Source: Candidatus Moraniibacteriota bacterium
Lineage (GTDB): Bacteria; Patescibacteriota; Minisyncoccia; Moranbacterales; GCA-2747515
DNA: 64,000 nucleotides
Direction: 5' to 3'
Assembly: GCA_038208115.1 (NCBI GenBank)
Contig: JBBQZC010000005.1
Coordinates: 667 to 64,666 of the forward strand
Part shown: positions 1-64,000 of the stretch, one piece after another
How the letters are laid out: the number at the start of each line of letters is the position of its first letter
Position numbering within the stretch: the stretch's first letter is position 1
Made by a program: the position numbers and the translations under genes
The notes under the pieces: model-generated
The model's input: the letters and a program-made list of their open reading frames with translations, nothing else
Told to the model about the DNA's origin: nothing
Database searches by the model: none

Positions 1-794
1 GTGAGGTTTTCGTTGATTGTGAGGTTTATTGTGTTGTTATCTGTGATTGGTGTTAATTGGGTTGTGAAAGATGTTTCGTTTCCATGTGCTGTACCACCAG
101 TATTTGAGACTTTTGTGCGTATGTAATATGTTGTGTTTGGAGTGAGGGGTGTAAGTGGACAAGAATATACACCTATTCCACCTGTGCCTGCTGTGCAAGA
201 ATGAGTATACACACCAGATAGTGTGCCCCATTCAATTTCTCTTTCTGGATCTTCGCCTCCTGTATCTGTGACTTCTCCGTTACCTGTGGCTGTAGTGTCT
301 GAGATGTTTGATGCGGGTGGCGTTGATGATGGGGTGGATGGAGGATTTATCGTAATTACATCCAATGTGCTAAACGACCCCTCGAACCCCGGAAAATATG
401 TGTAATGGCTACCTCCATAGGTATTAGAATAATCATACGCATATATAACAGGTTGAAAAAAATAAACAGTATTAGGATTTAAACCGGTGATGTCACAAGA
501 ATACTCTCCAATACCTCCTTGACCAGAATAGCATCTCACTGTGTACACACCAGTAGAAACACCATAATCGAAAAGTCCTTCGAGATTTACTGCGCTACAA
601 GCACCAAATGTTCCAATAAAATTAACACTCAATGTTGCAGAATGATCTGTAATATTAGTTGCTGTTAGTGAATCAAAAGCAGCTCCACAAAATGCATACG
701 CTGAATTAGATATCAAGAAAGAAACACTAAAAAATAATGTAAAAAATATTATTTTTATATAATGCGATTGTTTATACAATTTTAAATTTTTCAT
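1..794 (-). CDS. Secreted surface protein, partial (C-terminus lies left of the window); signal peptide plus two FN3-like domains, then the start of the shared beta-module. Paralog of 5110..6066.
   Basis: Nt 1-200 nearly repeat nt 5581-5780. Minus-strand translation from ATG (rc of cat 792-794) gives MKNLKLYKQSHYIKIIFFTLFFSVSFLISNSAYA (signal peptide), then two ~85-aa FN3-like units ending in the conserved GNETSFTT motif of 5110..6066, then INLTINENLT as in the paralog. Frame stays open to nt 1. Confidence 0.6.
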   Translation of the reverse strand, partial: MKNLKLYKQSHYIKIIFFTLFFSVSFLISNSAYAFCGAAFDSLTATNITDHSATLSVNFIGTFGACSAVNLEGLFDYGVSTGVYTVRCYSGQGGIGEYSCDITGLNPNTVYFFQPVIYAYDYSNTYGGSHYTYFPGFEGSFSTLDVITINPPSTPSSTPPASNISDTTATGNGEVTDTGGEDPEREIEWGTLSGVYTHSCTAGTGGIGVYSCPLTPLTPNTTYYIRTKVSNTGGTAHGNETSFTTQLTPITDNNTINLTINENL

Positions 795-810
795 TATTTT
801 TCATTATTTT
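791..810. repeat. 10-nt AT-rich tandem repeat (tcattatttt x2) spanning the start codon of the partial surface gene
   Basis: Direct inspection: tcattatttt tcattatttt at 791-810. Confidence 0.5.
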
Positions 811-1068
811 TTATATTTGTATACATAATATCATTTTTCTCATTCTTGTACAATTTCTGTACTGTTGCATAGTCAAGGTTACTTTTTGAGGCAAATGCAT
901 TTAAAGAGTCTCTGTTGCTTGTACTATTAAAACCAGTACGACAATATATCATACACTCTCTCATCTAAAAACCTGTTCAGAAATGACTTTTTACATTCAC
1001 ATTTATCACTGAAAATCATTCACACTTTTGTAGACACAAATACTTTAAGAACTTTTAATCACTCAAAT

Positions 1069-2064
1069 TTAACGACGTTTTTTCTTGCGTTCTACTTTAA
1101 ATAGGCTGCTAAATATCAATTTTACGATGATGATACCGAGTAGACCACTACCGATAATGGCCAATCCTTTCCATGGGATGATATAGAATGTCGTTTCTCC
1201 ATCAAGTTTGATGGCGTCGTTTTCAGAATGCATCGCGAGTTTTGCTGTGTATTTCCCAAAATCCCACATGCCATATTCCAGCACTTCCCGATATTTATTA
1301 TTGATTTCTGGATAGAGGATGCGTGACTTCATCTCAACTGTGTGAAATTTTTTGCCAAATCTCGTAATCTCGATCGTGCCAAACATCGGATAATGCACAT
1401 TTCCCGTACTCTGCACCATCGCATTCATTATAATTGGCTTTTCAAAGTTCCATTTTTTTTCTACTGTGAAACTGCTCAAATCTGCACCGATACGCATCGG
1501 CTCATCACCTTGTACTGCGATAATCACAAGTGATCCAATCCTATAGCTCAAACCGATCCGTGACCCATCTCCTGATAAATCACCGCCCGTTGTGAAGAAA
1601 ACGCTGCCATAATAACCGCTCGTAGGACTATCTGCTGGGACACGCACAGTAAAATCCACCACCTTAGCCTCATCTGGCCCGAGATTAAAATCCTCTGGAA
1701 GATCAAACCAATCGATAATATCATGTGCTTTAAGGGGATGTTCAGTATCTGGGATAAAAAATTGCGGTTCAGTACCATCATCTCCGACAAAAAAGTCTTC
1801 GACACCCATGTGGACAAATAAATCTTTATCAGAATAATTTTTTACAACTATTTTACTTGTGCGCTCCTCTCCGCTGTTTAGCGTCCAGACAAATTTAATC
1901 GGTGAAATTTGTAAACCGCCCTCAGGAGGTAGATACTCCCCCGAATTAGCTTCTCCACTCTTCGTCTGTGCATATGCCGTATGAGATAGTCCACATATCA
2001 AAAAAACGGCTATACTAGCCATCAAAAAAAAATACCTTATTTTATTGATAAAAATATCTTTCAT
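1069..2064 (-). CDS. Cell-surface protein with N-terminal signal peptide and C-terminal TM anchor plus KKKRR tail (anchor subunit; paralog of 3253..4236)
   Basis: 331 aa. N-term MKDIFINKIRYFFLMASIAVFLICGLSHTAYA (signal peptide); C-term ...IPWKGLAIIGSGLLGIIIVKLIFSSLFKVERKKKRR (hydrophobic helix plus basic tail). Co-linear similarity to 3253..4236 (e.g. DWFDLPE/DWIDVPE, GSLVIIAVQGDEPMRI/GTLVLLQVQGDEPMRI). Confidence 0.7.
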   Translation of the reverse strand: MKDIFINKIRYFFLMASIAVFLICGLSHTAYAQTKSGEANSGEYLPPEGGLQISPIKFVWTLNSGEERTSKIVVKNYSDKDLFVHMGVEDFFVGDDGTEPQFFIPDTEHPLKAHDIIDWFDLPEDFNLGPDEAKVVDFTVRVPADSPTSGYYGSVFFTTGGDLSGDGSRIGLSYRIGSLVIIAVQGDEPMRIGADLSSFTVEKKWNFEKPIIMNAMVQSTGNVHYPMFGTIEITRFGKKFHTVEMKSRILYPEINNKYREVLEYGMWDFGKYTAKLAMHSENDAIKLDGETTFYIIPWKGLAIIGSGLLGIIIVKLIFSSLFKVERKKKRR

Positions 2065-2106
2065 AAAATACCGAAAATCATACTAATTATATAATGAATC
2101 TATATT

Positions 2107-2141
2107 CTCCTCAAACAGACTACTACGAGCTGTTTGAGGAG
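2107..2141 (-). promoter_or_regulatory. Perfect 12-bp-stem hairpin (ctcctcaaacag-N11-ctgtttgaggag) between the secreted-subunit gene and the anchor gene; no U-tract
   Basis: Perfect inverted repeat read directly from the sequence. Lies between the stop of 2197..2886 and the start of 1069..2064. Confidence 0.5.
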
Positions 2142-2196
2142 AAAAAGATGCATTATGCAATACGAACTTTTAATTGCATTTTTACATTAGGCAAAA

Positions 2197-2886
2197 TTAT
2201 GCACCATATGACTTTGCATCTGTTGTTGCTGTATATGTCACTTGACCTGTGTAAAATCCAGATTGCTGTGTAGGAAGGACATCTACTTTGAAACATGTGT
2301 CTACAGTAGAAGTGCCAGATACATAATCAGAATATGCCATCACAGTTTGTGCACTATCAGGGATACCTGAGAATTTGTTTGCATTTACTCCTGTTGTACA
2401 TGCACCATTTGTATCTGTCCAGACGTTAGTATTGATTGTGCTTCCTCCTTTATTAGGAAATTCAGTCATACTAAAGCCTAGGCCTGTACCAGTCCATGCA
2501 GCTGTTTGTATATTTGTTTGATCATATGCTGTTTTGTCAGGAATTTGATATCCTTCTACGTGCTTCAATACGTTACCTGTAGCGGATGTATTGTGTAAAC
2601 GGAGGAAAAATCCATCTTGATCATTTGTGATAACAGTACATTGTGCTTCTCCAACTGCTGGCACGCCAGCTGCTACTATGCCAAGACCTGCTGCACCGGT
2701 CAATGCGATAACAGTATCTCCTGTTGCAGTTGATTTGTCATAGCAGTCCAATTGCAATGTGCTTTGCACTTCAACTTCGAGGTTGACATCACTTGTTATT
2801 GTTTGATCTGCAAATGCTACAGATGTCATCGATAGAGAAAGTGCAATCGCACTTGTTCCAGCGATAATTTGTTTAAATTTCATCAT
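2197..2886 (-). CDS. Secreted beta-module protein (paralog of 4338..4955 and of the C-terminal domain of 5110..6066)
   Basis: 229 aa. MMKFKQIIAGTSAIALSLSMTSVAFA signal peptide, two Cys pairs, C-terminal ...GQVTYTATT motif shared with the paralogs (GSVTYTATG). Confidence 0.7.
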   Translation of the reverse strand: MMKFKQIIAGTSAIALSLSMTSVAFADQTITSDVNLEVEVQSTLQLDCYDKSTATGDTVIALTGAAGLGIVAAGVPAVGEAQCTVITNDQDGFFLRLHNTSATGNVLKHVEGYQIPDKTAYDQTNIQTAAWTGTGLGFSMTEFPNKGGSTINTNVWTDTNGACTTGVNANKFSGIPDSAQTVMAYSDYVSGTSTVDTCFKVDVLPTQQSGFYTGQVTYTATTDAKSYGA

Positions 2887-2957
2887 AATGATTTTTATAA
2901 TTATTACTTATTTATTTTTGTTTTTACTTACGACCAGAGTAAAAATCTCCTTAGGAA

Positions 2958-3016
2958 TATTATATCACACATTCTGAAAATTTGTGCAAGTGATAGTTAT
3001 GCACAGTCTATGCACA
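2958..3016 (-). promoter_or_regulatory. Putative promoter for 2197..2886 (extended -10 TGaTATAAT on the minus strand) with an upstream direct repeat TATGCACA-N3-TATGCACA
   Basis: rc of 2956-2966 reads tgtgatataat. Direct repeats at 2998-3005 and 3009-3016 have an 11-bp period, about -50 to -68 from the -10 element. Confidence 0.35.
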
Positions 3017-3199
3017 CTAAAATCATTTATTTATAACCTTTTTTCAAAATTCATACAAATGATAAAATTGCAAGTTTTTTATAAAATTACGTATTGAGAT
3101 TTACTTTGCATTTTTTTTAAATTTCACTATGTACATTTTATAGAAATAATCTAATTAATAAAATTAACTACTTTCCATATGAGACACCAGTACAAAAAT

Positions 3200-3227
3200 C
3201 AAAAAGCGGACAAAAATCCGCTTTTAA
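3200..3227 (-). terminator. Rho-independent terminator after anchor gene 3253..4236
   Basis: aaaaagcgga-caaaaa-tccgctttt hairpin flanked by A and T runs. Confidence 0.6.
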
Positions 3228-3252
3228 AATAATCCAAATCACTATTCACTGC

Positions 3253-4236
3253 CTATTTCCTTTTAGATTTTTTCCAGTCGATGATAACAAATTTTTTGAT
3301 GAATATGCGTATCGCGATCACAAGTACGATTACACCGCCAATCATCGCTGATGATTTCCATGGTATGACGAAAAAAGGCTCTGTCTCACCAGTAATTTGT
3401 ACAGTCCCCTCTTCTGAGCGCATCGTCAGAGTAGCCTTATACATCCCAAAATCCCACATACCAAAATCAATCTTATCCGTAAATAAACGGATACGCTCAG
3501 GATAGAGGTTTTCTGATTTCATTTCGACAGTTGCGAATTTTTTGTCAAATTTTGTGATTGTAATCTCTCCATCCACTTGATAGTGTACATTTGCAGTACT
3601 TTTGACACGCGTCGTGAGCTCAATCGGTTTATCCCAGAAAACTTTTTTCGCAACTGAAAATTCTTCCAATTGTCCTGCAATCCGCATCGGCTCATCACCT
3701 TGTACCTGTAGGAGGACGAGTGTCCCTACACGATAATGCACTTTGATCTTTGCACTGCCACCATCTGCATCATTTACATCAGCATCATCTGTTCGTGTTT
3801 TAAAAAATATACTTCCGTAATAACTATTAGTTGGCTGTCCTTCTGGTATTTGCACATGAAATTCTACTTCACGTGATTCTCCTGGAGCCATTGTGAACCC
3901 TTCTGGCACATCGATCCAATCAATCACATCATATGCTTTGAGTGGATGCTTTTCATCAGGTACAAAAAACTGTGGCTTGATCCCATCATCTGACACATAG
4001 AAATCTTCTACACTGATCTCAACGCCTTGTGGTACATCGGAATAATTGTGCAGTGAAATCTTCTCACTTTTTGCAGCACCATCTTCCATCTTCCAGTCCA
4101 CGCGCAAGGGTGACACTTGCACACCTTCAGTAGGTGATTCTGCAGCATATACAGGCACAACACATAGTAGCAACAAAAAAAATCCATAGGCAATGGACAT
4201 GTACGGTTTATTCATTTTTTTATCATTAATACACAT
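3253..4236 (-). CDS. Cell-surface anchor subunit paralog (signal peptide, C-terminal TM plus basic tail)
   Basis: 327 aa. N-term ...FFLLLLCVVPVYAAES; C-term VIPWKSSAMIGGVIVLVIAIRIFIKKF...KKSKRK. Paralog of 1069..2064. Confidence 0.7.
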   Translation of the reverse strand: MCINDKKMNKPYMSIAYGFFLLLLCVVPVYAAESPTEGVQVSPLRVDWKMEDGAAKSEKISLHNYSDVPQGVEISVEDFYVSDDGIKPQFFVPDEKHPLKAYDVIDWIDVPEGFTMAPGESREVEFHVQIPEGQPTNSYYGSIFFKTRTDDADVNDADGGSAKIKVHYRVGTLVLLQVQGDEPMRIAGQLEEFSVAKKVFWDKPIELTTRVKSTANVHYQVDGEITITKFDKKFATVEMKSENLYPERIRLFTDKIDFGMWDFGMYKATLTMRSEEGTVQITGETEPFFVIPWKSSAMIGGVIVLVIAIRIFIKKFVIIDWKKSKRK

Positions 4237-4295
4237 AAATACTCTTATATCACGCGGAAAATATCACATATTCATTTCATACGAATCTTTATGTT

Positions 4296-4325
4296 CTTTG
4301 AGAGGAAAAATGAATCCTCTCAAAG
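4296..4325 (-). promoter_or_regulatory. Perfect 10-bp-stem hairpin (ctttgagagg-N10-cctctcaaag) between secreted-subunit gene 4338..4955 and anchor gene 3253..4236
   Basis: Perfect inverted repeat. Arms are related to those of the 2107..2141 hairpin (CCTC..CAAA..AG). Confidence 0.5.
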
Positions 4326-4337
4326 AATAAAAAACCC

Positions 4338-4955
4338 TTAAAGAATTCCTGTCGCCGTATACGTCACAGAACCTTCATAAAGACCTGATGCTTGTGTCGA
4401 TGGTACATCTACACGATAGCAAATACCCACTGTTGTAGCTGTCGATGAGTAATCAGGCGTAGATGTGATCGTCGTATCAGCATCTGGGACTGCAGCATAT
4501 GTATTGGCTGCATCATGGCATGCTGTACCTGCACCCCATTTTGCTTCTTTATCTGGAGCACTATAGACACTAAAACCAAATCCTGTGCCAGTCCATGTTG
4601 TCGGTGCAGCGATTGTACCCGCATAGTCAGCGATTTCAAAGTTGACCCCGGTACCATTTGCATTACGCAACACTGTACCTGTTGCAAAATCATTTACTAC
4701 TGAAAGATCATAACCATCTTCATCATTTGTTGTAATCGTACAGGTTGTACTCGCTGATTCTGGTGTCGCTGCTGTAATACCTGGAGTACCTTCATCGATA
4801 GTGACATCTGCACCACACGCAAGCGTCATGTTCTCATTGACAGTCACTTGGAGATTTACTTGATCACTCGCTGTTGCAGCAAATGCAACTGGCGACAAAG
4901 ACAATGATAGCGCAATTGCACTTAGGCCCGCAATAATTCTTTTAAATTTCATCAT
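4338..4955 (-). CDS. Secreted beta-module protein (close paralog of the C-terminal 200 aa of 5110..6066)
   Basis: 205 aa. MMKFKRIIAGLSAIALSLSLSPVAFA signal peptide. VNENMTLACGADVTIDEGTPGITAATPESASTTCTITTNDEDGYDLSV is nearly identical to the 5110 paralog. C-term GSVTYTATGIL. Confidence 0.75.
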   Translation of the reverse strand: MMKFKRIIAGLSAIALSLSLSPVAFAATASDQVNLQVTVNENMTLACGADVTIDEGTPGITAATPESASTTCTITTNDEDGYDLSVVNDFATGTVLRNANGTGVNFEIADYAGTIAAPTTWTGTGFGFSVYSAPDKEAKWGAGTACHDAANTYAAVPDADTTITSTPDYSSTATTVGICYRVDVPSTQASGLYEGSVTYTATGIL

Positions 4956-4960
4956 ATATA

Positions 4961-4990
4961 TTTTTATTACTTTTTATTACTTTTTATTAC
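4961..4990. repeat. 10-nt tandem repeat tttttattac x3 in the 5' leader of 4338..4955
   Basis: Three perfect copies read directly. On the mRNA strand the unit is guaauaaaaa. Confidence 0.6.
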
Positions 4991-5038
4991 TTTTTTGTTT
5001 TATTCTCGACCCAGAAAAAAATTTACTTTATATTTTTC

Positions 5039-5090
5039 ATTATACTACATCCATCAATTTTTCCAAAATACAAGTTATCCACACTTCACT
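5039..5090 (-). promoter_or_regulatory. Putative sigma70-type promoter for 4338..4955 (TTGGAA-N16-TATAAT on the minus strand) with upstream TATCCACAC motif
   Basis: rc of 5039-5044 is tataat; rc of 5061-5066 is ttggaa. The motif tatccacac at about 5076-5084 resembles tatgcacac upstream of the 2197 promoter. Confidence 0.4.
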
Positions 5091-5109
5091 AAATTTCCCC
5101 TTTCTACTC

Positions 5110-6066
5110 TTACAACACCCCCGTCGCCGTATACGTCACAGAGCCGGTGTATGTGCCTGATGCTTGTGTAGAGAGGACATTGATACGATAACAGATCCCG
5201 ATGTCTGTAGCATCGTGTGTGTATTGTGTATTAGATGTGATTGTGGTGTTTGAGTCAGGAAAAGCTGCATAGTTATTATCTGTGTCATGACACGAGTTTC
5301 CTGTACCCCATTTGGATTCTTTTTGTGGTGCATCATAGATACTGAAAGCGAGTCCTTCTCCTGTGTAACTTGTTGGTGTGTCTATTGGACTTGTGTAATC
5401 AGGGATACTGTATGATTCATTTCTTAAGACATTGCCTGACGTGAAATCATTTATTACTGAGAAGTCGTAACCGTCTTCATCGTTTGTGGTTATAGTACAT
5501 GTAGAATTTGCTGATTCTGGTGTACCTGCTGTGAGACCAGGAGTTCCTTCATCTATTGTAATGTCTCCGTTACAGGAGAGTGTGAGGTTTTCGTTGATTG
5601 TGAGGTTGATATTATTGTTATAGGTTATTGGAGTTATACTGGTTGTGAAAGATGTTTCGTTTCCATGCGTTGTACCTGCTGAGTTGGTTGCGTATGCTCT
5701 GAGATAATATTGTGTATTTGGTGTGAGAGAGGTTAATTGACAGGAGTAGTCTCCGACTCCTCCTACTCCTGCAGTGCAGGAGTTTGTATAGGATCCACTT
5801 GCTGTACCCCACTCGATGAAACGTTCTGGGTTTTCGCTTCCTGTATTACTGATGTTACCGTTTCCTGTGGCTGTGGTGTCTGAAATGTTTGATGGAGAGG
5901 TTGATGTGAGGGATGGAGCAATTACTGCTGGCTCATCAAAATAAAATTCAATTTTTGTGATACTGAGGTTTCCCCAATTCAAATATAGCCGTCCGATATC
6001 TTCATTGCTTGGATAAGATAAATTTATTTCCTGAAGATTGACATAATCATTCGCAATACCGAGCAC
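5110..6066 (-). CDS. FN3-domain plus beta-module surface protein paralog; GTG start, no signal peptide of its own; probably the downstream part of a gene interrupted by in-frame TGA (see 6073..6378)
   Basis: 318 aa. FN3-like segment ...TPNTQYYLRAYATNSAGTTHGNETSFTT, then a beta-module near-identical to 4338..4955. Start codon is GTG (rc of cac 6064-6066). Confidence 0.6.
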   Translation of the reverse strand: MLGIANDYVNLQEINLSYPSNEDIGRLYLNWGNLSITKIEFYFDEPAVIAPSLTSTSPSNISDTTATGNGNISNTGSENPERFIEWGTASGSYTNSCTAGVGGVGDYSCQLTSLTPNTQYYLRAYATNSAGTTHGNETSFTTSITPITYNNNINLTINENLTLSCNGDITIDEGTPGLTAGTPESANSTCTITTNDEDGYDFSVINDFTSGNVLRNESYSIPDYTSPIDTPTSYTGEGLAFSIYDAPQKESKWGTGNSCHDTDNNYAAFPDSNTTITSNTQYTHDATDIGICYRINVLSTQASGTYTGSVTYTATGVL

Positions 6067-6072
6067 AACAGT

Positions 6073-6378
6073 TCATCCAACATTTCTTATGGAAAATTGT
6101 GGGGCAGGTCCTCCAGAAAAAGTCAACCTTGCTTTTGTTGGCCGCTCACCAGCCAATCTCGATCCCTGTAAAACGCCATTATTGTCTCCAGGATCTGAGT
6201 GAATAACAATTTCTGCAGGACAACAATAATTCCATTTACTTCCATCCCACCATCCATGTGTAGCTACAGGCCACCACGTAGGATTTGTACGATCTTCCCA
6301 TGCAGCAGAAACTTGCTGAAAAAACGACATGCCAAAAATTACACAAAAAATCAACAACAGTGCATTATTAGATTTCAT
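6073..6378 (-). CDS. Signal-peptide-bearing N-terminal fragment, in frame with 5110..6066 across a single TGA
   Basis: 101 aa. MKSNNALLLIFCVIFGMSFFQQVSAAW signal peptide. Stop TGA at 6073-6075; two codons later the 5110..6066 ORF begins in the same frame. Confidence 0.5.
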   Translation of the reverse strand: MKSNNALLLIFCVIFGMSFFQQVSAAWEDRTNPTWWPVATHGWWDGSKWNYCCPAEIVIHSDPGDNNGVLQGSRLAGERPTKARLTFSGGPAPQFSIRNVG

Positions 6379-6546
6379 AATATTTTTATTTTTATCTTAC
6401 TTAAATAGTATACCACATACCCAGAACATCTGTAAAGTCATCGTTATAATACTATGTCATTATTACTGTTTATACATATTTGATAAATAATTTCATATTT
6501 TTTGTTGTTTAATTAGTCTGACTACCCACATAGCTTTCCACATCTA

Positions 6547-7500
6547 TCATATTCCCCCATTTTTAATTTTCATCAATTCTATTGGTTCTGTAAAATATAT
6601 ATTTTCTTTTATTACCTCAACCTCTCGATATTTTGCACCGCCTGCGACAAATTGTGCAACAATCTCTTGCACCTTATACTCCGGCGCACTTGCACCTGCT
6701 GTGATACCGACCTTTTTCACGCCACTAAACCATTCTTTTTTAATCTCTTCCGCTGAATCAATTAAGTATGTCAGACAACCTTTCTGCTGTGCAACTTCTT
6801 GCAAACGTTTTGAATTTGAAGATGTTTGAGAGCCTACCACAAGAACGATATCAACTTCCTCTGCTAAAGCACGAATTGCCTGCTGACGATTCGTTGTTGC
6901 ATAACAAATATCTTGTGCTGGCGCTTCTATAATCATAGGAAATTTTTTATGAAGCGCTTTCATAAGATCTCTTGTCTCATCAATACTTAGTGTTGTCTGC
7001 GTGAGCATCGCAATCTTCTCTTCTGCCCCGTATGGTAATCGCTCTATATCGTCAACACTTTCAATCACAGGAATTTCCTGTCCATATTGTTGTGCTTCAC
7101 CGATCACACCAAGTCCTTCCACATGTCCCTTATGACCAATATATACAACACGATATCCGTCTTTCAAAAATTTATGCATTTCAATATGCACTTTAGCAAC
7201 CAGCGGACACGTCGCGTCAATCACACGAATTTCTCGATCTCGTGCTTCTGCATAATGTGCAGGTGGTGAACCGTGTGCGCTAAATATTGCTATGGAACCT
7301 CTAGGAATATCAGAGACAGATTCCACGGTAACTGCACCTTTTTCTTCTAAATCATGCACTACCGTCTTATTATGGACGATTGCATGCTTAATATACACTG
7401 GCGCACCAAATATGCGCAAACAATCTTCTACAACTTTGACAGACCGTGCGACGCCTGCACAAAATCCTCGTGGACTGATGACAACTACTTCTTCGATCAT
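6547..7500 (-). CDS. ispH: 4-hydroxy-3-methylbut-2-enyl diphosphate reductase IspH
   Basis: MIEEVVVISPRGFCAGVARS..., SAHGSPP, DATCPLVAKVH, ICYATTNRQ, VVGSQTSSNSKRL motifs. Start trimmed from the 373-aa ORF to the MIEEV Met; the long N-terminal extension overlaps the upstream gene. Confidence 0.85.
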   Translation of the reverse strand: MIEEVVVISPRGFCAGVARSVKVVEDCLRIFGAPVYIKHAIVHNKTVVHDLEEKGAVTVESVSDIPRGSIAIFSAHGSPPAHYAEARDREIRVIDATCPLVAKVHIEMHKFLKDGYRVVYIGHKGHVEGLGVIGEAQQYGQEIPVIESVDDIERLPYGAEEKIAMLTQTTLSIDETRDLMKALHKKFPMIIEAPAQDICYATTNRQQAIRALAEEVDIVLVVGSQTSSNSKRLQEVAQQKGCLTYLIDSAEEIKKEWFSGVKKVGITAGASAPEYKVQEIVAQFVAGGAKYREVEVIKENIYFTEPIELMKIKNGGI

Positions 7501-7528
7501 ATAGAAAAATTGAGAAAAAATTATATTA

Positions 7529-8437
7529 TTATCGTAACATCCATAAACCTTTTTTGCACGAAGTAAGACCTTCTTCCTGTAATCGCAAAAGTATTTCATG
7601 GCACCACGCTTGATCCTCTCTTTCATGCCAATCTTTTTTGACTTTTTGACCAATCTCATCCTCTGCATAATTACCTTGACGCAGGAGCTCTATGATACGC
7701 CCGCGATAGATCCTTCGTGGCACATGTTTTCCTTTTTCACTACGACCAATCTCTTTGCGCTTATGTATGACCTGGTCGTCGGGACACGGAAATGAATTAC
7801 ATATCATATTTATGGGGCAAAATGCACATCGCGGAGAACGCTTCGTACATATCAGTGATGCAAAATCCATCAATGCATTATGCCAATCTCGTGATCTTTT
7901 TTGTGGAAGTGCATCTGCAACCAATATATCCATCTGTTGCATATCAATATTATTTATCCCCAATATACGTCGAAAAATTCGTACAATATTCACATCATAC
8001 GTTGCTATATTATGATTACGTGCAAATATAAGAATTGACCGACTCGTATATGGACCAATACCCGGAAGTTCTTTCAGAGATTCTGCATTTTCTGGAAATT
8101 GCCCTTGATGATGATCAACGATTAATTGTGCCATGCGATGCACATATAATGCCCGACGATTATATCCGAGCCCTTGCCACATCAAAACGACCTCTTTCTG
8201 TTGTGCTTTCGCCAATTTTTCAATTGATGGGAAAACACGAATAAATTCACAAAATTTATCGATCACTTTTGGCACATTTGTCTGCTGTAACATAATCTCT
8301 GCTACTGCAACATGATAAATGTCATCAGTTGCACGCCAGGGCAAGTCATGTCGTCCAGCTTTTTTGTACCATGCAAAAATTTTACGATGCATGATTTTTA
8401 CATGTTCATCTCTCATTTTCATATCTATTGCGACCAT
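7529..8437 (-). CDS. HhH-GPD base-excision DNA glycosylase with 4Fe-4S cluster, MutY/Nth family (MutY-like LPWR motif, no NUDIX tail)
   Basis: DLPWRATDDIYHVAVAEIMLQQTNVPKV; Cys cluster CTKRSPRCAFCPINMIC. Confidence 0.7.
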   Translation of the reverse strand: MVAIDMKMRDEHVKIMHRKIFAWYKKAGRHDLPWRATDDIYHVAVAEIMLQQTNVPKVIDKFCEFIRVFPSIEKLAKAQQKEVVLMWQGLGYNRRALYVHRMAQLIVDHHQGQFPENAESLKELPGIGPYTSRSILIFARNHNIATYDVNIVRIFRRILGINNIDMQQMDILVADALPQKRSRDWHNALMDFASLICTKRSPRCAFCPINMICNSFPCPDDQVIHKRKEIGRSEKGKHVPRRIYRGRIIELLRQGNYAEDEIGQKVKKDWHEREDQAWCHEILLRLQEEGLTSCKKGLWMLR

Positions 8438-8913
8438 AAACCTCTTTTGTTATTGCGCGCTTCTTGCTCCGCTTGCTTAAAACTTTCTACATGCATGACA
8501 TCTGGCGGAAATGTCACAAACCGTGCATAGCCATCGATAACCATCTGTTTATTAATCCATAGATCACCAATGTATACGTGACGCAAAAGTCGTCCATAAC
8601 GATCTTTTTCTGATACATCTTTTTGCAAAGTTACATCTTTATCATCTATCAGACTCTTGAGTTGAGCTGTTGCCTCAGCATAGTATACCTTACCCCGCTC
8701 TGGCGTATCCATACCAATCATACGCACACGCTCACCAGTCTCTATATCAAATGTGTCACCATCTACTATATGTGTAACATGATGCACATCCGATGATATA
8801 TCTACAATTTTCTGTGACTGTGGCAAGTCTGTTACATCTATCACATAAAAAATTATCACAGCAATGATGATCGGGATTATTTTTTTTAGTAATTTTTTTG
8901 CTATAATTGACAT
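8425..8913 (-). CDS. Membrane-anchored thermonuclease (staphylococcal nuclease/SNase family)
   Basis: VDGDTFDIE...RVRMIGMDTPE...RYGRLLRHVY...KRGLW; N-terminal TM IIPIIIAVIIFYVI. Start trimmed to MSIIAKK. Confidence 0.8.
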   Translation of the reverse strand: MSIIAKKLLKKIIPIIIAVIIFYVIDVTDLPQSQKIVDISSDVHHVTHIVDGDTFDIETGERVRMIGMDTPERGKVYYAEATAQLKSLIDDKDVTLQKDVSEKDRYGRLLRHVYIGDLWINKQMVIDGYARFVTFPPDVMHVESFKQAEQEARNNKRGLWSQ

Positions 8914-9156
8914 TTTATTTAAATTATAATGTAATGTAATTTTGAATAAAAAGTGCATCAAAACGAAACCCTTAACCTACAGTGATTGTGAATTATTCTA
9001 ACATAATGACTACATCCCTGCAGATAAATTTCATTTCCGTTGAAATGATGTGTATACATCATAACGCAACCTTCAGATTCAGATTAACTTCAAAAAACCA
9101 TTGCGTTTTACAAAAAACCTCCGACAAGCGATTTCATCTTTAAGAATATCTCGGTT

Positions 9157-9948
9157 TTAGTTTTTAATCACAATCACATTCTTTTCCGTACTCATAATAT
9201 CCGCTTTATTTCCTGTTTTATAATCTCGAATTGCATTAAATAACGTACTATCCTTATATTTATAACCCCGCCCGAGACGTGTGCCGGGATCATTCGTTAT
9301 GAACTCTCCATTTTTTTTATCATATCCTAGCACAACAAGCATATGTCGATCTGGTCCTCCATCAGTAAAGTTTGGATTTTTAAGAAACTTTCCATTTGTT
9401 GGTGCAATAATAATAGAGTCATCTTGCGCCAAAATAGTATACAGATCATCCATTGAAACATTTTTCCTAACTTCTACTGCATGATTATAATATTTTTCAA
9501 AGATCAATGCAGTATCGGCAATCGATGTGTCCAGGACATCACCAAATTGCTCTTTTTCAAATACGAAGAGCTTCTCAATCTGCTCCTCAGCATCATTCTT
9601 TGAAATATTACTGTCATTATTTAACCATCCATGTGCCATGACCATTGATGCTTCCTCACACGCATCTTGATAGCGTGGATCGGTCCACTGGGCATGTGGT
9701 GCTTGTACCATAAACGGTACAGATTGCTTGATATTTTCATCAATCTCCACCACTACATCTTTATTTTTAAGTGGCTCGACTTCCCTTTTTTCATTTTTTT
9801 CTTGATTTGACTGTATTACTCTTGGGGATATCTGACCAGATGTACGTGATGAACCCTGTGCGAAAAATCGATCTGGAATCATATACCATGTAATAATCAC
9901 AATACCCAACACAATTACTATGGTCAATCGAATTAATACACTCCACAT
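9157..9948 (-). CDS. Membrane-anchored papain-like C39-like peptidase domain protein (Peptidase_C39_2 family)
   Basis: N-terminal TM. QDACEEASMVMA (Cys motif) and RHMLVVLGYD...NDPG (His motif) resemble the C39-like family. Confidence 0.5.
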   Translation of the reverse strand: MWSVLIRLTIVIVLGIVIITWYMIPDRFFAQGSSRTSGQISPRVIQSNQEKNEKREVEPLKNKDVVVEIDENIKQSVPFMVQAPHAQWTDPRYQDACEEASMVMAHGWLNNDSNISKNDAEEQIEKLFVFEKEQFGDVLDTSIADTALIFEKYYNHAVEVRKNVSMDDLYTILAQDDSIIIAPTNGKFLKNPNFTDGGPDRHMLVVLGYDKKNGEFITNDPGTRLGRGYKYKDSTLFNAIRDYKTGNKADIMSTEKNVIVIKN

Positions 9949-10037
9949 ATGTATAAATCACTAATTATGAAAAAAATTCATTGTTGTACTATTGTAACAC
10001 TTTTTTGAACATGATAGAATAGCACCATTGCATTAAA

Positions 10038-10622
10038 ATGAAATTTATGAAGAAAATTGTTCTCGACATTGAAACAAAAAATACCTTTCAAGAAGTGGGT
10101 TCCAACGATCCTGCAAAACTAGATATCTCCCTCCTTGTTATTTATGATTATGAACTGCAAGAATATATGACATTTATGGAAAATAACCTGAATAGCCTAT
10201 GGCCTATTCTAGAAAAAACCGATCTTATCATTGGATATAATTCCAACCACTTCGACATCCCTCTTCTTAATAAATATTATCCTGGCAATCTTACTGCCGT
10301 TGGAAGCCTTGATTTACTCACAGAAATCAAAAATGTCGTTGGAAGAAGCATCCGTCTCGACAATATTGCAGAAGCGACCTTAGGGAAAGGTAAGAGTGGA
10401 CATGGTTTGCAAGCAATCGAATGGTGGAAGGAAGGACGAATCGACAAAATCGAAAAATATTGTCGTGAAGACGTAAAAATCACAAAAGACATCTATGAAT
10501 ATGCATTAAAAAACAGGAAGTTAAAATATAAAGACCTTCTTGATACTATTGCTTTTGACATCAATACGGAGAATTGGGATAAAAAGACCAGTCAAGCAAT
10601 TAACTATACCCTACCTCTCTAG
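10038..10622 (+). CDS. RNase H-like fold DEDD-type 3'-5' exonuclease (PolB-exonuclease/YprB-like)
   Basis: VLDIETKN (Exo I), YNSNHFDIPLL (Exo II), YCREDVKITKDIY (Exo III). Confidence 0.55.
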   Translation: MKFMKKIVLDIETKNTFQEVGSNDPAKLDISLLVIYDYELQEYMTFMENNLNSLWPILEKTDLIIGYNSNHFDIPLLNKYYPGNLTAVGSLDLLTEIKNVVGRSIRLDNIAEATLGKGKSGHGLQAIEWWKEGRIDKIEKYCREDVKITKDIYEYALKNRKLKYKDLLDTIAFDINTENWDKKTSQAINYTLPL

Positions 10623-10693
10623 TCACATACCTTTTAATGTCACCCAAAAGAGATTCTTTTTAAAAATGCTCATAATAAAAATATGAGTTCTAC

Positions 10694-11701
10694 TTATAAC
10701 CCATGTGACTGCTTATTGGCAACATGCTGTTCAAATGTGGTAGAAAAAACTGTCTCGCCAGTTTCAGCATTGTTAAGAAAATACATATATTCTGTTTTTG
10801 TAGGATTAATTGCAACATCAATAGCTGCAATGGATGGATTATTAATCGGACCTATCGGCAAGCCTACATATTTATATGTATTGTATGGTGAGTCAATTTC
10901 TATATCAACTAAAGAATGCTTGATCTCTGCTACACCTTTGATGTAATCAATTGTTGCATCACTTTGCAAAGCCATCCCAATATCCAATCGATTTTGAAAT
11001 ATACCTGCCACGATACCGCGATCGCCATTAAGAGGCACTTCTCCTTCAATAATACTTGCAAAAATAATAACATCATGAAGATTTTTTCCTTTTGACACAA
11101 TTTCTTCTCTCCGCGCAGTATCAACTCTCTTCTCAAAATTACTCAACATTTTTTGAATAATCATATCTGCAGTTATATCTGGAGAAAATAGATATGTATC
11201 AGGAAATAAATACCCTTCCAATGAAGCGCCTTCTTTTAAAAATTCATATTTTTGATAGTACATATCTGACGGTTTATTTGCAATTGCCATAAATTCATCA
11301 CCTGGCAATTGATTTGCATTAAGACGATCTTTCATCTTTTCTATAGACCACCCTTCAGGAAATAAGATGCTGATATCTTTTTCTCTTTGAATTTCCGCTT
11401 GTCCAGGTGTAGTTAATTTATACACAATTTGTGCAATTGTACTCTTTGCAGCAATATTATACCTCCCTTCGTGAAACTTTCCGCGTAATTTGTTTTTCCA
11501 TGCATAATAATAAAAATATATTCTATTTGCGATCAAATTTTCGTCTTCTAGCTTCTTACCGATCAAAACAATGTCATCTCCTTGCGCAACTGAAAAAATA
11601 ACATCGGACTGGTTTGCCGAAATACTATTATACGAACGATTATGCACAAAAAAACCTACTATGCACACACAAATGATTACTCCAAAAATAATTTTTTTCA
11701 T
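10694..11701 (-). CDS. mltG: Endolytic murein transglycosylase MltG (YceG family)
   Basis: N-terminal TM; LEGYLFPDTY, ASIIEGE, LQSDATIDY, NTYKYVGLPIGPI, YMYFL motifs. Confidence 0.85.
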   Translation of the reverse strand: MKKIIFGVIICVCIVGFFVHNRSYNSISANQSDVIFSVAQGDDIVLIGKKLEDENLIANRIYFYYYAWKNKLRGKFHEGRYNIAAKSTIAQIVYKLTTPGQAEIQREKDISILFPEGWSIEKMKDRLNANQLPGDEFMAIANKPSDMYYQKYEFLKEGASLEGYLFPDTYLFSPDITADMIIQKMLSNFEKRVDTARREEIVSKGKNLHDVIIFASIIEGEVPLNGDRGIVAGIFQNRLDIGMALQSDATIDYIKGVAEIKHSLVDIEIDSPYNTYKYVGLPIGPINNPSIAAIDVAINPTKTEYMYFLNNAETGETVFSTTFEQHVANKQSHGL

Positions 11702-11709
11702 ATTTTATA

Positions 11710-12330
11710 CTAAACCGGTAAAAAGCGCATACTATCAAATCGTTCTTCCACATTTTCATCATCGCTTCCGCGATTGTTGAAATAATAGATGATATTATCA
11801 ATTGGAGCAACCATTACTCCATCCATTTTTAAGAGGCTATTAAAATTGTATAATGACCACATATCTGGATTGATCACTATAATGCGATCATATTTCTCTT
11901 GAAATAATATACTCGATGTGTCCACTACAAGCTCTAACGTAACAATATTGTCACGAGCAATGAAATTATATTTATTGATATTAGTTTCTGTTTCTTTTTT
12001 CATCTCTTCAAGTGTATCAATAGCCGTAACATGCCCCTCGGCACCAGTGATATAGCTCAATATCGCAATCACCCAACCACCCCCAAATCCAACAACTAAA
12101 ATATTATGACCTCGACCAGGACGAAGTAGCTCCAACATAAAAGAAATAACCGATGGCTCAGGCAAAATTTGACCATGCCCAATTGAAAGCGGTATATCAG
12201 ATGCTGCAGCTATGCGGAATTTATCAGGAACAAATTCTGCACGATTAATCTCAGATAATGCATCAATAATAGCATCTGTTTTCAGATATCCTCTATGAAT
12301 CAATTTATTTACAATTTCACTCATAATCAA
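11710..12330 (-). CDS. pcm: Protein-L-isoaspartate O-methyltransferase
   Basis: DIPLSIGHGQILPEPSVISFMLELL; SAM-binding VVGFGGGWVIAIL. Confidence 0.7.
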   Translation of the reverse strand: MIMSEIVNKLIHRGYLKTDAIIDALSEINRAEFVPDKFRIAAASDIPLSIGHGQILPEPSVISFMLELLRPGRGHNILVVGFGGGWVIAILSYITGAEGHVTAIDTLEEMKKETETNINKYNFIARDNIVTLELVVDTSSILFQEKYDRIIVINPDMWSLYNFNSLLKMDGVMVAPIDNIIYYFNNRGSDDENVEERFDSMRFLPV

Positions 12331-12335
12331 AAAAG

Positions 12336-12773
12336 TTATCCATGAACAACCACTATTGCATCGCGATCGCGAGCACCATCGTAATCCACCGCCATAATAC
12401 TTTGCACATCAGAAAGCATCAATTTCCCTTCTTCGAGCGGGATTGATACATGCACCCCCGTCAATAAAGCCTTGCAATGAGAATGTCCATTGCTGCGGCC
12501 ATCTGTTTTGTTATTTTTTCGCAATTCAAACATATCATGTGAATATCTCTCATCCTGTGGCGCAAGACGATACAATACTCTCATGAAGTCTTGTATAAGC
12601 ATTGACTCATTATGATTGATTACTATACCCATCGTTGTGTGTTGCACAAAAACCATTACATATCCTTCTCGAATACCACTTGTTTCAACTACTCGCTGCA
12701 CAGCATCTGTTATGTCCATAAATTCCACTTCAGAGGTGCTTTTAAAGACAATTTTCTCCTTATAAAACTTCAT
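12336..12773 (-). CDS. YjbQ/UPF0047 family protein (secondary thiamine-phosphate synthase-like)
   Basis: MDITDAV...VQHTTMGIVINHNES...HSHCKALLTGVHVSIPLEEGKLML. Confidence 0.7.
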   Translation of the reverse strand: MKFYKEKIVFKSTSEVEFMDITDAVQRVVETSGIREGYVMVFVQHTTMGIVINHNESMLIQDFMRVLYRLAPQDERYSHDMFELRKNNKTDGRSNGHSHCKALLTGVHVSIPLEEGKLMLSDVQSIMAVDYDGARDRDAIVVVHG

Positions 12774-12827
12774 ATGTTCTTTTTATGATATTAATCACTC
12801 TAAATTTTATTATATCATTTTTTTGCG

Positions 12828-13538
12828 CTATGCACCAAGCCGACGAGACCTTCGCACATATTCTTGAATCGTTTTTTCAAACTCATTTCCACCAAAATCG
12901 GGGAAAAGAAGATCTGAAAAAAATAATTGCGCGTTTGCGATGTCCCACATCATAAAACCAGCACTCAAATGTGGATCACCACCTGTTCTAATCAAGTAAT
13001 CAACCGGGGGAAGATCTCGTGTAAACAAATGATTTTTTATTGTTTCTTTTGTGATCTCTGCACCACTGTCAAATGTATCTACAATCTCTTGAATTGCAAA
13101 AAGCATTTCCTCATCACCGCTATACATTAAGAAAAAATTAATATAATAATTCTGATGATATTTTGTTTTTTCAATTCCCTCATTAAGGATTCGCACTAAC
13201 TTTTCGGGAAAATATTCTCGCCATTGTCCAATGATATTTATACGAACTTGATCAGTCATCAAACTCTTATCATTGATAAGTTTAGTAAAGTATTTTTCAT
13301 AGATTTTAATCAGTCCGCGACGCTCTTGCAATGATCTCTTCGTCATGTTTTCTCTTGATGATCCCCAAAACGACAAATACTGCACACCCATGTCGCGCCC
13401 CTTATTGCATATCGCTTCAATCATTTTTGCACCAGCCTCATGTCCTTCCCATGGTTTCTTATCGTGTAATTTTGCCCATCGACGATTGCCGTCAGGAATA
13501 ATGACAACATGTCGTGGTATTTGAATATTATTTATCAT
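12828..13538 (-). CDS. uppS: Undecaprenyl diphosphate synthase (cis-prenyltransferase)
   Basis: HVVIIPDGNRRWA, GHEAG, YLIRTGGDPHLSAGFMMWDIANAQLFFSD. Confidence 0.85.
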   Translation of the reverse strand: MINNIQIPRHVVIIPDGNRRWAKLHDKKPWEGHEAGAKMIEAICNKGRDMGVQYLSFWGSSRENMTKRSLQERRGLIKIYEKYFTKLINDKSLMTDQVRINIIGQWREYFPEKLVRILNEGIEKTKYHQNYYINFFLMYSGDEEMLFAIQEIVDTFDSGAEITKETIKNHLFTRDLPPVDYLIRTGGDPHLSAGFMMWDIANAQLFFSDLLFPDFGGNEFEKTIQEYVRRSRRLGA

Positions 13539-13539
13539 C

Positions 13540-14625
13540 TTATTTATCTCTATTACTTAGATACTCCGTCAGCGCAAAAAGAAATTCTTTTGCCTCTTGA
13601 GATAACGTCATCTCTTGAAGCGCGGATCGCGCTTCATCAATTAATTTTTGCATATATGTATCAACATCATCTTTTGCGCCAGTGTCAATCATCAATTGTT
13701 GAAAAGCCTCAACTTCATATGCACCAATTTTTTTATTACCCAACAATCGATCCAGTTCTTTTTTTTGTTTTTGTGATGCATGATCGTATGCACTTCGTAC
13801 GAGTAATGTCATTTTTCCTTCAGCAATATCTGAACCAACTGGCTTACCTGTTTTTTTCATTGATCCAAATACACCAAGCATATCATCACGAATTTGAAAT
13901 GCAATTCCGAGAGGCACTGCAAATTTACTCATCTTTACACACAGTTCATCATCTGCACCAGCAAGAATAGCACCCAATTTCAATGGACCATCAAAAGTAT
14001 ATCGTGCCGTCTTATTCTCATACATTTGCATAATTTTTTCTCTCGTTGCCTTTTTGCCATACTCCATATAAATGTCCTGTATTTCTCCTACGCATGTAAG
14101 ACCTACAATATCTTGCATTTTATTTAATGCACGAATAATTATTGCTGGCTCAAATTGTGAAGCAAATAAAACATGATTTCCCAAGGAGTATAAATAATCT
14201 CCTGAGATAATTGCAATAGACTCTCCAAAATGAACAGCATCATCACCAAGAAAAAAATGCTCGTAATGCTCCTTATACTTCGCATGCATGGTTTTTTTGC
14301 CATGACGAATATCATCACGATCAACAATATCATCATGCATTAACAAAAAGGCATGAATGAGTTCAATACTCACAGAAGCTTTAATAATCTCGCTCCGATC
14401 TTTACCACCCGCGCCAATGTATCCCCAATACATCATAATTGGACGAATTCTCTTACCTCCTGCCAAAATCGTTTTTTTAAAATACTTAATTGCAGATTTT
14501 ATAAAAACATCTTTATATGGCGTTTCTGAGATAACGCGATCCAGGTATATTGCAATTTCATAATCAACCTCTTTTTTCAGCAATGCCAGCTCTCTTTGAA
14601 TATCCATATGATTTTTTTTCATCAA
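13540..14625 (-). CDS. Trans-polyprenyl diphosphate synthase (IspA/GGPPS family)
   Basis: FARM LLMHDDIVD and SARM FQIRDDMLGVFG motifs. Confidence 0.8.
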   Translation of the reverse strand: MMKKNHMDIQRELALLKKEVDYEIAIYLDRVISETPYKDVFIKSAIKYFKKTILAGGKRIRPIMMYWGYIGAGGKDRSEIIKASVSIELIHAFLLMHDDIVDRDDIRHGKKTMHAKYKEHYEHFFLGDDAVHFGESIAIISGDYLYSLGNHVLFASQFEPAIIIRALNKMQDIVGLTCVGEIQDIYMEYGKKATREKIMQMYENKTARYTFDGPLKLGAILAGADDELCVKMSKFAVPLGIAFQIRDDMLGVFGSMKKTGKPVGSDIAEGKMTLLVRSAYDHASQKQKKELDRLLGNKKIGAYEVEAFQQLMIDTGAKDDVDTYMQKLIDEARSALQEMTLSQEAKEFLFALTEYLSNRDK

Positions 14626-14726
14626 GAATAATTGTTGTTTATTGTACTGTATTTTGACTTAAAAGCAAATAATGTTTCATTTCTTGTTTTTGCATTTTTT
14701 TTTGAAAAATACTATCCATGCTCAAT

Positions 14727-15464
14727 TCAATTGCATAAAAATGTTTTCTTGAGATATTGTAATCTCTTTTTTTCTGGCATTCTCTCAATCGCATAGCGAA
14801 GTGTTGTGCGGGGTATTTTTTTATAATGTCTTTTTATAAATTTTTCACATACTTCTGGATTTCTTTTCCACACCTCACGCAACATCCACCCAACAACTTT
14901 ATGCATGAGATCTTCATGATCTGTCAAAAAACTTTCTGCAAAATACAAAGTTAGATCAAATTCATTCCTTTTAATAAAACTCCAAGTCGAAATCATGCAT
15001 ATACGCCTTTGCCATTGTGACTGAGATTGACATAGCTGATTTAAAACTTTTTTTTCTTTCTGATTTTTAAAAATATATTCACCAACAATACGCGGTGCTG
15101 AGAGATCTACAAGATTCCAGTTATTTATATAATCAATATTTACCATATAAAAATCATAAATTTCTCTTTGATCTTTTTCTGATGATAGCGCAAATTTATT
15201 GACCAAAATTATCAGCGCGCATAGACGATCTTCATTGTACGGCGACTTTAACAATATTTGCACATCATCAAGAGCAATCATTGCAAATTTTTTTGCCACA
15301 ACTCGCACATCTGGATTTTTGATACCCAAAAATTTATCATGTGCACTATATTGTCCCTTCCCCGTCTTAAAAAACCTTTCATTAATCTTTTTTCGTTCTT
15401 TCGTAGCATATACACGCAAAGATTGAGAGATATTTTTTGCTGATGCAGAAACGCGATCTCCCAT
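14727..15464 (-). CDS. DNA alkylation repair protein (AlkD/AlkC-like HEAT-repeat glycosylase family)
   Basis: ERFFKTGKGQYSAHDKFLGIKNPDVR, WNLVDLSAP, WQRRICMISTWSFIK. Confidence 0.65.
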   Translation of the reverse strand: MGDRVSASAKNISQSLRVYATKERKKINERFFKTGKGQYSAHDKFLGIKNPDVRVVAKKFAMIALDDVQILLKSPYNEDRLCALIILVNKFALSSEKDQREIYDFYMVNIDYINNWNLVDLSAPRIVGEYIFKNQKEKKVLNQLCQSQSQWQRRICMISTWSFIKRNEFDLTLYFAESFLTDHEDLMHKVVGWMLREVWKRNPEVCEKFIKRHYKKIPRTTLRYAIERMPEKKRLQYLKKTFLCN

Positions 15465-15466
15465 AA

Positions 15467-18454
15467 TTAATTTTTCAATAATTCTAAAAAAGTGACATAC
15501 TCACTAAGTGATTTATCATTAAATTTCTCTGTGATGGATTTATCAAGAAATGCACCACTTAAAATATCTTGTGCAAATATATTAATTTCTTTTTTTAGCT
15601 CTTCCACATCGGAATCCGTAACTGCAATCACCTGCTTTTCATATTCATGCGTCATAGGATGCGGTTCAATAAAATCCAGAATGCCCTGGGTCATATTAAA
15701 TTGATGTTCATTATATTCATTCAATAATAATTTATAAAAAACAACTTGCCTCTTGAGTGATTCTTTTTTCTCTTTTGTATATTTACTCCATGGCTTACCT
15801 GTTTTATAATCTACTACAATTACTGTTTTTTCGTCTGTAAATTCCATTTTATCGATTTTTCCAGTCAATAATATTTTTTCCCCCGAATTCAATGTAAATG
15901 GAATACCTGATATTTTTTTTTCTACCACAACTTGATATGACAACTCACTGCTATACTTTTCATAATATCCTTTAAGCGCTTTCTCACCACGTTTTTTAAT
16001 TGAATCATAATATTCTCTCGGCGTACGCATGACAAGCATCGCACGATAAAAGAAATCTATTAAATCTTCCTGTGATAGTACATGACCCTCTTTTTGTGAA
16101 AGTGTAAAAAATCGCTCTAATGCAGAATGCAAAACAGTACCATAGAACATCGTTTTATTTGGCGCACTCGGAATACGCACGAGATTACGAAAAAAATACA
16201 ATAGCGGTGATTCAAAATAATTGTTTAGAGCTGTTGCAGACAATTGTGTTCGCAAAAATTTATCCCTAATATAGTCTAGAGACACAAGAGATGTCACACT
16301 CTGCATACGTGGCATGAAAAACACATCTTCACTCCCATGCATTTTTACATTCTTCATATCGATTAAACATGCTTTGAGATCCGCAATAAAAAGTGACGGC
16401 AATTTCTCTCGCCCATCTTTATCATAATCAGCATAAGAAATCGTCAAAGATCTTTTGGCACGTGTAATTGCGACATAAAACAATCGCCTCTCATCTTCCA
16501 TATCACCACTAACCGTATTAATCGGCAATACAAATTTTTGAGATTTTCTTTTGCCGCCCCATAATCCATGTATGGCATTGGTAACATACACATGCTCATA
16601 CTCCAAGCCTTTCGAGCCATGTGCTGTCATTAATTGCACTCCGTTCATAACACTGGGACGCACTACACTTAACGACAAGTTATACTCATCAAAACTATTT
16701 ATATACATAATGAAATCCCCAAGATCATACTGTTTTTTTTCTATGACACATTCACGCACCTCATCAAATATTCTTTCCAAATTTTTCAGAAGAAAAATAT
16801 GATCACTGCATGACATTACATGTTTCAGAAATCCAGACTCTCTCACAAAATTTTCAAAAAACTCCACAAAATACATATTATGCGCATTAATTTTTTGATC
16901 CTTAATCAATTGCGCGAATGTAGATATAGCAATAATATTTTTAACGCCGGCTTCTTGTAATACTTTTTCTTGTGATAAACAGTGATACAACGACATATTG
17001 TACACGCATCGATTGTAATATTCCAAAATCAATAAAGCATCGTCAACATCCACTTGTGATAAATTCATCAATAATGCCTTCCCTAATACATGATCATCCA
17101 TCGGATCATTAATAACTTGCAAAAAAAGAATGAGCTTTTGTATTTCTACATTATCCAAAGCATTTTGCTTTGAAACAATAACATATGGCACATGCATTTT
17201 TTCAAGCACTTCCTTAATATATTTTAGATTATTGTGTTCACGATAAAATATGGCAATGTCTTTTGGCAAAACACCAGAAAGGATTTTTTTATGAATATCA
17301 TCTGCAATAGAAATCAACTCATCTCTGTATTCTCCGTAGCGCAATACACGAATATCTGCATGATCATCAGTTGTTGCAACGAGCTCTTTGTGTAAATTTC
17401 CATGTAAACCTCCACTGATCAATGTATGGGCTTCATCAAGGATACCTTGTGCGCTTCGATAATTCTCTTCAAGATGAATAATCACTGCACGAGAAAACCT
17501 TTTTTCAAAATGTAAAAAATTATCCACACTCGCGCCTTGAAATCTATATATTGCCTGCTTATCGTCCCCCACTGTGAATAAGTTTGGATAATCACCTAAA
17601 TGTTCTGCATGAGTCAAAACGGCAATTATACGATTTTGTCCATCATTTGTGTCTTGATGTTCATCCACTAAAATATACTGATATTGTTCACAAAGAATTG
17701 ATGTAAGTTCCTCATCTTTTTCTGCAATCTCTACAAATTGCATGATCATATCTGTAAAATCATAAAGTTTTTTTTCTCTCAGTACCTGTTGATAAATATC
17801 ATACACTCTTTGTAGTTCTCTATTTTTTTCAATGGGTTTTAAAACACCTGATTTGAGATCGTCTTTTTTATTTTTTTTAGTAGTACGTTTATAATATGAA
17901 TTAGGATCAGCAAGAATTTCCTTTTCTTGCATTGCAATCCTTGCGACAAATATATCTGGTGAGACGCCTTCTCTCTTTAACTGATCAATCGCGTAAATAA
18001 TATCTTTTATATAGTGATGGTCGCTCCCGAATGTTTTTAATAATTGCAATTCCTCCTCATGAAGAATTTTTTCAATAATATGAATTTTCTCAATCTCGGT
18101 TGCGACGCGCGCATATGTAATTAATGGGAAATAATCAGGATATCTACCGATTTGCTCTTCGCAAAAGCTATGAAATGTAAAGATGTTTGTGCGATACGCA
18201 CTTTCAGCGCCGATGAATAATGACAATCTTTCTCGCATGGCAATAACGCCAGCATTAGTAAATGTAAGTGCAAGAATATTTTCTGGACCGATACCGGCTC
18301 CTGCACTTCGTAAAATATTTGCAATCCGCAATGTTAATATCTGCGTCTTACCAGTGCCTGGTCCAGCCACAACAATCACAGGTCCTTCTATAGTATCAAC
18401 AGCTCTTTTTTGTGCATCATTTAATTTCTGGTATTGTACATCAAAATCTTGCAT
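15467..18454 (-). CDS. UvrD/PcrA-family SF1 DNA helicase with C-terminal PD-(D/E)XK (RecB/Cas4-like) nuclease domain (AddA-like single chain)
   Basis: Walker A GPGTGKTQILT; helicase motifs VDEHQDTN, ...MTAHGSKGLEYEHVYV; C-terminal VVDYKTGKPW nuclease motif. Confidence 0.8.
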   Translation of the reverse strand: MQDFDVQYQKLNDAQKRAVDTIEGPVIVVAGPGTGKTQILTLRIANILRSAGAGIGPENILALTFTNAGVIAMRERLSLFIGAESAYRTNIFTFHSFCEEQIGRYPDYFPLITYARVATEIEKIHIIEKILHEEELQLLKTFGSDHHYIKDIIYAIDQLKREGVSPDIFVARIAMQEKEILADPNSYYKRTTKKNKKDDLKSGVLKPIEKNRELQRVYDIYQQVLREKKLYDFTDMIMQFVEIAEKDEELTSILCEQYQYILVDEHQDTNDGQNRIIAVLTHAEHLGDYPNLFTVGDDKQAIYRFQGASVDNFLHFEKRFSRAVIIHLEENYRSAQGILDEAHTLISGGLHGNLHKELVATTDDHADIRVLRYGEYRDELISIADDIHKKILSGVLPKDIAIFYREHNNLKYIKEVLEKMHVPYVIVSKQNALDNVEIQKLILFLQVINDPMDDHVLGKALLMNLSQVDVDDALLILEYYNRCVYNMSLYHCLSQEKVLQEAGVKNIIAISTFAQLIKDQKINAHNMYFVEFFENFVRESGFLKHVMSCSDHIFLLKNLERIFDEVRECVIEKKQYDLGDFIMYINSFDEYNLSLSVVRPSVMNGVQLMTAHGSKGLEYEHVYVTNAIHGLWGGKRKSQKFVLPINTVSGDMEDERRLFYVAITRAKRSLTISYADYDKDGREKLPSLFIADLKACLIDMKNVKMHGSEDVFFMPRMQSVTSLVSLDYIRDKFLRTQLSATALNNYFESPLLYFFRNLVRIPSAPNKTMFYGTVLHSALERFFTLSQKEGHVLSQEDLIDFFYRAMLVMRTPREYYDSIKKRGEKALKGYYEKYSSELSYQVVVEKKISGIPFTLNSGEKILLTGKIDKMEFTDEKTVIVVDYKTGKPWSKYTKEKKESLKRQVVFYKLLLNEYNEHQFNMTQGILDFIEPHPMTHEYEKQVIAVTDSDVEELKKEINIFAQDILSGAFLDKSITEKFNDKSLSEYVTFLELLKN

Positions 18455-18460
18455 AATATA

Positions 18461-18718
18461 TTACTTTTTTACATTGTCATATTCTGCAGTATTAATGGTT
18501 TTTGCAGGACTTTTTTTCTTCTGAAAAAGATGTGAAACATCAAAGCCAAAATACGACAAAACAGACAGCAACAAAAACGTTGCCGTAGCTTCATCTAAAT
18601 TTCCAACACCAGGAATATTATCAGGTAAAAATTCCAATAATCCAGCAGTCGGATTAATCAAATACACAAATGCCAATATGCCTACAATAAAAACTAATAC
18701 GCTTTTCATACTTATCAA
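18461..18718 (-). CDS. DUF1232 (YkvA-like) small membrane protein
   Basis: LINPTAGLLEFLPDNIPGVGNLDEATATFLLL. Confidence 0.6.
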   Translation of the reverse strand: MISMKSVLVFIVGILAFVYLINPTAGLLEFLPDNIPGVGNLDEATATFLLLSVLSYFGFDVSHLFQKKKSPAKTINTAEYDNVKK

Positions 18719-18821
18719 CCGTCAAAGATTATATATCTATACTACCTCATAATAATACAAAAAACAAAACATCAATTTATATACCATCGTTTTGCTTTAA
18801 TTTTCTTAAAATTTGCCGTCA

Positions 18822-19910
18822 CTACACACTAATTACCTCAGACTCACTTTGCATTTTAGTAATACGAATAATCTTGAATTCTCGCAAAAACATAAAAAGA
18901 ATTCGCGCAAAGAATCCAGAACTTATCCTTACAATCGGTGCAATGGATAAAAGTACAATGAAAAATGTTGAGCCAAAAATTTCAATTTGATAATCCCTCA
19001 ACATAGTATTACCCGTAATAATACGATTGACTTGTATGTCTATAAGATCACTCACTACCTGTGAAATAAGTTCGTTTCCCTGCAATGTACTACCGAGTAT
19101 TTCTGACATATTACTTCGCATTTGGATAATTGCTTGATCCTCAGCACTTTTTTTTATTTGTTCCAACGTTGCTCCTGTAATCTGTCCAGCCCATCGCACA
19201 AGCATGCCATCATCTCCCTCAACACGCTGACTATCTGCTGATGAATTGTTTTGAGATGTGTTAATGACAAAATGTAAAAATTCATCTACGGTCATTGTGC
19301 GTACTGACATATCCCCTACCATACTTTTTTGCAATAAATATTCTGCAGCTTTGTTCGATATATTTACTTGATTACTAATGTCAAATATGAAGTTCTCATT
19401 GTTTTTAATATAAAAATAATATTGACTAGAAATCACAATTACCAAAGACAGACTTACAGGGATAATTCCGCTCCGAATGATAGTTGGCATATCGATTTTG
19501 ATCAAGTTAAAGAGTGTGTGTCGCATCATATGAAATCCATATAACGCAATGCCCATCATAATTACTACTACAATAATATGTTGTAATACAGGCATAAAAA
19601 TAATACTTGGCAAAAAAGAAATCAACACAATTGGTGCAATCAATTTTTTGATACCTACAGTAACTGAAAAAACAATAAAAAAAGCTATAAAAACAGACGC
19701 TGCAATCATTGGAGCAATCCATGTGCTATGCGCAATACCCGTAATTGACCGCATAACAAGAAGAAAAAATACAGCCCCGCAACCAGTTACTATCACAGAC
19801 ATTATCATATCAAACGTACGAATTTTTTTGTGATTGTTTTTTTCACCCATATCTATATACATATATTTTATTTTATTAAATATATTATAGCATAAAATCT
19901 TTTTTTCCAT
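18822..19910 (-). CDS. Hypothetical polytopic membrane protein
   Basis: Long ORF with five or more predicted TM helices and a central soluble region. No recognisable family. True start may lie downstream of the listed Met. Confidence 0.45.
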   Translation of the reverse strand: MEKKILCYNIFNKIKYMYIDMGEKNNHKKIRTFDMIMSVIVTGCGAVFFLLVMRSITGIAHSTWIAPMIAASVFIAFFIVFSVTVGIKKLIAPIVLISFLPSIIFMPVLQHIIVVVIMMGIALYGFHMMRHTLFNLIKIDMPTIIRSGIIPVSLSLVIVISSQYYFYIKNNENFIFDISNQVNISNKAAEYLLQKSMVGDMSVRTMTVDEFLHFVINTSQNNSSADSQRVEGDDGMLVRWAGQITGATLEQIKKSAEDQAIIQMRSNMSEILGSTLQGNELISQVVSDLIDIQVNRIITGNTMLRDYQIEIFGSTFFIVLLSIAPIVRISSGFFARILFMFLREFKIIRITKMQSESEVISV

Positions 19911-20221
19911 TACTCACATCTTCATCATATAAAAACATCTAAAAATCACACGAGAAAATACCATCATAGTAATTTATAAAAGTTATTCAGATTGCACTCT
20001 GAAAAAGCAAATATAAAATTTCATTACTACGAGGTTTTTCACAATAATTAACTCTCATAATATGTCGCGTCTGTTTTTTTATGAAAATAAGAAAGAAAAA
20101 AGCAGAGAGAACCAATCATAATAATAAACGCAATGTACCAAAAATACCAGGAAGTGCCTCCTATGCACTCATACACGTAGACATATTTATTGAAATTCTA
20201 TTTTTAGAAATAATACTATTA

Positions 20222-20863
20222 TTATTCTTCAAAAAGAATTGGAAAGGAGAAGCTTCCTGCGTTTTCAGGGAGTCCTGAAGGGTTGCTTTTTTGAAAAATG
20301 ATATCTCCTCCAGTTGATCCATTTATGTCAAATTTTATTTCTGCTTTAAATGGTACATATTCATCTGTCATCGAATCTCCCTGAGCTTGAGCTACACCTT
20401 CACCTAAAACAGAGCCTCCTATATCAACTATTTTGACAGGAAAAGACGCCTCAAAGAACCATGACCCCTTTGCCTCTCCAGTAATTTTTAGTGGACTTTT
20501 TATTGTTGCATTAACAGTTGGAGACATAACACGAATATTTATCCCCTCAGCAACTTTTTGACTATCTATCTCTACCATCTCTTTGTCTGGCATCGCTCTA
20601 CTTTCATTTACTAACTCGCTGTCACCATCTCTTTTACAAGCAATTTCTGGTTTAGAGTCACGTGGGCTACCCTGTGCTATCCATTCACCATCTTTGCACA
20701 CCCATTCATTTTGTCTATTATACCAAAACCAAACGCTGATTAGCACTATTATGAAAATAATTATGAAAATAATTATTTTTTTTAATCTACCATCTTTATC
20801 TTTTTTTACATATTTTACATCTCTTGCATCTCTCATGCCTGTCATGTTTCTCATGTCTCTCAT
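20222..20863 (-). CDS. Membrane-anchored Gmad2 (immunoglobulin-like GerMN-related) domain protein
   Basis: N-terminal TM IIIFIIIFIIVLISVWFW; IKSPLKITGEAKGSWFFEASFPVKIVDIGGSVLGEGVAQAQGD...VPFKAEIKF. Confidence 0.55.
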   Translation of the reverse strand: MRDMRNMTGMRDARDVKYVKKDKDGRLKKIIIFIIIFIIVLISVWFWYNRQNEWVCKDGEWIAQGSPRDSKPEIACKRDGDSELVNESRAMPDKEMVEIDSQKVAEGINIRVMSPTVNATIKSPLKITGEAKGSWFFEASFPVKIVDIGGSVLGEGVAQAQGDSMTDEYVPFKAEIKFDINGSTGGDIIFQKSNPSGLPENAGSFSFPILFEE

Positions 20864-21054
20864 ATTATTTTCTTTAAAAATTATAATTACAAATCTCTAT
20901 ATATTATTCTATATATTTACATTTTATCACAACATGTAAAATTTAATCAATTTTTTGAAATTATTTTTTCAAAACTATCATTTTTGATGCAAAAAACCCC
21001 TCGGAATTACAAAATAATTTTTTATTGGTAAGATATTCAGTATTTGAAAAGTAT

Positions 21055-21081
21055 TAAAACCGATGAGTACGCATCGGTTTT
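21055..21081. terminator. Rho-independent terminator downstream of dnaK (appears bidirectional)
   Basis: ttaaaaccgatg-agtacg-catcggtttta. Confidence 0.65.
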
Positions 21082-21105
21082 AATATTAACTACCAAGAAA
21101 TATAG

Positions 21106-23022
21106 TTATTTCTTTTCCCCCTCTTTTGTTGCATCTTCAACTTCTGCTTCTTTGGCACCACCTTCTTCTTTTGATGCTTCTGTTGCAGATTTTTCTTTTG
21201 CTGCGGCCTCTTGTGCTATTTTATATAGTTTTTCACCAATCTTTTGTGCTACCGTTGAAAGATCTTCTGTTGCAGTTTTAATTTTTGCACCATCTGCTTT
21301 TTCATCTTTCAAAACTTCTTTGAGTGCATCAACTTTTTCTTGTACTGGTTTCTTCTCATCCTCAGTAAGTTTATCACCAGCATCTTTCATCGCCTTTTCG
21401 GTTGTAAATACGAGTGTGTCTGCTGCATTGCGAATCTCAATAAGTTCTTTTTTCTTCTTATCTTCTTCCGCGTGTATCTCTGCATCTTTGGTCATACGCT
21501 CAATCTCTTCTTTAGAGAGACCTGATGAACCCTCAATCTTGATTGATTGTTCTTTACCAGAAGCCTTGTCGACCGCTTTGACACTGAGAATACCGTTTGC
21601 ATCAATGTCAAATGCCACCTCTACTTGTGGAACACCACGTGGCGCTGGCGGAATACCGTCAAGAATAAATCGTCCCAATGTTTTATTATCAGATGCCATT
21701 TCACGTTCTCCTTGGAGTACATGGATTTCTACGCTTGGTTGATTATCCATTGCCGTCGAAAAAACCTGAGACTTACTCGCTGGAATTGTAGTATTTTTGT
21801 CGATCAGTGGTGTACGCACACCGCCCATTGTTTCAATGCCAAGCGTGAGTGGAGTCACATCGAGGAGAAGTACATCTTTGACATCCCCCTGAAATACACC
21901 TCCTTGTATTGCTGCACCCATAGCGACAACTTCATCTGGATTGACAGTCATGTTTGGTTTCTTACCAAAAAATTCTTCTACTGTTTTCTGGATAATCGGC
22001 ATACGTGTCATGCCACCTACCAAAATCACTTCATCAATATCACTCTTTGTAAATCCTGCATCTTTTAATGCCTTTGCTGTTGGAATCAACGTTTTTTGGA
22101 CGAGATCATGGACGAGCTCTTCAAGCTTTGCACGAGTCAACGTCATCACAAGATGTTTTGGACCCTCATTACTTGTTGTAATAAATGGCTGATTGATTTC
22201 TGTTTGCTCTGCAGTTGAAAGTTCAATCTTTGCTTTTTCCGCCGCTTCTTTGACGCGTTGCAATGCAAGATTGTCATTCGCCAATTCTATGCCTTCTGCT
22301 TTTTTGAACTCCGTCAAGATCCACTTAATCACGATTTGATCAAAGTCATCCCCACCAAGATGTGTATCCCCATTTGTTGCTTTTACTTCAATCGTATCGT
22401 TACTTACTTCAAGAATCGACACATCAAATGTGCCACCTCCGAGATCATACACTGCAATCTGCTCATCATTTTTCTTATTGAAACCATACGCAAGCGCAGC
22501 TGCTGTTGGTTCATTAATCACACGACGCACTTTGAGCCCTGCAATTTCACCTGCTTCCTTAGTTGCTTTACGTTGTGCATCATCAAAGTATGCTGGTACG
22601 GTAATCACCGCCTCTTCAATCTTTTCGCCGAGCTTTGCCTCTGCATCAGCCTTGAGCTTTCCAAGTACCATCGCGCTGATTTCTTGTGTTGTATAATCTT
22701 TATCGCCCATCTTTACCTTGATACTGCCATTATCAGCTTTCACAAGAGTATATGGAGACAATTTCATATCTGCTTGTACTTCAGCATCATCAAAATGACG
22801 TCCTATGAAACGCTTGATACTATAAAGCGTATTTATCGGATTTGTAACTGCTTGACGCTTCGCCAACAAGCCTACGAGTCGCTCGCTATTTTTATTCACA
22901 GCAATCATCGATGGAGTCGTGCGATTTCCTTCCTTGTTTTCGATAATCTCTGGTTTACCACCTTCAATGATTGCCATTGCTGAGTTGGTAGTACCAAGAT
23001 CAATACCCAATATTTTTCCCAT
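21106..23022 (-). CDS. dnaK: Chaperone DnaK (Hsp70)
   Basis: [19 protein letters not shown]..., [12 protein letters not shown], 638 aa full length. Confidence 0.97.
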
Positions 23023-23132
23023 ATATTATTTTATTAATTAGTTACTTGATAAAGATAATAATTCAATTCTATTATCATCTTCTCCTTCTCCTCTTCCACA
23101 AAATTATGAAAGAGGATAGGATTAGATGATAG

Positions 23133-23552
23133 CTATTTACCTTTGATGCTTACAGAGATCTTCTTTGGCTTTGATTCTTCTGCCTTTGGCAAAACCACTC
23201 GCAAAACACCTTTTTCATATTCAGCATTCGCTTCAGATCCTTTTACTGCTACAGGTAATATTACCGAGCGAGAAAATGACCCATGACGAATTTCTTTACG
23301 ATAATAGTCCTCCTTCTTTATCTCTTTTTTTTCTGTCACTTCACCAGAAATCGTCAACACATCATTCTCAACTGCGATATTGATTTTTTCAGGATCTATT
23401 CCGGGTAATGATGTTTCGATGATAAGATCATCATTGTCCTGATAAACATCAATTGCTGGTGCAAAATTTTGATTTGCAAACGGGAAGAAATTTTCACCAA
23501 AAAAACGATCAATATCCGTAGCTGGCGTAAAACGCATAATTTCTCGTGTCAT
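23133..23552 (-). CDS. Small heat-shock protein (Hsp20/alpha-crystallin family)
   Basis: AIDVYQDNDDLIIETSLPGIDPEKINIAVENDVLTISGE...GVLRVVLPK. Confidence 0.85.
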   Translation of the reverse strand: MTREIMRFTPATDIDRFFGENFFPFANQNFAPAIDVYQDNDDLIIETSLPGIDPEKINIAVENDVLTISGEVTEKKEIKKEDYYRKEIRHGSFSRSVILPVAVKGSEANAEYEKGVLRVVLPKAEESKPKKISVSIKGK

Positions 23553-23588
23553 AATGTGTTCACCCCCCTTCTAGATAATTACTATTTA

Positions 23589-24476
23589 CTACCCCAACAC
23601 CACGCGTGCTGGTCGCAATATTTTTGCTCCAATCTTATATCCGGGTTGCGCAATTTTTTCAATTTTTAAATCCTCTTTCAATTTTTCATCACCATCTTTT
23701 TTAATTGCCTCCATCGTATGTGGATTAAATTCATCTCCAATATTGATTTCGATTTTCACCACACCATGCTCTTCAAGCACTTTTTCCATTTGTTGTTGTA
23801 TATACATAATACCCGTCACCCATGGATTATCTTTCGCATCTTCTGGTATATGATCAGTCGCTGCATGAAAATTATCCAATACTGGCAGTATATCGCTGAT
23901 AACACCTCCTGCTGCGTACGCGACAAATTCCTTCTGATTTTCACTTTGTCGTTTTTTATAATTGTCAAAGTCAGCCAATGTGCGCTTCCAACCATCATAT
24001 GCCCCTATAAGTTCAAGCTGCCCTTCTGCTTTTCGAATTGCATCTTTGACCCACTGATCAATCTTTTTATTTTTCAAAATATCTTCAGCAGACACCCACT
24101 TACATTCACTATGTTCATTACTTAAAACAATTTCTCCACTCTCATACATCACTAAATATGACATAATCACACCATATAATTCATCATGATATGGAACACA
24201 CACCCCACTCAAAGGACCAATCACACGATAAGTAACATCCCCCAACTCTTCTGCAACCTCTCGCGCAAATGACTCTTCTAGATTTTCATCAGCATCTACA
24301 CGACCTCCGGCAAATTGCCATGCACCTTTCTCAATTTTTAATGTATTTTCTTTTACGAGAAGATACTTTTTTTGGTGAGGATCATACAAAACTGCTCGCT
24401 GAGAATAATACATCTGTGCATTCTTTTTTATATCTTTCATGATTTTTTTATTTAATGAATTTATATAATAATACAT
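23589..24476 (-). CDS. grpE: NUDIX hydrolase-GrpE fusion protein (N-terminal Nudix domain, C-terminal GrpE nucleotide-exchange-factor domain)
   Basis: Nudix box GGRVDADENLEESFAREVAEELGD in the N-terminal ~145 aa. C-terminal ~150 aa DFDNYKKRQSENQKE...ILPVLDNFHAA...GYKIGAKILRPARVVLG is GrpE-like. Single uninterrupted ORF. True start is probably an internal Met (MKDIKK or MYYSQ), since the listed start overlaps hrcA. Confidence 0.7.
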   Translation of the reverse strand: MYYYINSLNKKIMKDIKKNAQMYYSQRAVLYDPHQKKYLLVKENTLKIEKGAWQFAGGRVDADENLEESFAREVAEELGDVTYRVIGPLSGVCVPYHDELYGVIMSYLVMYESGEIVLSNEHSECKWVSAEDILKNKKIDQWVKDAIRKAEGQLELIGAYDGWKRTLADFDNYKKRQSENQKEFVAYAAGGVISDILPVLDNFHAATDHIPEDAKDNPWVTGIMYIQQQMEKVLEEHGVVKIEINIGDEFNPHTMEAIKKDGDEKLKEDLKIEKIAQPGYKIGAKILRPARVVLG

Positions 24477-25195
24477 ATAACCACACTCATGCCACCAAGA
24501 AATTTTTTGACATAATTTATAAGTGACTTATTACGCTCATATGCCATATTCTTCGGACCGATCAGAGCTACAATCCCCTTCTCCCCATCTTTTTCATATT
24601 GACTGACGACCATAGAATAATTTGTTGCTTTTCCAATTGGATTATCTGCCCCAATAAAAATCTTAGTCTCACCATCTGCTAACTCCAACATCAATCCTTC
24701 ACATCGTTCATCAATATAATCCAAGCTCTCTGCCAATTGACATAATTCATCCAAATCTTCTGCTTCCACATCACGCAAAAGTGAACGTAGACCAAATTCA
24801 GAAAAATCATTTTTTTGTGGAAGGCCACTCACTGCTACATAACCACTGAGAGTAGATAATAACTTTGCAGTTGTACGTGTGAGCCGTGTGTTTTGCGCCT
24901 TGAGTTGCAATAATTCTTTTTGTAATGTTTGTTGTTCTTTTTTTGAAAGTTCTCGATCTGGCATGATTTCCTCTACAAAATGACGATATCCCGCATCTGT
25001 CGGGATGCGCCCTGCACTTGTATGTGGCTGATACAGATATCCTGAATCCTCAAGATGTCCCATATCATTACGCAGCGTTGCTGGTGATACCTGAAAACCA
25101 TATTTATCCACCAATATCGAAGATCCTACAGGAAGACCTGTTTTTGTGTATTCTTCGATCACTGCAACTAAAATTTTTGACTGTCGTTCATTCAT
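24461..25195 (-). CDS. hrcA: Heat-inducible transcription repressor HrcA (short form)
   Basis: MNERQSKILVAVIEEYTKTGLPVGSSILVDKYGFQVSPATLRNDM; CIRCE immediately upstream. Confidence 0.85.
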   Translation of the reverse strand: MNERQSKILVAVIEEYTKTGLPVGSSILVDKYGFQVSPATLRNDMGHLEDSGYLYQPHTSAGRIPTDAGYRHFVEEIMPDRELSKKEQQTLQKELLQLKAQNTRLTRTTAKLLSTLSGYVAVSGLPQKNDFSEFGLRSLLRDVEAEDLDELCQLAESLDYIDERCEGLMLELADGETKIFIGADNPIGKATNYSMVVSQYEKDGEKGIVALIGPKNMAYERNKSLINYVKKFLGGMSVVICIII

Positions 25196-25214
25196 GTTCT
25201 TATTATAAATATGA

Positions 25215-25241
25215 TTAGCACTCTTGTCAAGAGAGTGCTAA
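25215..25241. promoter_or_regulatory. CIRCE operator (TTAGCACTC-N9-GAGTGCTAA), HrcA binding site
   Basis: Perfect match to the CIRCE consensus, read directly at 25215-25241, 20 nt upstream of the hrcA start. Confidence 0.9.
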
Positions 25242-25249
25242 TTACACCA

Positions 25250-25284
25250 GAAAAAGAAAACTAGATACGATCACAGTCGTATCC
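25250..25284 (-). terminator. Rho-independent terminator downstream of 25296..25721, upstream of the hrcA operon
   Basis: gatacga-tcacag-tcgtatc stem-loop preceded on the plus strand by agaaaaagaaaa (U-tract on the minus-strand transcript). Confidence 0.5.
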
Positions 25285-25295
25285 AGTTTTGTAAA

Positions 25296-25721
25296 TTATG
25301 ATGCCGTCATCCTGGCACATTGCTCACGATGAGCGATTCGATGTACATTTTTCACTTCTTGTATAGTGGAATTTTTTTGTGCAACAAATTCTTCTGAAAG
25401 ATACTGTGCGCAAAAATGTCCATTTCTTTGAATCCATACGCGAAGCTTCCGTCTGATGCCTTGTGCGATAATAGGAATAATGATTTCTTTACAATTGCCT
25501 GTAAGTACGATTATATTCACTGATAATCCCGCATCTTTACAGTCAACTCCCAGTCCATCACACGCACTTCGCCATGATTCTATTGGCACGCCCATGATGA
25601 TGTATTTTTTTGCAATTGGAGCACCTCGCCAGTTTTGATAATGTTGACAGTGTCCAATAATTTTCTGGAAATTGATCCGTGTTGTTGCTGGAACTTTCCT
25701 CATACAGTTCTCCTTGGTCAA
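25296..25721 (-). CDS. Hypothetical protein (Cys/His-rich, no family recognised)
   Basis: ORF only; sits between the hrcA operon and yidD. Confidence 0.4.
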   Translation of the reverse strand: MTKENCMRKVPATTRINFQKIIGHCQHYQNWRGAPIAKKYIIMGVPIESWRSACDGLGVDCKDAGLSVNIIVLTGNCKEIIIPIIAQGIRRKLRVWIQRNGHFCAQYLSEEFVAQKNSTIQEVKNVHRIAHREQCARMTAS

Positions 25722-25727
25722 GTGAAT

Positions 25728-26027
25728 TTAGTTAATCTTATGTTTATCAATAATACTCTTTGCTAAACGAAAAACTACTTCTCGATCTTTATGACCTGCC
25801 GGCAAACGTCGAGCATCACCAACTTTTTGAACAAGACCTTCTGCCTCTACATCTTTAGCAAGCTCTTGAAAATCAACAATTGGTCTATATCCGGAACCAT
25901 ACTTCTCAAAATACCATAATAAATACCGCACACTCGGATTTGGAAAACCGAGATTTTTCACCAATCGCAAAGCACCTGTTTTGGTAAGAACTTCCATATC
26001 TCCTTGAATCATGACCATAAAATACAA
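25728..26027 (-). CDS. Hypothetical protein
   Basis: ORF only; 7-nt spacing to the downstream gene. Confidence 0.4.
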   Translation of the reverse strand: MYFMVMIQGDMEVLTKTGALRLVKNLGFPNPSVRYLLWYFEKYGSGYRPIVDFQELAKDVEAEGLVQKVGDARRLPAGHKDREVVFRLAKSIIDKHKIN

Positions 26028-26120
26028 CCTCCTACGGTGTAAATCGCCAACCTCCCCACGAGACCAGCTTATCTTCTTGCACTCTTATGCACAAAGACAA
26101 ACTGACCTCTCTAAAATATT

Positions 26121-26354
26121 TTATGGTACAGGATCATAACCGCCATCTTGCCACGGATGGCATCTACCAATCCTTTTTACACCCATCCACATTCCGCGTA
26201 ATATACCATACCGCACTATTGCAGTATATGCATATGTGGAACACGTCGGATGAAATCGACATAGCCTCTCTCCATAAATTGAAGCTAACGGACCATGATC
26301 AAGCGATAGTGTTTTTTGATAAAGAGTGATAAGTTTTAAAATAACTTTTTTCAT
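26121..26354 (-). CDS. yidD: Membrane protein insertion efficiency factor YidD
   Basis: CRFHPTCSTYAYTAIVRYGILRGMWMGVKRIGRCHPWQDGGYDPVP. Confidence 0.9.
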   Translation of the reverse strand: MKKVILKLITLYQKTLSLDHGPLASIYGERLCRFHPTCSTYAYTAIVRYGILRGMWMGVKRIGRCHPWQDGGYDPVP

Positions 26355-26481
26355 TTATTATTTATTTAATGATTTCTCTCACTAGCACAAATGATTTAAA
26401 ATTATATGACAAAAAAACCATTTTGTCAAAACGATATTTTTCTGCTATTATATATAATGAAAAAACAAAATAACAATATAT

Positions 26482-27393
26482 ATGAATATAGTAAAGCATG
26501 AGGATGTTACATGGATTGATATCGAAAATCCATCCAAACACAATATCGAATACATCCGTGAAAATTTTAACGTTCACCCGCTCGCAATAGAAGAATTTAT
26601 CACACCGACTTATCGAGCTCGTGCAACAAAATACAGTAATTGTCTTTTTCTCACAATTCACATTCCTCTTTTTGATACACTGAAGCGGACAACATACGCC
26701 GGTGAGATTGACATACTTCTTACCAAAACACATTTAATCACAGGTCACAAAAAAGATATATATCAATTACGTGCTTTCTTTGAGGATCTACAAAAGAGCG
26801 AAGGCAAACGTCGTACTTTCATGATTCACTCCACAGCGCATCTTCTTTATGAAGTCTTTCGCATTTTGACAGAATCTTGCTTTCCGCGACTCGACCACGT
26901 CATACGCCATATTGATGAAGTTCAGGAAGGCATCTTCAATGGAAATGAGCGCGCAATGGTACGAGAAATAAGTATTATTAAGAGAGATATTCTTAACTTT
27001 CGTAGGACATTGATGCCACAAAGATCTATCATTGAATCGATCATATCTCAACCGAATGGCGTTGTACCAACTGACATAAAGATTTATTATCAAGACCTCA
27101 TCGGCACAAATATCAGATTATGGAATGACCTTGAAAGTGTTAAAGAAACAATTATTTCACTCGAAAAAACCAATAATTCCCTACTTTCAGAAAAGATCAA
27201 CCATCGCATGCGCATCATCACAGTATTTTCGGTTTTATGGATTCCTATTACTGTATACATCAATTTTTTTGGAATCAATTTTACAGAATCCCCTCTCAGA
27301 GACAATCCCATATCAATGCTGATGCATTTTTGTACCATCATTATTATATCTATCATTACATTTGCAATCTTTAAAATCGCCAAATGGATTTGA
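26482..27393 (+). CDS. corA: CorA-family magnesium/cobalt transporter (GIN variant of the GMN motif)
   Basis: Two C-terminal TM helices with YINFFGINF signature; N-terminal CorA-like cytoplasmic domain. Confidence 0.75.
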   Translation: MNIVKHEDVTWIDIENPSKHNIEYIRENFNVHPLAIEEFITPTYRARATKYSNCLFLTIHIPLFDTLKRTTYAGEIDILLTKTHLITGHKKDIYQLRAFFEDLQKSEGKRRTFMIHSTAHLLYEVFRILTESCFPRLDHVIRHIDEVQEGIFNGNERAMVREISIIKRDILNFRRTLMPQRSIIESIISQPNGVVPTDIKIYYQDLIGTNIRLWNDLESVKETIISLEKTNNSLLSEKINHRMRIITVFSVLWIPITVYINFFGINFTESPLRDNPISMLMHFCTIIIISIITFAIFKIAKWI

Positions 27394-27460
27394 TTGCATC
27401 AATATGGCAAAAAACATTCTCTTGTGTTACAGTTTCCTTAGATTATTGTAATACATTTTT

Positions 27461-28888
27461 ATGTTAAAACTATATAATACGCTCACAAAACAAAAAGAAG
27501 AGTTCACACCTATCAATCCAGGAAAGGTTAGTATGTATACATGTGGACCAACAGTATATAGCTATATTCATATCGGCAACTTGCGTGCATATAGCAATGC
27601 TGACTTATTGCGGAGATATCTAGAATATTCTGGTTACGAAGTACGTATGATCAAGAACATTACAGATGTGGGTCATCTTACAGATGACGATGTTGCACAA
27701 GGAGATAGCGGTGATGACAAAATGGAAAAAGCCGCAAAAAAAGAACATAAAACGCCAGAAGAAATCGCACGATTTTATGAAAATTATGCGAAAGAAGTTG
27801 AAAATGACATGAATATCCTTCCTGCACACTTCTTTCCGCGAGCGACAGAGCATGTGCCACAAATGATTGCGATCATTTCTACACTAATTGAAAAAAATTA
27901 TGCCTACCAAAAAAATGGTAATGTTTTTTTTGATGTAGAAAAATTTGCTGATTATGGAAAATTATCTGGTAACTCAGTAGAAAAATTGAACATCGGCGCA
28001 CGTCTCGATGATCCCCATCCAGATAAAAAAAACCAATGGGATTTCGCATTGTGGCTCAAAGCACCGGAAAACCACATTATGAAATGGCCTTCTCCTTGGT
28101 CTGTGGGATATCCAGGATGGCATATCGAATGTTCTGCAATGAGCATGGAATATCTTGGTGCGACTTTTGATATACACACAGGCGGTGAAGACAATATTTT
28201 TCCTCATCATGAAGCAGAAATTGCACAATCCGAATGTGCCAATGATGTAAAGTTCGTCAATTACTGGATTCACAGTCGACATCTTTTGGTAGATGGCGCA
28301 AAAATGAGCAAATCTAAAGGAAATTTCTATAGAATTGATGATATAAAGCTACACGGATTTACCCCTAAAGATCTGCGCATGGCATTTCTCCTTTCGCATT
28401 ATCGCACGCAGATGAATTTTACATGGGACGTGATCACGCAAGCACAAAAAAATCTACAAACACTTACAACACTTCTTACAAGAATAAAAGCTCACGTATT
28501 AAACCCACACGCAGAAAATCACACGATCAAAATTGCACAGTATTACACTAATTTTGATACTGCGATGGATGATGATCTCAATTCTCCTCTCGCGGTCAGC
28601 ATATTATTATCATTCGCAACTGAGGTCAACTCACTGATGGACAAGGGGTTATCTCTTAACACTACGGAAATCAAAGAATTTATAGAAAAAACGACACATG
28701 CGCTTGGTATTACTATTACAACCAATCAATACCAAATTCCAGACGACATAACTCAATTGTCTCTTGAGCGAAAGATCGCTCGAGACAATAAGGATTTTGC
28801 AAAATCAGATGCAATACGAGACTTAATTTTTGCAAAAGGCTATATAATCAAAGATACCTCTGACGGCTGCACAATTCAAAAAATATAG
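27461..28888 (+). CDS. cysS: Cysteine--tRNA ligase
   Basis: MYTCGPTVYSYIHIGNLRAY (HIGH-type motif), KMSKSKGN, 475 aa. Confidence 0.95.
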   Translation: MLKLYNTLTKQKEEFTPINPGKVSMYTCGPTVYSYIHIGNLRAYSNADLLRRYLEYSGYEVRMIKNITDVGHLTDDDVAQGDSGDDKMEKAAKKEHKTPEEIARFYENYAKEVENDMNILPAHFFPRATEHVPQMIAIISTLIEKNYAYQKNGNVFFDVEKFADYGKLSGNSVEKLNIGARLDDPHPDKKNQWDFALWLKAPENHIMKWPSPWSVGYPGWHIECSAMSMEYLGATFDIHTGGEDNIFPHHEAEIAQSECANDVKFVNYWIHSRHLLVDGAKMSKSKGNFYRIDDIKLHGFTPKDLRMAFLLSHYRTQMNFTWDVITQAQKNLQTLTTLLTRIKAHVLNPHAENHTIKIAQYYTNFDTAMDDDLNSPLAVSILLSFATEVNSLMDKGLSLNTTEIKEFIEKTTHALGITITTNQYQIPDDITQLSLERKIARDNKDFAKSDAIRDLIFAKGYIIKDTSDGCTIQKI

Positions 28889-28901
28889 CTATCATTTCTA
28901 A

Positions 28902-28941
28902 AAAATGATCCTGCGCACGATTTCGTGTGCAGGATTTTTTA
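28902..28941. terminator. Bidirectional rho-independent terminator between convergent cysS and acpP
   Basis: aaaaaatgatcctgcgcacga-tttc-gtgtgcaggatttttt. Confidence 0.75.
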
Positions 28942-28950
28942 GGGTGCTTT

Positions 28951-29184
28951 CTATACCTTTTTTTTGATGTAATCAATTACATCTTTAACCGTATCAAGTC
29001 CCTCTGCGTCCTCATCAGGAATCTCGATGCCAAAATTTTCTTCAAGCGCCATAATAAGTTCAACAAGATCCAAAGAATCTGCACCAAGATCATCTACAAA
29101 TGTCGCTTCTGGAACTACCTTGTCCCGATCAACAGATAACTGCTCAACAATTACATCAATCAGTTTTTCCAACTCAAATGTCAT
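28951..29184 (-). CDS. acpP: Acyl carrier protein
   Basis: [29 protein letters not shown]. Confidence 0.92.
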
Positions 29185-29338
29185 GACATCCTCCCAAATG
29201 ATTTGTTTTTTACATCAACTACTTATTTACTACTGCAAAATACTACACATCAAATTCTTCTAATTTACAAATAATATTTTGTGTCAAAAAGAGCACATTT
29301 AAAAAATGTACTCATTCAAAAATATTTTTTTTAAAATT

Positions 29339-29587
29339 TCAATCGTTATAACCACTTATTTTGATGATCTGCACAGGACATGCGTCAGCAGCTTCTTTGT
29401 TGACATCCAGTGCATCTTCATCAATCTCACCCACCATGAATTCATCGTTTTTCCACTCTGCACCAGCAAGCATTGCCTTACCATCTTCAGCACTCATCGA
29501 CCAGTGTTCTGGTGCCGCCATCGTGCATGCACCACATCCGATACAATCATTTCTCTTGTGACTAACTGCTATTTTATTTATTCCCAT
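29339..29587 (-). CDS. 4Fe-4S ferredoxin (single-cluster type)
   Basis: CIGCGACTMAAP ... ADACPVQII. Confidence 0.7.
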   Translation of the reverse strand: MGINKIAVSHKRNDCIGCGACTMAAPEHWSMSAEDGKAMLAGAEWKNDEFMVGEIDEDALDVNKEAADACPVQIIKISGYND

Positions 29588-29700
29588 ATTATGAAAATTA
29601 ATTATTTACATTGTAATTTACTATATTATCACATTATCACCTCAACATTGCAAGAGCTATTTGCATCCTTATAATATATAAATTACAAATTACTGATTCG

Positions 29701-30966
29701 TTATTTCTCGTTTTGATACTTTTTACGTTTTTTAATTATATACAGTTTATCATTGATTCGCACGCGATCTGATACACCAATTGTAATAATATCACCTTTT
29801 TTTGCAGATTCTGCAATTATGCCATCAATACGCAATTCATCCACAACACCGTGCATCGATCCGGTTGTTGCACCAATAATCAATATTGATGAACCTTTCT
29901 TAATAATTCCTGCGTCAACTTTTATTTCAGCTATCGATATTTTTGGATAATAATGCACAATACGCCCCACAAATTCTTTTTCTTCCGTTGCACGTGATCC
30001 GTAAACATCGCAGTATGCACCAATTTCTGTGCCAAGATAAAAATTTCCATGTGATAATTTACGGTTAAAAACCTTTTCTAAATCTGTATAGTATTCCGAT
30101 ATTTTCTCTTTTGTATATGTGCCTTCTGTGATATCTTGTAAAGCTTTTTTGTATACACGTACAACTGTTGTCACATATTCTGGAGAACGCCCTCTTCCTT
30201 CAATTTTTAACACTTGCACACCAGCATCTAAAACTTTATCTAAAAAATCAATTGTACAAATATCAGCAGCACTCATAACATAGTGATTATCGATAATCAT
30301 CTCTTTACCCGTATCTACATCTGTAACTTTGTATTTCATCCGACAATTTTGTCTACATGCACCTCGATTTGCACTTGCATTATCCGTATACAAACTCATA
30401 TAACAACGTCCTGATTGTGCAATACACAAAGCACCGTGTGCAAATATTTCGATTTCCATCACACGTCCCTCATTACCCATCAGATGATTATCCTGAATAT
30501 TTTGATAAATTGCTTTAATCTGATCAAGATTTAATTCTCGCGCCAATACCACTCGATTAGTAAATTGTGAAAAAAATTTCACAGTTTCATAATTTGATAT
30601 AGAAAACTGTACCGATATATGTACTGGAATTTCAATTTCATTACAATAATTTACACACGCAAAGTCAAATGCAATAATCGCATCAATATTACTCTGCTTC
30701 GCAGCATCAATGATTTTTTTCATGATCACAATATCATGATCATATAATAAAGTGTTTACGACAAGGTACGTTTTAATATTTTTTTTGTGTGCAATATGTG
30801 CAATTTTTTCAAGATCATCAATAGTCATATTATCTGCTGCACGAGCTCGCATATTGAGCTGAGTCACACCAAAATACACGCTGTCCGCACCAGCATTAAT
30901 AGCTGCTGCAAGCGATGCAAAACTCCCAACAGGTGCCATTACTTCTACTTTCAATGGATTGATCAT
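29701..30966 (-). CDS. Peptidase U32 family protein (RlhA/TrhP-like RNA hydroxylation-associated or collagenase-like)
   Basis: U32 signature EIFAHGALCIAQSGRCYMS; 421 aa. Confidence 0.75.
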   Translation of the reverse strand: MINPLKVEVMAPVGSFASLAAAINAGADSVYFGVTQLNMRARAADNMTIDDLEKIAHIAHKKNIKTYLVVNTLLYDHDIVIMKKIIDAAKQSNIDAIIAFDFACVNYCNEIEIPVHISVQFSISNYETVKFFSQFTNRVVLARELNLDQIKAIYQNIQDNHLMGNEGRVMEIEIFAHGALCIAQSGRCYMSLYTDNASANRGACRQNCRMKYKVTDVDTGKEMIIDNHYVMSAADICTIDFLDKVLDAGVQVLKIEGRGRSPEYVTTVVRVYKKALQDITEGTYTKEKISEYYTDLEKVFNRKLSHGNFYLGTEIGAYCDVYGSRATEEKEFVGRIVHYYPKISIAEIKVDAGIIKKGSSILIIGATTGSMHGVVDELRIDGIIAESAKKGDIITIGVSDRVRINDKLYIIKKRKKYQNEK

Positions 30967-31023
30967 AAAGATTATATTTAAACGACTCTTAGCATAACAA
31001 ATTATTTATATAAAAGCAATAAA

Positions 31024-31054
31024 ACAAAAAAACGACTTAGTGTCGTTTTTTTTG
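31024..31054 (-). terminator. Rho-independent terminator closing the ribosomal-protein operon immediately after rplO
   Basis: aaaaaaacgac-ttag-tgtcgttttttt. Confidence 0.75.
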
Positions 31055-31076
31055 AAAATTATCTCTAAAAAATTGA

Positions 31077-31535
31077 TTATTTTTCAATTTTAACAGCAGC
31101 CACATGTACCGTTCCACCAGCTTTTTCTACGATATCTTTTGCAGTTTTGGAGATACCCACATTACTATTAATTATAAGTTTTTTTGTCAACGTACCCTTT
31201 ACGACAATTTTTACACCATCTCTTGCAATCTTACTGCGCAAAACTTTCTTTTCAATCAAAGATACTACTGATACTTCTTCACCGTCATTATACATACGTT
31301 CTAATGCCGCAAGTGTCACAACAACTTTTTTTGCGTGAGGTGATTTGAATCCACGTAATTTTTTCAATTTATCGATTAGCGTTGTTCGTCCACCTTCAAA
31401 AAGTGGGTTTACATTTCCACCACTACGGGCTTTCTGACCCTTCATACCACGACCACTCGTCGTACCACGTTTTCCGCCACGTCCAATCGTCTTCTTGTCT
31501 TTGCGTTTTTTTACTGATAGCTCATGAATCTGCAT
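31077..31535 (-). CDS. rplO: 50S ribosomal protein L15
   Basis: GRGGKRGTTSGRGMKGQKARSGG. Confidence 0.93.
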   Translation of the reverse strand: MQIHELSVKKRKDKKTIGRGGKRGTTSGRGMKGQKARSGGNVNPLFEGGRTTLIDKLKKLRGFKSPHAKKVVVTLAALERMYNDGEEVSVVSLIEKKVLRSKIARDGVKIVVKGTLTKKLIINSNVGISKTAKDIVEKAGGTVHVAAVKIEK

Positions 31536-31554
31536 ATATCTATATTACTTATGA

Positions 31555-32190
31555 TTATTTAACAGTTTTCTTAGCAACTTTTTGCACAGTTTTCTTAACT
31601 GCTTTTTTCACAGTTTTTTTAACAGTTTTCGCTTCACTCACAGGAACGGTCTCATTCTTTTTTTCCGCTACAACTACTTCCTCTTTTATAACACCCTTCT
31701 TGACATCCTCACGAGGAAGCTGAAGTTGTTTCAATGCACCAATAGCAGCTCGTGCAACGTTTAACTTATTTGAACATCCTTGTGATTTTGCGACAATGTC
31801 GTGAATACCTACAAGCTCCACAACCGAACGCACAGCGCCACCCGCAATAATACCGCGACCTTCTTTCGTCGGTTTCAACAGTACTTTTGCGCTACCAAGC
31901 TTACATGTTACATCATGAGAAATTGATTTTCCAGCAAGTACAACAGTAATCATCGCTTTTTTTGCATCTGCTACAGCTTTTTGAATTGCCTGTGACACAT
32001 CAGCGCCTTTTGCAACACCTACGCCCACCTTTCCTTTTCGGTTACCAATAACAACAGTTGCACGAAAACGAAAACGTCTCCCACCTTTCACAACGCGTGT
32101 TACGCGAGCTAAATCTAATAATTGTTGATCAAATTCAGATTTTACTCGTTTTTTTTCCCCTCCTTTTTTTCGATCTTTTTTAATTGCCAT
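31555..32190 (-). CDS. rpsE: 30S ribosomal protein S5, with ~50-aa Lys-rich C-terminal extension (KKTVKK repeats)
   Basis: LLDLARVTRVVKGGRRFRFRATVVIGN...GRGIIAGGAVRSVVE. Confidence 0.93.
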   Translation of the reverse strand: MAIKKDRKKGGEKKRVKSEFDQQLLDLARVTRVVKGGRRFRFRATVVIGNRKGKVGVGVAKGADVSQAIQKAVADAKKAMITVVLAGKSISHDVTCKLGSAKVLLKPTKEGRGIIAGGAVRSVVELVGIHDIVAKSQGCSNKLNVARAAIGALKQLQLPREDVKKGVIKEEVVVAEKKNETVPVSEAKTVKKTVKKAVKKTVQKVAKKTVK

Positions 32191-32212
32191 ATGATCTTAA
32201 TCGTCAATTAAA

Positions 32213-32560
32213 TTAAAGTTTTAAACCAGCTGAACGCGCACCTTCTGCGATAGCCTTTACCTTACCATGATATTTATATCCAGCACGATCAAAAACCACT
32301 TCAGTAATTTTATTCTCGACTGCTTTTTTTCCGATAAACTCACCTAATGCGAGAGCACCTTCTACTGAATTTTTTGCACCTTTCACATCTGACAATTGTG
32401 CAGAAACAACAGTTTTTTGTGTTCCATCATCGATGATTTGCACCAATATCGTGCGCAAAGATCGAAATACATTCAATCGTGGTCTTTCCATAGTACCTGA
32501 AACACGTGAACGAACACGATTGGCTCTATGTAATCTTTTCTTGTTTCGAATTGTTTTCAT
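32213..32560 (-). CDS. rplR: 50S ribosomal protein L18
   Basis: RLNVFRSLRTILVQIIDD...GYKYHGKVKAIAEGARSAGL. Confidence 0.92.
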   Translation of the reverse strand: MKTIRNKKRLHRANRVRSRVSGTMERPRLNVFRSLRTILVQIIDDGTQKTVVSAQLSDVKGAKNSVEGALALGEFIGKKAVENKITEVVFDRAGYKYHGKVKAIAEGARSAGLKL

Positions 32561-32583
32561 AAAAAATCACTACTTAATATACA

Positions 32584-33120
32584 TTATGCTGAGGCTTTTT
32601 TACCCTCTTTGCGTCGCACTATTTCACCAACATACCTAAACCCTTTTCCTTTATATGGTTCTACAGGCTTTAACGAACGAATATTCGCTGCAAACTGTCC
32701 AACGGCTTGTTTATCAATTCCAACAATTGTCATAACAGGACCTTCAATTGTAGCAGTGATTCCTTCTGGAATATCCACAATGACTGGATGAGAAAAACCA
32801 AGTGCTAATTCTATTGTATTACCTTTTACAGCCATACGATATCCAACACCATTCAACTCAATTTTCTTTTCAAATCCCTGTGATACGCCAGCAATCATAT
32901 TACTGATCAATCGCGCCGTTGTTCCCCACATTGATTGAGCAATCTGTGCATTATGCCTTTTTTTTACAGTTATCATCTCGTTTTCCATTTCAAGAACCAC
33001 TGCATTATGTAAAGACAATGACAATTCTCCCTTCACACCTTTTACAGTAACATCATTACCATTCATTTCAACAGTAATGCCTTTAGGGATCTCAATACTT
33101 TTTTGTCCAATTCGACTCAT
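32584..33120 (-). CDS. rplF: 50S ribosomal protein L6
   Basis: MSRIGQKSIEIPKGITVEMNGNDVTVKGVKG. Confidence 0.93.
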   Translation of the reverse strand: MSRIGQKSIEIPKGITVEMNGNDVTVKGVKGELSLSLHNAVVLEMENEMITVKKRHNAQIAQSMWGTTARLISNMIAGVSQGFEKKIELNGVGYRMAVKGNTIELALGFSHPVIVDIPEGITATIEGPVMTIVGIDKQAVGQFAANIRSLKPVEPYKGKGFRYVGEIVRRKEGKKASA

Positions 33121-33146
33121 ATGTTTACGTTAAATTAATTTCCAAT

Positions 33147-33560
33147 TTACCACAATTCACAAATCAACTCTCCACCTAGTCCCTTTTTGCGAGCTTCTTT
33201 GCCAGACATCACACCCTGTGATGTAGAGATAATGGAAATACCATACCCATTACGCACCTTGTGAATATCATTTTTCTTAATATATGCCCGCTGACCCTGC
33301 TTACTAATCTGACGAATATGCTCAATAACTGGCTTTTTTACAGTATGTGAAATTTGATCATACTTTAAAGTAATGCGAATATTTTCAAAATTTTCTTTCA
33401 TTTCATCTTGAACACGCTCAACCTTTTCCACAAAATTCTCCTTTTCAAGAACTTGTGCAATCGCAAATTTGAGTTTTGACATTGGCATAACAACATGAGC
33501 ATGATTTGCTGCATGAGCGTTACGTATACGTGTTAACATGTCACTTATTGAATCGATCAT
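33147..33560 (-). CDS. rpsH: 30S ribosomal protein S8
   Basis: MIDSISDMLTRIRNAHAANH. Confidence 0.93.
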   Translation of the reverse strand: MIDSISDMLTRIRNAHAANHAHVVMPMSKLKFAIAQVLEKENFVEKVERVQDEMKENFENIRITLKYDQISHTVKKPVIEHIRQISKQGQRAYIKKNDIHKVRNGYGISIISTSQGVMSGKEARKKGLGGELICELW

Positions 33561-33606
33561 AATTACTTGTTCATTTAAATATCAAATTATTTTGCAAAAA
33601 AATACA

Positions 33607-33792
33607 TTACCAGCTACTTTTCTTTACGCCTGGCAATTCTCCTTTACTTGCCAATTCACGAAAACATACACGACAAATACCAAAATATCGTAAATAACCT
33701 CTTTTCCGACTACATTTCCAACACCGTCGAACTTCGCGTGAGGAAAATTTCGGTTTTTTATCTGCTCGTGCTTTAACTGATGTTTTTGCCAT
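33607..33792 (-). CDS. rpsZ: 30S ribosomal protein S14 type Z (zinc-binding)
   Basis: 61 aa, [23 protein letters not shown]. Confidence 0.92.
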
Positions 33793-33815
33793 ATCTATTA
33801 TATAACTTCATTAAA

Positions 33816-34367
33816 TTATTCTTTTTTTTGCAATGGAAATCCTAATGTTCTATACAACTTTTCAGCATCTTCGCTATTTTTTGCAGAAGTTACTACCGTA
33901 ATTTGAAAACCAAATGAATTGCGTACATTTTCAGCAACAATCTCAGGAAATATAGTGTGCTCTCTGATCCCAATATTGAGATTACCTGACTTGTCAATCA
34001 CTTTTGGATTTATTCCCTGAAAATCACGAACACGTGGCAGAGAGTTTCCGACCAATCGATTCAAGAAATCCCACATACGTCGTCCACGCAAAGTGACTTT
34101 CATACCCACTTCTTGACCTTCTCGAACTTTAAATCCAGCAATCGACTTTGTAGCCTTTGTCTTGATCGGCTGTTGTCCAGTAATATCTCTAATTCCCTTT
34201 TCAACTTCTGCCAAAGCATCATTGTTTTTGAGAAACTTACCAACACCCACATTTACCACTACTTTTTCTATTCGTGGCACCAACATAACATTCTTAAGGT
34301 TCAAATCTTTTTGCAAACCTTTTAGTGAATCATTATATTGTTGTTTAATTGTCTTTATTGTAGTCAT
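33816..34367 (-). CDS. rplE: 50S ribosomal protein L5
   Basis: VPRIEKVVVNVGVG...position in the spc cluster. Confidence 0.93.
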   Translation of the reverse strand: MTTIKTIKQQYNDSLKGLQKDLNLKNVMLVPRIEKVVVNVGVGKFLKNNDALAEVEKGIRDITGQQPIKTKATKSIAGFKVREGQEVGMKVTLRGRRMWDFLNRLVGNSLPRVRDFQGINPKVIDKSGNLNIGIREHTIFPEIVAENVRNSFGFQITVVTSAKNSEDAEKLYRTLGFPLQKKE

Positions 34368-34375
34368 AATCTAAA

Positions 34376-34687
34376 TTATTCTATTTCTTTACCACTTTTC
34401 TTGGACACTCGCACTTTGGTACCATTTTTTATGAGAAATCCTACACGCGTAGGTTTATCTGTATGTGGACACACTAATGCAACGTTTGATATATTAATTG
34501 GTGATTCTATGGTTATACGCTCACCTTTCTGACCACTCTGACGAGGTTTTATATGTTTTGTTACCATATTCAACTTCTTTACAACCACAGAATTACGTGC
34601 CGCAAATACAGCAATCACTTCACCGCGTTTTCCGCGATCCTTACCTGCAATTATCTCAACATTATCACCTTTTTTAATCTTTAACAT
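34376..34687 (-). CDS. rplX: 50S ribosomal protein L24
   Basis: MLKIKKGDNVEIIAGKDRGKRGEV. Confidence 0.92.
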   Translation of the reverse strand: MLKIKKGDNVEIIAGKDRGKRGEVIAVFAARNSVVVKKLNMVTKHIKPRQSGQKGERITIESPINISNVALVCPHTDKPTRVGFLIKNGTKVRVSKKSGKEIE

Positions 34688-34713
34688 ATTTCTCTAAAAA
34701 AATTATCAGACCC

Positions 34714-35085
34714 TTACAAAACTTCTGGGGCAAGAGATACGATTTTGCTAAAACCCTTTTCTCGTAACTCTCTTGCGACTGGACCAAAAATACGTGATGC
34801 TTTTGGTTCTTTGTTTCCAGGATCTACGATTACTGCTGCATTCTCATCAAATCTGATATATGATCCATCCTTTCTGCGCAAAGCTTTTTTTTGTCGCACA
34901 ATCACAGCTTTTACCACATCACCTGCTTTTACACTGCTTCGTGGTTCAGCGTTTTTTACTGACGCAATAATAATATCACCTATTCCAGCATATCGTCGCT
35001 TTGAACCACCAAGAACTTTAAAACATTCGATGTTTTTTGCTCCTGAATTGTCTGCGATTTTTAGCCATGTTTCTGACTGAATCAT
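34714..35085 (-). CDS. rplN: 50S ribosomal protein L14
   Basis: [27 protein letters not shown]. Confidence 0.95.
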
Positions 35086-35115
35086 ACTTTTCTCTTAAAA
35101 ATTCTATATAAACAT

Positions 35116-35355
35116 TTACTTCACGATAATAAACTTTTTGTCTTTACTAATAGGTCGACCTCCCGTAATCTTTACAACATCGCCGACATTGTATTGATTT
35201 TCTGGGTCATGCACCTTGTATTTTTTTGTTGAAATAAACTTTTTCAAATATTTCCCATGCGTCTTGAATGTATCAACAGCGACTACAATTGTCTTGTCCA
35301 TTTTATCAGATACAACCGTACCCTTTAATATCATGTTTTTCTTCTCTTGCGTCAT
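35116..35355 (-). CDS. rpsQ: 30S ribosomal protein S17
   Basis: KGTVVSDKMDKTIVVAV...YKVHDPENQYNVGDVVKI. Confidence 0.92.
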   Translation of the reverse strand: MTQEKKNMILKGTVVSDKMDKTIVVAVDTFKTHGKYLKKFISTKKYKVHDPENQYNVGDVVKITGGRPISKDKKFIIVK

Positions 35356-35376
35356 AAAATTACTTATATCAAAATA

Positions 35377-35571
35377 TTATGCACTACGTTGTTTCTCGCT
35401 GACCACAGTCAATACACGTGCTAAATCTTTTTTTGTATTTCGAATCAATCCGTGATTTTTACTTTTATTCGTTGCTAATTCCATTTGCGTTTGGTGAATC
35501 TTGATTTTCAATTCATCAGCAACTTTGAATAATTCATCAATACTTTTTTCTCTTAATTCAACTACCTTCAT
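35377..35571 (-). CDS. rpmC: 50S ribosomal protein L29
   Basis: MKVVELREKSIDELFKVADELK. Confidence 0.9.
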   Translation of the reverse strand: MKVVELREKSIDELFKVADELKIKIHQTQMELATNKSKNHGLIRNTKKDLARVLTVVSEKQRSA

Positions 35572-35584
35572 AAATTCAATTTAA

Positions 35585-36001
35585 TTATTCATTATGCTTT
35601 GCAACGAATCGTGTTTTCACGCCAAGCTTGTGTCCTGCCAATCGAAATGCCTCACGCGCAGTCTTCTCATCAATACCATCAACTTCAAACATAATCTTTC
35701 CTGCCTTTACCTTAGATACATAATAATCGACAGCACCTTTTCCCTTACCCATAGGAGTTTCGTCACCCTTTTTGGTCATTGGATGTGCTGGAAATATACG
35801 AATCCAGTATTTTCCCGTTCGTTGCATATATCTCGTGATCGTTCTACGTGCAGATTCAATCTGTCTTGCAGTAATCAAACCAGAAGTCATTGCTTTCAAA
35901 CCGAAATTCCCAAAATTAACATTTGTCCCGCGCTTTGCAAGACCTTTGAGCACACCACCGCGGTGCATTTTTCTATGTTTTACTTTTCGTGGCATTAACA
36001 T
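35585..36001 (-). CDS. rplP: 50S ribosomal protein L16
   Basis: MLMPRKVKHRKMHRGG. Confidence 0.95.
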   Translation of the reverse strand: MLMPRKVKHRKMHRGGVLKGLAKRGTNVNFGNFGLKAMTSGLITARQIESARRTITRYMQRTGKYWIRIFPAHPMTKKGDETPMGKGKGAVDYYVSKVKAGKIMFEVDGIDEKTAREAFRLAGHKLGVKTRFVAKHNE

Positions 36002-36028
36002 ACTACTTTTCTACAAAATTTATATAAT

Positions 36029-36682
36029 TTAACTCTGCTGTGTTTTAAATACTTCACCCTTATACACCCATACCTTCACACCAATTGCACCATATGTCGT
36101 ACGAGCAACATCTCTTGCAAAATCAATATCAGCACGCAACGTATGTAATGGAATTGTGCCTTCAGCTAACCATTCTACACGTGACATTTCAGCCCCATTC
36201 AATCTACCAGATAACTGTATTTTGATACCTTTGATATTTCTATTTTTAATCGCTTGTTCCAAAGTCGTCTTAAGCACACGTCTGAATGGCATTCTCTTTT
36301 CCAATTGTTCTCCAACATTTTGTGCCACCAACGCAGCACTCTCTTCAAATTGCTTGATTTCTTTTATTTCAACCTTTACATCAATTTTTGTGCCAGCAAA
36401 AACTGTTTTTTTAATATATGAAACAAGATCCTCAACTCCACTTCCTCCACGACCAATAATCATACCTGGTCGTGATGTTTTTACAATCACTTTAACACTA
36501 TTTGCATTGCGTTCCACTTCGACATCCGCGATCGCAGCATGACGCCATTTTTTCATAACTGCACGACGCAATATCACATCTTGCTCTAATAAGCTGGCAT
36601 AATTATTACCACCAAACCAGCGTGAACGCCACGTTGTTGTTATTCCTAATCGTAGACTTTTTGGATTTACTTTATGACCCAT
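36029..36682 (-). CDS. rpsC: 30S ribosomal protein S3
   Basis: MGHKVNPKSLRLGITTTWRSRWF. Confidence 0.95.
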   Translation of the reverse strand: MGHKVNPKSLRLGITTTWRSRWFGGNNYASLLEQDVILRRAVMKKWRHAAIADVEVERNANSVKVIVKTSRPGMIIGRGGSGVEDLVSYIKKTVFAGTKIDVKVEIKEIKQFEESAALVAQNVGEQLEKRMPFRRVLKTTLEQAIKNRNIKGIKIQLSGRLNGAEMSRVEWLAEGTIPLHTLRADIDFARDVARTTYGAIGVKVWVYKGEVFKTQQS

Positions 36683-36693
36683 AATTACAAATA

Positions 36694-37074
36694 TTATTTA
36701 TTCTTGCCCTTAGTGGAACTATTGATTACTTCTACTTCCTGCTTTTGAGAAAGCACTACTCTCACGCGCGATGTTCTTTTTAATATTTGTGATGCACGAC
36801 CATATGCTCGTGGCATCCATCGCTTTAATGTTGGACCCTCATTTACTGTGATATTCTCAACAAATAAATCACTACTTTTAATCTTAAAATTATTTTGTGC
36901 ATTTGCGATTGCGCTTTTAAGTAGTTTTTGCATAGGTTCCGCCGTCTTACGCAGATCATATGTAAGCATACCAATTGCCTTATCCACTTCTACGCCACGT
37001 ACCCTATCAGCTACAAGACGCACCTTTCGTGGTGATATTCGCAAATTATTTAATTGTGCTATTACTTTTGTCAT
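36694..37074 (-). CDS. rplV: 50S ribosomal protein L22
   Basis: LRISPRKVRLVADRVRG. Confidence 0.93.
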   Translation of the reverse strand: MTKVIAQLNNLRISPRKVRLVADRVRGVEVDKAIGMLTYDLRKTAEPMQKLLKSAIANAQNNFKIKSSDLFVENITVNEGPTLKRWMPRAYGRASQILKRTSRVRVVLSQKQEVEVINSSTKGKNK

Positions 37075-37104
37075 AACTCTTTAATAATCATTCGTTAAAT
37101 ACAC

Positions 37105-37425
37105 TTACTTTGATGATTTCGACGCGTCAATTTCTCGCTGTTTTGCAGCTTGTTCCAAATCTTTTTGCATCTTTCCGCCATGTCGTGTAAATTTGCGTGT
37201 TTGTGCAAATTCACCTAATTTGTGACCAACCATCTCCTCTGTCACAAAAACATTGAGAAAATCTTTTCCATTATGAACTGCAAATGTAAACCCAATCATT
37301 TCTGGTGAAATTGCACATGCTCGTGACCACGTTTTGATCACGCCTGTTTGCTGAGGAGTTTTTCCTGATACCTTCTTTACAACTCTCTCATCTACATATA
37401 AACCTTTTTTCAGCGATCGACTCAT
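37105..37425 (-). CDS. rpsS: 30S ribosomal protein S19
   Basis: [32 protein letters not shown]. Confidence 0.93.
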
Positions 37426-37442
37426 GATTTTATTCTATCTAA

Positions 37443-38273
37443 TTATTTCTTGTGACGTGCTTTGACGATGTATTTATTGCTTGTTTTATTCTTTTTACGC
37501 GTTCTTACTCCCAATGCTGGTTTACCCCATGGAGTCTTCGGATACTTCAAACCAATTGGCTGTCGTCCCTCCCCACCTCCATGTGGATGATCCACTGGGT
37601 TCATTACAGTACCACGCACAGCTGGTCTTTTGCCCATATGCCTTGCACGCCCAGCCTTACCAATCTTTACTGCATTATGTTCAAAATTACTAACCTTTCC
37701 AATCGTCGCATAACATTCATTGTCAATCAATCGAATTTCACCGGATGGCATCTTTAACTGTGCATACTTTTCATCAATGCTCATCACGAGAGCACCACTT
37801 CCAGCACTTCGAATAATTTGACCACCTTTACCACGTTTCATTTCAACATTTGATACGTAAGTGCCTGATATAATATTTTTTAATTTTGTACGATTACCCT
37901 CATCAATTGGAGCATTTTCCCCTGTGATGGTTTTCATGCCAGCACGCATACCCTCAGTTGCCAATACATATCTCTTTTCACCATCAGCATACATCACCAG
38001 TGCAATGAGTCCGCTACGATTTGGATCACGCTCAATCGCTGTTATAGTACCAGGAACATCAAATTTATTTTGCTTAAAATCTATAATACGGTAAAGCTTT
38101 TTGTGGCCGACACAACGATGTCGTACAGAAATTTTTCCATTTGCACGACCAGCTTTTTGATTAAATGATGTGCAGAGTGATTTTTCTGGTTTTTTATCCG
38201 TAACTGCAACAGGCTTCACAATAGACATATTGCGACGTGCAGCGTGATTTCTTTTATATACTTTAATTGCCAT
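37443..38273 (-). CDS. rplB: 50S ribosomal protein L2
   Basis: DHPHGGGEGRQPIG, 276 aa. Confidence 0.97.
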   Translation of the reverse strand: MAIKVYKRNHAARRNMSIVKPVAVTDKKPEKSLCTSFNQKAGRANGKISVRHRCVGHKKLYRIIDFKQNKFDVPGTITAIERDPNRSGLIALVMYADGEKRYVLATEGMRAGMKTITGENAPIDEGNRTKLKNIISGTYVSNVEMKRGKGGQIIRSAGSGALVMSIDEKYAQLKMPSGEIRLIDNECYATIGKVSNFEHNAVKIGKAGRARHMGKRPAVRGTVMNPVDHPHGGGEGRQPIGLKYPKTPWGKPALGVRTRKKNKTSNKYIVKARHKK

Positions 38274-38304
38274 ATATCTGACTTATTATAACCTACTATT
38301 ATAT

Positions 38305-38724
38305 TTATACTCCTTCAAAAACTGCAATATGCTGTCCCTTTTGTACTTTTACAATTGCTTTTTTGAATAGCTGTTGATAACCACGATCATATTTTACTGT
38401 TCTTCTTTTTGGTTTTACCACAATGACATGCACATTTTCCACGGTCACTTTATACATTTCTTCAATGATACCCTTGATCTGCTTCTTTGTAGCATTTTTT
38501 TCTACACGAAATGTATACTTATTTTCACCAGCCATTCTGTGTGATTTTTCTGTAATAATTGGACTGCCCACTACACCATATGCAGCAGAAACAGATGCAA
38601 CACTTTTTTGTGTTTTCTTTGCAGATTTTTTTGACGCTTTTACAGAATCACTTGGTTGATTTTTTTCTGCGATTACATCTGTCGCTTCTTTATTATCTTC
38701 TTTTTTTGTCCCAAAAATTCCCAT
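38305..38724 (-). CDS. rplW: 50S ribosomal protein L23, with ~48-aa Lys-rich N-terminal extension
   Basis: L23 core AYGVVGSPIITEKS...KVTVENVHVIVVKPKRR after the extension. Confidence 0.88.
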   Translation of the reverse strand: MGIFGTKKEDNKEATDVIAEKNQPSDSVKASKKSAKKTQKSVASVSAAYGVVGSPIITEKSHRMAGENKYTFRVEKNATKKQIKGIIEEMYKVTVENVHVIVVKPKRRTVKYDRGYQQLFKKAIVKVQKGQHIAVFEGV

Positions 38725-38747
38725 AAAATTACATCATTTGTCAATTA

Positions 38748-39374
38748 CTATACGTATTTCTTCTCGATTTGATTCAAAGATTCAGCACTCAAAACCAGAT
38801 ATTCAGCATTCATTACATCATACACATTCAATTTTTCTGTTTCGATTGTTTTAGCTTTTTCCACATTGCGAGTTGCTTTGTATGTATCAGATTCACTTAT
38901 TGCGAGACCAAATAACATATTTTTTTCGATTCCAATATTTTTAATCATGCTAAATACAATTTTTGTTTTCAATTCATCCATTTTGAGAGAATCTATCACA
39001 AAGATTTTATCCATTCGGGCCTTTTCGGACAATGCAATGAGCAATGCTTTTCTTTTCATTTTTTCATTGATATTTTTTGCATAATTTTTTCCTTTCAGCG
39101 GTCCAAAAGTCACACCACCACCACGCCAGAGAGGACTACGAATTGATCCTGCACGCGCATTACCTGTCCCTTTTTGTTTCCATGGTTTTTTACCACCACC
39201 CCTAACGTCGGAGCGAATTTTTGCATGCGCACTTCCTGATCGGCGATTTGCTGCTTGCGCTACATACACTTGATGCACAAGAGCGTTGTTTCTTTCCACA
39301 CCGAATACGCTGTCATTTAATTCCATGTCTGACACTTTATTTCCTTCTAAATTATATATATCTACTTTTTTCAT
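38748..39374 (-). CDS. rplD: 50S ribosomal protein L4
   Basis: GGGKKPWKQKGTGNARAGSIRSPLWRGGGVTFGP. Confidence 0.95.
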   Translation of the reverse strand: MKKVDIYNLEGNKVSDMELNDSVFGVERNNALVHQVYVAQAANRRSGSAHAKIRSDVRGGGKKPWKQKGTGNARAGSIRSPLWRGGGVTFGPLKGKNYAKNINEKMKRKALLIALSEKARMDKIFVIDSLKMDELKTKIVFSMIKNIGIEKNMLFGLAISESDTYKATRNVEKAKTIETEKLNVYDVMNAEYLVLSAESLNQIEKKYV

Positions 39375-39384
39375 ATTGCTCTAA

Positions 39385-39948
39385 TTATGCAATGCTTACT
39401 ATTTCTACAATTCGTCCCGATACACCAGGAACAGATCCTTTTAATGCGATAAGATTTTTATCTGTATCGACACTAATTACCTGTAAATTCATTGAAGTAA
39501 CTGTTTTTCCACCCATGCGTCCTGGCATCTTTTTTCCTTTCAAAACATGTTCTGGGAATGCACACCCAATAGAACCAGGTTGACGCAAAACATGTCGATG
39601 ACCATGCGATGCTGGACCTCCAGCAAATCCATGACGTTTTACTACACCCTGAAACCCCTTTGCCTTACTCGGTGCAGAAACACGCACAACGTCTCCAACT
39701 ACAAAAATATCTGCCTTTATAATATCTTTTTCAGTATATCCTGCCACATCATCTACGCGGAACTCTTTTTTATATTGTACTTTATTGGTCTTGTTAACAG
39801 AAAGACGCACCGCCTTATAGCCATCGCGATCCTCATTTCTTATCAAATCCACAACATTTGGTTCAATAGTGATTAATGTCACATTTTGTGCCCCATTATC
39901 ATTATAGATCGTTGTCATTCCTGCTTTTCTTCCCAAAACAAATTTCAT
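39385..39948 (-). CDS. rplC: 50S ribosomal protein L3
   Basis: MKFVLGRKAGMTTIYN... Confidence 0.93.
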   Translation of the reverse strand: MKFVLGRKAGMTTIYNDNGAQNVTLITIEPNVVDLIRNEDRDGYKAVRLSVNKTNKVQYKKEFRVDDVAGYTEKDIIKADIFVVGDVVRVSAPSKAKGFQGVVKRHGFAGGPASHGHRHVLRQPGSIGCAFPEHVLKGKKMPGRMGGKTVTSMNLQVISVDTDKNLIALKGSVPGVSGRIVEIVSIA

Positions 39949-40263
39949 AATTGTTGTTCTTTATATACTCAATAAATGCTTCGTCAATTCTTTTATCATT
40001 CTTCAAACAAAAAATGGCTTTCGTATTTAAGCCAGATTATATTCTTCTATAAATTGTATAGAAAAATCTCATTCTTGTCAAGACGAATGGTCTATTGTAA
40101 GAATTTTATATATCTAGCTCGAATAGTATCCTCAATTTTTATGAAAAGACTTAAACGAAACTGCATGTAATGTCAAACCGTCACATGATAGTCATAAAGA
40201 CTAACCATGTACTTTTATTTATATCGACAGTAAAAATAACTCTATCACGCAAAACGCGCAGTG

Positions 40264-40587
40264 CTACATTTTGACCTCAATACTCACGCCAGCAGGAAGA
40301 TCAAGATTTGTTAGATCTTCAATCGTCTTTTGCGATGGATTGATAATATCGATCAAACGTTTATGCGTACGCATCTCATATTGTTCTCGTGCATTCTTAT
40401 GCACAAAAGTTGACTTATTCACAGTCACCTTTTTAATGTGAGTTGGTAGTGGCACTGGACCAGACACGCTAGATCCTGTTCGCACTGCTGCCTCCACAAT
40501 TTGCTTTGCGGATTTGTCAATAATCTTACTATCGTATGCCTTGATTTTAATACGCACACGCGTTGTTGCTTCTTCTTTTTTCGCCAT
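40264..40587 (-). CDS. rpsJ: 30S ribosomal protein S10
   Basis: [38 protein letters not shown]. Confidence 0.95.
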
Positions 40588-40684
40588 TGCGAATTTTCAC
40601 CTACTTACAAATTATTTCCCAGATATTTCATGAGAAAAGGGAGAGTTGCAAAATCTTTTTGCAACTGTCCACTTTTTTCATCAA

Positions 40685-41878
40685 CTATTTGACGATTTTT
40701 GTTACTACTCCAGCACCTACAGTACGTCCACCTTCGCGAATAGCGAATCGCATACCATCTTCAAGTGCTACTTCAGAACCAAGTCTCACAACCAATGTAA
40801 TTGTATCCCCAGGCATAACCATTTCAGTTCCTTCTGGAAGAATTACCTCACCTGTTACATCTGTTGTGCGAATATAAAATTGTGGTTTATATCCTTTGAA
40901 AAATGGTGTATGTCGTCCACCCTCTTCTTTTGTAAGAATATATACTTCACATTCAAATTCAGTATGTGGAGTGATGCTTCCTGTTTTTGCTAATACCTGT
41001 CCGCGCTCGACATCTTCCTTCTTTGTACCACGCAATAACACACCAGCATTATCTCCCGCCTCACCATGATCAAGTGATTTATTGAACATTTCAATCCCAG
41101 TTACAGTCGTCTTTTGTGTTGGACGAAGTCCAACGATCTCAACTTCTGTGCCTACATTGATTTGTCCGCGCTCGATGCGTCCAGTCACAACTGTACCACG
41201 ACCTTCAATTGAGAAAATGTCCTCAATAGGCATCAAGAAATCCTTGTCCATATCACGTTCTGGCTGAGGAATTTTTGCATCAAGTGCTGCAACGAGATCA
41301 AGAATAGGCTTTGCATCTTCATCATCTATACTCTTTGATACTAATGCCTTTGTTGCACTTCCGCGCACCACAGCTGCGTTATCCCCATCAAATTCATATT
41401 TTGTCAAGAGTTCACGAATTTCTTCCTCTACTAATTCTACCAATTCTGCATCATCTACCATGTCAACTTTGTTGATAAACACAACAATCTCAGGAACACC
41501 TACTTGACGTGCAAGCAAAATATGCTCTCGCGTTTGTGGCATCGGTCCATCTGTTGCACTCACAACAAGGATTGCACCGTCCATTTGAGCAGCACCCGTA
41601 ATCATATTTTTGATATAATCAGCATGTCCAGGACAATCTACGTGTGCATAATGTCGACTATCTGATTGATATTCGCAATGTGCAGTAGCAATAGTAATAC
41701 CACGCTCACGTTCCTCAGGCGCCTTATCAATTTCATCAACACCTTTTTCTACTGCAAGACCTTTCATTGAAAGAACATGCAAAAGAGCTGCCGTTGTTGT
41801 TGTCTTACCATGATCTACGTGACCAATCGTTCCCACATTCACATGTGGTTTACTTCGATCAAATACTTCTTGAGCCAT
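40685..41878 (-). CDS. tuf: Elongation factor Tu
   Basis: [27 protein letters not shown]...; start trimmed to the MAQEV Met (the listed ORF begins at an upstream alternative start). Confidence 0.97.
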
Positions 41879-42176
41879 AGCTTTTATTTTGTGCAATATA
41901 TTCGCGAAGATCACGCATATATGCAACGTTACATTTAATTACTAATTAATAAAATTTTATTACAAATTTTTTATCTGCATTATAGCATGATCTTTTTACA
42001 GATCTCTTAATACATACAAAAACTAACACTTATTCTAGATAAATTCTATCATCTATGCAAGTGCATTATTTCTATTTCTCGAGTAATCTCAAAACAGTAT
42101 AGACACTTTATCATCAATCGTTTCTCTTGTCAAATATTTCTGTTATACATCTTTTTTATGCTATTTTGAACAACAT

Positions 42177-42782
42177 TTATTCTAATATGCCATCCAAATT
42201 CACATCATATAAAATCGCATCCTGTATCAAACGATAATTTGTAATTTCTCCTTCTTTGAACCACAGAGCAATTTCTCTCTCAGCCTCTAGAGGGTTTTCT
42301 GAACAATGTACCAAATTGCGCACGGCTCGACCATCTAGACCTGCCAAAGCATATGAATCAATAGTAAAATCTGCACGAATCGTTCCTATATCAGCAGTAA
42401 GAGGCTCAGTCCCTCCAACAAGCTTTGCGACCACTCCAGTTGCGCCATTCCCTTCAACAACCATTGCTAATACTGGTCCAGATGTCATGAACTTTATCAA
42501 ATGTCGTAATATGTCCTTCCCATATTCAATCGCTGGTTTTTCTACAGTCATGCCTCGCGCTTCCATCTCACGCACAATATTACCACCTTTTTTTTCAAAC
42601 CATTCGTCATCTTTATTATAATGCTTCCAAAGTGTCTCTTCCTCTAGAACAGTAAATTTCATTGCAATGAACTTCAAACCTGTTCTCTCAATTCTTGTGA
42701 TAATTTCTCCCATCAATGATCGTTGTATTGCATCAGGCTTAAGAATTACCAATGATTTTTCTTTAATTGCTGGATTTACCAT
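42177..42782 (-). CDS. ndk: Nucleoside diphosphate kinase (long form with two insertions)
   Basis: VILKPDAIQRSLMGEIITR, FMTSGPVLAMVVEG, GTIRADF, NLVHCSENPLEAEREIALWF; 201 aa versus a typical ~140 aa. Confidence 0.8.
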   Translation of the reverse strand: MVNPAIKEKSLVILKPDAIQRSLMGEIITRIERTGLKFIAMKFTVLEEETLWKHYNKDDEWFEKKGGNIVREMEARGMTVEKPAIEYGKDILRHLIKFMTSGPVLAMVVEGNGATGVVAKLVGGTEPLTADIGTIRADFTIDSYALAGLDGRAVRNLVHCSENPLEAEREIALWFKEGEITNYRLIQDAILYDVNLDGILE

Positions 42783-42864
42783 ATTTTTAAATTATCGATT
42801 AATAATTAACTCTAAAAATAATATATTGTTATAGATATTATCATGCTTTTTGAAATTCGTCACC

Positions 42865-43719
42865 TTATTCGATAAATAACTCACATCTCATACTCTTGCA
42901 ACGATACATAATTGAGCCATTTTTATCTGTGCGGTATATTTGCCCAGCACTTTCACTAATACGTTCCAAAACCTCCGCATGAGGATGTCCGTATCGATTA
43001 TCTTCTCCGACCGAGATAATCACATCACGCGGTCTTGTCTTTTCAAGAAAAACAGAACTTGTAGATGTAGAAGATCCATGATGTCCAGCCTTGACTACAG
43101 TAATAGACTCATCAAGTAACAAATCGTCTTCATGTATTGACGGAAGGTCCCCTCCGAGATAAAATTTTTCCTCACCAATCGTTACAACCATTGCAATACA
43201 TGATTCATTAATATCCTCTGATACAATAGTCTGTTGTTCATAGGGATAAATAGTTTTTATCTTTATGTCACGACCCACATCTGCAGATACTCCATAATGC
43301 ACGATCCTAGATGTTATACCAGATTCATCTGCCACTGCACGCATGATCGCATGATAAACGGAAGTATCTTTACCTGTATCCGTTGTCCAAAATTGCTGCA
43401 CTGTATAATTTTTGAATACACCAACGAGACCGTCTATATGATCGCTATCTGGATGTGTTGCTACTACAATATCAATTGTTCGATCCCAAAACGGAATATA
43501 GCGACTCAATTCTTCTTGTAAAACTTTTGTATCCGAACCTCCATCAACGAGTACTTGATGCGTTCCTTGTGTAATGAGTATCGCATCCCCTTGCCCTACG
43601 TCCAAAAAGATAATAGACGCATCATCGATATGTATGATATGCCATATGATCATACTACACATACCAATAATACTTAGGGCAATAGCTATGCCACCATAAA
43701 TCATTTTTCTATGTATCAT
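42865..43719 (-). CDS. comEC: ComEC C-terminal metallo-beta-lactamase domain protein (separate ORF with its own N-terminal TM helix)
   Basis: LDVGQGDAILI, ATHPDSDHIDG, AGHHGSSTSTS; ATGA overlap with the upstream ComEC membrane-domain ORF. Confidence 0.8.
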   Translation of the reverse strand: MIHRKMIYGGIAIALSIIGMCSMIIWHIIHIDDASIIFLDVGQGDAILITQGTHQVLVDGGSDTKVLQEELSRYIPFWDRTIDIVVATHPDSDHIDGLVGVFKNYTVQQFWTTDTGKDTSVYHAIMRAVADESGITSRIVHYGVSADVGRDIKIKTIYPYEQQTIVSEDINESCIAMVVTIGEEKFYLGGDLPSIHEDDLLLDESITVVKAGHHGSSTSTSSVFLEKTRPRDVIISVGEDNRYGHPHAEVLERISESAGQIYRTDKNGSIMYRCKSMRCELFIE

Positions 43720-45161
43720 AAATTTTTATGTAAACGAATCAAGAAAATACTCACAATACAATAATACAAAACAATCCCTACTGGATAAATTGTTTCAATA
43801 TGAATGCTACTCCATGATAACTGTGCAAAAAATGAAATCACAGCAATCTCATATGCAAGTAAATAATATGCCATCCATCCACATATCAAAGCAATCGGTG
43901 CATATATATAATAGAAAATGATTAGTAATAAAACCAAAAGCATAACAAACGGAATAATTGGTAACACTAATATATTCACAACAAGTGATATTGGTGTAAA
44001 AGTATAAAAATGTAAAGCGATGATAGGAATTACAAATATTTGTGCACTAAGAGTAAGCAGAATCATTTCAATAATGCCAAATGCAAATCTCTTACTCACA
44101 AAATACCGTTCTAGTATAGGATATGTTGAGATGATTCCAAGCGTCGCTAAAAATGATAATTGAAAACCGATATCATATCGTAAAATCAACGGATTATATA
44201 CAAGCATAATCGCCCCAGCAAATACCAGAGCACCATATGCATGCGTAACACGTCCGTAGACACCTGCAATGAGCACCATGATACCCATGATACCTGCTCG
44301 CACACCAGATGATGGAAAACCAATCAATGCAATAAAAAATACAATACTTCCGATCGCAATATACACAGCGTATTTTCTTCGGAATCCAACAAATAATACA
44401 AATCCCATCACAGCAGCCACAATCACCGACACATTATACCCTGAAACAGCAACAATATGCGTCATACCAACTAATGCAAACTGATCTTGAATTTTTTCTG
44501 ATAATCGATTTCCGCCGCCAAACAGCAGACCGTTTGCCAACGCTGACTCTGGTGCAGGTATTATCTGATCGACAATATGTTCCACGCCATAGCGAAACTC
44601 TGAAATCTTTTTTGACACACGATCCATTTTCCCATTTATTTCATAAGAATAATCCTCACACATAAAATAGATATCATGCATCACTAAATACATATGATAA
44701 TCAAATTCAACAGACGGTTCTGGCAAAGCGAGTGTGCATGTCAAAATAATGTGATCACCTCGTGACACAAGAGGATATTTTTCATCTTTGATCATGACTG
44801 AATAATCTTGATCCACATATCGTGCAGTTACTTGCGAATACCATTCTTTTTGTTCTATATCACGATTGATCACTGCTTCACCGACCAATTTTTGTCCAAC
44901 AAATGTATCCATGCTTTTTATGTGATTTTTTTGTGCATCCATAATCACAACACCTATACCTATAAAAAGAATGTACACACTCAACATCCACATTTTTTTA
45001 CTGCGATTGAACAACGTGAGGAGTGCAATAATGATACTTGCTATACATAATAAAAATCCATCACAAGATGGATGAAAAAAAGAATAGAAACCAATACCAC
45101 AGATCACGCCCAAAGAGCTCGCCAGAACGATGCGGGAAATATGTGGCAAAATAGTAAACAT
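43716..45161 (-). CDS. comEC: ComEC/Rec2 DNA-uptake channel membrane domain (DUF4131 plus competence domain)
   Basis: 481 aa polytopic membrane protein with ComEC-like TM core; followed by the MBL-domain ORF. Confidence 0.75.
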   Translation of the reverse strand: MFTILPHISRIVLASSLGVICGIGFYSFFHPSCDGFLLCIASIIIALLTLFNRSKKMWMLSVYILFIGIGVVIMDAQKNHIKSMDTFVGQKLVGEAVINRDIEQKEWYSQVTARYVDQDYSVMIKDEKYPLVSRGDHIILTCTLALPEPSVEFDYHMYLVMHDIYFMCEDYSYEINGKMDRVSKKISEFRYGVEHIVDQIIPAPESALANGLLFGGGNRLSEKIQDQFALVGMTHIVAVSGYNVSVIVAAVMGFVLFVGFRRKYAVYIAIGSIVFFIALIGFPSSGVRAGIMGIMVLIAGVYGRVTHAYGALVFAGAIMLVYNPLILRYDIGFQLSFLATLGIISTYPILERYFVSKRFAFGIIEMILLTLSAQIFVIPIIALHFYTFTPISLVVNILVLPIIPFVMLLVLLLIIFYYIYAPIALICGWMAYYLLAYEIAVISFFAQLSWSSIHIETIYPVGIVLYYCIVSIFLIRLHKNL

Positions 45162-45339
45162 AATGATATACCAAAATCACTTTTTATATGAATACGCCAG
45201 CGTACCATAAGTGATCCATATTTTGCAAGTCATACACATTTAGCTCAAATCTTGCAAAGTGCAAAAGTTTACAAAGTCGAAAATTGTAATCGTTATTGTG
45301 ATAAATGAAAATATTGAATTGCATGACTGCTTTGCCGAA

Positions 45340-45558
45340 TCATATATCGATATCGCAAATCTTTTTTCGCGACTTATTTCCCTTCACAATCTGCACACAT
45401 TCTTTCGCAATACCAAAAAATTGTGCAAGCAATTTTTGCACACATGCATTTGCCTTATTATCCACAGGCACTGCAGTTGTTCGCACGACATACACATCAT
45501 CAACGATTTCAACTCCATTTTTATGTGCGCGAGTAATAACTTTTACATCAATACGCAT
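45340..45558 (-). CDS. DUF167/YggU (UPF0235) family protein
   Basis: VKVITRAHKNGVEIVDD...PVDNKANACVQKLLAQFFGIAKECVQIVKGNKSRKK. Confidence 0.7.
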   Translation of the reverse strand: MRIDVKVITRAHKNGVEIVDDVYVVRTTAVPVDNKANACVQKLLAQFFGIAKECVQIVKGNKSRKKICDIDI

Positions 45559-45670
45559 CTGAGATAATTAAAAATTAAGAATGAATAATTAAGAATTGCA
45601 AAAACATAACAATTATTTTTTGTCACGAAGTACTTTTTCTTAATTATTAATTTTTCATCAATAATAAGAA

Positions 45671-46126
45671 TCAATCCTGCATCAAATCTTGAATAACTTT
45701 TCTGAAACTATCTGCACTTCCGATGGATTTGTATACACTTGCAAATCGAATAAACGCTACATCATCAACATCTCGCAATTTATCCATAATGATCTTACCA
45801 ATGGTACGACTTTTCATTTCACGCTTTTCTTTTGATTGAATTTCATATTCGATCTCTGCAATGAGTTTTTGGATACGCTCCTCTGTCACTGGTCGTTTTT
45901 CCAAAGCCTTTCGCATACCACGTTCCACTTTTTCACGATTGTATTCCTCCTTAGTGCCATCACGCTTGATCACCGTGAGACGCAAGATCTCAATCTCTTC
46001 ATAGGTCGTAAATCGTTCATTGCATTTGAGACATGCTCGACGTCGACGTACAGCACGACCTTCTTTGATCGTACGCGAATCCACCACTTTTGTTTGTTGC
46101 GGTTTTTTGCAAAATGGACATTTCAT
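45671..46126 (-). CDS. nrdR: Transcriptional repressor NrdR
   Basis: MKCPFCKKPQQTKVVDSR...CLKCNERFTTYEE plus ATP-cone. Confidence 0.92.
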   Translation of the reverse strand: MKCPFCKKPQQTKVVDSRTIKEGRAVRRRRACLKCNERFTTYEEIEILRLTVIKRDGTKEEYNREKVERGMRKALEKRPVTEERIQKLIAEIEYEIQSKEKREMKSRTIGKIIMDKLRDVDDVAFIRFASVYKSIGSADSFRKVIQDLMQD

Positions 46127-46453
46127 AGATGTGAGAAGTAGTAATTAGGAAATAGAATATTGTAATTAATTATATGTCTATACATTATCATTCTTGCACA
46201 TTACCCACAATAAACCAATCAAATGATATTTCTTTATTTTCAATAGCTTTACTGATTTTGATCGTAAATTGATTATTATTGAAATGCTTCCCAGAGATAA
46301 AAAAGGCTAAGAGTGTGTTTTTTTGGGAAAAACATTGGGGATTTAATTATTGTTTCCTTCGTGTATTATATCATGGAAATAAATGGTGGGACAAATAAAA
46401 AAATGTGGCTGACTGATTTTCTTTCATTTTTTTATGATGTGTTTTTTGCGTAC

Positions 46454-46481
46454 AAAAAAAGACGCATTTCTGCGTCTTTTT
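46454..46481. terminator. Rho-independent terminator downstream of 46491..47198 (appears bidirectional)
   Basis: aaaaaaagacgca-tttc-tgcgtcttttt. Confidence 0.75.
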
Positions 46482-46490
46482 GACTTAATA

Positions 46491-47198
46491 TTATTTAATC
46501 CATGAAAATGAATCAAGGAGCAACTGAAAATCATGAGAAAAAAATTTATATTGTGCCTCACCACTACCACATGCAATCAGATATGCCTGCCCATCGTGTG
46601 ATGCAATCACCTGCGTCACATGTAGCGTACTTCCAAGTGGATCAACTAATAAAAAATCAACTTGCACAGCATCCTCTCTATCAATCGCAATTCGTTTACT
46701 ATGAAATTCTGACAATCCTTTCACATTTTTTCCGAGATCATTATATATTGCATCACTGATTTCTTGGTCAGTTTTTGCAAAATTGATACCTACTGCATTA
46801 TATCGGATATCACACCCTGTCCGCTGATCTGCATTAAGATGAATTCCTGCGATATAGTCATCACCATATCTATTTTGCGCATCAATATCAATTACATATT
46901 CATCCGTATAGCGAAATTTTATACCAGAATCATCATTTCTATAGCTATGATATTTCATCACTGTGATTGGAGACTGTACACGATACCCCCATAAACCAAA
47001 TTGCTCACTTATGCGCCCCCCTATTAACAACACTGCCCCGCCTAAACACAGCGCGCAAATTATTATTAATAGATTATATCGTTTTTTTTTGATGTCCAAA
47101 ACAGGAGTCACACTATCACGCGTGTTTTCTTCTGCTACAATATGATCATCATTTCTTTCTTCTTTTTTGTTTTTTTCATCTCTTTCTTGTGATTCCAT
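46491..47198 (-). CDS. Hypothetical single-pass membrane protein with an acidic N-terminus, immediately downstream of the giant repeat protein
   Basis: TM LLIIICALCLGGAVLLIGG; no family recognised. Confidence 0.45.
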   Translation of the reverse strand: MESQERDEKNKKEERNDDHIVAEENTRDSVTPVLDIKKKRYNLLIIICALCLGGAVLLIGGRISEQFGLWGYRVQSPITVMKYHSYRNDDSGIKFRYTDEYVIDIDAQNRYGDDYIAGIHLNADQRTGCDIRYNAVGINFAKTDQEISDAIYNDLGKNVKGLSEFHSKRIAIDREDAVQVDFLLVDPLGSTLHVTQVIASHDGQAYLIACGSGEAQYKFFSHDFQLLLDSFSWIK

Positions 47199-47390
47199 AA
47201 TATGATTTTATTATTGAATTTATGCTGATCTCATACTTATACTCTGATGTTAGCTACCAGAAAACCTAGCCCCAACATCAGAGAAAAGTTTTTGATTATT
47301 ACTCTTTCGTAATTATCTCACATCTTGTATATATGTGAAATGCATTTTAATAAAGAGAATATCATTTTATGCATGCATAACACAAATCTA

Positions 47391-50300
47391 TTAGTCCTTT
47401 ATCACAGCGTTCCAATCGTTACTGCCAGTACATACATATAAATATGCCTTTGTACTATTGCCCCCGACTGTTTCTGTGCCGCCATTTGTTTTGATAAATA
47501 ATTCACCTGTAGAACATCCTCCAGGGAGTGACGAACCGCTTGCGATACGTAATTTACCCGACGTAGTATCTACCGTGCCGTCTACATCAACATCCTCTAC
47601 ATTTTCGATATTCTTACCATTCATATCGATACCACCATCTGCCGTCAGTTTACCTTCGAGATTTAAACCACCCGATGCTGTAAAACCTGTGCCTGTATTA
47701 CCAATGTTTGTGATCAGATTATTATGCATGTTAATTGCGCTACGAAAATCTGAGTTACCAGTAATATCCACGCCACCAGCGATAACAGTGAGTTTATCGC
47801 CTATCGTTACCGTTCCGCCAAACGCACCGTTGCGATCAACATCCAAATCGGCATGTCCGCCACCTGAGTTTGTTACAGTTAATATCGTATGTGATCCATC
47901 ACTTAAATCTATTGAACGTGAATTATCAAAAGTAATATTTCCGTTCATTTCGATTGCAGTGAAGTCTGCATTACCATTTGCCTTTATGCCCCAATTTCCA
48001 CTATCAATTCCTACAGATGCTGAAGGATTACCGATCACAATCTTAGCAGCATCTGCTCCTGCAGTGCCGAGATTGATTATCGAAGGTGTGCCACTTGTAT
48101 TATCAGAATTCGTAAGTCCAGACAAAAAGTTGATTGCATCTGCATAAATCGTTGACCAACGACTCCCTGCCGTGCCAAGTGAACCACCAGTTATACTGCC
48201 TTCTACATGGAGATTTGCTTTGCCACCTCCTGTATTTTGGATGAATACATCAGAATCCGAACCATTATTACCAACTGAGAGCGCCATCGAATCATCTGAT
48301 GAAATAATGTCACCATTTTCTACTGTCGTGACACCATCAGTCAAAGAATTTGCACTCACATCACCAGTTGTCACAATGTCAGTTGAGCCATTGAGATCCT
48401 GTCCGATAATAGTTCCGTCTTGGATTTCATCAGTTGTTACTGCATCACTTGCAATTTTTTCATTTGTAACGCTTCCATCAGCCAATTTTACAGTTGTTAC
48501 AGCATTATCAGCGATTTTTGCAGTTGTTACTGCACCATCTGCGAGATGCGCAGGAGTGATTGCACTATCAGCAATCTTACCGCCTGTAATTGTTGCATCG
48601 GCGATTTTTGCAGTAATCACACTACCATCGGCAAGTTTTGCAGAAGTCACTACACTATCCACGATTTTAGCGGTTGTTACACTGTCGTCAGCGAGTTTAA
48701 TATCTGTAACTGCGCCATCGGCGATCTTTGCTGTTGTAATACTACCATCTACAAGATTAACTGTGACTACGGCACCATCGGCAATCTTGCCATTGACGAT
48801 TGCACCATCAATGAGCTTTATTGATGTGACGCTATTATCTGCAAGTTTTGCTGTTGTAATAATACCATCTGCAAGATCTGCAGCTTGCACTGTTCCATCA
48901 ATGATCTTTGCAGTTGTAACACTATCATCAGCCAATTTCAATGTTGTGATAGAGCCATCAGCAATTTTTGAACCAACAATTGCTGCATCCAAAATTTTAC
49001 CTGTTGTCACACTATCATCAGCAAGATGTGCTGTCGTCACTGCGAGAAATTCGATCTTTGAACTTGAAACGCTCCCATCAGCAAGTTTAATATTTGTCAC
49101 TGCATTATCTGCAATTTTTGTTGTTATGACACTCCCATCAGCAAGTTGAGTCATTGCAATCGCACCATCAGCGATTTTGCCTCCAGTGATTGTACCATCT
49201 TGGATCTTTGATGTGATGATACTGCCATCAGCAAGTTTCGTGGAAATAATTGCACCATCTGCAATTTGCAATGAACCCACACCGCTATCAGCAATACCAA
49301 TTGTATCAACTCCCACTTCGATACCTGTACCTGCGCCGACATTTAATGTCACTGTGCCAATATTACCTCCCCCAGTCATACCGTCTCCAGCAACAACATC
49401 AGTAATAGACGTAATGAGCGAAGAAATCGTCCATGTACCATCCATATTATTTGTAACAGAAGTATTTGGTCCTGCCACTATCGATTTAACCATACTTCCA
49501 TCAGAAGCAAGTTTATCACCAGTCAATGTACCGTCTGCAACTTGTGCGCCAGTGATCGTTCCTATGACCTTAGACGCACCAATACCAGTAATCCACGTCG
49601 GATCACTATATGTGCCTGTTGTGTACACACCATTTGTAACAGTATCTGCATTTCCAAAAAGATTTCCTGTCACATCACCAATAACATTACCCATAAGATC
49701 ACCGACAAAAGCTAACGCTGTGATACTTCCTGTAGTCGTCGCGTTGCCGCCGGCGATTGTCATTGTTCCATCAGTAAAAGACAACGCATTGATTGCGCCT
49801 GTTGTATTGATTGTGATATCTGCTGCAATCTTATTACCCGTAATTTCTTGATCACCAATCTTTGCATTTGTGATTGCACCATCAGCAATTTTTGCCGTAA
49901 CTACACTACCATCTGCCAGAGAAATTGTTGTAACCGCACCGTTTGCAAGCTTACCACTTGTAACTGCACCATCTTCGATCTTTGCAGTAGCAACGGCACC
50001 ATCAGATATCTTAATACCAGTTACTGCATTATCAGCGATCTTTGCTGTTGTAATTGCATCATTTTCGATTTTACTTGTTGCTACACTACCATCAGCTAGT
50101 TTTGTGCCAACGACAGCGCCATTTTCGATCTTTGCAGTTGTAACGCTTCCATTTGCCAATGTGACAGACAATATTGCACCATCAGCAATTTTACCTGATG
50201 TGATCGTACCATCCACTAATTTTGCACCAACAACCGTTCCATCCGCCAATTTCATTCCAACAATTGCACCATCACGCAAATCAGATGATTTGATTTTACC

Positions 50301-50567
50301 TTTCAAGTTCAGTTTTTTATATGCGATATTTGCGTTATTTGACACATCCTTATTCGTGATGCGTCGTGATATCACTTCGATATAATTTGCACCTTGTTGA
50401 AAATATCCTATAACCTTTTCTTGACGTGTTTTAGCCTCTACTGAAGCAAAAACTGACCCAAAAACAACCAAGGCACAAAAAAAAGCTCCTGTGACTCTGG
50501 TCATTTTGGAGTAACCCCGTTTTTGAGAAATTGAAGATTTATTACTTCTTTTTTCCGTAACGCTCAT
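47391..50567 (-). CDS. Giant secreted repeat protein: signal peptide, ~60 tandem degenerate 10-aa repeats (consensus K-I/L-A-D-G-A/S-V-T-T/S-A), and a distinct C-terminal ~150-aa domain
   Basis: 1058 aa. MTRVTGAFFCALVVFGSVFASVEA signal peptide (probable true start at MTRV, around nt 50504). Long runs of KLADGSVTTAKIADGAVT... . Antisense frames are also open, as expected for a repeat gene. Confidence 0.75.
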   Translation of the reverse strand: MSVTEKRSNKSSISQKRGYSKMTRVTGAFFCALVVFGSVFASVEAKTRQEKVIGYFQQGANYIEVISRRITNKDVSNNANIAYKKLNLKGKIKSSDLRDGAIVGMKLADGTVVGAKLVDGTITSGKIADGAILSVTLANGSVTTAKIENGAVVGTKLADGSVATSKIENDAITTAKIADNAVTGIKISDGAVATAKIEDGAVTSGKLANGAVTTISLADGSVVTAKIADGAITNAKIGDQEITGNKIAADITINTTGAINALSFTDGTMTIAGGNATTTGSITALAFVGDLMGNVIGDVTGNLFGNADTVTNGVYTTGTYSDPTWITGIGASKVIGTITGAQVADGTLTGDKLASDGSMVKSIVAGPNTSVTNNMDGTWTISSLITSITDVVAGDGMTGGGNIGTVTLNVGAGTGIEVGVDTIGIADSGVGSLQIADGAIISTKLADGSIITSKIQDGTITGGKIADGAIAMTQLADGSVITTKIADNAVTNIKLADGSVSSSKIEFLAVTTAHLADDSVTTGKILDAAIVGSKIADGSITTLKLADDSVTTAKIIDGTVQAADLADGIITTAKLADNSVTSIKLIDGAIVNGKIADGAVVTVNLVDGSITTAKIADGAVTDIKLADDSVTTAKIVDSVVTSAKLADGSVITAKIADATITGGKIADSAITPAHLADGAVTTAKIADNAVTTVKLADGSVTNEKIASDAVTTDEIQDGTIIGQDLNGSTDIVTTGDVSANSLTDGVTTVENGDIISSDDSMALSVGNNGSDSDVFIQNTGGGKANLHVEGSITGGSLGTAGSRWSTIYADAINFLSGLTNSDNTSGTPSIINLGTAGADAAKIVIGNPSASVGIDSGNWGIKANGNADFTAIEMNGNITFDNSRSIDLSDGSHTILTVTNSGGGHADLDVDRNGAFGGTVTIGDKLTVIAGGVDITGNSDFRSAINMHNNLITNIGNTGTGFTASGGLNLEGKLTADGGIDMNGKNIENVEDVDVDGTVDTTSGKLRIASGSSLPGGCSTGELFIKTNGGTETVGGNSTKAYLYVCTGSNDWNAVIKD

Positions 50568-50743
50568 ATATGATATATGATTAATAATAACGCAGTCAAT
50601 GAAATGAAAACTTCATTGAAAACCATTCATTATACACCATAAGTTACATTATGTCAAGTATATGTCTTAATGTAAATTCAATAATCTTCTCAAAAAAACA
50701 GACTCTATGAAGAATTATTCTTCATAGAGTCTCTTACCCAGAA

Positions 50744-51187
50744 TTAGAGACGCTCCATAACCTCGATGATTACTGGCTTATCCCTATAATACGCTTTGAT
50801 CTCTTTGATTGCTTTCTCAACTCGTCTTCTACCAAATGGGTCAAAAAACATTCGCGCAAGCATGCCTTGTGCTGATACTCGTCGTCTTGCATAATGCCAC
50901 CCGTTTTTGTCATATGCCACATACGTGATGCCATTTTCTCGATGCTCTACGCAAGCATCATCTTGCACAATGCACGAAGGCTGAAGTGATATCCGACTGA
51001 TATCCAGCCTGCAAACATCAGATAGGATTTTTGCCGCTAGATCGGGACTTTCAAAAAAATACCCGGACGACGTTGTAAATGATTTTTTTTTACTCATTCT
51101 TTGAAACTCCCTTTGTAGAAATGACTCTAAAAAAATAATACACAAGTTATAATTATATTTTATATTTTTTATATTGTCAATATTCAA
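50744..51187 (-). CDS. Hypothetical protein (probable start at the internal MSKKK Met, around nt 51097)
   Basis: ORF only; no family recognised. Confidence 0.4.
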   Translation of the reverse strand: MNIDNIKNIKYNYNLCIIFLESFLQREFQRMSKKKSFTTSSGYFFESPDLAAKILSDVCRLDISRISLQPSCIVQDDACVEHRENGITYVAYDKNGWHYARRRVSAQGMLARMFFDPFGRRRVEKAIKEIKAYYRDKPVIIEVMERL

Positions 51188-51192
51188 TCGAA

Positions 51193-53454
51193 TTATTTCC
51201 GATATATTCGCAGACTATTTGCCACAACAGAAACTGAGCTAAAAGCCATCGCAAAAGCTGCTATAACCGGACTAAGCACACCGCCTATCGCCAAGGGTAT
51301 GGCAATTACATTATAGAAGAATGCCCAAAAAAGATTCTGCCTGATTGTCTTGAAAGTTAATTTCGATATATAGATTGCTTCAACAACTTTTTCTAAATTA
51401 TTGTGTAACAAAATAATCTGTCCAGCTTCCTTAGCAATATCGGTTGCGCTACCCATAGCAATTCCGAGATCTGCTTGGACAAGGCTCGGCGCATCATTAA
51501 TACCATCACCCACAAATATTATTCTTTCCCCAGCATCTTGCAATTTTTTGATTTTTGATGCTTTTTCTGCTGGCATCACATCTGCAAAAACTTTTTGAAT
51601 ACCCAATTCTTGGGATATTGCATCCGCTGTTTTTTGGTTATCTCCGCTAATCATCGCAACTTGCAAATTCATTTTCTTCAACTCCATGATAACATTTTTT
51701 GATTCATCACGAACCTCATCTGCAAGAATGATTACGCCAATGACACCCTGTCCATGATGTACTACAAATAATCTTGTTCCTATTGAGAGATCATCTCTCT
51801 CTAATATTTCATTGGCCCACGCAACATCTATATTATTATTTTTTAGCAGCTTGATATTGCCTACCATAACATCACCTTGATGTTCTTCGCACAAAGCTTT
51901 CATGCCCATGCCCATAATTTCTTTGAAATTTTCAAAAGGAATAATTTCTATTTTTTGTTCTCCTGCATACCTTACAATCGATTTGGACAATGGATGCTCA
52001 GAATTCACTGCAACTCTCGCTGCTAGCTTGAGAATTTTTTCTTCTGAAAAAGTGTATGCGGGATTAGGAATTATTTTTTTCACTTCAGGCAATCCTTTAG
52101 TAAGAGTGCCCGTCTTATCAAAGATCACCATAGATATATTCTTGATCTTTTCAAAACCTTCCCCGCTCTTAAATAAAATACCATTTTTTGCTCCCTTGCC
52201 AGTACCTACCATAATCGCAGTCGGTGTCGCAAGTCCTAATGCACATGGACATGCAATAACTAATACTGTTACTGCATTAACAATTGCCAAAGAAACACTT
52301 CCCGTCACCACGTACCACCCCACAAATGTTACTGCTGCGATACCTAAAATGATTGGTACAAAGATACCGGAAATTTGATCTGCTAATTTTTGTATTGGCG
52401 CCTTTGATCCTTGTGCCTCCTCTACCGTTTTAATGATTTGTGCCAAAACTGTACCCTCTCCGATTTGTGTTACTCTTATTTTCAGAACGCCATCCATATT
52501 AATTGTCGCACCAAATACTTTTTTACCAATTACTTTTTCAACTGGCATTGATTCACCGGTCAACATTGATTCATCTGTAAGCGATTGGCCACCGACGACA
52601 ATACCATCCAAGGGGATTTTTTCACTTGGTCGCACTATGATGATATCATCTATATGGATTTCTGAAATATTCACCTCTCGCTCCTCCCCATCAATGATCA
52701 GACGTGCCTTCTTCGCACCCAGCTCCATCAATTTACGCATTGCTTCTCCAGCTTGTCCAATACTCTTACTTTCAAAATACTTACCCAATAATATCAGCGT
52801 AATAATAACCGCTGCAGGCTCAAAATATCCATCTTGAATCGGCATATTAAATATGATCGATTGCATCGCAAGATATAGACTGTAAAAATATGCTACAAGA
52901 GTTCCTATAGATACAAGAGTGTCCATATTTGCGTGAAGTTTTTTAGCTTGTCTCCATGCCATTTTATGAAAACGCCATCCAAAATAGAACACTACGATTG
53001 TAGCCAAAGAAACGTGCACCCACATAATCGCATCCACATGGGAGATCATAATGCCTGTACGAATTTTATAAAACATTTCTATCACCAATGGGACACTCAA
53101 AATCAATGAACCTAAAAAATATTTCCAGCTCCCTTGTACATCATCAATCATGTGGTGATGACTTTCTTTTTCTTCTTCTATGCTATTTTTTTGATTTTTA
53201 GCTACAGCATCATCAATATCATAACCGTTTTCTCGAATAATATCGTGAATTTTTTTCTCGTTCAAAATCGCATCATCATATACAATGATTGCTTTCTGAG
53301 TTGCAAAATTCACTGATGCACTTTCCACTCCATCAGTTTTTAACAATGCTTTTTCATTACTTAAAGCACAACTTGCACAGGTCATACCTGATACACGAAA
53401 TAATATTTTTTTATGATTCATATTTTTTGATTTAATGATATGATTTTTTCTCAC
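51193..53454 (-). CDS. copA: Copper-translocating P1B-type ATPase
   Basis: N-terminal [11 protein letters not shown]; CPC motif [11 protein letters not shown]; DKTGTLT; GDGINDAP. Confidence 0.93.
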
Positions 53455-53463
53455 TTTTTTTGA

Positions 53464-54834
53464 TTATTCCACCACAAATTTTCCTTTAACCATACCCATC
53501 CAACAACTAAACGGTATCGTGCCAGTCTTCGTTGGTGTAAATGTGACAACATTTTTTCCAGAAATTAATCCTTGAGAGATATTTAAGCTCGGCACAATAA
53601 TCTTATTAGTACACCCCGTAATACTATCCCCATATATTACCCATTCCACGGGTACATCTTTCCTAATTACAATAGTCGCAGGAGAAAAACCAGAATTTGT
53701 CACTCTCATCTCTACAATTTGTTTTTTTGTACTTTCATCAGTTACATTTACCTCACTATTTTTATCTGTTTTTCCAGTCGTTTTCATATTTGTGAAACTT
53801 GCATCAATTCCGTTCAGTGCCAGACCAGATTGCAAAGTCAGAAGAGCAAATAGCACGATTAATATGCCTGCTGCTTTTTGAAAAACGACAACTTTTTTTG
53901 ATTTCATCCACGATGTTGCCACGCCAGCAGCCATAAGAACTGGCAATGTGCCCAATGAAAAAGCCAACATAGTCAGACCCCCCGTCCAAAAGCTGCCAGA
54001 TGTAAGAGCAATAATTTGCATACTTTGTGTGAATCCACACGGTAAGAAAAAACTTAATCCGCCAACTAAAAACGGTGCGGATTTATGATCTGATTTTTTC
54101 AATACATCCCATTTTTTTGTTAAAAATTTTGGCATAACAACACCTACCTGTGATAACGATGGTATTTTTATGAGTAAACTAAGTCCAAGCCATCCCATCA
54201 CGATAGCAATAATGACCATAAAAATAGAAATAAACTGTCCTCCAACATTAATTTGTCCTCCGATCAGCCCCAATAATCCACCCAAGATGAAAAATGTTGA
54301 GACTCGTCCAATATGAAAAAATAAATTTGGCTTTACTGCTTTCTGATAAAAACCATCTCCACTGCTTTTATATTTTTCTGCAAAAGCAATAACCACTGAG
54401 CCAACAATCACAAGGCAGGAAGAGAGAGATGCTACAACTCCTACTAATAAAGCAACTCCTAATCCAACACTTTTGTCTTGAAAGTTAATTCCTTCGATAA
54501 TACCAGTATTTTGAAAGACCTTAAATAGCATCAAAAGTATGCCAACAATGAGAATTGCTTTCAACCAATCTCCTAAAGATGTTGTAAAATTTCTTTTCGC
54601 TACATCATCACTTTTGCTATGCACTTCATTTTCATATATTTTATATCCCAACTTTTCTGCTATCCCTACCAATTGTGAAAAATTTACTTCTTTTTCAAAT
54701 TCTATTTCTCCACTTTTTTTCTTATAGTTGACTCTCACTTTTTTTACTCCAGCAACACTTCCAAACTCATCCTCCAATAACTTTTCGCAACTTGTGCAAT
54801 GCATACCTTTTATGTATATTTTTTTTGTACTCAT
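53464..54834 (-). CDS. Tri-domain metal-handling membrane protein: N-terminal HMA domain, DsbD_2/CcdA-like multi-pass TM core, and a C-terminal cupredoxin-like domain
   Basis: GMHCTSCEKL (HMA); TM region with conserved Cys (SLSSCLVIVG, FFLPCGFTQSM); C-terminal ...TGTIPFSCWMGMVKGKFVV. Confidence 0.55.
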   Translation of the reverse strand: MSTKKIYIKGMHCTSCEKLLEDEFGSVAGVKKVRVNYKKKSGEIEFEKEVNFSQLVGIAEKLGYKIYENEVHSKSDDVAKRNFTTSLGDWLKAILIVGILLMLFKVFQNTGIIEGINFQDKSVGLGVALLVGVVASLSSCLVIVGSVVIAFAEKYKSSGDGFYQKAVKPNLFFHIGRVSTFFILGGLLGLIGGQINVGGQFISIFMVIIAIVMGWLGLSLLIKIPSLSQVGVVMPKFLTKKWDVLKKSDHKSAPFLVGGLSFFLPCGFTQSMQIIALTSGSFWTGGLTMLAFSLGTLPVLMAAGVATSWMKSKKVVVFQKAAGILIVLFALLTLQSGLALNGIDASFTNMKTTGKTDKNSEVNVTDESTKKQIVEMRVTNSGFSPATIVIRKDVPVEWVIYGDSITGCTNKIIVPSLNISQGLISGKNVVTFTPTKTGTIPFSCWMGMVKGKFVVE

Positions 54835-54854
54835 AATTATTAAATATTTATTTA

Positions 54855-55118
54855 CTATTTACTCAGCTTATTAATTGTAAGAATCTCGTCGATCATCTCC
54901 TGTTTTTTTACCTCATTTGTTCCTTGCATAGCTTTTGCGAAACAACTATTTAAATGTCTTTCCATAAGTTTACTATTCGCTGATCGAAGTAGTCCCACAA
55001 CAGCCAAATTTTGCTGTAAAATATCAATACAATACTTATTATCTTCTACCATCTGGATTACGTTATTTAAGTGTGTATTTGCCTTTTTCAAGGCTGTGAT
55101 AATTTCTTTATTGTGCAT
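54855..55118 (-). CDS. csoR: CsoR/RcnR-family metal-sensing transcriptional repressor
   Basis: 87 aa; YCIDILQQ...H...C pattern typical of CsoR. Confidence 0.75.
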   Translation of the reverse strand: MHNKEIITALKKANTHLNNVIQMVEDNKYCIDILQQNLAVVGLLRSANSKLMERHLNSCFAKAMQGTNEVKKQEMIDEILTINKLSK

Positions 55119-55273
55119 ATCATTTTATTAGTGATGCTAAAAAATCGTTTATTTTTCACGAATATATTACCCTCCCCCCAGGTTCATCATATACTACGCA
55201 ACTATACTGATAAATATTTCAATTATGTGACACGCATGAAGAAATGTGCCAAAATACGCTGTTCTTTAAATTT

Positions 55274-55306
55274 AAAACCCCATACATACGATGTATAGGG
55301 TTTTTC
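55274..55306. terminator. Hairpin with flanking A and T runs (terminator-like) between the candidate small ORF and csoR
   Basis: aaaaccccatacatacgatgtatagggttttt. Confidence 0.45.
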
Positions 55307-55314
55307 TTCGAACT

Positions 55315-55494
55315 CAATACGGCAATCCTTCATCTATCAGACTTGTCGACTGTGGCAATTCGTGCAAATTTTGTGCATTTTCCTCTTTCCACTCTGCGTA
55401 ACGTGTTGAATGATCCCTAACCTCAAATGAGTCACATTGGACTACACCTGCATCGGGTTTTTTATCCGAATCCTTTCTACACACATTAGTCATA
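55315..55494 (-). CDS. Candidate unannotated small protein (59 aa), below the ORF-track cutoff
   Basis: ATG preceded by GGAG at 5-nt spacing (ggagattttATG on the minus strand). MTNVCRKDSDKKPDAGVVQCDSFEVRDHSTRYAEWKEENAQNLHELPQSTSLIDEGLPY. Bracketed by terminator-like hairpins inside a 585-nt intergenic region. Confidence 0.3.
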
Positions 55495-55529
55495 AAATCT
55501 CCTATTGGTTTTTGAAATATTTATTGTAA

Positions 55530-55562
55530 AAAAAACAAAAAATCGTCTTTTTAGACGACCAT
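55530..55562 (-). terminator. Rho-independent terminator downstream of mnmA
   Basis: A-run then tcgtct-tttta-gacga on the plus strand (U-tract on the minus-strand transcript). Confidence 0.6.
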
Positions 55563-55703
55563 TTTCCTTTCTCAAAAAATTTAATAAAGTAAAAATGCGT
55601 CGTCACAGACGATTATTTTGCAAATTATTATTATAATTTAATTGAGCATACTTCATAGTTTTAATATACTGGATTTGATATACTTTTGTCAAATATCACT
55701 TTT

Positions 55704-56756
55704 TTATACAATAACACCACCACCAAGACAAACGACATCATCATAAAAGACTGCGTATTGTCCCGGAGTAATACCTTGATCTTTCTGAGATAATTGTAGA
55801 TGCGCCCCCAACTCTTCTTTTAATGTAATTTCACAATCGTGAAAAAACTCACTATGACGCAATTTGACACGTAAATTATTTTTTTTCGGAGCACCATTGA
55901 TCCAATTTATTTCTTGCACGTCACATTGATCTCTCCGTTGATCATCGCCCATAAATCCATGCGTGAGATATACAATATTATGAGCAACATCTTTATCACA
56001 CACATACCACGGACCACCACTGAGGTCTACACCCTTTCGTTGTCCGATTGTATAAAAATAAAATCCTTCATGTTTTCCTAGCTCTTTTCCTGTTTCTTTT
56101 TCGATGAATATACCCTCCCGTGTACCAAGATGCTCTTTGACAAAATCACGAAATGAAATTTTGCCTAAAAAACAAATTCCCTGAGAATCCTTTCTGTATG
56201 CTGTTGCCAACTGCTGTTCTTTTGCATATGCTCGCACTACACTTTTTTGCATGTGTCCGATCGGAAAGATAGCACGTTGTAGTTGCTCTTGATGCATCAT
56301 CGCCAGAAAATACGTCTGATCTTTCACGGGATCTGGAGCTCGCACAAGCGATACAGTATGATCAGAATTTTCTCGCAATTGTGCATAATGTCCCGTAGCG
56401 ATTCTATCGAAATCTTTACCATATTTTTCATAAAATGCACCAAATTTCACCTCACGATTACACAGCATATCCGGATTCGGTGTGAGTCCCTTAGCCACAG
56501 CATCAATCGTATAACGCACGACATGCTCATGATATTCTTTTTGGAGGGGCACTACACGGAGCGGAACATCACACTGAATACATACTTTTTCCACATATGA
56601 CAAATCATCCTCCCATGGGCAGGAACCGAGAAAAGACATCTCATCCTCTAGCCAGATTTTGAGATAAAATGCTGTAAGATCATGTCCTTGTTGCTTCAAC
56701 AAATGTAAGGCAACAGAGCTATCCACCCCACCACTTACTAATACTGCAATTTTCAT
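55704..56756 (-). CDS. mnmA: tRNA-specific 2-thiouridylase MnmA
   Basis: MKIAVLVSGGVDSSVALHLL (PP-loop), 350 aa. Confidence 0.9.
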   Translation of the reverse strand: MKIAVLVSGGVDSSVALHLLKQQGHDLTAFYLKIWLEDEMSFLGSCPWEDDLSYVEKVCIQCDVPLRVVPLQKEYHEHVVRYTIDAVAKGLTPNPDMLCNREVKFGAFYEKYGKDFDRIATGHYAQLRENSDHTVSLVRAPDPVKDQTYFLAMMHQEQLQRAIFPIGHMQKSVVRAYAKEQQLATAYRKDSQGICFLGKISFRDFVKEHLGTREGIFIEKETGKELGKHEGFYFYTIGQRKGVDLSGGPWYVCDKDVAHNIVYLTHGFMGDDQRRDQCDVQEINWINGAPKKNNLRVKLRHSEFFHDCEITLKEELGAHLQLSQKDQGITPGQYAVFYDDVVCLGGGVIV

Positions 56757-56952
56757 ATTTTTTCCTGTAAAACCTTACTAAGTTTCTTTATGACCAAAAT
56801 CCAAACTGCAAGGATTGATTGTAAAAGTAATTTACGATTTCGTCAATGCACTGAGTAATGATTCATCTAAAAGAAATTGCCACATGACTGCTAGCACGAT
56901 TATAAAAATAATGAAATAGATCGAGGCTTTGATGAGATATTTTATCATATTT

Positions 56953-57924
56953 TTATATGTTATGATTATGGTCAATAAATTTTTGTGTAATATTTTCTAC
57001 TTCAGTTGCATTATGTGCCTCCATTAACTCCGCACGCAAATCACTCGCATGTGGGAATCCATTTACATACGCTTTGTAATGCTTCTTCATTATTGCAAAA
57101 TTATTGATTCCTGTAAAAAGTTCTTCAAATAATTTTGTATGTTCGATCATCACACGCAATTTTTCGGCGACGGTGTTCAGTGGTTCTGGATCTGTAAAAA
57201 ACCATGGATTCCCGAAAACACCGCGTCCTATCATGACTCCGTCACACCCTGATTTCTGCACGAGTTCTTTTCCCATCCGCACACTTTTTACATCACCGTT
57301 TCCCACAATCAATGTATCTGGTTGCAAAGCATTTTTCATCGCAACGATCCGTGGCATCAGATCCCAATGCGCTAGACATTCGCTCATCTCTTTACGTGTT
57401 CGCAAATGCACTGTCAATGTCGCGATATTTGCGTGTAATAAACATGGCAACCATGTATCAATTTCCTCTTTATTAAAACCGATACGCGTCTTCACACTCA
57501 CAGGCATCTGTCCCGCCCCACTAATCGCTGCTGCGACAATATCCTTCGCTCTCTCTGGCTCACAGATAAGTCCTGCGCCTGCACCTTGTTTAACCACATT
57601 TTTTTCTGGACATCCCATGTTAATATCGATTCCATCAAATCCCAATTCTCGACAAAGCACTGCTATATGTTCAAAATTTTTTGGATTTGCACCAAACACT
57701 TGTGCGACGATCGGTCGCTCACTCTCATCAAACCACAAATGATGCATAAGTTTTTCTCGTCCTTCTGGATGTAAGATTCCATCCACGCTGACAAATTCCG
57801 TATAGATGACATCCGGTCGACTGTATCGTGCGATCATCCGACGAAAAGCCACATCTGTCACATCATACATCGGTGCCAAAACAAAAAATGGTTTATGCAA
57901 TTCTCCCCAAAAACCCGCGATCAT
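56953..57924 (-). CDS. tRNA-dihydrouridine synthase
   Basis: VLAPMYDVTDVAFRRM, VDINMGCP, KTRIGF. Confidence 0.85.
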   Translation of the reverse strand: MIAGFWGELHKPFFVLAPMYDVTDVAFRRMIARYSRPDVIYTEFVSVDGILHPEGREKLMHHLWFDESERPIVAQVFGANPKNFEHIAVLCRELGFDGIDINMGCPEKNVVKQGAGAGLICEPERAKDIVAAAISGAGQMPVSVKTRIGFNKEEIDTWLPCLLHANIATLTVHLRTRKEMSECLAHWDLMPRIVAMKNALQPDTLIVGNGDVKSVRMGKELVQKSGCDGVMIGRGVFGNPWFFTDPEPLNTVAEKLRVMIEHTKLFEELFTGINNFAIMKKHYKAYVNGFPHASDLRAELMEAHNATEVENITQKFIDHNHNI

Positions 57925-58089
57925 ATACTATTTAAAAAATTTATATATTTATCATATCACATGAAAGACCAGTATACTAAAATTTCTCAAAATGTCCATG
58001 AACATTGACAAAAATTAAAAAAAGTGCTATCATTCTTCCGTAGTTTCACGTTTTTTTACAAAAACCCGAAGAGACTTAGGAGGTTTCAC

Positions 58090-58695
58090 ATGAGCAAAGG
58101 AGTCACAGGAAGTTTAGCAATTTGCATTAATCCAAACTGTTTCATAACATCAATTATTGCGACAGATGTTTCAGATGTTGATAGTGTAATGGAATCATTA
58201 CAAAAACACTGCGGGTGGGAATTAATCCACTCTGAGAAAGTCAGGCATTACACAGAATTCATCCCCACAGAAAAGACTCTCTTGCGAGGGTTTTCTACAA
58301 TACAACAAAAAATTTGCAATGATTGCTCCGATCAGATTACCTCAATCAGCGTTGTAACAAGTGAGATGAAGAGTATAACAAAAATTATTCTCAAAAATCT
58401 TGACGGCAAGATTGAGGACGAGGAGAAGCGTCTTTCCCGATGCAAAATCGAACTCAAAGAAACAACTCAAAGAGGTGGCGATAGCATTGACACCGCGACA
58501 AGCCAAAATGCTCTCCAAACGATTCATGGTCGCATGAAAGATCTTGAGATATCACTTCAAAAGAAAATTCTCCTGAGAAAAAAATTGTCCCAAAAAACAT
58601 GGAACGGGTTTTGTAGCAATTGCAAAACTGAACCTGTTCCTTTTGGCAGAGTCGAATTAAATGACTCATTGACGTGTATTGGGTGTGCGCTGTAA
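58090..58695 (+). CDS. Atypical DksA/TraR-family C4 zinc-finger protein (extra N-terminal Cys pairs, coiled-coil, C-terminal CxxC-N17-CxxC)
   Basis: C-term CSNCKTEPVPFGRVELNDSLTCIGCA matches DksA/TraR finger spacing. Start trimmed to MSKGV. Confidence 0.5.
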   Translation: MSKGVTGSLAICINPNCFITSIIATDVSDVDSVMESLQKHCGWELIHSEKVRHYTEFIPTEKTLLRGFSTIQQKICNDCSDQITSISVVTSEMKSITKIILKNLDGKIEDEEKRLSRCKIELKETTQRGGDSIDTATSQNALQTIHGRMKDLEISLQKKILLRKKLSQKTWNGFCSNCKTEPVPFGRVELNDSLTCIGCAL

Positions 58696-58816
58696 TTTAA
58701 AAAAACACCACACTGCGCCTGTCGGCACAAGATTGTATTCTTGTGCCGGCTTTTTTTGTCTTATTGTGAAGATTATTGCTATACTATATATATAATATTG
58801 TTTCCCATTACCACCT

Positions 58817-60910
58817 ATGATCACTCTCGACACATTACTTTCTGAACTTCCCCGCATCACGCCTGCACATGCCAAAAAACTCTTACGACTCAATCTCGTT
58901 ACTGTAAAAAATCTTCTTCATCATTTTCCGAGTCGGTATGAGGATTTTGCAACTATTTATCCGATTTCCGATTTATCCGCAGACATGAATGCAACCGTCG
59001 TAGGCATCATTTCAGAGATGAAAACAAATCGCATTCCCAAAAGACATCTCACAGTGACAAATGCCACAATTTCTGATGATTCTGGAAGCATTTCCATTGT
59101 ATGGTTCAATCAGTCATTTATCGAAAATTCATTACATGTTGGTAACGCATACCGCTTGAGTGGTAAAGTTGCCTATAATACAAAAAATGGACTTCACTTT
59201 AGTGCACCCAACATTGAGCGTACAGAGCGTAAACCGACTAGCACCGGTCGTCTCGTACCGACATATCCAGAAACTGCTGGCATCACGTCGAAATGGCTTC
59301 GATGGCAAATTCATATGATTCTCGCTACAGAAATTGATTTACTTGACGCATTACCAGAAAATATTGTGACAGAACTCCACCTCCCAAAATTATCTACAGC
59401 ACTCAAACTCATTCACTATCCACGATCCTTGGAAGACGTCGAATACGCACGAAAGCGATTTGTATTTGAAGAAATGTTTATTCTCCAGCTCATCACGATT
59501 CGCACGCGATCACAGCTTGCGAAAGAAAAATCGTATATAATTCCATTTGATGAAAAACTTGTACAACAATTTGTCCAAAATCTCCCATTCGTGCCAACCG
59601 ATGCACAGAAAAAAAGTGCATATCAAATACTCACTGATCTATCAAAACCAGTACCCATGAATCGCCTTCTCAATGGTGATGTTGGCTCTGGCAAGACACT
59701 TGTTGCTCTCATCGCCGCGCTCGAGTGTGCCAAATCAGGATATCAAATTGCTATCCTTGCACCGACAGAAGTACTCGCGCTACAACATTTCAATACGTTT
59801 CTCACATTTTTTGAAAAATACGAAATCTCAATCGGACTTCTTACTGGCGCATACAAGATGGAGGGCGCGCATCCTGCACTCACACAGAATATAACACGTT
59901 CCGCCATGCTTTCGCGTATCAAAAATGGGGATATCAAAATTGTAATTGGTACACATGCAATCATTCAAGAAGACGTTGCATTTCATAATCTCTCACTCAT
60001 CATCGTCGACGAACAACACCGTTTTGGTGTAGCACAACGCGCAAAACTCGCGCAAAAAAGCATAGAGAGTAATGATGGTAACAAAAAAACTGTACCACAT
60101 TTCCTCACCATGACAGCAACGCCAATTCCTCGAACATTTGCATTAGCATTATTTGGTGACCTCCATGTATCACTCCTTGATGAAAAACCGAAGAATCGTA
60201 AGGAGATTATCACAAAGATCATCCATCCGGAAAGACAATCTGTAGTATACGATTTTATCAAAAAGGAAATTGCTTTTGGCCGCCAAGCATACATTGTCCT
60301 CCCTCTCGTAGAAGATTCTGACGCATTGCAAAATGTAAAATCAGCAAAAGCGGAATTTGATCGACTATCAAAAGATGTCTTCTCCACATATTCTCTCGGA
60401 CTGATGCACGGTCGTTTGAAAGCAAAAGAAAAAGAAAAACTCATGGCAGATTTTAAAAATAATAAGATCAATATTCTTATTTCCACATCAGTGATCGAAG
60501 TCGGTGTCGATGTGCCAAATGCAACAATAATGATCATTGAAAATGCAGAACGATTCGGACTCTCACAACTCCATCAATTTCGCGGACGCATTGGGCGTGG
60601 CAATCATCAATCACATTGCTTCTTATTTTCTACACATTTTAATAGTCAGCGCCTTCATGCAATGGAAAAACACACTGATGGATTTAGACTCGCAGAGATC
60701 GATCTCGCATTGCGCGGACCAGGCGAATTTTTAGGATCACAACAAAGTGGTTTACCAGATGGTGCAATGAAAAATATTTCAAATATAAAACTCATTACAC
60801 TCACACGAAAGTATGCAAAAAGTCTTCTTACAGAAGATCCATTCATGAAAAAACATCCACTTCTTGCAAAAGAAATCACACACCTTTATGAACGAATCCA
60901 TCTTGAGTAA
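58817..60910 (+). CDS. recG: ATP-dependent DNA helicase RecG
   Basis: N-terminal wedge/OB region; LNGDVGSGKTLVAL, DEQHRFGV, 697 aa. Confidence 0.93.
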   Translation: MITLDTLLSELPRITPAHAKKLLRLNLVTVKNLLHHFPSRYEDFATIYPISDLSADMNATVVGIISEMKTNRIPKRHLTVTNATISDDSGSISIVWFNQSFIENSLHVGNAYRLSGKVAYNTKNGLHFSAPNIERTERKPTSTGRLVPTYPETAGITSKWLRWQIHMILATEIDLLDALPENIVTELHLPKLSTALKLIHYPRSLEDVEYARKRFVFEEMFILQLITIRTRSQLAKEKSYIIPFDEKLVQQFVQNLPFVPTDAQKKSAYQILTDLSKPVPMNRLLNGDVGSGKTLVALIAALECAKSGYQIAILAPTEVLALQHFNTFLTFFEKYEISIGLLTGAYKMEGAHPALTQNITRSAMLSRIKNGDIKIVIGTHAIIQEDVAFHNLSLIIVDEQHRFGVAQRAKLAQKSIESNDGNKKTVPHFLTMTATPIPRTFALALFGDLHVSLLDEKPKNRKEIITKIIHPERQSVVYDFIKKEIAFGRQAYIVLPLVEDSDALQNVKSAKAEFDRLSKDVFSTYSLGLMHGRLKAKEKEKLMADFKNNKINILISTSVIEVGVDVPNATIMIIENAERFGLSQLHQFRGRIGRGNHQSHCFLFSTHFNSQRLHAMEKHTDGFRLAEIDLALRGPGEFLGSQQSGLPDGAMKNISNIKLITLTRKYAKSLLTEDPFMKKHPLLAKEITHLYERIHLE

Positions 60911-60999
60911 TTTTGTAAATCATCTACTCTCACACTGTCTCTGCGAGGACATACGACCAAACCCCTCCAACTGCAGACGGCTAATCTTGGATGGGTGTG

Positions 61000-61028
61000 C
61001 AAAAAAGCAATCTGCGTAAGATTGCTTC
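61000..61028 (-). terminator. Rho-independent terminator downstream of the glycosyltransferase gene
   Basis: aaaaaagcaatct-gcgta-agattgctt. Confidence 0.6.
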
Positions 61029-61085
61029 GTCATTCCACTTAAATTATAGCCCTCACAAAAACTCTTATATATTAATCAAAAGAAA

Positions 61086-62252
61086 CTATAGTGGATTTTG
61101 ATGATATAAGATTGATTGTTCGTATACGCGCAATAAATCATTTGCACATACGCTTGCAGTATAATATTTCCGTGCTATCTCATATGCGCTTTCTCCACAT
61201 TTTCTTCTCAACTGCGGATCATCGATCAATCTCTGTATGCTCTGAGAAAAAATGTCCTCCTTTTCTACTGTGACAATACCTGAAATCTCATTCTGGATTA
61301 GATCGCCTACGCCATTTGTTCCTACTGCTACAATTGACTTTCCACAGTACATATTTTCTGTGATAATCGTTCCTTGTGTTTCTGATGTTGACGCATAGAC
61401 AAATATATCACCTGCCATGAGATAATGCTTTACCATTGCTCGATCGATCTTGCCCGTAAATATCACTTGTTGGAGAACATCATAATCGATAAATATTGAC
61501 TTCATTTTTTCTGATAAATCCCCTTCTCCACAACACATAAAAATAACATGCGGATTTTTTGTCAAAATATTTGCAACTGCACGTGCAAGAAAAATCACAT
61601 TTTTTTCCTCAGTTAGACGTGAGACTGTTACTAATACAATTTGATCATCTGTCACATTATATTTATTTCTGATCATTGCCCCGTTTCCATTTGCGAATAA
61701 TTCTTCATCAACACCTGATGGTACAATACTGATGCGATCATGCGTGACGCCTGCTCCACGAATGATGGGGATAATTGACGCAGTCGGAACAATCACATGA
61801 TCACTTTCCATCGCAAAACCGCCCGCATTATGCATTGCCCAACTACCCGCAAGACGATCTGGCACGAATGGTGCATAATGTGCATATCGATCGTAGAGAG
61901 AGTGCCATGTAAAAACCAATGGGACATTTTTTTTCACTGCCCATTTTTGTGCGACTGTTCCAAGAAGATTGGGATGTTGTGCATGGATTACATCAATATG
62001 CAAAGATGAAATGATTTCATCAATTCGCAAAGAGTATGGAATCACAAGAGAAAAATCAATTTTTGTCGGAGTTTTAATCGCAGGATAGCGAAAAATATTT
62101 TGTTCTTTTTTCCGTAATGACCCGCCCCATTGTGGCGCAAAAATATATACTGTATGTCCCCGTTTTTCTAGTGCACGACGAAATCCTTCCACTGATGTGC
62201 TTACACCGTATGGATTTGGCAAATAGTTATTCGTAAATATTGCAATATTCAT
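61086..62252 (-). CDS. Family 4 glycosyltransferase (GT-B fold, GT4)
   Basis: MNIAIFTNNYLPNPYGVST...; C-terminal ASTSETQGTIITENMYCGKSIVA (EX7E-type). Confidence 0.8.
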   Translation of the reverse strand: MNIAIFTNNYLPNPYGVSTSVEGFRRALEKRGHTVYIFAPQWGGSLRKKEQNIFRYPAIKTPTKIDFSLVIPYSLRIDEIISSLHIDVIHAQHPNLLGTVAQKWAVKKNVPLVFTWHSLYDRYAHYAPFVPDRLAGSWAMHNAGGFAMESDHVIVPTASIIPIIRGAGVTHDRISIVPSGVDEELFANGNGAMIRNKYNVTDDQIVLVTVSRLTEEKNVIFLARAVANILTKNPHVIFMCCGEGDLSEKMKSIFIDYDVLQQVIFTGKIDRAMVKHYLMAGDIFVYASTSETQGTIITENMYCGKSIVAVGTNGVGDLIQNEISGIVTVEKEDIFSQSIQRLIDDPQLRRKCGESAYEIARKYYTASVCANDLLRVYEQSILYHQNPL

Positions 62253-62268
62253 TTCCTTATGTATCCTC

Positions 62269-63105
62269 CTAGTTATTTTTTACAAAATGCACTACGGATT
62301 CAAAAACATCTCTGTGTTTTCCATTCCCCATGAAATTATGACTTGCTTTTTTGACAAGTCGCATTTCTTTTTTTTGTGAACCAATTTTTTTAAAAATTTT
62401 TCGAATACTGTCGCGTGACACGAGATGATCATGTTCTGGTTGAATGAGGAATACTGGTTGCGTGATCAATTCTATATTATCGAGTGAATTTTTGATCGTT
62501 GCATATGCTTCAAAAGCGCTACTGATCGGATATCGTTGATAAGAAATAAGCTGCGTGATACTTGGTTGTGCCTGAATGCCACGAGGATAGAATTTTTTCT
62601 TATAAGACACAAATCGCTTAGTGAGATGAGCAGCTACAATACCCAATTTCTCAAACCGCATTTTATATGGTGTACTCATCAAAATAAGACCACTTACAGA
62701 TGGTTCATTTTTAGCTACATGAAGTGCGAGATTTCCGCCCATCGACATTCCTCCAACATACACTTTCTTATATTGTTTCTTCAATCTTTGAAATGCCTTT
62801 TGGACATCTGTTGCCCATTGTTCACACGTCACACATTCGAGATCCTCTGGACGTGAGCCATGCCCTGAAAGCAATGGGGCATCGACTGCAATACCCTCAG
62901 CATTCAGTTGCTCCCCCAAAACACGCATTTCATATGGCGTTGATGTCCATCCATGAATAAGCATAACGCAAACATCGTTATTTTCTCCTTTAAGATGAAA
63001 TGATTTATTAATGAGATGGATATCTTCATGGTATCTCTGCAACATCCCTTCTGGGATTTTTCTCCTATCCGCAATATTATACAGTTTTAACAAATGTTCT
63101 GTCAT
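62269..63105 (-). CDS. Alpha/beta-hydrolase fold esterase/lipase (carboxylesterase or monoacylglycerol-lipase-like)
   Basis: VMLIHGWTSTP, nucleophile elbow GGMSMGGNLA. Confidence 0.75.
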   Translation of the reverse strand: MTEHLLKLYNIADRRKIPEGMLQRYHEDIHLINKSFHLKGENNDVCVMLIHGWTSTPYEMRVLGEQLNAEGIAVDAPLLSGHGSRPEDLECVTCEQWATDVQKAFQRLKKQYKKVYVGGMSMGGNLALHVAKNEPSVSGLILMSTPYKMRFEKLGIVAAHLTKRFVSYKKKFYPRGIQAQPSITQLISYQRYPISSAFEAYATIKNSLDNIELITQPVFLIQPEHDHLVSRDSIRKIFKKIGSQKKEMRLVKKASHNFMGNGKHRDVFESVVHFVKNN

Positions 63106-63215
63106 GATAACAATTATCTAATAAATCACTTTCCCTTATTGTACGCATAATATACTATTTATGCAATATATGAAAAGTCACTGTTTATATGCAATAAACA
63201 GTGACTTGGACGATT

Positions 63216-64000
63216 TTAGAGAAAATCATCCAGTACAAGACGTGCAAGAGCCTCATGATATTTTTGTGATGTTATCTCAATAACTTCACGAGGCAGATTT
63301 GGTGGTGGATATGTTTTGTTCCAATCTTGTTGACTGAGCCAGCGACGCAAATAGTCTTTGTCAAAACTCGGTGGAGCTTGCCCAAGTACCACTTGATTTG
63401 TTGACCAAAATCTAGATGAATCCGGCGTAAGAACTTCATCAGCCAAAAGCAATGTTCCATCTGGCGATAATACATACTCCAGTTTTGTGTCGGCAATTGT
63501 GATGCCGCACACTTTTGCATATTCCCTGGCAACAACAAAAATCTCTTGTGAAACAAATTTAACTTGTATACATAAAGCAGTCGCATCAATTTCATGAAAA
63601 TGATTCTGCAAAAGCCACTGTTGCATGATTTCAACCATCTTATTGAATGAGATGTTTTCATCATGTTCACCAAACCCAGCTTTTGTTGATGGTGTGAAAA
63701 GCGGTTCCACAAATTTTTCTGATTCCTGCATATCCGCTGGCAATTCAAATCCATGGAGCAATTTATATTGCTTCTTGCAATATGGAGATTCTGTCTTTTG
63801 CTCCAATATTGCTACCTCTTGATACGCCGACCAATACGATCCCGTGAGATTGCCTCGCACAATACATTCAATCGGTAATGGCAACCCCTTTTTAACAAGC
63901 ATACTCCGACCGATTAGATAGTCATGATATGGTGCGCACTCTGACGGGTAATCATCGGGATTGATACTGATCATATGATTACCAACTATATCTCGGGTTT
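63216..64000 (-). CDS. purC: SAICAR synthetase PurC (long form), partial: N-terminus lies right of the window
   Basis: IECIVRGNLTGSYW, TPSTK, ADTKLEYV...LLADEVLTPDSSRFW, FDKDYLRRWL. The frame stays open through nt 64000 upstream of the listed Met. Confidence 0.8.
   Translation of the reverse strand, partial: TRDIVGNHMISINPDDYPSECAPYHDYLIGRSMLVKKGLPLPIECIVRGNLTGSYWSAYQEVAILEQKTESPYCKKQYKLLHGFELPADMQESEKFVEPLFTPSTKAGFGEHDENISFNKMVEIMQQWLLQNHFHEIDATALCIQVKFVSQEIFVVAREYAKVCGITIADTKLEYVLSPDGTLLLADEVLTPDSSRFWSTNQVVLGQAPPSFDKDYLRRWLSQQDWNKTYPPPNLPREVIEITSQKYHEALARLVLDDFL

Follow-up and report, generated by a model that had tools for sequence, protein, structure and literature searches.

Pam pili, the filaments of ultra-small CPR bacteria, were described in a preprint on Candidatus Mycosynbacter amalyticus (Saccharimonadia). 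The pam operon encodes PamT, PamA/B/E, the TM-anchored PamC/D and PamR, and a nine-strand N-terminal domain stabilises the filaments; in the published survey, Pam was found in CPR only (Troman et al., 2026, bioRxiv 10.64898/2026.03.03.709456). The WxL/WxLIP (Csc-type) clusters of Lactobacillales and Bacillales typically contain one WxLIP, made up of DUF916, DUF3324 and a TM helix (PDB 9i1y, 9i25), together with two WxL proteins, one small and the other large with its WxL domain at the C-terminus (PMC10599100). A non-polymerising display role has been proposed for WxLIP, and an AlphaFold2 prediction in Firmicutes has a WxLIP hairpin strand complete the WxL sandwich (PMC10599100).

Here we describe a gene array at one end of a 64,000-nt stretch of DNA (the window), whose source is probably an organism close to Moraniibacteriota, in the Parcubacteria group. 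The balance of the evidence favours the view that the array encodes a divergent Pam-type surface-fibre system of Patescibacteria (CPR), resembling chaperone-usher systems without their usher.

Organization of the array

Four paralogous secreted proteins (B0-B3) and two ~330-aa proteins with a TM helix (A1 and A2) are encoded on the minus strand of window positions 1-6400. Their open reading frames, at 1-794 (partial), 1069-2064, 2197-2886, 3253-4236, 4338-4955, 5110-6066 and 6073-6378, lie where an earlier, sequence-only reading of this DNA had placed them, and every protein of the array has a signal peptide. The array continues beyond the window edge, which cuts the B0 gene; on its right flank lie genes for LytB, HhH-GPD, SNase, a C39-like peptidase and YceG. 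The features are as follows.

1..794 (-): B0, 5' part of a pilin gene, cut by the window edge; from translation
1069..2064 (-): A1, membrane-tethered chaperone-like protein; topology, PF06030 E=0.011, profile E=9e-127
2105..2143 (-): B1-A1 intercistronic stem-loop; 14-bp perfect stem, not followed by a T-run, dG -24.2 kcal/mol, z -7.1
2197..2886 (-): B1, short pilin-like subunit; alignment, profile E=9e-57, four Cys
2959..2988 (-): promoter-like site upstream of B1; TGCACA, 18 nt, TG, TATAAT, consensus match only
3202..3225 (-): intrinsic-terminator-like hairpin and T-run downstream of A2; dG -13, z -5.4
3253..4236 (-): A2, membrane-tethered chaperone-like protein; AF2 model, Foldseek, PF06030 E=2.4e-5
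4288..4333 (-): B2-A2 intercistronic stem-loop; RNA fold dG -24.5, z -6.6
4338..4955 (-): B2, short pilin-like subunit; signal peptide 1-26, strand V33-V39, module 43-205, two Cys pairs
5039..5066 (-): promoter-like site upstream of B2; TTGGAA, 16 nt, TATAAT, consensus match only
5110..6378 (-): B3, 423-codon frame with an in-frame TGA at 6073-6075; module profile match E=2e-55
6407..6436 (-): promoter-like site upstream of the B3 frame, marking the right-hand end of the array; TTTACA, 18 nt, TG, TATACT; housekeeping genes from 6547

Both intercistronic hairpins had been recognized in the sequence-only reading, and hairpins comparable to that at 4288-4333 are present in four relatives (L002, L003, L007 and L012). 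That reading had also framed each gene pair by a promoter and a terminator. A clear terminator does follow the A2 gene, while none was found after A1; promoter-like hexamers lie upstream of each unit, but such sites are no more numerous in the region than in shuffled sequence (34 vs 26 ± 6).

The membrane-tethered partner

A1 and A2 are paralogues (46% identity, E=9e-98) and share their topology, with a signal peptide, two beta domains and a C-terminal hydrophobic helix followed by a KKKRR or KKSKRK tail; the tail of A1 is KKKRR. A1 may in fact begin at Met15 (window 2022), and an alternative gene call gives it 317 aa; the database gene call for A2 begins at Met13 (315 aa). The AF2 model of A2 (pLDDT 81) contains strands at 39-179 and 188-290, a helix at 293-315 and a low-confidence hairpin around 150-168.

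The top Foldseek match of this model was E. faecium WxLIP (9i1y, 9i25; E=2.5e-11), followed by more than 20 chaperone chains of chaperone-usher systems (CfaA, Caf1M, DraB, CsuC, FimC, SafB, EcpB, PapD), and a sequence-profile search of the PDB returned EfmWxLIP1 (E=0.025) and EcpB (E=0.9). PF06030 (DUF916, WxLIP_PGBD) matches domain 1 of both partners with scores slightly under the cutoff of 27.3 bits (24.8 for one and 16.2 for the other) and is found in 18/18 family members (best E=1e-9), so the earlier guess of a DUF916 protein was a good one. The other marks of a WxL system did not appear: Pfam searches of the window proteins and family members gave no match to DUF3324, and Pfam and motif searches found no WxL domain, WxL motif or LPXTG signal. 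An NCBIfam search of the chaperone-like proteins gave no match. We consider the ~330-aa protein more likely to be a membrane-tethered, PapD/WxLIP-like chaperone than the passive anchor first proposed.

The secreted subunits

The three complete secreted proteins have in common a module with 35-47% identity and C-terminal ends in VTYTAT, and a profile built from homologues matches all three (E 1e-55 to 1e-76), which bears out their paralogy. The module is Cys-paired, as claimed, with four cysteines that are conserved in 21-22 of 48 homologues. B1 consists of a signal peptide, a linker/donor-type strand and the C-terminal module; its subfamily is marked by an insertion and a C-terminal ...TATTDAKSYGA extension. 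The partial B0 was rightly counted as a further copy: its translation shows a signal peptide followed by two FN3-like regions and a Pro/Ser/Thr linker, and it breaks off in the donor-type linker strand with TINLTINENL, the opening 11 residues of the module region. B3 encodes a signal peptide, an N-terminal region of ~120 aa, an FN3-like domain, a linker strand and the module. The proposed FN3-like regions are thus present in B0 and B3, but in a Pfam search of the window proteins none rose above threshold (B0: Pur_ac_phosph_N, E=5.5e-6; fn3, E=0.014).

The interruption reported in one copy amounts to a single in-frame TGA (6073-6075), which joins 6378-6076 to 6066-5110 in the B3 frame. Of 47 long ORFs, 9 end normally at TGA, and B3 is either a pseudogene, the result of a sequencing error or a read-through gene. 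The stretches 1-200 and 5581-5780, described earlier as near-identical 5' ends, are not 5' ends; they encode the FN3/linker-strand region, with only 72-73% nucleotide identity, and the FN3-plus-strand part of B3 is 70% identical to B0 in protein over 113 aa. Because the copies are only ~72% identical, the recent duplication inferred from them was overstated.

In Foldseek searches, the AF2 model of B2 (pLDDT 87) retrieved foremost CfaB, CsuA/B, CS20 and the pilin domain of PapG, with marginal scores (best E=7.8e-4, TM 0.4-0.6) and among Ig-like folds, which are common. Judged by this model, the module appears to resemble chaperone-usher pilins, in line with the pilin comparison that the sequence-only reading had offered as an alternative. 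Ahead of the module, following the signal-peptide cleavage site in short forms and the FN3 domain in long ones, is a strand-like segment of alternating hydrophobic residues: among short members, a hydrophobic residue occupies profile positions 33, 35, 37 and 39 in 94, 98, 66 and 99% of cases, and most long members have the segment too. DSSP assigns no strand to residues 31-42 of the B2 monomer model, where the segment lies outside any sheet. Its pLDDT is fairly high (~88), and the strand may pack against its own module, which would count against a Pam-type system. The module ends 0-10 residues from the C-terminus in 196 members of 200-3773 aa, and giant surface proteins of related genomes carry it at the same place.

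Related loci and comparison with Pam pili

About 20 related loci were found, mostly in Moraniibacteriota MAGs. Homologues with an informative organism name all belong to Patescibacteria/CPR, the group to which the published survey confines Pam; the MAGs of seven loci bear the titles Bdellovibrionales, Micavibrio or Pseudobdellovibrionaceae, an affiliation by title alone. In the loci, either one or two pilin genes stand ahead of two chaperone genes, one close and one divergent, or pilin and chaperone genes alternate in pairs; the chaperone-like proteins are TM-anchored. A PamT-like gene leads in about ten of them, and four add a small protein (signal peptide, ectodomain, TM helix) after the chaperone genes, at the PamR position. 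This order mirrors the published pam operon. No PamT-like or PamR-like gene was found in the window, from whose edge the array runs off. Copy number and gene order vary between relatives, a point that the sequence-only reading had raised for copy number.

Two NCBIfam models for Pam recur among the matches. CPR_Pam_pilin_C (NF058581) matches B2 at E=0.006 and, in the family, 18 of 48 members (best E=3.3e-6), and CPR_pilus_PamT (NF058579) matches the three first-gene 'type 2' subunits sampled from related clusters (L003, L005 and L007; E=2e-10 to 3e-13) as well as three representatives similar to them (P0154, P0190 and P0203; E=3e-11 to 9e-15), every score lying far under the NCBI curated cutoff (16.7 vs 55 bits and 43-55 vs 240 bits, respectively). 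The PamT-like proteins lack the alternating strand, and their profile matches begin at positions 36-39. Since Pam pili with TM-anchored chaperones were described in 2026 and models for them, weakly matched by the present family, already exist, the array no longer qualifies as an undescribed kind of system.

Further likenesses to Pam are the paired cysteines of the subunits, the PapD/FimC-like chaperones with a C-terminal TM helix (two genes per cluster in relatives), the position of the alternating strand, which lies where PamA and PamB have their linker/donor strand, and the absence of an usher: no ORF in the array exceeds 331 aa, and there is therefore none. In contrast to Pam, which belongs to Saccharimonadia and Microgenomatia, the organism is of the Parcubacteria group; two short subunits (strand plus C-terminal domain, ~180 aa mature) lack an N-terminal domain, and the long ones bear FN3-like domains in place of the nine-strand sandwich; and the genes form tandem pilin-chaperone pairs with intercistronic hairpins. 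Pam filaments have been observed, whereas the present system is known from genes and predicted monomer models.

Classical and archaic chaperone-usher pili (Fim, Pap, Caf1, CFA/I, Csu, CupE) resemble the array in the folds of the subunit (best CsuA/B) and of its PapD-like partner, and share with it multidomain proteins that end in a pilin domain (FimH and PapG are examples), an alternating-hydrophobic strand ahead of that domain and a conserved extreme C-terminus of the subunit. They differ in having an outer membrane and an usher and a chaperone that is soluble in the periplasm rather than membrane-tethered; the present proteins have no Pfam matches to PapD_N, PapD_C or fimbrial families, and their donor-type strand can be internal, between N-terminal and pilin domains. 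Archaeal threads, cannulae and TasA/TapA of Bacillus, filaments with donor strands and minimal or no chaperones, score under chaperone-usher pilins and lack a dedicated gene for a two-domain, membrane-anchored chaperone beside each subunit.

Fibre or display

The alternative that survives best is a display system of the WxL/WxLIP kind, in which the DUF916-type TM protein would stably hold module proteins on the surface, with no fibre, and a strand of the partner would complete the beta-sandwich of the secreted modules, the giant ones of relatives included. The A2 model matches WxLIP better than any other structure, which argues for display and against a Pam-type system; the PDB sequence match and the PF06030 matches throughout the family also suit display. 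The layout also agrees: like WxLIP, the partner has a signal peptide, two Ig-like domains, a C-terminal TM helix and a flexible hairpin, the element predicted to complete the WxL sandwich, and in both groups it accompanies small module-only and large C-terminal-module proteins. Nevertheless, the WxL domain, its motifs, DUF3324 (sought in domain 2 of the A protein) and an LPXTG partner are missing, and the lineage is another. The structural neighbours of the module are subunits that polymerise by donor-strand exchange, and the WxL chain of 9i25 is absent among the best 50-60 structural matches. Display would have no need of the conserved extra strand ahead of the module, and the sequence links lead to Pam pilin and PamT models, from a system that forms filaments. 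We regard display as unlikely, though a serious contender.

It is improbable that the proteins are unrelated Ig-like adhesins and membrane proteins, for instance of an envelope scaffold or a substrate-binding complex, with a generic beta-sandwich likeness. The HMM matches of the window proteins, all of them sub-threshold, the modest TM-scores of A2 and B2, and the glycosidase accessory domains, integrins and hydin also retrieved would suit this explanation; yet two independent models retrieve the matching halves of one machinery, pilins and chaperones, subunit-chaperone synteny is conserved in ~20 loci, PamT matches reach E=1e-10 to 1e-15, and the module is invariably found at the very C-terminus, like the pilin domains of chaperone-usher adhesins. 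A sortase-type Gram-positive pilus, or a pilin and anchor pair, with covalently linked, wall-attached subunits, fits only the general picture of a monoderm organism with secreted, Cys-paired, Ig-like subunits and is most improbable, given that none of the six proteins has an LPXTG-type sorting signal, neither the array nor its right flank contains a gene of sortase size, and the subunits, whose ends read VTYTATG-xx, lack a hydrophobic tail.

A proposed model for a Pam-type fibre

In the Pam-type system that we favour, the short subunits B1 and B2 (~205-230 aa) and the longer, FN3-bearing B0 and B3 would be exported by Sec on their signal peptides. Each ends in the Ig-like pilin module, whose fold may be incomplete, as in chaperone-usher pilins. 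A1 and A2, which by model and topology are type I membrane proteins carrying a pair of PapD/WxLIP-like beta domains, would cover the groove left open in newly exported subunits, using a strand of the flexible domain-1 hairpin. The subunits would then be passed on by donor-strand exchange, the conserved strand before each module, whose pattern and position fit this role, being donated to the neighbouring subunit. We infer that a thin fibre polymerises in this way at the cytoplasmic membrane, the cell having no outer membrane. FN3-bearing paralogues may decorate or vary the fibre, and the giant proteins of related genomes could be adhesin cargo loaded likewise through the same C-terminal module. 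By partial termination or by stabilising the transcript 3' end, the strong stem-loop that follows each of the short pilin genes probably keeps pilin expression high relative to that of the chaperone.

The data support the original view of the secreted subunit and its membrane-anchored partner as a surface system of a small-genome, probably host-attached organism, and attachment to host cells or surfaces is the likely role of the fibre. If the system is of the Pam type, its kind is not new, but this means of attachment would reach a further bacterial group.

Organization of the array and its surroundings

An ORF scan with translation found seven reading frames in window 1-6400, all on the minus strand. 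In transcription order, from right to left, they encode secreted pilin-like subunits with a shared C-terminal beta module (B0 to B3) and membrane-tethered, chaperone-like partners of ~330 aa (A1 and A2):

6378-6073, minus strand: first, ORF of 101 aa with a signal peptide
6066-5110, minus strand: second, B3, ORF of 318 aa with a GTG start and no signal peptide of its own
4955-4338, minus strand: third, B2, 205 aa
4236-3253, minus strand: fourth, A2, 327 aa
2886-2197, minus strand: fifth, B1, 229 aa
2064-1069, minus strand: sixth, A1, 331 aa
1-794, minus strand: seventh, B0, starting at 794 and leaving at the window edge, 264 residues visible

The array is bounded on the right by housekeeping genes (LytB/IspH, an HhH-GPD glycosylase, SNase, a C39-like peptidase and YceG) and extends on the left past window position 1. 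A1 and A2 each lie beside a subunit gene. The two partners, taken as paralogues in the sequence-only reading, are 46% identical (E=9e-98), and the common module that it had seen in the secreted proteins is borne out by B1, B2 and B3, which are 35–47% identical there and carry a C-terminal ...VTYTAT. The duplicated copy in B0 and B3 had been called near-identical; it is 72–73% identical in DNA, and 70% identical in protein across the FN3-like domain and the strand that follows.

The 6378-6073 and 6066-5110 ORFs lie in the same frame and are separated by one TGA (6073-6075, minus strand) and two codons, so that together they form a single 423-codon frame encoding a signal peptide, a region of ~120 aa across the stop, an FN3-like domain and the shared C-terminal module. 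The copy first described as interrupted is thus indeed split, the cause being this one in-frame TGA. Because TGA terminates 9 of the window's 47 long ORFs, it acts as a normal stop codon and alternative genetic codes 25 and 4 were rejected, which leaves three explanations for B3: a nonsense mutation, a sequencing error or read-through. Among the fetched proteins and loci, the TGA-spanning N-terminal region had no intact homologue. As had been proposed, all the proteins have N-terminal signal peptides, and A1 and A2 end in a hydrophobic helix followed by KKKRR or KKSKRK.

GC skew is negative across window 1-64000, and the minus strand carries nearly all long ORFs. One of these (47391-50567, minus strand) encodes 1058 aa, with a signal anchor at the N-terminus and an extended series of ~11-residue ‘DGxVTTAKIADG’-type repeats; it has no Pfam match at E<=1e-5, and GC content is higher here than anywhere else in the window (0.42 compared with ~0.36). 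It may be a tail-fibre-like surface protein. A tail-fibre-like gene is also found in the neighbourhoods of pam, the operon for the usher-less pilus of CPR bacteria (10.64898/2026.03.03.709456).

RNA structures and promoter-like sites

RNA folding revealed a stem-loop between B1 and A1 (2105-2143, dG -24.2, z -7.1) and another between B2 and A2 (4288-4333, dG -24.5, z -6.6), and comparable hairpins lie 3' of the pilin gene in the closest relatives. The spacer between B3 and B2 showed no RNA structure (fold z +0.3), and no Rfam family reached gathering score anywhere in the 64 kb. The proposal that each pair is framed by a promoter, a hairpin and a terminator stands for both hairpins and was not confirmed for each pair in its other parts: a terminator-like hairpin was seen behind A2 only (3202-3225), and promoter-like hexamers, which occur upstream of every unit, are not above chance, being no more frequent in the region than in shuffled sequence. 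One promoter-like site (2086-2114, minus strand; TTGAGG, 17 nt, TATAAT), a consensus match only, overlaps the 3' arm of the B1-A1 hairpin; formation of this hairpin and transcription of the chaperone gene could consequently be coupled.

The partners A1 and A2 resemble periplasmic chaperones and WxLIP

Monomer structures of A2 and B2 were predicted with AF2 from homologue alignments. The A2 model (pLDDT 81) has two beta domains (39-179 and 188-290) and a TM helix (293-315); in domain 1, a hairpin of low confidence (~150-168) comes ahead of the final long strand. Among PDB structures, Foldseek ranks highest the WxLIP of Enterococcus faecium (9i1y, 9i25; E=2.5e-11), the protein of Firmicute WxL clusters that combines DUF916, DUF3324 and a TM helix. 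This is followed by the periplasmic chaperones of chaperone-usher systems, CfaA, Caf1M, DraB, CsuC, FimC, SafB, EcpB and PapD (E=1e-9 to 1e-7). A search of the PDB with the family sequence profile found the same WxLIP at E=0.025 and EcpB at E=0.9. A2 thus combines the features of a two-domain PapD/FimC-like chaperone with a signal peptide and a C-terminal TM helix, and by description it resembles PamC and PamD, the TM-anchored chaperones of the Pam pilus.

The DUF916/WxLIP lineage is known from surface clusters of Enterococcus, Listeria and Lactobacillus, and capping of the subunit groove by a chaperone strand is established for PapD-like chaperones. For WxLIP and its WxL partner, AlphaFold predicts that a hairpin strand of WxLIP caps the partner (PMC10599100). 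The resemblance to WxL-type complexes that had been proposed from the sequence finds support, below threshold, in its DUF916 part: PF06030 (DUF916, WxLIP_PGBD) matches A2 (24.8 bits) and A1 (16.2 bits) just under its gathering cutoff of 27.3 and is matched at E<0.1 by all 18 homologues tested (best E=1e-9), several of which have a precomputed PF06030 assignment. The rest of the resemblance was not recovered, as DUF3324 (PF11797) had no match in A1, A2 or the 18 homologues, the WxL domain (PF13731) had none at E<=1, and none of the four subunit-like proteins contains W-x-L. With no LPXTG protein either, a literal WxL cluster was rejected. We consider it unlikely that the locus encodes a non-polymerising display complex of the WxL kind, a reading that the top structural match of A2 would suit and that the pilin likeness of the subunits speaks against. 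A homologue search with an alignment of close and divergent chaperones retrieved only 20 CPR proteins, and no bridge to Saccharimonadia or Firmicutes.

The subunits resemble pilins and share a conserved strand ahead of the module

The structural matches of the B2 model (pLDDT 87) beneath the top entry are CupE, CfaE/CfaB, PapG, the pilin domain of FimH, FimA/G/I/F, CS6, Caf1 and Pap subunits, with archaeal and Bacillus strand-complemented filament subunits lower in the list; Foldseek gives an agreeing result, at marginal E-values. Single-sequence searches of the PDB found nothing meaningful, and the subunit-family profile found nothing, in a PDB copy that did not include the PamA/PamB entries 25PZ and 25QA. 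A2 retrieves chaperones and B2 retrieves pilins, so that two independent models each find the matching half of one machinery; generic Ig-like surface proteins receive what little probability the other readings leave.

Among 1.84 billion cluster representatives, the module profile matched 1,152 clusters at E<=1e-3, a number that falls to 392 when E<=1e-10 is required. In 196 retrieved members, ranging from 200 to 3,773 aa, the module ends 0–10 residues from the C-terminus, and within 6 residues in all but one. Members longer than 1,000 aa (32 of the 196) include proteins with delta-60 repeats or N-terminal signal anchors.

Just ahead of the module lies an alternating-hydrophobic segment (V33-V39 in B2), a putative linker or donor-type strand. 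Among short members, 94, 98, 66 and 99% have a hydrophobic residue at profile positions 33, 35, 37 and 39, respectively, and such a segment was found in most long members too. In B1 and B2 the strand follows directly on the signal-peptide cleavage site, and the protein consists of strand and module only. In B0 and B3 the FN3-like domain or domains are followed by the conserved alternating strand and then the module, which places the strand where the donor strand lies in Pam pilins. In the B2 monomer model the segment is outside any sheet. Proteins resembling PamT, the proposed Pam tip protein, do not have the strand.

Relation to Pam pili

A weak NCBIfam match of B2 to NF058581, ‘CPR_Pam_pilin_C’, led to the 2026 Pam preprint. 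There, PamA and PamB (entries 25PZ and 25QA in the supplement) were identified as pilins by cryo-EM of filaments of Ca. Mycosynbacter amalyticus (Saccharimonadia); both contain paired cysteines and pass a linker strand to the next subunit (10.64898/2026.03.03.709456). The same operon, which has no usher, encodes PamC and PamD, FimC/PapD-like chaperones with an unusual C-terminal TM helix; PamT, consisting of the module only, is the proposed tip, and PamR, with FnIII domains and a TM helix, the proposed terminator or anchor. Pam homologues are reported mainly in Saccharimonadia and Microgenomatia, and the preprint mentions neither Parcubacteria, Paceibacteria nor a DUF916/WxLIP link (10.64898/2026.03.03.709456). 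The suggestion that the array might represent an undescribed family therefore has to be given up in so far as a chaperone-dependent, usher-less CPR pilus is a kind of system already described.

NF058581 matches B2 at 16.7 bits (E=0.006, cutoff 55 bits) and does not match B1 or B3; 18 of 48 members of the subunit family match it at E<0.1 (best E=3.3e-6), one relative reaching 25.9 bits. NF058579, ‘CPR_pilus_PamT’, has no match in any window protein, the array running on past the window edge. It is matched by the three first-gene ‘type 2’ subunits tested (L003, L005 and L007; E=2e-10 to 3e-13) and by three similar database representatives (E=3e-11 to 9e-15), all with scores far beneath its equivalog cutoff of 240 bits. 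As all scores against Pam models are far under the curated NCBI cutoffs, the relation of the window family to Pam is, at the level of these profiles, one of remote homology and not of formal membership. No PamR-like gene was found in window 1-6400.

As in Pam, the partners of the subunits are TM-anchored PapD-like proteins. In contrast to Pam, the locus comes from the Parcubacteria group rather than Saccharimonadia or Microgenomatia; the short subunits B1 and B2 have no N-terminal domain, and those of the long subunits B0 and B3 are FN3-type; pilin and chaperone genes are arranged in tandem pairs with intervening hairpins; many giant proteins in the family carry the module as a fusion; and the chaperone appears to belong with the DUF916/WxLIP lineage.

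Related loci

When species-representative genomes were searched with the chaperone alignment, 23 loci with chaperone homologues emerged, mostly in MAGs of Candidatus Moraniibacteriota (Parcubacteria group); source-named homologues are from Pacebacteria, Berkelbacteria or the ‘Patescibacteria group’. Profile searches and ORF clustering revealed a recurrent order in which a single pilin gene, or two of them, precedes two chaperone genes, the first close to A1/A2 and the second divergent (E=1e-8 to 1e-40); this chaperone pairing recalls PamC and PamD. In about ten loci the leading pilin gene is of the PamT-like ‘type 2’, in which the profile match begins only at positions 36-39. Alternating pilin/chaperone pairs like those of the window occur in L007, with a similar arrangement in L018, L021 and L023. 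Pilin and chaperone gene numbers vary among related genomes, so that the array is variable.

In four loci a small, conserved protein is encoded directly 3' of the second chaperone:

L005, 11925-12539
L011, 4346-4873
L013, 7474-8013
L014, 11833-12336

It has 167-204 aa, with a signal peptide, an ectodomain of ~100 aa, a C-terminal TM helix and a basic tail; in these four loci it has no Pfam or NCBIfam match, and it is PamR-like by position and topology only.

Contigs end within or at the edge of the array in L001 (a 4.3-kb Logan contig of the source sample, SRR19962012, equivalent to window ~862-5145), L002, L007, L010 and L012. It appears that assemblies are interrupted where pilin and chaperone genes occur as paralogous copies, and copy numbers in MAGs may therefore be underestimates.

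The pilin-pilin-chaperone-chaperone cluster of the Moraniibacteriota MAGs also occurs in MAGs titled ‘uncultured Bdellovibrionales’, ‘Micavibrio’ or ‘Pseudobdellovibrionaceae’ (L003, L004, L005, L010, L011, L014 and L023); either these are mislabelled CPR bins or the system exists beyond CPR. Giant surface proteins of 1,300-2,580 aa lie beside the clusters in L004, L005, L013, L015, L016, L019 and L022, carrying RCC1 repeats and FN3, six LamG domains, or Gly-rich, F5/8-type-C and LamG domains. The pilin module stands at the end of many such giants in the representative database.

A model for fibre assembly

From the export signals, membrane topology, fold similarities, gene pairing, conserved strand and remote Pam sequence links observed, we think that the locus probably encodes a Pam-type, usher-less and chaperone-dependent fibre, whose subunits would polymerise by donor-strand exchange. 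A1 and A2 would be membrane-tethered chaperones, in which the flexible hairpin strand of domain 1 caps the groove of newly exported subunits; the subunits would then polymerise at the cytoplasmic membrane, where, in a cell without an outer membrane, an usher would not be needed. Variable adhesive cargo would be supplied by the FN3-bearing paralogues and, in relatives, by giant proteins, while the hairpin 3' of each short pilin gene probably raises pilin transcript levels over those of the chaperone.

Two known kinds of pilus were rejected. The pilin-like Ig fold of B2 and the PapD-like chaperone A2 are features of chaperone-usher systems; nevertheless, a classical chaperone-usher operon would include an usher of ~800 aa, and the largest ORF in 1-6400 has 331 aa, with housekeeping genes on the right flank. 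A sortase pilus is excluded, since none of the six proteins of the array has an LPXT[GAS] motif, the LPXTG signal included, and no sortase gene lies in the array or its right flank.

Much of bacterial diversity belongs to CPR/Patescibacteria, which are thought to be host-attached, by means that are mostly obscure. Pam pili were identified structurally only in 2026 (10.64898/2026.03.03.709456). The locus suggests that a related usher-less, chaperone-dependent system operates in the Parcubacteria group, in Moraniibacteriota-like bacteria, in a minimal version made up of the strand and the pilin domain; that the module is also fused to giant surface proteins, in a family of more than 1,000 protein clusters; and that the chaperone is a member of the DUF916/WxLIP lineage.

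Taken jointly, these points admit a broader reading, which we put forward tentatively and regard as possible rather than probable. Module and linker strand would be a general ‘fibre-loading tag’ of Parcubacteria-group CPR (>1,100 clusters, 200-3,773 aa), used by membrane-tethered DUF916-type chaperones to thread small pilins and giant adhesins alike into surface fibres; the same lineage would be behind Firmicutes WxL, and Pam, the window family and WxL/WxLIP would be branches of a single ancient usher-less monoderm pathway, kin to the Gram-negative chaperone-usher systems. If the three points suggested by the locus hold, many CPR surface proteins listed as ‘hypothetical’ could be annotated, and chaperone-usher pili of Gram-negative bacteria, Pam pili of CPR and WxL complexes of Firmicutes would be joined by a testable evolutionary tie.

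Follow-up and report, generated by a model that had tools for sequence, protein, structure and literature searches.

A heat-shock operon with a nudix-grpE gene

The 64-kb window, by which we mean the whole stretch of Candidatus Moraniibacteriota DNA analysed here, contains a chaperone operon whose genes run hrcA, nudix-grpE, hsp20, dnaK, all on the minus strand. The gene of interest, a nudix-grpE fusion (23589..24440, minus strand), encodes a protein of 283 aa from its probable start. It is preceded by hrcA (24461..25195, minus strand; Pfam HrcA PF01628, 58.1 bits against a cutoff of 22.2), which encodes a short HrcA of 244 aa; related loci likewise have a gene for a short HrcA (~245-255 aa) ahead of the fusion. 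Between grpE and dnaK lies hsp20 (23133..23552, minus strand; Pfam HSP20, 67.9 bits), which is present at the same position in related loci L081 and L087 and absent from it in L084 and L085. The last gene, dnaK (21106..23022, minus strand; Pfam HSP70, 842 bits, full length), encodes the Hsp70 partner of GrpE. The window holds one GrpE and one Nudix domain of the fusion family, and Rfam returned no match in it.

A putative HrcA binding site, the CIRCE operator TTAGCACTC-N9-GAGTGCTAA (25215..25241, minus strand), was present with zero mismatches, compared to 0.01 matches expected in shuffled sequence. It overlaps a predicted sigma-70-type promoter, TTGACA-17-TATAAT (25202..25230, minus strand; 12/12 consensus match), with the -35 hexamer inside the CIRCE spacer and the end of the -10 hexamer 6 nt ahead of the hrcA ATG, a geometry that suggests a leaderless hrcA transcript. 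An earlier note on this DNA had described a CIRCE-controlled hrcA-grpE-hsp20-dnaK operon, and the Pfam calls, the gene order and the perfect CIRCE all agree with that description, repression itself being predicted from sequence. HrcA-CIRCE operons of Bacillus and other bacteria have the order hrcA-grpE-dnaK-dnaJ and, like the fusion operon, a CIRCE overlapping a sigma-70-type promoter upstream of hrcA-grpE-dnaK. Unlike the Bacillus type, the operon described here combines the short HrcA and the suggested leaderless transcript with hsp20 inserted between grpE and dnaK, and has no dnaJ among the flanking ORFs scanned; next after dnaK comes an ORF for a Gmad2-domain protein.

Nudix and GrpE domains in one reading frame

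The maximal ORF (23589..24476, minus strand) comprises 295 aa with no stops and no frameshifts. A database entry 100% identical to the fusion protein (P0001) begins at the second Met, giving the 283-aa form, and we prefer this start at 24440 because the entry and the N-terminal length in homologues agree on it. Both Pfam domains were matched in the one frame: NUDIX (PF00293, 58.3 bits against a cutoff of 21.1, E=1e-15) at ORF residues 28-145, covering profile positions 8-129 of 134, and GrpE (PF01025, 122.2 bits against a cutoff of 25.8, E=2e-35) at ORF residues 144-293, covering profile positions 17-162 of 165. From the end of the Nudix domain to the beta domain of GrpE there is no internal Met that might serve as the start of a separate GrpE. 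The single-gene fusion proposed in the earlier note is upheld by this unbroken ORF.

The Pfam GrpE match (23598..24047, minus strand) takes in the stalk, the four-helix-bundle helices and the C-terminal beta domain. In sequence searches of the PDB, this half matched GrpE of G. kaustophilus (4ani, residues 80-209) and E. coli (1dkg, residues 58-191) as well as human GrpEL1 and the proteins of T. thermophilus (3a6m) and M. tuberculosis (8gb3). Residues presumed to be functional in E. coli GrpE were largely preserved in the fusion family. G122, which we take to be the site of the grpE280 mutation, corresponds to an invariant G210 and R186 to an invariant R276, P151 corresponds to P240 (90%), and L96/P97 and D100 have invariant equivalents; F86 becomes Tyr or Phe, R183 is replaced by Lys, and the basic patch R73-R75 corresponds to K162/K163/R164, patch residues kept in at least 95% of members. 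The GrpE C-terminal domain recognised in the earlier note was matched at nearly full length with its hallmark residues kept. The equivalog cutoffs of the NCBIfam GrpE models were not reached (best NF010738, 83 bits against 137), and the 23 GrpE models found in the 25 listed matches (of 44) all scored below their own cutoffs; these are narrow lineage models, so the shortfall reflects divergence and does not bear on family membership.

The Nudix domain (24057..24413, minus strand; residues 10-128 of 283), assigned by Pfam, AlphaFold and Foldseek to an alpha/beta/alpha fold of a subtype that we call type A, contains the Nudix box GRVDADENLEESFAREVAEELGD (24237..24305, minus strand), here a putative catalytic Mg2+-binding motif. 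The box fits the consensus GX5EX7REUXEEXGU at 22 of its 23 positions, the final hydrophobic position being Asp, in accordance with the near-perfect box noted earlier. Across 110 homologues the active-site residues were strongly conserved (G45/G46 100%, E52 89%, R60/E61/E64/E65 96-97%, G67 94%), as was a downstream glutamate, E109 (96%). At least 95% of family members retained the REx2EE core, and about half of the relatives had a one-residue insertion in the box (Gx5Ex8RE). Most 10-residue blocks of the modelled domain had pLDDT >90, with dips to 72 and 85, and Foldseek recovered the Nudix fold at E=1e-10 with target-normalised TM scores of 0.75-0.80 overall (0.80 for 3grn, 0.76-0.80 for 3ees and 0.80 for 3i7u). 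The Nudix domain looks catalytically competent.

The structures nearest to the Nudix domain were NTPases, BdRppH and Ap4A/Ap6A hydrolases, a group of mixed specificities at 22-26% identity. These are generic small MutT-like NTP/NpnN pyrophosphohydrolases and at that identity none favours one substrate. The set compared comprised an M. mazei MutT-related protein (3GRN), BdRppH (3EES), E. coli NudJ/YmfB (4NFX), A. aeolicus Ap4A hydrolase (3I7U), T. thermophilus Ndx1 (1VC8), NudG and NudI. They share with the fusion a single-domain fold of ~130 aa (Foldseek target-normalised TM 0.75-0.81), a complete Nudix box and the conserved downstream Glu, and differ from it in that their C-terminal helix ends the protein, whereas in the fusion it runs on into GrpE; the fusion family conserves no substrate motif specific to any one subfamily. 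Pro15/Tyr16 after the Nudix box resemble what we take to be classical markers of ADP-ribose and ApnA substrates, and were rejected as such because these positions vary in the family consensus.

The Nudix domain takes the place of the GrpE tail

The AlphaFold model of the fusion protein (pLDDT 89.9) places helices at residues 129-196 and 206-224 and beta strands at 227-282, the predicted GrpE half showing the long stalk helix, the bundle of helices and the C-terminal beta-sheet domain expected of GrpE. The first helix (23853..24056, minus strand; AlphaFold DSSP, block pLDDT 84-97) is a single continuous element of 68 residues that runs from the last Nudix helix through the GrpE stalk into the first helix of the four-helix bundle. 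The connector, measured from the Nudix Trp to ADFDNYKK, was 40/41 or 44/45 residues long across the family, two length classes that differ by one helical turn. In the model, the Nudix domain is apparently joined rigidly to the GrpE stalk.

This predicted helix does not bear out the earlier note's suggestion that the greater part of GrpE's long paired N-terminal helix has given way to the Nudix domain. It aligned with E. coli GrpE from about residue 38 (MAFFT), a confident sequence match beginning only at residue 58. As modelled, the missing element is the disordered N-terminal tail of ~35-40 residues plus, of the free stalk, no more than its first quarter, the latter on account of this stretch now packing on the Nudix fold. 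Only ~9 low-confidence residues precede the Nudix fold in the model, and a conserved hydrophobic tail motif was absent from the family consensus.

GrpE proteins of bacteria, mitochondria and chloroplasts are described as following a single conserved plan of disordered tail, stalk, bundle and beta wing (PMC12987570). The canonical tail binds the DnaK substrate-binding domain (SBD) and promotes substrate release (PMC12915176, PMC10803776). In E. coli, the tail attaches to the substrate site of DnaK by an IIM motif (PMC12915176). The stalk is a known thermosensor whose neighbouring N-terminal region acts on the DnaK SBD (PMC12915176). Canonical GrpE (1DKG, 4ANI, 8GB3) and the fusion have in common the stalk helix, the four-helix-bundle helices, the C-terminal beta domain, the hallmark residues, a basic patch (RRR in canonical GrpE, KKR in the fusion) and a gene placed between hrcA and dnaK. 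Whereas canonical GrpE has a disordered, charged N-terminal tail, the fusion has a folded Nudix domain of ~120 residues on a continuous helix and a somewhat shorter free stalk.

Distribution, variants and losses of the fusion

The fusion architecture is shared by >110 protein clusters with identities as low as 35%, and by all of the best-scoring 120 of 262 matching clusters. These came mostly from Parcubacteria-type Patescibacteria in NCBI, JGI, ENA and Logan assemblies and carry only the source name 'GrpE'; the fusion was also found in eight GTDB species genomes, and two nearest relatives were colinear with the fusion locus at the DNA level. Confirmed in this way, the Nudix-GrpE fusion is real and lineage-wide in a clade of Patescibacteria. 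The architecture had been called non-standard for GrpE, which holds for GrpE in general and fails within this large clade, where the fusion is the norm. In the window, as well as in L004, L081, L083, L084, L085 and L087, the fused gene is located between hrcA and dnaK, and this position is shared by the type A, type B, tandem and degenerate forms described below.

Two Nudix subtypes, A and B, which are only distantly related, occupy the same position on GrpE, and some proteins have a tandem form with two Nudix domains, one of each subtype. In a degenerate clade (P0063/75/76/79), REx2EE has been lost and the N-domain (50-77% identity among members) kept, with its fold predicted to be intact by AlphaFold from an alignment dominated by intact members. 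The unfused GrpEs of L008, L009/L011 and L010/L013 have fused proteins as their nearest relatives (up to 72% identity), which implies at least three losses of the Nudix domain. In evolution, GrpE function can thus dispense with the domain. In an alignment of DnaK, no column separated 12 fused from 4 unfused lineages.

An origin from adjacent genes was considered and rejected, as no such Nudix gene lay within 4 kb of grpE in ~70 unfused loci, which also indicates no wider genomic association outside the fusion clade. In an exhaustive search of 1.8 billion representatives with the Nudix domain, the nearest matches were GrpE-fused and, known or possible cut copies aside, verified standalone orthologues numbered zero. 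Candidate 'standalone' orthologues of 150-220 aa in this set were discarded as mostly C-terminally cut fragments of fusions (ends ...NGWKRCV, ...ADFENYKKR), and three (P0122, P0124, P0139) that end just past the Nudix helix are ambiguous between fragment and standalone protein. A word-index search that took only the Nudix domain as query against a 5.8-billion protein set gave 29 candidates, none of them scored, and was uninformative.

Possible roles of the Nudix domain

We lean modestly towards the view that this gene encodes the operon's own and probably sole GrpE of a Parcubacteria-type Patescibacterium, as judged over the 64 kb plus 1-8 kb of flanks, with the tail replaced by a MutT-like Nudix domain acting both as a hydrolase and as a folded cap. 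The C-terminal part would act as a standard GrpE dimer, opening the nucleotide cleft of DnaK, and this dimer would therefore present a pair of Nudix domains at the distal stalk end, where canonical GrpE tails act on the DnaK substrate-binding domain. The Nudix domain would hydrolyse a nucleotide-derived compound, perhaps an NTP derivative or a dinucleoside polyphosphate, while subject, like the chaperone, to heat-shock control by HrcA. As a cap, it may stand in for the tail and fix the geometry of the stalk end, a role that would persist in the small clade without catalytic residues. Both halves are under purifying selection, with dN/dS of ~0.1 or below (0.107 for the Nudix half against P0002, the closest relative, and 0.067 for the GrpE half). 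Counting against this view are the repeated evolutionary losses of the domain, the lack of a DnaK column that sets fused lineages apart, and the mixed specificities of the nearest Nudix structures.

The possibility that a sequencing or assembly error joined nudix to grpE, or that the GrpE half has decayed, is now exceedingly small. The same continuous architecture recurs in the >110 clusters from NCBI, JGI, ENA and Logan and in the eight GTDB species genomes, and these independent assemblies answer the worry about sequencing error; the DNA-level colinearity of the two nearest relatives, at dN/dS ~0.07-0.1, the retained invariant GrpE residues and the lack of an internal Met for a separate GrpE start also speak against it, and this reading is effectively refuted. 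Another explanation is that a housekeeping MutT/RppH-like sanitising enzyme was joined to GrpE in a streamlined genome, each activity remaining independent and co-expression under HrcA control being the benefit. The repeated loss of the domain with GrpE otherwise unchanged, the lack of DnaK co-variation, the ordinary house-cleaning Nudix enzymes among the closest solved structures and the absence of Nudix genes adjoining grpE in the ~70 unfused loci are all in keeping with such a fusion. A flexible, variable linker would be expected from it, however, and the junction is instead a predicted continuous helix of fixed length; in addition, two distantly related subtypes and their tandem share one site, the domain has outlived its catalytic residues in one clade, and, known or possible cut copies aside, the search of 1.8 billion representatives gave GrpE-fused forms as nearest matches and not one verified standalone orthologue. 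We consider this explanation improbable.

Also unlikely, in our estimation, is a regulatory sensor, an idea that goes back to the earlier note's nucleotide- or alarmone-sensitive control of the DnaK cycle. Here the Nudix domain would mainly bind a stress nucleotide, such as Ap4A or another NpnN, ADP-ribose or an oxidised NTP, with slow turnover, and its occupancy would make the GrpE stalk more or less stable, or change its geometry, through the rigid helix, tuning nucleotide exchange or substrate release by DnaK. Helical connectors of quantised length, retention of the domain in a clade without catalytic residues, the use of one GrpE site by two distantly related subtypes, and a stalk that is itself a thermosensor beside a region acting on the DnaK SBD (PMC12915176) would all suit a sensor. 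Conversely, ~96% conservation of the catalytic residues favours turnover over mere binding, at least three losses occurred without visible compensating change in DnaK, and sequence and fold neighbours at 22-26% identity point to no one ligand. That binding or hydrolysis of a stress nucleotide, for example Ap4A, at the stalk tip gates GrpE, with the signal sent through the rigid helix, is a speculation that we rate as quite unlikely. Older E. coli literature links Ap4A to heat shock and to DnaK binding.

A GrpE variant concealed by its name

The Nudix-GrpE fusion was not described in the full-text literature searched, including a 2025 review of GrpE (PMC12987570), and the one paper containing both GrpE and Nudix (PMC7159879) treats them separately. 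It is apparently an undescribed, lineage-wide variant of GrpE. A precedent for a bacterial GrpE with an extra functional domain is Anabaena All4144, which is reported to have an added helix-turn-helix domain (bioRxiv 10.1101/2025.04.14.648684); there the extra domain is DNA-binding and not an enzyme, and the lineage is a different one. The public name 'nucleotide exchange factor GrpE' conceals both the Nudix fusion and its variants.

In this clade of Patescibacteria, the GrpE tail, now being established as a driver of substrate release from DnaK, has been swapped for an enzyme domain mounted, rigidly by prediction, on the thermosensor stalk. Even if there is no coupling between the two halves, the family provides natural tail-less GrpEs with matched tailed sisters that would be useful for the tail model, a heat-shock-controlled Nudix enzyme in organisms with minimal nucleotide metabolism, and a clean system of domain gain, duplication, catalytic death and loss. 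If the halves communicate, nature would here provide a case of a bacterial Hsp70 cycle controlled by a nucleotide or other small molecule. Should nucleotide gating prove true, the presence of two distant Nudix subtypes at one site would reflect selection for coupling, and a small-molecule signal, not temperature alone, would set the Hsp70 cycle in these energy-poor bacteria with reduced genomes.

Nudix and GrpE domains share a single open reading frame

A single, uninterrupted ORF of 295 aa on the minus strand (23589..24476) carries both a NUDIX domain (Pfam, residues 28-145; 58.3 bits, cutoff 21.1, E=1e-15) and a GrpE domain (residues 144-293; 122.2 bits, cutoff 25.8, E=2e-35), the latter spanning model positions 17-162 of 165. 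Its Nudix box, GRVDADENLEESFAREVAEELGD (24237..24305, minus strand, translated from the window), departs from GX5EX7REUXEEXGU at the last position alone. Because the identical database protein, P0001 (283 aa), begins at the second Met, and this start gives the N-terminal length of the aligned homologues, the gene is most likely 23589..24440, with its start codon 20 nt past the hrcA stop codon; from here on, residues are numbered on the 283-aa protein.

On the same strand, a short hrcA (24461..25195, 244 aa) lies upstream of the fusion, and hsp20 (23133..23552) and dnaK (21106..23022) lie downstream. The sigma-70-type promoter upstream of hrcA, TTGACA-17-TATAAT, matches consensus at 12/12 positions, and its -35 hexamer sits within the spacer of a CIRCE element without mismatches, TTAGCACTC-N9-GAGTGCTAA (25215..25241, minus strand; 0.01 expected by chance), where bound HrcA would directly occlude the -35. 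We infer from this arrangement that hrcA, nudix-grpE, hsp20 and dnaK are co-transcribed and repressed by HrcA. The earlier note's account of a near-perfect Nudix box and a GrpE in one ORF of a CIRCE-controlled hrcA-grpE-hsp20-dnaK operon is thus borne out by the domain profiles and at sequence level.

Six nucleotides separate the -10 hexamer from the hrcA ATG (TATAAT-AAGAAC-ATG), and from the promoter geometry at 25195-25241 the hrcA transcript probably has little or no leader. HrcA is about 340 aa in model bacteria; it is short (244-255 aa) in the window and at the related loci L081, L083-L085 and L087, with Pfam matching the C-terminal domain alone (profile 90-213) plus a weak HTH. hsp20 lies between grpE and dnaK in the window, L081 and L087, and is absent from the type B and degenerate-clade loci (see below) L084 and L085. 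Other sampled ORFs in the window are housekeeping genes (AddA/UvrD-type helicase-nuclease, RecG, P-type ATPase, YceG, CysRS, CorA, peptidase U32). Two minus-strand ORFs, 47391-50567 (1058 aa) and 18822-19910 (362 aa), had no Pfam match at E <= 1e-5, and Rfam detected no family at gathering score over the whole 64 kb, including tRNA, rRNA and riboswitches.

The fusion recurs across assemblies and both halves are conserved

A search of 5.8 billion proteins gave 262 matches. The best 120 of these all cover >80% of the query at identities down to 35%, almost all carry both Pfam domains, and they derive from NCBI, JGI, ENA and Logan assemblies. Matches, if named at all, are merely 'nucleotide exchange factor GrpE', and named ones are assigned to the Parcubacteria group, Patescibacteria group, Pacebacteria or Moranbacteria/Moraniibacteriota. 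Eight further fused genes (L001-L007, L012) came from scanning GTDB species genomes. At the DNA level the window fusion is colinear with its two nearest relatives (87% and 72% identical), and comparison with the closest one gives dN/dS of 0.107 (Nudix part) and 0.067 (GrpE part) at dS about 0.65-1.0, showing strong purifying selection on both. The independent assemblies, colinearity and low dN/dS exclude, for practical purposes, an assembly or frameshift artefact, including the sequencing error between two genes that the earlier note had considered. The fusion-bearing contigs L001, L002 and L004 belong to MAGs labelled Micavibrio, Bdellovibrionales and Candidatus Fimivivens; since all have the same Patescibacteria-type order of short hrcA, fusion and dnaK, either the labels or the binning of the contigs is probably at fault.

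We aligned 110 fused proteins and scored per-column frequencies. G45 and G46 are invariant, E52 is kept in 89%, R60, E61, E64 and E65 in 96-97% each and G67 in 94%; beyond the box, E109 (96%), H110 (90%) and W115 (100%) are also conserved, together the full set expected, from sequence, for metal binding and catalysis. In roughly half of the relatives the box is longer by one inserted residue (Gx5Ex8RE), and a strict regular expression therefore missed them. The GrpE half matches five solved GrpE structures by sequence. Aligned with MAFFT to the E. coli grpE gene product, it retains invariant or near-invariant equivalents of G122, P151, R186, L96/P97 and D100, with F86 as Tyr/Phe, R183 as Lys and R73-R75 as KKR, all positions which we take to have functional roles; the loss of conserved GrpE residues, which the earlier note had named as grounds for refutation, was accordingly not found.

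The Nudix domain replaces the GrpE tail

An AlphaFold2 model built with the family alignment (pLDDT 89.9) predicts that residues 10-123 fold as a Nudix sandwich and that one helix spans 129-196, ahead of the second bundle helix and the beta domain. In the model, that helix joins the closing helix of the Nudix fold to the GrpE stalk without a break. MAFFT places the start of the helix near residue 38 of E. coli GrpE, and the HMMER match to 1DKG begins at E. coli residue 58. The earlier note's proposal that the Nudix domain replaces most of the long paired helix is therefore not upheld: by model and alignments, the part replaced is the disordered N-terminal tail, with no more than the first quarter of the free stalk now packed against the Nudix fold. 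This matters because that tail has recently been given a function, transiently filling the DnaK SBD's substrate groove and promoting substrate release (PMC12915176, PMC10803776).

The invariant Nudix Trp lies 40/41 residues from the GrpE motif ADFDNYKK in 76 sequences and 44/45 residues from it in 36, a difference of one helical turn; such a two-valued length is what a rigid helical connector, unlike a flexible tether, would predict. The classes correspond to Nudix type A ('...KxWIKDAV'), which includes the window fusion, and type B ('...EAIKKLxxxGFExEKxxT'). Seven proteins of 445-457 aa (P0045, P0050, P0059, P0062, P0064, P0073, P0074; also L083 6001-7344) carry A, B and GrpE in tandem with both boxes intact. 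In L083 a small opposite-strand ORF separates the tandem gene from hrcA, and IS1-type transposase genes lie just past dnaK. Types A and B resemble each other no more than either resembles the best standalone Nudix proteins (1.8-billion-protein library; median profile scores ~73-80 bits in every cross-comparison, 154-182 bits within a type), compatible with either two independent recruitments or an old duplication.

By sequence and by fold, the Nudix domain is closest to small MutT-like enzymes with differing specificities (M. mazei MutT-related protein, BdRppH, NudJ/YmfB, NudG, NudI, Ap4A/Ap6A hydrolases), which share 22-26% identity with it, and no specificity motif is conserved across the fused family. 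An exhaustive Nudix-only search of the same library gave 55 representatives at E <= 1e-10, the best 'short' matches being mostly C-terminally cut copies of the fusion, so that, within the resolution available, type A appears to be known only attached to GrpE.

Loss of catalytic residues and of the domain

The REx2EE residues are lost in a four-member clade (P0063, P0075, P0076, P0079) whose Pfam NUDIX scores fall below threshold. Members still share 50-77% identity in the N-terminal domain, which is predicted with an unchanged Nudix fold, in a model whose alignment is dominated by intact members; its retention despite decay points to a role beyond catalysis. Decayed boxes, also seen at L085 1520-2398, read for example INKIKKDIG and EKKLVKDIG.

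For each of five unfused GrpEs (184-220 aa, Lys/Glu-rich tails) the nearest or second-nearest GrpE-domain relative is a fused protein: L008 is 72% identical to fused P0066, L009 and L011 are closest to fused L006 and P0108 (all with a Cys-rich insert), L013 is closest to fused L002, and L010 groups first with L013. In 100 column resamplings support was >=84 for three of the five, 81 for L013 and 21 for L010, the last because its nearest sequence is itself unfused. This nesting (L008; L009/L011; L010/L013) indicates that the Nudix domain was lost three times or more. Within 4 kb of these five, or of ~70 other unfused grpE loci, there was no Nudix gene of the fusion family.

The Cys-rich insert, with CxxC-like spacing in the GrpE beta-domain loop (L006, L007, L009, L011, P0108; for example NECDECKDKEKYKNK and HECVDCKVDHKYKNK), occurs in some fused and unfused Parcubacteria/Moranbacteria-type GrpEs and may respond to metal or redox state; redox regulation is reported for mitochondrial GRPEL2 (PMC6089081).

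Discussion

The Nudix-GrpE architecture is already in public databases, unremarked. The full-text literature searched, which leaves most subscription journals outside its coverage, held no description of it, and a 2025 review, which gives the conserved GrpE plan as disordered N-terminus, stalk, short helical domain and beta wing, mentions neither Nudix nor any other fusion (PMC12987570). The only other extra-domain GrpE met there was an Anabaena GrpE with an HTH domain, reported in a preprint (bioRxiv 10.1101/2025.04.14.648684).

That the gene is an artefact or its GrpE dead is hardly credible, given the NCBI, JGI, ENA and Logan assemblies, colinear nearest relatives, purifying selection on both halves and retained equivalents of conserved E. 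coli residues. The earlier note had proposed that ligand occupancy of the Nudix domain would adjust the DnaK cycle, which we regard as unlikely; the unfused relatives, together with a DnaK alignment in which no column separates fused from unfused lineages, argue against obligatory Nudix-GrpE coupling. A fusion of convenience, its two activities mechanistically independent, seems similarly doubtful.

We lean, with modest confidence, towards a bifunctional protein, with or without cross-talk between its halves. Only one GrpE copy is present in the 64 kb window and in each related locus examined. The C-terminal part would be an ordinary GrpE exchange factor encoded at the canonical operon position, its tail swapped for a rigidly mounted, putatively catalytic Nudix domain that would be expressed under HrcA control and may double as a structural cap at the end of the stalk.

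What the first reader, a model, noticed from the sequence alone, without database searches (positions are those of the whole stretch)
46491..50567. 1058-aa secreted protein built from ~60 tandem 10-residue repeats (K-I/L-A-D-G-A/S-V-T-T/S-A), with a downstream membrane partner
After a signal peptide, the protein is almost entirely a degenerate decapeptide repeat (KLADGSVTTAKIADGAVTDIKLADDSVTTAKI...), suggestive of a beta-helix or beta-roll fibre. It ends in a non-repeat ~150-aa Cys-containing domain (...GGCSTGELFIKTNGG...YLYVCTGSNDWNAVIKD). An acidic single-pass membrane protein (46491-47198) follows in the same operon and shares its terminator. I could not place the repeat in a known family (it is not Hep_Hag, RTX or pentapeptide). 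This looks like a second candidate adhesin or fibre.
Basis: seen in the sequence. Interest (0 to 1): 0.6.

Follow-up and report, generated by a model that had tools for sequence, protein, structure and literature searches.

The report
Phage-tail-fibre-like surface fibre with partner
An ultrasmall (Moranbacteria-type) bacterium encodes an exported protein built like a phage tail fibre, always next to a small membrane-anchored helper protein; the pair is probably a cell-surface fibre for attaching to other cells, an undescribed variant of a known kind of protein.

Summary
The 1058-aa ORF (47391-50567, minus strand) and the 235-aa ORF after it are real. There are 44-45 in-register decapeptides, not about 60. 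They form two gap-free blocks (aa 99-248 and 437-726), which is 43% of the protein. The non-repeat C-terminus is 328 aa, not about 150.

The repeat can be placed. It is the shaft repeat of many phage tail fibres (PHROG tail-fibre families, E about 1e-86; 166 phage records). Relatives carry weak hits to Pfam "Decapeptide" (PF25296). It is not pentapeptide, RTX or Hep_Hag.

The gene is not in a prophage. It has a signal peptide, its own consensus promoter and housekeeping neighbours. Relatives in Moranbacteria/Parcubacteria keep it in different chromosomal contexts.

The C-terminal region has no Pfam, PHROG or PDB match. It combines a conserved stem with interchangeable two-cysteine tips.

The downstream protein has a charged N-terminal tail, one membrane helix and a confidently modelled PsbP-fold outer domain. 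It directly follows the fibre gene at all 11 relatives' loci examined.

Best reading: a probably trimeric surface fibre with a dedicated anchor or assembly partner, analogous to Bdellovibrio MAT fibres. Trimer state, surface location and adhesion are inferred.

The parts
50700..50732 (-). Terminator-like hairpin (15 bp stem plus T-run) ending the upstream small ORF. It marks the upstream boundary of the fibre unit.
50629..50657 (-). Perfect sigma-70 consensus promoter (TTGACA-17-TATAAT), about 60 nt upstream of the fibre start codon.
   Evidence: a consensus match only; function not tested
47391..50567 (-). Fibre gene, 1058 aa, acidic (pI 4.5), rich in G/T/A/I/D/S/V.
   Evidence: orthologues with 70% and 59% identity over the full length
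50433..50567 (-). aa 1-45: long basic n-region, hydrophobic core (aa about 28-44) and a VEA|K signal-peptidase-like site. Read as a Sec signal peptide, or possibly an uncleaved N-terminal anchor.
   Evidence: hydropathy; the same layout in orthologues. No signal-peptide predictor was available.
50274..50432 (-). aa 46-98: conserved N-proximal segment (invariant Y62, I70, D74, I81, YKKLxLK 83-89, IK 92-93). Candidate base or docking region.
   Evidence: a similar N-terminal start in the distant relative P0178
49824..50273 (-). Decapeptide shaft 1: 15 in-register units, aa 99-248.
49260..49823 (-). aa 249-436: non-decapeptide insert (GNxxGN runs, NADTVTNGVYTTGxYxDPxWI motif, a small beta-rich module at 360-393). 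Candidate knob or hinge.
   Evidence: no Pfam or PHROG hit when scanned alone
48390..49259 (-). Decapeptide shaft 2: 29 in-register units, aa 437-726.
47568..48389 (-). aa 727-1000: distal stem. It includes the near-invariant SDSDVFIxNxGxGxANLxVEG...GSRWSTIYADxINFLxGLTNxDN block and NIGNxGTDFTxSGGLxLxG units.
   Evidence: close homologues only in Moranbacteria; more distant matches to parts of it in other large proteins
47394..47567 (-). aa 1001-1058: type-A tip, LPGGC(1018)STGELFIKT...AYLYVC(1046)TGSNDW. It holds the only two Cys of the mature protein. Relatives replace it with a different two-Cys tip.
47242..47283 (-). Intergenic hairpin (-22 kcal/mol) without a T-run, inside the 192-nt fibre-partner spacer. 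Absent from relatives, whose spacer is 1-32 nt.
   Evidence: spacers
46491..47198 (-). Partner gene, 235 aa. Charged N-terminal tail (1-41, KKKR before the helix, so N-in), one TM helix (about 42-67), PsbP-fold outer domain (about 70-235) with invariant C129 and C210.
46453..46481 (-). Intrinsic-terminator-like hairpin plus T7 run, directly after the partner gene.
   Evidence: sequence; fold. The scan did not list it, probably because its stem extension absorbs the T-run (my inference).

Best explanation
This is a two-gene surface module of a Moranbacteria-type (CPR/Patescibacteria) bacterium.

Gene 1 encodes a Sec-exported fibre built like a phage tail fibre. In order it has: a conserved N-proximal base, two rigid shafts of 15 and 29 gap-free decapeptide repeats separated by a knob or hinge, a lineage-specific distal stem, and a small exchangeable tip with two cysteines.

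The shaft most likely assembles as a homotrimer, as do the phage proteins that carry the same repeat. The tip is the likely ligand-binding and/or trimer-registering end.

Gene 2 encodes a membrane-anchored protein with a PsbP-fold domain outside the cell. It most likely docks the fibre base to the cell, or chaperones fibre assembly after export.

The probable role is attachment to, or recognition of, another cell or surface. This would suit the host-dependent lifestyle of cultivated CPR bacteria.

Shown: gene structure, repeat anatomy, homology of the repeat to phage fibre shafts, non-phage context, mosaic tips, the partner's fold and topology, and strict synteny.

Inferred: trimer state, surface display, what the partner does, and adhesion.
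For: Repeat anatomy: two perfectly in-register blocks, z = 12-16 against shuffles.

Phage-fibre homology of the repeat:
- phrog_28766 E = 1.9e-86, phrog_892 E = 1e-84, and further tail-fibre PHROGs.
- tblastn finds 166 phage records, with matches annotated as tail fiber or minor tail protein.
- A profile of the repeat finds only two significant PDB chains. One is cyanophage P-SCSP1u fibre gp28; the other is Legionella phage LME-1 orf16, which by chain length and context I take to be the head-decoration protein. Both proteins are described as trimers (PMC10575957, PMC12407071).

Cellular rather than viral:
- Neighbours are EF-Tu, NDK, ComEC, NrdR, CopA, MnmA, Dus, RecG, DnaK and AddA.
- The protein has a signal peptide and its own consensus promoter.

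Conservation: the fibre + partner pair is adjacent in the window and at 11 relatives' loci, with several different cellular flanks. The loci are L001, L002, L004/L008, L005, L006, L007, L009, L010, L011, the P0004 contig, and the P0001/P0133 contig, for which adjacency is inferred from the shared 4822-bp contig.

Mosaic tips on a conserved stem, and variable shaft composition between relatives.

Partner: AF2 pLDDT 86.6. Foldseek's top hits are PsbP (E = 8e-9, TMt 0.70-0.75), followed by the envelope or chaperone members LpqN, MTC28, Apa, EagT6/SciW and DcrB.
Against: - No structure supports the fibre model. The AF2 monomer model is unusable (mean pLDDT 42), and Foldseek on it found nothing.
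- In both PDB entries with the repeat, the repeat-bearing distal part was not resolved, so the repeat's fold is not experimentally known.
- Trimerisation could not be tested with these tools.
- There are no expression, localisation or binding data.
- The lifestyle of this organism is inferred from its relatives' names only.
- The partner's role rests on synteny and fold class. PsbP-fold proteins have many functions.
- In this genome the pair is separated by 192 nt containing a hairpin and a promoter-like site, so co-transcription here is not certain.
Confidence: 0.5

Rival explanations
1. It is a structural surface-coat or spacer protein (an S-layer-associated fibre) with no specific ligand. 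The PsbP-fold protein is simply its membrane anchor.
For: Perfect consensus promoter, suggesting high expression. Sec signal, acidic G/T/S/N-rich composition, and only two Cys. Conserved in many relatives next to a membrane-anchored partner.
Against: Interchangeable C-terminal tips on a conserved stem and two fibre paralogues in tandem in some genomes resemble diversification of a binding end rather than a uniform coat. The shaft repeat is otherwise typical of receptor-binding fibres.
Confidence: 0.2
2. It is a phage or prophage tail-fibre gene (a virion component, or a remnant of one) that happens to sit in this chromosome.
For: Very strong matches to PHROG tail-fibre families and to annotated tail fibres of many phages.
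Against: All phage similarity lies in the repeat-containing part (query aa about 42-791). Nothing matches the C-terminal 260 residues. The non-repeat segments have no PHROG hit. There is no phage gene in the 64-kb window among the ORFs scanned. An N-terminal signal peptide is not expected of a virion fibre (my knowledge). The gene sits in several different housekeeping contexts but always with the same non-phage partner.
Confidence: 0.07
3. The decapeptide is a disguised double pentapeptide. It folds as a single-chain right-handed quadrilateral beta-helix (20 residues per turn), making a monomeric rod or a pentapeptide-repeat-like binding protein rather than a trimeric fibre.
For: Weak hits to pentapeptide models: NCBIfam HetL E = 0.0026, designed pentapeptide proteins E about 0.01, and PF13599 sub-threshold in relatives. 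Lag-20 identity is slightly above lag-10 in block 2 (0.448 against 0.388), and K-I/K-L roughly alternate.
Against: There is no lag-5 periodicity (0.088-0.097 against 0.10 in shuffles). PF13599 scores 12.8 bits against a cut-off of 38. Lag-30 is as high as lag-20. AF2 did not produce a confident beta-helix, whereas from my experience real pentapeptide proteins usually model confidently. The phage proteins with this repeat are trimers.
Confidence: 0.12

Closest known systems
Phage tail-fibre shafts carrying the same decapeptide repeat. Examples: T7-like cyanophage fibres such as P-SCSP1u gp28 and S-TIP37; mycobacteriophage and Gordonia minor tail proteins; PHROGs 28766, 892 and 21412.
   Same: The same 10-residue unit (xDGxVTxxK[IL]A) in long gap-free runs. 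Elongated modular proteins with variable C-termini.
   Different: The window protein has a signal peptide and no virion-attachment N-terminus; there is no hit to the T7-tail, Prophage_tail or S74 domains that some homologues carry. It is not in a phage genome. Its stem and tip are lineage-specific.
Bdellovibrio bacteriovorus MAT (mosaic adhesive trimer) fibres (PMC10769870)
   Same: Cellular, exported, phage-tail-fibre-like fibres. They have a conserved N-terminal cell-proximal part, a long shaft and exchangeable C-terminal tips, and one tip has a single disulphide. A bacterium that lives on other bacteria uses them to recognise its prey.
   Different: No detected sequence relationship. The MAT capping-loop motif VG[GN]xxxPxxxL is absent and there is no S74 domain. 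The shaft here is a decapeptide repeat. A dedicated adjacent PsbP-fold partner is not mentioned in the passages of that paper I read.
Pfam PF25296 'Decapeptide repeat region', and NCBI 'beta strand repeat-containing protein' of Bacteroidota and others
   Same: Many of the >3400 homologues carry precomputed PF25296 and/or DUF5907 hits. Several are named this way and sit in cellular contexts.
   Different: The query itself gives no PF25296 hit even at E <= 10. Three relatives re-scanned score 25-28 bits against a cut-off of 45. The Bacteroidota-type example examined has no PsbP-annotated gene downstream.
PsbP / Mog1 / DUF1795 fold superfamily (PsbP, LpqN, MTC28, Apa, EagT6/SciW, DcrB), for the partner
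   Same: Confident fold match of the outer domain. Like LpqN and DcrB it is tethered to the outer face of the membrane. Like EagT6/SciW it is encoded next to the large exported protein it may serve.
   Different: 11-18% sequence identity to the leading PDB matches. It is tethered by an N-terminal TM helix with a charged cytoplasmic tail rather than a lipid anchor. No photosystem or T6SS context. The close family is seen only in Moranbacteria/Parcubacteria.

Membership tests
Pentapeptide repeat proteins (A[D/N]LXX; Pfam Pentapeptide clan) | 5-residue periodicity of the sequence | tested here: not met
   Lag-5 identity is 0.088-0.097 against 0.10 in shuffles (z about -0.1 to -0.9). Lag-10 gives z = 12-16.
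Pentapeptide repeat proteins (A[D/N]LXX; Pfam Pentapeptide clan) | Match to a Pfam pentapeptide model above its gathering score | tested here: not met
   No hit on the whole protein. PF13599 scores 12.8 bits against a cut-off of 38 on block 2 alone. The A[DN]L motif occurs 3 times.
RTX beta-roll | Nonapeptide GGxGxDxUx repeats | tested here: not met
   Period is 10, not 9. There is no GGxGxD motif and no Pfam hit.
Trimeric autotransporter adhesins (Hep_Hag / YadA-like) | Hep_Hag/HIM head or stalk motifs and a C-terminal YadA membrane anchor | tested here: not met
   No Pfam hit of any kind on the whole protein or its C-terminal 328 aa.
Pfam PF25296 Decapeptide repeat region | 10-residue tandem periodicity | tested here: met
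Pfam PF25296 Decapeptide repeat region | HMM match at or above the gathering score (45 bits) | tested here: inconclusive
   No hit on the query at E <= 10. Relatives P0005, P0014 and P0027 score 25-28 bits. Many homologues carry precomputed hits.
Phage tail fibre (PHROG 28766 / 892) | Significant match to the family profile | tested here: met
   E = 1.9e-86 and 1e-84, in 6 and 9 stretches. The non-repeat segments alone give no match.
Phage tail fibre (PHROG 28766 / 892) | Encoded in a phage or prophage among tail or baseplate genes, with a virion-attachment N-terminal domain | tested here: not met
   Housekeeping neighbours only. The N-terminus is a signal peptide. No T7-tail or Prophage_tail domain.
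Bdellovibrio MAT fibres | Beta-helix capping-loop motif V-G-G/N-pi-x-x-P-x-x-x-L, and an S74 or alternative tip on a trimeric beta-helix | tested here: not met
   Motif absent, SDxRxK absent, no Peptidase_S74 hit. The motif definition comes from PMC10769870.
Bdellovibrio MAT fibres | Homotrimeric intertwined fibre | not testable with these tools
   Only monomer prediction was available, and it failed (pLDDT 42).
PsbP-fold (Mog1/PsbP/DUF1795-like) proteins, for the partner | The alpha/beta PsbP fold | tested here: met
   AF2 pLDDT 86.6, above 95 through the domain. Foldseek against PDB: PsbP 2xb3 E = 8.1e-9; 32 hits at E <= 1e-3, all in this superfamily.
Pfam PF18933 PsbP_2, for the partner | HMM match at or above the gathering score (27 bits) | tested here: inconclusive
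   The window protein scores 22.9 bits, E = 9.4e-5. Several orthologues carry precomputed PF18933 hits.

The most novel reading that the evidence does not exclude
Moranbacteria, and perhaps other CPR lineages, carry a dedicated two-component host-recognition device. It consists of a phage-derived trimeric fibre with swappable disulphide-locked tips, which is docked on or folded by a membrane-anchored PsbP-fold protein encoded immediately downstream. The tip type would then help determine which host cell the symbiont can attach to. The PsbP-fold partner would be a new class of extracytoplasmic fibre anchor or chaperone.
Probability: 0.3. Interest if true: 0.65.

Novelty: new variant of a known kind. 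Interest (0 to 1): 0.4.

Why it matters
How uncultivated CPR/Patescibacteria recognise and hold on to their hosts is largely unknown beyond type IV pili. This is a conserved, strongly promoted fibre gene with exchangeable tips and an obligatory partner gene, so it is a concrete, testable candidate for host attachment. It could be tested by tip-host co-occurrence in metagenomes, by binding assays with a recombinant tip, and by cryo-ET.

It also gives a clean cellular example of the widespread 'decapeptide' tail-fibre shaft repeat. I could find no solved structure in which that repeat is resolved. The long gap-free runs here (15 and 29 units) would make a good construct for solving it.

Tried and rejected
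- AF2 monomer model of the full fibre with a 13-sequence alignment: mean pLDDT 42, unusable. Foldseek on it against PDB gave nothing below E = 1.
- Pfam and NCBIfam on the whole protein and on five sub-segments: nothing meaningful.
- PHROGs on the non-repeat segments: nothing.
- PDB profile search with the C-terminal region: no hit at E <= 10.
- Pfam on nine distant relatives of the distal stem: nothing.
- Literature searches for 'decapeptide repeat' with tail fibre, PF25296, and PF18933 with CPR: nothing relevant.
- AFDB50 fold search: library unavailable.
- Does the partner co-vary with tip type, as a tip-specific chaperone would? Partners of the two type-B-tip loci are 58% identical to each other and 32-40% to the others. 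This cannot be separated from shared ancestry with so few genomes.
- GTDB genome scan for the partner: only 3 loci, so the distribution outside Moranbacteria/Parcubacteria is unresolved.
- Prophage, RTX, Hep_Hag and canonical pentapeptide readings were considered and rejected (see the membership tests).


Full report
**What is there**

The region holds two same-strand ORFs. One is a 1058-aa ORF at 47391-50567 (-), the other a 235-aa ORF at 46491-47198 (-).

The large ORF is preceded by the terminator of the upstream small ORF (50732-50700). A perfect TTGACA-17-TATAAT promoter match follows at 50657-50629.

The two ORFs are separated by 192 nt. This spacer contains a -22 kcal/mol hairpin without a T-run (47242-47283) and a promoter-like site. 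A hairpin followed by seven T's comes directly after the small ORF (46453-46481).

**The repeat**

Identity at lag 10 is 0.41 in aa 95-254 and 0.39 in aa 432-730, against 0.10 in shuffled sequence (z = 12.6 and 16.4). Lag 5 shows nothing.

A position matrix built from the units finds 15 units at aa 99-248 and 29 at aa 437-726. Every one sits exactly 10 residues from the next. One isolated unit lies at aa 345.

The consensus is D-G-[AS]-[VI]-T-T-x-K-[IL]-A.

However, there are about 45 units rather than about 60, and they cover 43% of the protein. A 188-aa insert separates the two blocks, and the non-repeat C-terminus is 328 aa.

At the DNA level the units are only 55% identical on average. Tandem Repeats Finder reports one short array at this period, plus two unrelated short ones. 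This is an old, degenerate protein repeat and not a slippage-prone DNA array.

**Placing the repeat**

Pfam and NCBIfam give nothing significant on the query.

PHROGs gives very strong matches to tail-fibre families: phrog_28766 at E = 1.9e-86, phrog_892 at 1e-84, and many more.

tblastn against 50,697 phage records finds 166 records. They are T7-like cyanophages and phages of Mycobacterium, Gordonia, Lactobacillus and others. The matches fall on genes annotated as tail fiber or minor tail protein, and always within query aa about 42-791.

In the 5.8-billion-protein collection, more than 3400 proteins match. Many carry precomputed Pfam PF25296 'Decapeptide repeat region', DUF5907, Pentapeptide_4, Phage_fiber_2, T7-tail, Prophage_tail or S74 domains. 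Three that I re-scanned have sub-threshold Decapeptide hits.

A 40-column profile of the repeat finds only two significant PDB chains:
- The fibre gp28 of cyanophage P-SCSP1u (8i4m).
- orf16 of Legionella phage LME-1 (9eg4), which I take to be the head-decoration protein.

Both proteins are described as trimers. In both, the distal, repeat-bearing part was too flexible to model (PMC10575957; PMC12407071). The repeat's fold is therefore not experimentally established. A trimeric shaft is an inference from these relatives.

**Not a phage gene**

Every scanned neighbour in the window is housekeeping: EF-Tu, NDK, an MBL-fold protein, ComEC, YggU, NrdR, CopA, a DsbD/HMA/cupredoxin protein, MnmA, Dus, RecG, DnaK, AddA, CorA, CysRS, IspH and others. 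No tRNA or Rfam element was found.

The protein begins with a basic stretch, a hydrophobic core and a VEA|K site. Orthologues have the same layout.

The nearest named relatives come from Candidatus Moraniibacteriota/Moranbacteria and from a 'Parcubacteria group' genome. I therefore infer that the window is from such a CPR bacterium. An identical stretch exists in another public assembly.

**Architecture and mosaicism**

Alignment with orthologues (70, 59, 48 and 47% identity in the multiple alignment A1) gives this layout:
- Signal peptide, aa 1-45.
- A conserved N-proximal segment, aa 46-98.
- Shaft 1.
- A non-repeat insert containing the NADTVTNGVYTTGxYxDPxWI motif.
- Shaft 2.
- A strongly conserved distal stem (SDSDVFIxN..., GSRWSTIYADxINFLxGLTN, NIGNxGTDFTxSGGL units).
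- A roughly 58-aa tip whose C1018 and C1046 are the only cysteines of the mature protein.

Relatives keep the stem but carry a different tip. The alternatives are type B (GSDGNxCxIxxxHGIITGTxCP) and a third variant. Relatives also differ in shaft content, for example extra roughly 30-aa GNAATVTDGVY units in L004 and L007.

The stem and tip have no Pfam, PHROG or PDB match. Close homologues are confined to Moranbacteria.

An exhaustive profile search found more distant proteins:
- P0178 and P0201 have the same GxRWSTIYAD motif and a similar ...P.G...C..G.I..D.......C.G..W ending.
- P0153, P0162 and others reiterate the NIGNAGTDFTxSGGL unit.
- None of the nine distant hits I scanned, among them P0153, P0162, P0178 and P0201, has a Pfam family above its cut-off.

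**The partner**

The 235-aa protein has a charged N-terminal tail that ends in KKKR, a single helix, and a C-terminal domain modelled at pLDDT above 95.

Foldseek places that domain in the PsbP fold (2xb3 E = 8e-9). Next come the bacterial envelope or chaperone members LpqN, MTC28, Apa, EagT6/SciW and DcrB.

Pfam PsbP_2 is just sub-threshold on the window protein and is recorded on several orthologues. C129 and C210 are invariant in 18 sequences.

The gene directly follows the fibre gene at every related locus examined, with a spacer of 1-32 nt:
- L001, L002, L004/L008, L005, L006, L007, L009, L010, L011 and the P0004 contig.
- The P0001/P0133 contig, by inference from the shared contig length.

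The flanking genes differ among these loci. This holds for fibres of 459 to more than 1300 aa and for all tip types. Two of the contigs have two fibre genes in tandem before one partner.

A decapeptide-repeat protein from another lineage, also in a cellular context, has no PsbP-annotated neighbour.

**Mechanism proposed**

After Sec export the fibre probably trimerises into a rod. Two stiff decapeptide shafts are joined by a knob or hinge, and the variable tip points outward.

The conserved base, or the stem, would engage the PsbP-fold outer domain. That domain either tethers the fibre to the membrane or assists its folding outside the cell. The latter is the role that downstream assembly proteins play for phage fibres (my knowledge).

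The closest functional analogue is the Bdellovibrio MAT fibre family (PMC10769870). This protein is not a member of it: the capping-loop motif and the S74 domain are absent.

**Rivals**

- A non-adhesive surface-coat role.
- A monomeric pentapeptide-like helix. This is weakly suggested by the HetL and Pentapeptide_4 hits and by a small excess of lag-20 identity. It is contradicted by the absent lag-5 signal and by the failed monomer model.
- A phage remnant, which context contradicts.

**Verdict**

The repeat itself is already known. The Moranbacteria-specific stem and tips, and the obligatory PsbP-fold partner, are to my knowledge undescribed. I rate this as a new variant of a known kind, with moderate interest of 0.4.

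Noticed in passing
window 50744-51187 (-): A small ORF lies between CopA and the fibre gene. It has no Pfam, NCBIfam or PHROG match. A perfect TTGACA-17-TATAAT match (51180-51152) lies inside the listed TTG-start ORF, so the real start is probably the internal Met (MSKKKSF...). The ORF has its own 15-bp-stem terminator (50732-50700). It is not conserved next to the fibre in relatives.
   Followed up: partly
L009 2098-6380 and L010 1403-5685: Two fibre-family genes (898 aa and 459 aa) lie in tandem upstream of a single PsbP-like partner gene. The 459-aa one has only a few decapeptides and a third tip variant.
   Followed up: partly
L007 1707-5943: The fibre of Parcubacteria group bacterium GW2011_GWD2_38_11 is split into 233-aa and 1157-aa ORFs at a duplicated GNLFGNADTATFATTSANADTVTD segment. 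This is either a frameshift or pseudogene, or an assembly error in repeats.
   Followed up: no
L011 2257-5001: A 2.7-kb stretch without called genes lies directly upstream of the 279-aa 'stem + tip only' protein P0126. The N-terminal part of that fibre was probably missed by gene calling or is disrupted.
   Followed up: no
proteins P0149 (4580 aa), P0151, P0153, P0162: The roughly 40-aa unit of the distal stem (NIGNAGTDFTxSGGLTLAxxL...GG) is reiterated many times in other large proteins. The ones I scanned (P0151, P0153, P0162) have no Pfam family above its cut-off. This looks like an uncatalogued repeat family.
   Followed up: partly
window 47242-47283 (-): A strong hairpin (12 + 5 bp, -22 kcal/mol) without a T-run lies in the 192-nt fibre-partner spacer. 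The spacer is 1-32 nt in all relatives, so this is an insertion specific to this genome. Its role is unknown (attenuator, RNA-processing site or repeat element).
   Followed up: partly
partner model against BFVD: The best viral structural matches of the PsbP-fold partner are prophage 'lipoprotein' and 'host cell surface-exposed lipoprotein' entries (E about 1e-5). No tail-fibre chaperone was among the matches.
   Followed up: no
window 3253-4236 (-), 1069-2064 (-), 5110-6066 (-), 18822-19910 (-): Four other ORFs of 318-362 aa have no Pfam assignment above threshold. One has a sub-threshold WxL-interacting-protein peptidoglycan-binding domain (24.8 bits against 27.3).
   Followed up: no
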